In this document: positions 1 to 12,014 of the stretch, one piece after another
Numbering within the stretch: the stretch's first letter is position 1
Layout of the letters: each line of letters opens with the position of its first letter
Assembly (NCBI GenBank): GCA_046045965.1
Contig: JBJOKS010000063.1
Location: 1 to 12,014, forward strand
Length of the DNA stretch: 12,014 nucleotides
From: Cyanobacteriota bacterium
Lineage (GTDB): Bacteria > Cyanobacteriota > Cyanobacteriia > Cyanobacteriales > Nostocaceae
Reading direction: 5' to 3'
The notes under the pieces: model-generated
What the model was told of the DNA's origin: nothing
What the model saw: the letters and a program-made list of their open reading frames with translations, nothing else
Database searches by the model: none
Position numbers and translations under genes: made by a program

Positions 1-107
1 CAAACTATCAATAGGGGTTGAATCTCCCACATATCTTAGTAACTGTTAACTGTTAAAAGTTGACCGTAGATATTAATTGATTGATTTTTTTGAGGAGTGT
101 ACATCTC

Positions 108-854
108 ATGTCTAAAAACACCTTATCAGTTTCTTCCCTACCAATCAAGAACCTGGGAAAAATTCTCTATTCCACCTTATTAATATGTATGATATTTACC
201 TTACCAGCATCAGCCGAAGAAAAAGAAAAATTATGGCGCACTTTAACCGTTAGTGGACGTGGTGTAGAAACAATTGCTACCACCTTATCACAAGTTAGTT
301 TAGGTGTAGAAGTGCAAGGTAAAACAGCCCAAGAAGTACAAAAAGAAGCCGCCCGCAGGTCATCCGCTGTAGTAGACTTACTCAAAAGCCGGAATGTGCA
401 GAAATTAGAAACTACAGGCGTTCGTCTTAACCCAGTTTATAGTTATACCAACAATGTCCAAAAAATTACTGGTTATGCAGCCAGCAACACCGTCAGTTTT
501 CGCTTTCCCACCGATCAAGTCGGTTCATTATTAGATGAAGCGGTAAAAACCGGAGCAACACAAATTAATGGTATAAGTTTTGTAGCTACAGATGAAGCTA
601 TTAGCAACGCCCAAAAACAAGCTTTGAAAAAAGCCACCCAGGATGCCCAACAACAAGCTGATGCAGTTTTCAGCACCTTGGGCTTACAACCAAAAGAAAT
701 AGTCAGTATTCAAATAAATGGTGCAACTCCACCACCACCTCCAATGCTACAACGGGTTGAAATTGCCAAAGCAAACCTCGCAGATGCTTCTACCCCCATA
801 GTCGGTGGTGAACAGGAAGTACAAGCATCAGTCACCCTGCAAATTAGTTATTAG
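108..854 (+). CDS. SIMPL (DUF541) domain protein, probably exported
   Basis: Hydrophobic N-terminal segment ending LPASA (signal-peptide-like), followed by RTLTVSGRG, 'GYAASNTVSF', 'GATQINGISF' and C-terminal 'GEQEVQASVTLQISY', typical of SIMPL proteins. ATG at 108 preferred over TTG at 81 because GAGGAG lies at 92-97. Confidence 0.88.
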   Translation: MSKNTLSVSSLPIKNLGKILYSTLLICMIFTLPASAEEKEKLWRTLTVSGRGVETIATTLSQVSLGVEVQGKTAQEVQKEAARRSSAVVDLLKSRNVQKLETTGVRLNPVYSYTNNVQKITGYAASNTVSFRFPTDQVGSLLDEAVKTGATQINGISFVATDEAISNAQKQALKKATQDAQQQADAVFSTLGLQPKEIVSIQINGATPPPPPMLQRVEIAKANLADASTPIVGGEQEVQASVTLQISY

Positions 855-942
855 GAACAGGGAACAGGGAATTGGTAATTGGTAATTGGTAATTGTGGGT
901 TATTCATCCTCCCAGTCCCCAGTCCCCAGTCCCCAGTCCCCA
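854..942. repeat. STRR-type heptamer repeat cluster between convergent genes; likely terminator region
   Basis: (GGAACAG)x2 at 854-867, (AATTGGT)x3 plus a partial unit at 870-895, then (CCCCAGT)x~4.5 at 911-942. CCCCAGT is the STRR1 unit of heterocystous cyanobacteria. Confidence 0.9.
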
Positions 943-948
943 AAATAA

Positions 949-1311
949 CTAGAAATTCTCTGGAGACATATCCCCCATAGCACCCTCAGCATCACGCTTA
1001 GAACCGAGCAACTCTAGCTGTTCTACGTGAATAACTGGTTTAGTACGGTTAGCACCCGTTTGGCGATCGCTCCAAGTGTCAAACTTCAGATAACCTTTAA
1101 CCCCAATTAAACTGCCTTTTCGCACATAATTACCCGCAACTTCCGCCGTTTTTCCCCAAAGTTCCAAATTAAACCAGTCTGGTTGATCATTATTGCGAGT
1201 TCTTCTATTTACTGCTAGTGTTAACTGACATTTCACCGTTCCCGACTCAAAATACTTTATATCCGGGTCGCCGCCTACACGTCCAACAAGAGTGACAACA
1301 TTAATGCTCAT
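949..1311 (-). CDS. ssb: Single-stranded DNA-binding protein (short cyanobacterial type)
   Basis: OB-fold SSB motifs: NVVTLVGRVGGDP, WFNLELWGKTAE, YVRKGSLIGVKG; short acidic tail ending PENF. Confidence 0.96.
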   Translation of the reverse strand: MSINVVTLVGRVGGDPDIKYFESGTVKCQLTLAVNRRTRNNDQPDWFNLELWGKTAEVAGNYVRKGSLIGVKGYLKFDTWSDRQTGANRTKPVIHVEQLELLGSKRDAEGAMGDMSPENF

Positions 1312-1336
1312 GGGTGTTACCTTGGTCTTAAATTAA

Positions 1337-1350
1337 AGTACAAATGTACT
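1337..1350. promoter_or_regulatory. Cyanobacterial LexA (SOS) box upstream of ssb
   Basis: AGTAC-AAAT-GTACT, a palindrome matching the cyanobacterial LexA consensus RGTAC-NNN-DGTWCB, 26 bp upstream of the ssb start codon. Confidence 0.85.
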
Positions 1351-1534
1351 TATTGATTTTTATCCTATAATAACTAATTGTAAAAACCTTTAAAATATGT
1401 TAAGTAATTAACCATAATATATATTAATTTTTGCAGATGCTTTAAAAATTACTTGTCAACCTTGCCAAAATTATACGGTTATACTGAGTAACTTGAGAAG
1501 AGAGAAAATAAGATGCCTGAAACAGCCATCAACA

Positions 1535-1563
1535 TTGACAAAAATTATAGAAAAAAATAGTCT
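1535..1563 (+). promoter_or_regulatory. Sigma70-type promoter for mreB
   Basis: TTGACA (1535-1540), 17-bp spacer, TAGTCT (1558-1563). An AGGGGG RBS-like sequence precedes the GTG at 1662. Confidence 0.6.
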
Positions 1564-1661
1564 GATTGACTGGAGTCAGACCCAGAAACATCAGAAAATC
1601 CAGGACAATTAAATCTCACTCTTATCATCAAAAATTAGCACAATAGGGGGCATAGATACGC

Positions 1662-2705
1662 GTGGGTCTTTTTAGGAACTTTCGCTCATCATGGGATATG
1701 GGTATCGACCTCGGTACAGCCAACACCCTAGTTTATGTATCTGGTAAAGGTATTGTACTCCAAGAACCTTCAGTAGTAGCCATAGATCAAAATGAAAAAA
1801 TAGCACTAGCAGTAGGAGAAGATGCCAAAAAAATGCTCGGTCGGACACCCGGTAATGTCATAGCAGTCCGCCCCCTGCGTGATGGTGTGATTGCTGATTT
1901 CGACACTGCCGAACTCATGCTAAAAAGCTTCATTCAGCGAGTAAATGAGGGTAGATCCCTAATTTTACCACGGATTGTCATAGGTATTCCCAGTGGCGTG
2001 ACAGGGGTAGAAAGACGAGCAGTCATGGATGCAGCCACCCAAGCCGGGGCTAGAGAAGTATATTTAATTGATGAGCCAGTAGCAGCAGCAATTGGTGCGG
2101 GCTTACCAGTAGCCGAACCCACCGGTAACATGATCATTGATATTGGTGGTGGCACAACAGAAGTAGCCGTACTCAGTCTCCAAGGAACAGTAATCAGCGA
2201 ATCAGTACGTATAGCAGGAGATGAATTAACAGAAGCAATTATCCATTACATGAAAAAAGTTCATAACCTAGTAATTGGCGAAAGAACAGCGGAAGACATC
2301 AAAATTCGCATTGGTTCAGCCTATCCCACCAATGATGATAGTGAAGCTATCATGGAAGTAAGGGGATTGCACCTGCTTTCTGGATTGCCAAGAACAGTCA
2401 CCATCAAAGGTCCCGAAATTCGGGAAAGTATGCTGGAACCCCTATCAGTAATTATTGAAGCCGTAAAACGTACACTAGAACGCACTCCCCCAGAACTAGC
2501 AGCAGATATTATTGACAGAGGAATCATGTTAGCTGGTGGAGGCGCATTACTAAAAGGCATAGATACCTTAATTAGTCATGAAACAGGTATAGTCACACAT
2601 ATTGCCGCAGATCCTTTAAGTTGTGTTGTCCTGGGAACAGGTCGTGTACTAGAAAACTTCAAGCAGCTAGAACGGGTATTCAGCGGACGTTCTCGTAATA
2701 TGTAG
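1662..2705 (+). CDS. mreB: Rod shape-determining protein MreB
   Basis: GIDLGTANT, RPLRDGVIADF, IDIGGGTTEVA and LAGGGALL actin-like ATPase motifs; GTG start. Confidence 0.99.
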   Translation: MGLFRNFRSSWDMGIDLGTANTLVYVSGKGIVLQEPSVVAIDQNEKIALAVGEDAKKMLGRTPGNVIAVRPLRDGVIADFDTAELMLKSFIQRVNEGRSLILPRIVIGIPSGVTGVERRAVMDAATQAGAREVYLIDEPVAAAIGAGLPVAEPTGNMIIDIGGGTTEVAVLSLQGTVISESVRIAGDELTEAIIHYMKKVHNLVIGERTAEDIKIRIGSAYPTNDDSEAIMEVRGLHLLSGLPRTVTIKGPEIRESMLEPLSVIIEAVKRTLERTPPELAADIIDRGIMLAGGGALLKGIDTLISHETGIVTHIAADPLSCVVLGTGRVLENFKQLERVFSGRSRNM

Positions 2706-2716
2706 GCAAAAGCGTA

Positions 2717-2767
2717 AACCAGATAATGGATTCTGTATCTAGGAAATATGGTATCCATTATCTAGTT
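2717..2767 (+). terminator. Long stem-loop immediately after mreB (partial terminator or 3'-end stabiliser)
   Basis: AACCAGATAATGGATTCTGTAT (2717-2738) pairs with ATATGGTATCCATTATCTAGTT (2746-2767): 22-bp stem with 2 mismatches and 2 G-U pairs, 7-nt loop, no strong U-tract. Confidence 0.6.
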
Positions 2768-2872
2768 ATAGCAGCCAGCTTTTGAACACTCCTATCTGAT
2801 AGCGCAGCTTGACCCAAGCAATTCAGGATCTGAGTCTTGAAGATTTTCCTAATTACCCTGACAATTGCTCTA
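2767..2872. mobile_element. Degenerate MITE-like element (TATAGC...GCT(C)TA ends)
   Basis: Begins TATAGCAG and ends ATTGCTCTA. Its right end read on the minus strand (AGAGCAATTGTCAGGGTAATTAGGAAAATCTT) resembles the left end of the element at 8687 (ACAGCTATTGTCAGGTAAATTAACAACATCTT). Confidence 0.45.
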
Positions 2873-2905
2873 TCTCGATAATTTATTAAATATATACAGG
2901 TATAA

Positions 2906-3703
2906 ATGTTTACTTTACGCCGCTGGTGGGAAAATAAAGGATTACAAATAGGTTTGTTAGCTCTAGTCATTGGTAGTGCTTGGACACTGCGACAAACTCA
3001 AGCTGCCCTAGTGATGGAAATATATCAAGGTATTACCCGTCCTTTACAGACCTTACAACCACGAGTCACTCCCGAAGATCGTATTCGTGAAGCCCGATTC
3101 TTAGAATTACAAACCCGTATAGTTGAACTAGAAAGTCAAAATCAAAAACTACAAAGTTTATTAGGTTACGTAGAAAAAGAACCACTCTCAAACCGCCCAA
3201 TTATAGCCAGAGTAGTAGGGCGCAGTGCAGATCACTGGTGGCAACAAGTAACTTTAAATAGTGGCACAAAAGCAGGTATTCAAGAAGGTTTTGTTGTCAA
3301 AGCTGAAGGTGGCTTAGTGGGTTTAGTAGAAAGCGTCACTCCCAATACCAGCCGTGTCTTGTTAGTCAGCGATTTAAAAAGTCAAGTAGGTGTCACCATT
3401 AGCCGTACAGCCGCCAAAGGTGTTTTACGGGGTGATTCTTCCGGCGAAGGAGTGTTAGAGTTCTATGAAAAAGTCCCAAATGTGAAAGTGGGCGATTTAG
3501 TTTCTACGTCTACCTACAGTCAGAAGTTTCCCTCTGGAGTGCCAGTAGGAAGAATCAAGTCTCTTGATTTAAAGAAACTTCCAGCATCAGTAGCCAAAAT
3601 TGAATTATTCCCACCAATTCGTTATTTAGATTGGGTAACTGTATATCCTGGACCAGAAAACCTAGATTCGGAAAAACCAAATTTGGACAATCAAAAGCCA
3701 TAA
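2906..3703 (+). CDS. mreC: Rod shape-determining protein MreC
   Basis: N-terminal TM helix, coiled coil (LELQTRIVELESQNQKLQSLL), ARVVGRS, GLVGLV, FPSGVPVGRI; follows mreB. Confidence 0.96.
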   Translation: MFTLRRWWENKGLQIGLLALVIGSAWTLRQTQAALVMEIYQGITRPLQTLQPRVTPEDRIREARFLELQTRIVELESQNQKLQSLLGYVEKEPLSNRPIIARVVGRSADHWWQQVTLNSGTKAGIQEGFVVKAEGGLVGLVESVTPNTSRVLLVSDLKSQVGVTISRTAAKGVLRGDSSGEGVLEFYEKVPNVKVGDLVSTSTYSQKFPSGVPVGRIKSLDLKKLPASVAKIELFPPIRYLDWVTVYPGPENLDSEKPNLDNQKP

Positions 3704-3738
3704 AATTGCCATTAGATTCTTAAAAATTTGACAAAACC

Positions 3739-4377
3739 ATGAAAATTCCTGGATTTCCTGGCAACAAAAGCAAGAAAGCAAAAACGCCAGACCGCAAATC
3801 CAAATCCTTGATTCCCCAGTTGACGCATTGGCATCCTTGGTTGCGTCAAGTTATGGATTGGATAGTCACATCTGGATCGGTACTGTTATGTTTACTAATG
3901 TTGCCAACTCGATTCCCAGGCATGGAATTATTGGGCATTGCACCTAACTGGTTACTAATTTGGGTGGTAGCTTGGAGTGTAAAACGCTCTATACTTGCAG
4001 GTGCAGTGGCAGGTATTATTTTAGGTCTGCTGCAAGATGCTATGACAGCCCCTAACCCTACCCATGCCGTGAGCTTAGGAATCGTAGGAATGCTAACAAG
4101 CCTCATTCAAAAGCAGCGTTTTATCCAAGAAGACTTTATATCTATTGCTTTAATTGTCTTTGGCATGGCAATTTTATCAGATACTATCTTTGCCATGCAA
4201 TTGTCTTTAATGGGTGGTAACTGTGGCGAGCAATGTTTTCGCAAAGTTGAAGACATTTGGACTTACTACCATCGTGTTGCCTTAGCTTCGGCAATTCTTA
4301 GTAGTTTATGGGCCCCTGTACTTTATTATCCCCTAAATCGCTGGTGGCAACAGATGAAATTAATTCATAATTCATAA
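3739..4377 (+). CDS. mreD: Rod shape-determining protein MreD
   Basis: Multi-TM protein with PNWLLIWVVAWS and GIILGLLQD motifs, directly after mreC. Confidence 0.93.
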   Translation: MKIPGFPGNKSKKAKTPDRKSKSLIPQLTHWHPWLRQVMDWIVTSGSVLLCLLMLPTRFPGMELLGIAPNWLLIWVVAWSVKRSILAGAVAGIILGLLQDAMTAPNPTHAVSLGIVGMLTSLIQKQRFIQEDFISIALIVFGMAILSDTIFAMQLSLMGGNCGEQCFRKVEDIWTYYHRVALASAILSSLWAPVLYYPLNRWWQQMKLIHNS

Positions 4378-4395
4378 TTCATAATTCATAATTCG
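4361..4395. repeat. Heptamer tandem repeat (TAATTCA)x4 plus TAATTCG overlapping the mreD stop
   Basis: Units at 4361, 4368, 4375, 4382 and 4389; encodes the last mreD codons (IHNS*). Confidence 0.9.
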
Positions 4396-4398
4396 CAG

Positions 4399-5538
4399 GT
4401 GGAAAATAGGATGTTAAGCCCAGTAACAATATCCTCAAATATGATAGGCAGTGAATTTGACTCCCTGATGATGCAACGGTGTTTGCAACTAGCCCGACGT
4501 GCTTTGGGACGCACTTCACCAAATCCATTAGTGGGGGCTGTGATTGTTAAAAATGGGCAAATTGTGGGAGAGGGGTTCCATCCCCGTGCAGGTGAACCTC
4601 ATGCCGAAGTTTTTGCCCTCAAAGCAGCAGCAGAAAAGGCTCGTGGAGCTACTATTTATGTCAGCCTAGAACCCTGTAACCACTACGGACGCACTCCCCC
4701 CTGTTCAGAAGCCTTGATAGCTGCTGGTGTATCTAAGGTAGTTGTGGGGATGGTTGATCCTAACCCCTTGGTAGCTGGTGGTGGTATTGCTCGTTTACGC
4801 GCAGCGGGAATAGAAGTCCTGGTAGGAGTGGAAGAAGCAGCTTGTCAGCAACTAAATGAAGGTTTTATCCATCGCATTCTCCACAAGCGACCTTTGGGAA
4901 TTTTGAAATATGCTATGACCTTAGATGGCAAAATTGCTACTAATTCCGGTCATAGTGCTTGGATCACAAATCCAGATGCCCGCAGCGAAGTACATCAACT
5001 CAGGGCAGCTTGTGATGCTGTCATTGTTGGTGGAAATACAGTTAGACAGGATAATCCCTACCTCACAACTCATCAGCAGGAAGGACATAATCCTCTGCGG
5101 GTGGTGATGAGTCGCAGCCTGAATTTGCCAGAAAATGCTCGTCTGTGGGAAGTTGTGGAAGCTCCTACTTTGGTGTTAACTCAAGTAGGCAGTTCGCCAG
5201 ATTTTCAAAAGATGTTGCTTAACAAGGGTGTGGAAGTGCAGGAATTTCCGTTACTTACACCAGATCATGTTATGGCTCATCTATATGAGCGCGGTTTTTG
5301 TAGCGTGCTATGGGAATGCGGTGGTACTTTAGCAGCAAGTGCGATCGCTCAAAATGCAGTTCAAAAAATCCTGGCCTTTATCGCTCCCAAAATCATTGGT
5401 GGTACTCATGCTCCTACACCCGTAGGTGACTTAGGTTTTACCTCTATGACCGAAGCTTTGTCTTTAGAACGTGTTCATTGGCGTGTCGTCGGTTCTGACT
5501 GTTTAGTTGAAGGTTATTTACCACAAAAAAGTCATTAG
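4399..5538 (+). CDS. ribD: Bifunctional diaminohydroxyphosphoribosylaminopyrimidine deaminase / reductase
   Basis: TSPNPLVGAV, HAE and LEPCNHYGRTPPC zinc-deaminase motifs; KYAMTLDGKIA, DNPYLT and WECGGTL reductase motifs. Exact start uncertain (GTG 4399 or a downstream ATG). Confidence 0.97.
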   Translation: MENRMLSPVTISSNMIGSEFDSLMMQRCLQLARRALGRTSPNPLVGAVIVKNGQIVGEGFHPRAGEPHAEVFALKAAAEKARGATIYVSLEPCNHYGRTPPCSEALIAAGVSKVVVGMVDPNPLVAGGGIARLRAAGIEVLVGVEEAACQQLNEGFIHRILHKRPLGILKYAMTLDGKIATNSGHSAWITNPDARSEVHQLRAACDAVIVGGNTVRQDNPYLTTHQQEGHNPLRVVMSRSLNLPENARLWEVVEAPTLVLTQVGSSPDFQKMLLNKGVEVQEFPLLTPDHVMAHLYERGFCSVLWECGGTLAASAIAQNAVQKILAFIAPKIIGGTHAPTPVGDLGFTSMTEALSLERVHWRVVGSDCLVEGYLPQKSH

Positions 5539-5667
5539 TCATTAGTCATTAGTCATTAGTCATTAGTCATTAGTCATTGGTAATTGGGTTATTAACCTCC
5601 CCTGCTTCCCCTGCTTCCCCTGCTTCTTTCCCAATACCCAGTCCCCAGTAAAGAGTCCCCAGTCCCC
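5531..5667. repeat. Composite STRR cluster between convergent genes
   Basis: (GTCATTA)x6 plus GTCATTG and GTAATTG at 5531-5586, (CCCCTGCTT)x3 at 5599-5625, degenerate CCCCAGT units at 5630-5667. Confidence 0.92.
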
Positions 5668-5673
5668 AAGACC

Positions 5674-5892
5674 CTATGACTGTTGCCGTTCATAAGCAAG
5701 ATCGCGGATCAGGCTGAGGCGATCGCGGATATAGTCACAAAGAAAATCAGTTTCATCAGGATCTAATAAGGCTTGTTTTGTGGTTTGTTTGGCTAACCAC
5801 TGTACCAAGCTTGCATCGTCCAGCTGCAAAAGGGTTACTGTTTGAGCGGCTTCAACTATAGACCAAAGCTGACGCATAATTGTAGGAGTCAT
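5674..5892 (-). CDS. Small hypothetical protein (72 aa), conserved-cyanobacterial type
   Basis: Amphipathic helical sequence MTPTIMRQLWSIVE...LLQLDDASLVQWL...YIRDRLSLIRDLA; GAGG upstream on the minus strand; fills the gap without overlapping other genes. Confidence 0.8.
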   Translation of the reverse strand: MTPTIMRQLWSIVEAAQTVTLLQLDDASLVQWLAKQTTKQALLDPDETDFLCDYIRDRLSLIRDLAYERQQS

Positions 5893-6481
5893 TAGACCTC
5901 TATTAAATTATTAGCTTAGTTGTTTCCAGATTACACAATTTTGATATTAGCTGAGGACATAAATGTACAAGTTGAGATAACTATTATCAAAGGCTTAACA
6001 AACTGATTTATATCTTGATAAAGTTTAAGATTTAGCAACTATTATGAATTAACTTAATAAAAGTTAATTTAAGTTAGAAAAGCCTTGGAGTTATCAGATT
6101 TAAAACCTTACAGTATCTAATTATAGTCTTTGATATACCTACTTAAATCAAGTTGCAATCAAGAGTTATATCGGCTATGTTGTCAACATTAAACTGTTTT
6201 AGCCAAAATTCACCAGAGTAAAACTACTGTAAATACCAACTCATGTCCAGATTTTTGGTGTTAAAAAGCTTTTTTATTTAAGTGAAATTACGCAAAAGAA
6301 GCGAATAGCAAAGTAGAAATCTAGCCATATTTATGGTGATATTCATCTCAGTTTAGACTCACGTACTTAATAATAAATCTTATTGTTCACAAATAATATC
6401 AAATCATAACTATGATTAGAGAATTAATATCATAACTTCGCTGCTGATCATTATTTCATTTCTATCGGCAGTTTTCTACTA

Positions 6482-8653
6482 ATGAGTGCAATGGTTGAGT
6501 CTGACAACAGCTTGAACAACCTTGAGGAAATTTGCTCAACTTTAGAGCAGATGGAAATTAGTGCGATCGCTAATTGTTGCTATAACAGTCAATATGGCAA
6601 ACTTCTCCCAGATGCTTTTTACATTCATATTTTGGCACTGCATACCCTTGATATTCAACTTCAGCAGTATGAAAGTTTAGCTCGCAGTGTTGCACCCCAA
6701 GCTGAAAAAGCCACCTTAGTCAAATTTAGCACTAATAAACATAAAATTTCCTACTTATTTTATCCTGATTTTGATACCGACCCTCACCCCGCTTTACATT
6801 CTAGTATTCAAGTTGATGTAGAAAATCTTACTTTTAATTTTAGAGATTATACAGATACAGATAATCCGCCTATTCTCCATCGCAAAGAAACCTTTGTTAC
6901 TCCTGAATATCCCTTTTATGAAGAGTTTGCAGCTTTAACCCGCGATCAAGAAGCGATAGGTTTATTAAATAATACCAGAGGTATTGGGACAAGGTTGGGT
7001 TGGGAAGAAAGGTTAAAAAGATACGGAGTAGAAATACAGGGACATACCTTAATTAAAAAACAAACTAATATTAATGCAGAAGATTTAATACCCAAAATAG
7101 AAAGACACAAAGCTGCTATAATTCGTCATGACTTTTCTAGACCTGTACGTTTAGCTTTAGATGCAGGTTTGTTTTGTCCAGAAACCACCTTTTTTGACTA
7201 TGGTTGTGGACATGGTGGGGATATGAACCGCATCGCTGAACATGGTTATATCAGTAACGGTTGGGACCCTTATTATTTACCGGATGCTCCCCGTATACCT
7301 GCGGATGTTGTCAATATTGGTTTTGTGATTAATGTAATTGAAGATCAAGGAGAACGTCGGGAAGCATTAATAAAAGCTTGGGAACTGACGCAAAAAGTTC
7401 TTTTGGTATCTGCTCAAGTGTTAATATCTGACTCTAAAAAAGGGGTGATGGCCTATGGTGATGGTGTGATTACTAGACGTAACACATTTCAGAAATATTA
7501 TGAACAAGAAGAATTAAAAGTTTACATTGATCAAGTTTTAGAAGTTGATAGTATTCCCATCGCGTTGGGGGTGTATTTTGTTTTTAGAGATCCTGCGGAA
7601 ACCGAATTATTTCGCGCTTCTCGTTATCGTTCTCGCGCTACTACTCCTAAAGTGAGAGCTTGTATTCAAAAGTTTGAAGAACATCGAGAATTGTTAACAC
7701 CGTTAATGGATTTTATGACGGAACGGGGTAGAATACCTGGTAAGGGGGAGTTAGCGCAAGAAGAGGAAATTTGTCAACATTTTAGTAGTTTAAGACGAGC
7801 TTTTCAAGTGATTATTAAAGCTACAGACTCAGAAGAATGGGAAGAAATTGCAGATAAACGTCGTCAAGATTTATTGGTTTACTTAGCATTAACAAAATTC
7901 AGTCATCGTCCTAGATTATCACAACTACCGCCGTCAGTTCAAGAGGATGTTTTAGGATTATATAGTAGTTATAAACAGGCTTGTTTAGATGCAGACCAAA
8001 TGTTAAGGAGTGTGGGAAATACAGAGTTAATTGTGAAACGTTGTCAGGAAAGTAAAATAGGTAAAAAATTACCTAATTCTTTGTGGGTGCATATTTCTGC
8101 ATTACAAGCACTTGATCCTCTATTACGATTATATGAAGGTTGCGCTAGTCGGACAATTGGTAGGTTAGAAGAAGCTAATGTGATTAAATTTCATTTGCAA
8201 ACACCAAAGATTTCTTATTTATTTTATCCTGACTTTGATCATGAACCTCACCCGACATTATATAGATCAATGAAAATTGATTTACGGGATTTGAACGTTA
8301 CCTATAGAGAATATGATATTGATGATGATCCGCCGATTTTACATCAGTTAGAAACTCTAGTAACTCCTGATTATCCTTTGTATGATAAGTTGGTGAAATT
8401 AACGATTCAGGAAGAAGAGAGAGGACTATTTGAAAATTGGCAAAGTATTAGTCATCTTTCAGGGTGGCAGAAATGTTTAAAGGAACATTTTACTGTGATT
8501 AAAGGATATAAATTACATTGGAGCAAGGATGCTGATCCTTATAAGTTGAAGTTGTTTAAAAATGCGATGATTAATCGGAAGAAGGAGAGAGAAAAGGTGA
8601 TGGAAGTGGTGGAAAATGGTGATGTTGTGGGGATAGATGGTGAGGAGAATTAG
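6482..8653 (+). CDS. DNA phosphorothioation-associated putative methyltransferase family protein (TIGR04096-like)
   Basis: IERHKAAIIR, SAM-binding motif I FFDYGCGHGGD, GWDPYY, VVNIGFVINVIE, GDGVITRRNTFQKYY, and two copies of KISYLFYPDFDxxPHPxL...PPILH. Start may be a downstream ATG (6491 or 6551). Confidence 0.82.
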   Translation: MSAMVESDNSLNNLEEICSTLEQMEISAIANCCYNSQYGKLLPDAFYIHILALHTLDIQLQQYESLARSVAPQAEKATLVKFSTNKHKISYLFYPDFDTDPHPALHSSIQVDVENLTFNFRDYTDTDNPPILHRKETFVTPEYPFYEEFAALTRDQEAIGLLNNTRGIGTRLGWEERLKRYGVEIQGHTLIKKQTNINAEDLIPKIERHKAAIIRHDFSRPVRLALDAGLFCPETTFFDYGCGHGGDMNRIAEHGYISNGWDPYYLPDAPRIPADVVNIGFVINVIEDQGERREALIKAWELTQKVLLVSAQVLISDSKKGVMAYGDGVITRRNTFQKYYEQEELKVYIDQVLEVDSIPIALGVYFVFRDPAETELFRASRYRSRATTPKVRACIQKFEEHRELLTPLMDFMTERGRIPGKGELAQEEEICQHFSSLRRAFQVIIKATDSEEWEEIADKRRQDLLVYLALTKFSHRPRLSQLPPSVQEDVLGLYSSYKQACLDADQMLRSVGNTELIVKRCQESKIGKKLPNSLWVHISALQALDPLLRLYEGCASRTIGRLEEANVIKFHLQTPKISYLFYPDFDHEPHPTLYRSMKIDLRDLNVTYREYDIDDDPPILHQLETLVTPDYPLYDKLVKLTIQEEERGLFENWQSISHLSGWQKCLKEHFTVIKGYKLHWSKDADPYKLKLFKNAMINRKKEREKVMEVVENGDVVGIDGEEN

Positions 8654-8686
8654 TTGTTGTTGTAGGGTGTATTATGGTATTTTTTC

Positions 8687-8818
8687 ACAGCTATTGTCAG
8701 GTAAATTAACAACATCTTGATTCAGGTTTCGCGCAAAGGCACAAAGGAGCAAAGACGCAAAGGAAGAAAGGAATTTATTTAGAGTGTGGTCTAAATAAAT
8801 ATAAATGAAAACTGCTGT
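8687..8818. mobile_element. MITE-like element with internal CAAAG repeats
   Basis: Imperfect terminal inverted repeats ACAGCTATTGTCA (8687-8699) and TGAAAACTGCTGT (8806-8818), 10/13 match; internal GCGCAAAGGCACAAAGGAGCAAAGACGCAAAGG at 8731-8763. Confidence 0.55.
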
Positions 8819-8935
8819 TACACTCGGACTCATGTAATAAACAAGTTGCATGATTTTTAATTTAACCTTTATCAAAATTATGAAATTTGTGAAACCGATT
8901 GATGATGAAATAGTTATTCATGGGGAAATTAAAGT

Positions 8936-9259
8936 ATGAGTAAAAACAGTAAACAAGTTTATAATTACACCGTTATTCTGGAAAGGGAAGAAGAGGGAGG
9001 ATATCATGCTTTTTGTCCTCTTTTGAAAGGTTGTCATTCTCAAGAGGATAATTTTGAAGAGGCGATCGCTAATATTCAAGAAGCTATTGAATTATATCTT
9101 GAAAGTTATGATATTCCTGCTCAAATGCAACCTCAAGAAAAAGATATAGAGTCTTTAAGACAAGCTGTTGATAAATTCAGTAATATGTTAGCGGAAAAAG
9201 GAATTAGTGAGGATGATATTATTGCTGATTTTCAAGCATTTAGGAAACGGAGTCAATAA
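8936..9259 (+). CDS. hicB: HicB-family (UPF0150-type) antitoxin domain protein with atypical C-terminal extension
   Basis: YTVILEREEEGGYHAFCPLLKGCHSQEDNFEEAIANIQEAIELYLES matches the HicB N-terminal domain pattern; GGGGA RBS-like sequence upstream; no hicA visible. Confidence 0.75.
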   Translation: MSKNSKQVYNYTVILEREEEGGYHAFCPLLKGCHSQEDNFEEAIANIQEAIELYLESYDIPAQMQPQEKDIESLRQAVDKFSNMLAEKGISEDDIIADFQAFRKRSQ

Positions 9260-9445
9260 TAAGAAAAACAGTGATTAATAAATATTAATAACTGGTTGAT
9301 GATTAATAGGCGATCGCCATCTTGACATCAATAGAAAGTAGGGTACATTAAAAACAAAGTAAAACAGTAAGATACCGAATTTATACTGATGATTTATGAA
9401 GATTATAAATTTTATTATCAATGTTCGCAGAGTATTTTTGTGAAT

Positions 9446-9583
9446 CTAAAATAAAATGATCAAAAGTAACCAACCTATCATAAAAATAGCACCAGGAATT
9501 AAAGCATTTTTCCAATTTTCTCTATTTGTTGGTTGTTGTATTTGTGGTGTTGTTGGAGTATAATTTATAGTAACAGGCTGAAG
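9446..9583 (-). pseudogene. Start-less gene fragment: P/T/Q-rich linker plus one TM helix
   Basis: Open frame LQPVTINYTPTTPQIQQPTNRENWKNALIPGAIFMIGWLLLIILF*, bounded upstream by TAA. Confidence 0.4.
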
Positions 9584-9756
9584 TTACAAATAATAATCAA
9601 CAAAATGTTAATTTTGAATCTGTAGATATAATTGGTAGAATTGCTAATATTAAATTCTGCAAGAAAAAAATTACTATTGAAATAGATACAATTGAAGTTG
9701 ATTTATTAGGGAAAGAACAGTCTTTCAAGAATTTTAATAATTCTGATGACAATTAA
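9574..9756 (+). pseudogene. Start-less gene fragment (60 codons)
   Basis: Open frame QAEVTNNNQQNVNFESVDIIGRIANIKFCKKKITIEIDTIEVDLLGKEQSFKNFNNSDDN* in very AT-rich DNA, with no in-frame ATG. Confidence 0.35.
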
Positions 9757-9848
9757 ACTCATGAATCATTTAAAATCAACATCCTGTAAATCCTTAAATC
9801 CTGGACATCCTGATTCTGACAAATAAAACTCATCAATCATATTTAAAA
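9747..9848. repeat. ATCCT(G) tandem units bracketed by a ~30-bp imperfect direct repeat
   Basis: ATCCT units at 9781, 9790, 9798 and 9807; flanks TGACAATTAAACTCATGAATCATTTAAAA (9747-9775) and TGACAAATAAAACTCATCAATCATATTTAAAA (9817-9848). Confidence 0.7.
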
Positions 9849-9868
9849 GTTGAAATTATTGAAATTAC

Positions 9869-9971
9869 TATAGCGTTTCCCAATCTAGTGAATTACAAAA
9901 TCATCTGCGTCTATCTGCGTCAATCTGCGTTTTATTACTGCTTCTAGCTCACTTGAGTGGTAATTGCTATA
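9869..9971. mobile_element. 103-bp MITE-like element with TATAGC...GCTATA ends
   Basis: 23-bp terminal inverted repeats (9869-9891 and 9949-9971), 18/23 match, TA at both extremes; internal (ATCTGCGTnn)x3 at 9903-9932. Confidence 0.75.
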
Positions 9972-9999
9972 TTGAAAAATGGTTTTACTCCTGACTCCT

Positions 10000-10028
10000 G
10001 TACGGGTTTAGCATTGCTAAACCCCTAC
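10000..10028 (-). repeat. GTAG-type REP-like palindrome
   Basis: Minus strand reads GTAGGGGTTTAGCAATGCTAAACCCGTAC; 13 of 14 positions pair around the centre; adjoins a short (ACTCCTG)x2 repeat. Confidence 0.8.
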
Positions 10029-10627
10029 TCTATCCTACTATAAATCTCCTTCGCCAACTTCACCCAATGTTCAATCCCCTTCTTCGTCGGTTGTCTCACA
10101 TCCCCAAAAGTCCAAATATCCCGTTTATGCTGCGGTCCATAACTAATATGAATCGGTCTGGTGCTACCATAAAAATACAAAGAATCAAAAGGTAACTTAT
10201 GCTGTAAAATCCAATCCACTAAACTTTCACTAGGTAAATCTGCAATCATAAAATCACAAGCTGCACCCAACCTTTCACAATAATATTTACCATTCTTATT
10301 AATTTCATAACTAATATGTTGATCTAACTTAGGTGCAACCCGACCATTTTTTTCTCCCGTCAACGGATCTTTCTTTTCTAAATACTTCTTTAAATCAGCA
10401 GAACAAAAACCATAAGTTAAAATAAATTTGTCTCTGCCGTAATTATCAATAACAGGATCAATAATCAACTTATTTAAATCTTGTAAAGCCGGAATAGTTT
10501 CTATAATATTTTGAGGAAATGGATGAATATTTTGAGCATATTTATGATAAGTCTGAGTGCAGGTACAAAATTCTGCTAATGTCAGGTATTTACCTAGTTT
10601 GAATTCTTGCATATTCATTGATAGCAC
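10025..10627 (-). CDS. Hypothetical protein with peptidase M15/LAS (Hedgehog/DD-peptidase)-like motif order
   Basis: LGKYLTLAEF...IIDPVIDNYG...LTYGFCS...DQH...GAACDF...PFDSLYFY...IHIS parallels the M15A pattern F-T-L-x-E...L-x-P...TSGYR...SQH..GxAxD...FDQL...HxS. No signal peptide. Confidence 0.65.
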   Translation of the reverse strand: MLSMNMQEFKLGKYLTLAEFCTCTQTYHKYAQNIHPFPQNIIETIPALQDLNKLIIDPVIDNYGRDKFILTYGFCSADLKKYLEKKDPLTGEKNGRVAPKLDQHISYEINKNGKYYCERLGAACDFMIADLPSESLVDWILQHKLPFDSLYFYGSTRPIHISYGPQHKRDIWTFGDVRQPTKKGIEHWVKLAKEIYSRIE

Positions 10628-10654
10628 CTTGTAGCAGGTAACATCATCATTATT

Positions 10655-10680
10655 TACACCCTACACTCTACACATACACA
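10655..10680. repeat. Short degenerate TACAC(CC) tandem repeat
   Basis: TACACCC TACACTC TACACA TACACA. Confidence 0.6.
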
Positions 10681-10846
10681 TCCATCTATACCAAAAACTT
10701 TTACCCCTACTGAATTATATGTTGTATTAGTAAGGTAAATATATCAAATAACTTATCGTTGGTGTTAGGACTATCAATATATCAACAGCTATGAAATGGT
10801 TTCCATAACACGGTACAAATAACAGAGAAGGATATTCACAGAACCA

Positions 10847-12014
10847 ATGCAGTTTTTGAACACAATCAATTTTACCGTACCCCTACTGGCCACAGCCACA
10901 GAACCCGTAGACAGTTCAATGGTAGTAGCAGCCGTGCTACTGAGTTTAGTAGTCATTTACTTCGCCAGCAAACTAGGAGGCGAATTAGCCAACAAAGTAG
11001 GTTTACCCCCCGTCTTAGGTGAACTTGTCGGTGGTGTCATAGTCGGTACATCGGTTTTGCATCTGTTGGTATTTCCAGAAGGAGGTACAGACAGTTCCAA
11101 CTCCCTAATTATGACCTTTTTGCAAATCACCGCAGGTTTAACTCCAGAAGCCACTCCCCAGGTGTTTGCAGCACAGTCAGAGGTCATTTCGGTTTTAGCA
11201 GAATTGGGTGTAATTATCCTGCTGTTTGAAATTGGCTTGGAGTCTAATTTAAAAGACTTAATGGAAGTCGGTATCCAAGCCTTTGTAGTGGCCGTTGTCG
11301 GGGTAGTAGTACCCTTTGCCGCAGGTACAGCAGGGTTAATGATATTATTTGGTATCGGTGCAGTACCCGCAATTTTTGCCGGCGCAGCTTTGACAGCTAC
11401 CAGTATCGGTATTACCTCCAAAGTTCTCTCAGAAATAGGACGGTTAAATTCCAAAGAAGGACAGATTATTCTTGGTGCAGCAGTGATAGATGACATCCTG
11501 GGGATTATCGTCTTAGCTGTAGTTGCTAGTTTGGCCAGAGATGGTGCAGTCGATGTAGGTAACGTCATTTATTTAATTATCAGCGCCACAGCTTTTCTCA
11601 TTGGTGCAATTGTTTTGGGTAATGTTTTCAATAAGACATTTGTAGCGATCGCTGATACACTCAAAACACGCGGTGGAGTAGTCATACCCGCTTTCATCTT
11701 TGCCTTTATCATGGCCTACATTGCTGATGTCATCAACCTAGAAGCAATTCTCGGAGCATTTGCAGCAGGTTTAGTTCTTGAAGAAACCGACAAACGCAAA
11801 GAACTGCAAAATCAAGTTCTTCCTATTGCGGATATGCTAGTTCCAGTCTTCTTTGTCACCGTGGGAGCAAAAACCGACTTAGGAGTTTTAAACCCAGCAA
11901 TTCCCACCAACAGAGAAGGCTTAATTATGGCAATTTTCCTGATTACCGTCGCCATTATTGGTAAAGTAATTACAGGTTTAGCCGTATTCGGTCAACCAGG
12001 TATTAACCGTCTAG
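10847..12014 (+). CDS. Cation:proton antiporter, CPA2/NapA (NhaS3-like) family; 3'-truncated by window end
   Basis: Own translation from ATG 10847: MQFLNTINFTVPLLATATEP...GLPPVLGELVGGVIVG...LAELGVIILLFEIGLES...ATSIGITSKVLSE...IILGAAVIDDILGI...EAILGAFAAGL...PVFFVTVG. No stop before the window end; the DD pair is typical of NapA-type antiporters. Confidence 0.95.
   Translation, partial: MQFLNTINFTVPLLATATEPVDSSMVVAAVLLSLVVIYFASKLGGELANKVGLPPVLGELVGGVIVGTSVLHLLVFPEGGTDSSNSLIMTFLQITAGLTPEATPQVFAAQSEVISVLAELGVIILLFEIGLESNLKDLMEVGIQAFVVAVVGVVVPFAAGTAGLMILFGIGAVPAIFAGAALTATSIGITSKVLSEIGRLNSKEGQIILGAAVIDDILGIIVLAVVASLARDGAVDVGNVIYLIISATAFLIGAIVLGNVFNKTFVAIADTLKTRGGVVIPAFIFAFIMAYIADVINLEAILGAFAAGLVLEETDKRKELQNQVLPIADMLVPVFFVTVGAKTDLGVLNPAIPTNREGLIMAIFLITVAIIGKVITGLAVFGQPGINRL

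What the first reader, a model, noticed from the sequence alone, without database searches (positions are those of the whole stretch)
6482..10627. Candidate two-gene module: dnd-associated-type methyltransferase plus atypical M15/LAS zinc enzyme, with no dnd genes nearby
Seen: a 723-aa SAM-binding protein and a convergent 200-aa signal-less protein with LAS-type H...D...H motif order, separated only by MITEs, fragments and an orphan hicB. Known: the TIGR04096 family is linked to DNA phosphorothioation (dnd) loci and I know of no defined substrate. My unverified recollection is that the TYGF...LDQH...RLGAA.DF...FD.LYFYG...PIH.S domain occurs fused or adjacent to the YPDFD.DPHP/PPILHRKE domain in other bacteria. 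Inference: the two are a functionally coupled, uncharacterised nucleic-acid modification or defence module, here split into two genes and sitting beside core genes rather than in a dnd island.
Basis: partly seen in the sequence, partly recalled or inferred. Interest (0 to 1): 0.75.

Follow-up and report, generated by a model that had tools for sequence, protein, structure and literature searches.

The report
DNA-sulfur partner: methyltransferase plus zinc enzyme
Two facing genes in this cyanobacterium, a methyltransferase and a protein with a predicted zinc-enzyme fold, are fused or side by side in many other bacteria and keep company with systems that put sulfur into the DNA backbone, so they are a likely, still untested, tool for handling or removing that sulfur mark.

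Summary
Observation confirmed. The 723-aa gene is TIGR04096 (863 bits): a class I methyltransferase between two copies of an unassigned 'HRKE' domain. The convergent 200-aa protein has no family model but folds like zinc DD-peptidase/hedgehog (Z 10.3); it keeps the His-Asp-His ligands and has lost the peptidase Arg and Ser. The link is real: fused in 119 of 120 longer homologues examined, convergent neighbours in 42 of 53 cyanobacterial loci, tandem or divergent elsewhere, and all 47 surveyed genomes with a full zinc gene have the methyltransferase. 'No dnd nearby' holds only locally: the host has dndCDE on another contig (14, 15, 23), and the family follows both Dnd and Ssp phosphorothioation systems. 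'Split' is doubtful; the stand-alone form is the more diverse. Best guess (0.3): S-methylation of phosphorothioate followed by zinc-dependent hydrolysis, i.e. the unidentified enzyme route for removing or recycling the mark. No substrate is shown; the complex predictor was unavailable. No paper on the pair found in the searches run. The scan noted the fused form earlier in another genome.

The parts
6482..8653 (+). Long-form TIGR04096 'DNA phosphorothioation-associated putative methyltransferase', 723 aa
   Evidence: model pLDDT 91.6 (87)
6554..7057 (+). N-terminal 'HRKE' domain (residues about 25-192) with the intact NPPILHRKE motif; no family or fold assigned
   Evidence: (N-P-P, H-R-K-E invariant in 71 rows that were selected for HRKE)
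7088..7597 (+). Class I SAM-dependent methyltransferase domain (residues about 203-372); motif I DYGCGxG; motif IV region NxGFVINVIED, no (D/N/S)PP(Y/F/W)
7634..8011 (+). All-helical linker region (residues about 385-510), unassigned
   Evidence: DSSP of model
8009..8521 (+). C-terminal second copy of the HRKE domain, 43% identical to the first, motif degenerate here (HQLE)
8712..8796 (.). Short dispersed repeat, up to 36 matches in the genome; not part of the module
8936..9259 (+). HicB-like antitoxin gene inserted between the pair; not conserved there in most relatives
   Evidence: gap of 300 bp or less in 28 of 42 loci
9747..10024 (.). Cluster of short dispersed repeats, up to 165 matches in the genome; not part of the module
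10025..10627 (-). M15/LAS-fold predicted zinc protein, 200 aa (197 from ATG 10618); predicted ligands H104 (10316-10318), D125 (10253-10255), H160 (10148-10150); family-invariant D102, Q103, C117, G121 and near-invariant E108, D148, Y153, S162

Best explanation
The two genes form a conserved accessory module of DNA phosphorothioation (the host's dndCDE genes lie on another contig), and the module likely acts on the phosphorothioate sulfur itself: the methyltransferase would S-methylate the linkage and the predicted zinc protein would then hydrolyse the activated product, removing the sulfur. Shown here: domain make-up, folds of the models, the four gene arrangements (fused, convergent, tandem, divergent), co-occurrence with Dnd and Ssp synthesis genes, absence of DNA-base methyltransferase and DD-peptidase catalytic motifs. 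Inferred: that SAM and zinc are bound; that the intact HRKE domain binds the substrate; that the substrate is the sulfur, either in chromosomal DNA (an eraser) or in the nuclease-resistant phosphorothioate di- and oligonucleotides left by DNA turnover (salvage); that the products are a normal phosphate and methanethiol. Where the zinc protein is missing, the methylated linkage would have to decay spontaneously or be handled by general repair. Odds: linked to phosphorothioation about 0.9; zinc protein functionally coupled to the methyltransferase about 0.85; this chemistry about 0.3.
For: Coupling: 119 of the 120 listed longer homologues (252 found) carry the methyltransferase, 118 with the zinc domain at the C-terminus; 42 of 53 cyanobacterial loci have the gene convergent within 4 kb; tandem inside an sspBCD operon in L157; first gene of an sspBC operon and divergent from the methyltransferase in a Pseudanabaena plasmid; 47 of 47 genomes with a full-length zinc gene have the methyltransferase, 45 the long form. 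Link to sulfur: 88 of 89 dndC genomes have the methyltransferase; 17 of 26 short-form copies lie within 15 kb of dndC, directly after dndE in the three loci read; 17 of 25 fused metagenome loci of 9 kb or more hold a dnd or ssp gene and 4 of the other 8 a cysteine desulfurase, against 4.3% and 3.0% of genomes for dndCD and sspBCD (PMC12914056, passage). Dnd and Ssp mark different sequences (5'-GAAC/GTTC and 5'-CCA in PMC6435447, passage; assignment of CCA to Ssp recalled), so the shared feature is the sulfur, not a sequence. Methyltransferase: the 50 best structural neighbours are mostly small-molecule and heteroatom methyltransferases, including TehB, a halogen methyltransferase, bacillithiol methyltransferase NmbA and DhpI (Z 11-14, tied), and 0 of 150 rows have the amino-methyltransferase motif. 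Zinc protein: ligands kept in 80, 79 and 79 of 80 stand-alone and 63 of 63 fused rows, with an invariant set of its own. Literature: phosphorothioates turn over at 2% per hour, nuclease digestion leaves phosphorothioate dinucleotides, and enzyme-mediated removal is named as an open possibility with no enzyme known (PMC6435447, passages). That the sulfur is readily alkylated and the triester labile is recalled chemistry.
Against: No activity, substrate or binding is shown. Structural neighbours at Z 11-14 are tied and include RNA and protein methyltransferases (METTL6, Trm9, Hen1, RsmC), so they do not fix the atom methylated. The zinc gene was not found in 30 of 76 long-form and 24 of 26 short-form cases (five near-complete genomes rechecked without a hit, 123, a search with no positive control). 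The methyltransferase domains are acidic (pI 5.6-6.1), which does not suggest binding to long DNA. With Arg and Ser gone, the zinc site may be a non-catalytic binding site. Two plasmid copies of the zinc gene have no annotated partner within 8 kb (annotation only). One genome (G271) has both genes but only the DndD paralogue. Convergent genes cannot share a transcript. Cyanobacterial co-occurrence is largely shared descent. I know of no report of S-methylated phosphorothioate in bacterial DNA (recall; one search found no paper).
Confidence: 0.3

Rival explanations
1. A reversible regulatory pair: the methyltransferase methylates a protein or a small sulfur compound of the phosphorothioation pathway (for example a carboxylate or cysteine of DndC/SspD or the desulfurase, or released sulfide), and the zinc protein reverses or trims that mark, by analogy with methyltransferase/methylesterase pairs.
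For: Small-molecule-type fold neighbours and acidic surface; cysteine desulfurase is the commonest immediate neighbour of the fused gene (5 of 85 neighbours scanned, 128; also 60); works in trans; the LAS fold cleaves amide bonds in its known members.
Against: Dnd and Ssp share only distant PAPS-reductase-like and desulfurase proteins; the large unassigned HRKE domain with invariant basic residues suggests a phosphate-bearing ligand (inference); no binding data.
Confidence: 0.22
2. A second nucleic-acid mark: the enzyme methylates a base or ribose near phosphorothioate sites (or a tRNA/RNA), and the zinc protein is a non-catalytic reader whose open zinc site binds the sulfur, as hedgehog uses its LAS site for binding.
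For: METTL6, Trm9, Hen1 and RsmC are among the tied structural neighbours; operonic position right after dndE; loss of the hydrolase Arg and Ser (72, 130); hedgehog is the second-best fold match; a 485-kb phage record encodes a stand-alone HRKE domain 0.4 kb from a related methyltransferase-like ORF (the second by eye).
Against: No amino- or C5-methyltransferase motif; no DNA methyltransferase among the 50 rows shown (the list is not exhaustive); the invariant D102, Q103, E108, C117, D148 look like more than a binding surface (inference).
Confidence: 0.2
3. A phosphorothioate-dependent anti-phage or anti-plasmid effector that stands in for DndFGH, which this lineage lacks.
For: Outside cyanobacteria the fused gene sits in mobile defence islands with sspE, sspFGH, dndFGH, integrases and WYL genes; dndFGH is absent from Nostocales (PMC8569181, passage; single DndF, DndH and Ssp queries found nothing in this genome).
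Against: It often sits beside complete restriction modules rather than replacing them; it is near-universal and single-copy in this family (36 of 37 genomes) and fixed next to ribD-mreBCD; the host dnd cluster already holds a sulfur-binding/HNH-like nuclease (23, below the model cut-off); no PADLOC model matches; no nuclease or toxin domain recognised.
Confidence: 0.15
4. The small protein is an ordinary cell-wall M15 peptidase and its place beside the methyltransferase is chance.
For: Best fold match is the zinc DD-peptidase 1LBU; mreBCD lie 3-8 kb away; UniRef and NCBI name some homologues 'Peptidase M15A'.
Against: Fusion to a cytoplasmic methyltransferase; four arrangements with the same partner; no Pfam M15 match in 80 of 80 members; Arg in 1 of 80 and Asp for Ser in 80 of 80; no export signal; the host has a separate canonical Peptidase_M15_3; mreBCD linkage is confined to this family's loci.
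Confidence: 0.03

Closest known systems
NCBIfam TIGR04096 dnd_rel_methyl (DNA phosphorothioation-associated putative methyltransferase)
   Same: Full match over residues 205-680, 863 bits; same association with dnd genes at family level.
   Different: The model is the short form. This protein has an extra N-terminal copy of the C-terminal domain, in which the conserved motif survives; it lies away from the dnd operon; the zinc-domain partner and the Ssp association are not part of the family name; no function found in print.
Peptidase M15A / LAS zinc enzymes (Streptomyces Zn DD-peptidase 1LBU, Ply500, VanX/VanY) and hedgehog N-domain
   Same: Fold (Z 10.3, rmsd 2.9 A over 124 residues for 1LBU; 4.3-5.5 for the others) and His-Asp-His ligand order.
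   Different: 15% identity; no Pfam match; a 14-residue insertion between the first two ligands with invariant Glu, Cys, Gly; GYR Arg and SxH Ser replaced; no export signal or wall-binding domain; fused to or beside a methyltransferase.
Dnd and Ssp phosphorothioation systems (DndABCDE-FGH, SspABCD-E, SspFGH)
   Same: Host encodes DndC, DndD, DndE, a DGQHR protein, dnd_assoc_4, a DndD paralogue and a sulfur-binding/HNH-like nuclease; homologues of the pair lie inside or beside both kinds of operon.
   Different: Neither protein is a described component, and neither matches a PADLOC model; here they are on another contig beside core genes.
Heteroatom methyltransferases (TehB, halogen methyltransferase, bacillithiol methyltransferase NmbA, DhpI, Trm9, Hen1, METTL6)
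   Same: Compact class I Rossmann domain, Z 11-14.
   Different: 10-20% identity; carried in a four-part protein with unassigned flanking domains; substrate unknown.

Membership tests
TIGR04096 | HMM score above the curated cut-off | tested here: met
   863 bits against 150
TIGR04096 | Occurs with phosphorothioation genes | tested here: met
   dndC, dndD, dndE over cut-off on contig C21 of the host, not adjacent
Class I SAM-dependent methyltransferases | Rossmann-type fold with motif I DxGxGxG | tested here: met
   model and fold searches; D239, G241, G243, G245 invariant in 150 rows
Class I SAM-dependent methyltransferases | SAM binding and methyl transfer | not testable with these tools
   needs an assay
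N6-adenine / N4-cytosine DNA methyltransferases | (D/N/S)PP(Y/F/W) catalytic motif (definition recalled; NPP(Y/F) also in PMC5512222 passage) | tested here: not met
   0 of 150 rows in the methyltransferase domain; motif IV region is NxG(F/Y)VxNVIE
C5-cytosine DNA methyltransferases | Conserved Pro-Cys catalytic motif (recalled) | tested here: not met
   any PC in only 5 of 150 rows
Peptidase M15A (PF08291) | Pfam match | tested here: not met
   none for the window protein at E 0.1 (6) or for 80 of 80 members at E 0.01 (40); the family search finds only another gene in the host
Peptidase M15A / LAS enzymes | Hedgehog/DD-peptidase fold | tested here: met
   pLDDT 93.9 (47); 1LBU Z 10.3, next unrelated row 4.5 (64); Foldseek alone gave only E 1.2 (56)
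Peptidase M15A / LAS enzymes | His, Asp, His zinc ligands in order | tested here: met
Peptidase M15A / LAS enzymes | Substrate-binding Arg of G(Y/F)R and Ser of SxH (roles recalled) | tested here: not met
   aligned to the host's canonical enzyme: Arg in 1 of 80, Asp instead of Ser in 80 of 80 (130)
Peptidase M15A / LAS enzymes | Export signal or peptidoglycan-binding domain | tested here: not met
   hydrophobicity proxy 1 of 80 (104); no Pfam domain (40); many homologues are C-terminal domains of the methyltransferase
Peptidase M15A / LAS enzymes | Zinc binding and peptide hydrolysis | not testable with these tools
   needs an assay
Described anti-phage systems (PADLOC 2.0) | Match to a component model | tested here: not met
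   no match for either protein at E 1 (8)
Any known fold, for the repeated HRKE domain | Structural or profile match | tested here: inconclusive
   fold lists were filled by the methyltransferase domain (92, 100, 114); the domain was not folded alone; profile searches gave nothing significant
MITE | High copy number, terminal inverted repeats, target duplication | tested here: inconclusive
   copy number 36-165 (78); ends not analysed

The most novel reading that the evidence does not exclude
Probability: 0.15. Interest if true: 0.9.

Novelty: new variant of a known kind. Interest (0 to 1): 0.62.

Why it matters
Phosphorothioation is the one known backbone modification of DNA; its writers and restriction partners are studied, but whether an enzyme removes or recycles the sulfur is an open question in the review literature (PMC6435447). 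This module is a near-constant companion of the Dnd genes in this cyanobacterial order and also follows Ssp systems, yet no paper on it was found. It supplies two purifiable proteins, defined residues to mutate and synthetic substrates, so the question becomes directly testable. It also adds a cytoplasmic, apparently non-peptidoglycan branch to the LAS zinc fold and an unassigned domain with an invariant HRKE motif.

Tried and rejected
Complex prediction of the pair was not available, so binding is untested. Pfam, NCBIfam, PADLOC and PHROGs gave nothing significant for the small protein; PDB sequence searches gave nothing for it and only motif I for the methyltransferase; Foldseek gave no significant match for it. 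The HRKE domain: no usable ESM Atlas hit, only own-family clusters for a fused protein, no PDB, PHROG or sulfur-binding-domain match; a likeness of NPPILHRKE to the kinase loop (E 0.16) was set aside because the preceding segment is a strand in the model and the E-value is not significant. An idea that HIT hydrolases are regular partners found only 2 of 85 neighbours scanned (85 of 134 listed). Expression: contigs of four metatranscriptome runs cover parts of both genes, some without a mismatch, but also non-coding DNA, so transcription is not shown. A scan of viral contigs with the zinc-protein alignment could not be run. 'Seven genomes have the zinc gene without dndC' (30) was an artefact of the model cut-off and broken assemblies: three have a short DndC beside the methyltransferase, one SspD, two DndD; one has only the DndD paralogue. 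The tree is a quick one with a midpoint root, the careful search unfinished and no clade test run. Literature searches: exact family name, 1 paper, a table entry; TIGR04096, 0; combinations in 38, 70, 98, 101, 103, 125, 129 listed no paper on the pair. Seen as passages only: PMC8416521, PMC12914056, PMC8569181, PMC6435447, and, without relevance, PMC12704722 and PMC5512222; the other papers as search listings only. No supplements were read; the cyanobacterial dnd maps of PMC8569181 and the neighbourhood tables of PMC12914056 may show the methyltransferase. Subscription papers are not covered.


Full report
Setting. The window is the first 12 kb of contig C63 of a 5.3-Mb genome; its closest related loci are from Nostocales cyanobacteria. 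Left of the finding lie ssb, mreB, mreC, mreD, ribD and a 72-aa ORF (names from the sequences), a block that recurs around relatives: the 72-aa ORF in 27, ribD in 26 and mreD in 25 of 53 loci.

Both ORFs are as described, face each other 1371 bp apart, and are under purifying selection. The spacer holds a HicB-like gene and short high-copy repeats; it is a local expansion, since the gap is 300 bp or less in 28 of 42 related loci.

The large protein. It matches TIGR04096 at 863 bits over residues 205-680 and a second time at its N-terminus. The model (pLDDT 91.6) has four parts: domain A (about 25-192), a class I methyltransferase (203-372), a helical linker, and domain A' (510-680), 43% identical to A. 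The motif NPPILHRKE is almost invariant in A of 150 long and fused proteins and decayed in A'; in the three short-form proteins read, which have a single C-terminal copy, it is intact there. One working copy seems always to be kept, which points to a functional site; its fold is unassigned. The methyltransferase lacks the amino-methyltransferase motif in 150 of 150 rows, and its structural neighbours are mostly small-molecule and heteroatom methyltransferases, with some RNA enzymes, all tied at Z 11-14.

The small protein. No family model matches it, but it has 818 similar-length homologues and 340 representatives at 50% identity. Its model (pLDDT 93.9) matches the zinc DD-peptidase 1LBU at Z 10.3, followed by hedgehog, Ply500 and VanX-type enzymes. 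H104, D125 and H160 are kept in 80, 79 and 79 of 80 diverse members. Against the host's own canonical M15 peptidase, the Arg of GYR is present in 1 of 80 and the Ser of SxH is Asp in 80 of 80. The residue two before the last His is Pro in 74 of 80, but the host's canonical enzyme has no His there either, so that point carries little weight. The family has its own invariant residues (D102, Q103, C117, G121; E108 and D148 in 79 of 80) and no export signal by a hydrophobicity proxy. It works like a LAS zinc site; it fails membership of the wall peptidases.

The two belong together. Of 252 longer homologues, 120 were listed; 119 carry methyltransferase sequence, 110 over more than 500 residues, 118 with the zinc domain at the C-terminus; the named ones are mostly Proteobacteria. 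In 42 of 53 cyanobacterial loci the methyltransferase is the convergent neighbour; one of the 11 misses has under 0.5 kb of flank and two are frameshifted. Other arrangements: directly upstream and co-directional between sspD and the methyltransferase (L157), and first gene of an sspBC operon, divergent from the methyltransferase. Of 10 plasmid records with the domain, three are fusions, two have a whole methyltransferase beside it, one overlaps a gene that begins like domain A (by eye), one lies in an ssp-like locus with no methyltransferase within 10 kb, two have no annotated partner and one was not inspected.

Phylum survey, 301 genomes. The methyltransferase passes the cut-off in 103 (36 of 37 have a match in the host's family), DndC in 89, and the zinc gene matches in 52. 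For the table I kept the 47 genomes with full-length zinc matches (five weak or partial ones dropped, of which one has no listed methyltransferase match) and 102 methyltransferase copies of 450 aa or more (two broken or partial dropped). All 47 have the methyltransferase, 45 the long form; 88 of 89 dndC genomes have it. Short forms lie within 15 kb of dndC in 17 of 26 cases and have a zinc gene in the genome in 2; long forms lie near a cut-off dndC in 1 of 76 and have a zinc gene in 46, adjacent in 23. In the loci read, the short form follows dndE directly, and some long forms sit beside a shorter DndC or sspBCD that the model misses, so 1 of 76 is an undercount. After rechecking, 46 of the 47 have dndC, dndD or sspD. 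These genomes are kin, so the counts are not independent events. The dependence is one-way: the zinc gene was not seen without the methyltransferase, but the methyltransferase often lacks it.

Tie to phosphorothioation. The host has, on contig C21, a DndD paralogue, dnd_assoc_4, a sulfur-binding/HNH-like nuclease, a DGQHR protein, dndC, dndD and dndE; single DndF, DndH and Ssp queries found nothing, in line with the reported lack of dndFGH in Nostocales (PMC8569181, passage). Among 64 metagenome loci, 25 were 9 kb or longer with a fused gene; 17 hold a dnd or ssp gene (one only through a DndH-like ATPase) and four more a cysteine desulfurase. Named examples agree: upstream of dndBCDE in Pseudoalteromonas, near ssp-type genes in Methylibium and Synechocystis, after dndE in Rhodococcus (PMC8416521, table passage); two plasmid fusions have no such neighbour.

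Split or fused? In a quick tree of 89 zinc domains the cyanobacterial proteins fall in a supported group of 14 stand-alone rows, and all 27 fused domains sit in one weakly supported group among 53 stand-alone relatives. This fits a fusion in one lineage better than a split here, but the root is arbitrary and no clade test was run.

How it most likely works. What Dnd and Ssp DNA share is the sulfur. A heteroatom-type methyltransferase that follows both, with a zinc protein that depends on it, is most simply read as acting on that sulfur: S-methylation would make a labile triester (recalled chemistry) and a zinc site would hydrolyse it to phosphate and methanethiol, either in the chromosome or in the nuclease-resistant dinucleotides that DNA breakdown leaves. 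Phosphorothioates turn over at 2% per hour and enzyme-mediated removal is stated as an open possibility (PMC6435447, passages). Every chemical step is inference; I give it 0.3, against reversible methylation of a pathway protein or small sulfur compound (0.22), a second nucleic-acid mark with a zinc reader (0.2), a defence effector (0.15) and an ordinary wall peptidase (0.03). Binding between the two proteins is untested.

Novelty. The methyltransferase is a named but uncharacterised family; searches found one table mention and no paper on its function or on the zinc partner (open-access library only, no supplements read). What this window adds is the stand-alone zinc gene, its one-way dependence on the long form, the two forms of the methyltransferase, and the near-core status in this order. 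Verdict: a real, undescribed accessory module of a known kind of system; interest 0.62.

Noticed in passing
L007:8757-19999 and L008:267-665 (G000:C21): Host dnd cluster: DndD paralogue, S-layer-domain protein, dnd_assoc_4, sulfur-binding/HNH-like nuclease (125 bits, under the 180 cut-off), DGQHR protein, dndC, dndD, dndE; no DndFGH found with single queries.
   Followed up: partly
L147:6001-6573 and 7015-7692 (phage record LR745208.1, 485 kb): A jumbo phage encodes a stand-alone HRKE domain and, 0.4 kb downstream, an ORF with motifs like this methyltransferase family; further stand-alone or partial HRKE domains occur in viral contigs L154, L155, L158, L159 and on a Microbulbifer plasmid (L148).
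   Followed up: partly
L036, L041, L045, L053, L060, L140: Some Oscillatoriales-type proteins of 775-999 aa carry a further, degenerate methyltransferase or linker segment in front of domain A.
   Followed up: no
L136:11302-12504, L138:6698-7927: A short (about 400 aa) DndC variant, 27-29% identical to the host DndC and missed by TIGR03183 at the threshold used, sits head-to-head with the long methyltransferase; dnd surveys that rely on the model may undercount.
   Followed up: partly
L136 and L137 (G247:C12): One genome has two complete methyltransferase plus zinc-gene pairs, one beside dnd genes and one beside sspBCD.
   Followed up: partly
L072, L076, L079, L082, L119, L129, L150, L157: A recurring three-gene set (helicase, MORC-like ATPase, PLD-domain protein) lies with sspBCD and the methyltransferase; PADLOC gives only partial matches, so it may be an Ssp-linked effector.
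   Followed up: no
L078, L089, L091, L094: A roughly 1500-aa protein with weak SspC likeness lies directly upstream of the fused gene in four loci.
   Followed up: no
G297: Both dndC and the methyltransferase carry internal stops in this genome; general genome decay was not excluded.
   Followed up: no
window 5674-5892 (-): Unannotated 72-aa ORF conserved next to ribD in 27 of 53 related loci; no Pfam or NCBIfam match.
   Followed up: no
window 857-943, 4363-4390, 5530-5669: Heptamer tandem repeats in intergenic regions, typical of heterocyst-forming cyanobacteria (recalled).
   Followed up: no
P0121/P0242 (425-434 aa): The zinc domain is also fused behind an unrelated N-terminal region of about 240 residues with no NCBIfam match.
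   Followed up: no
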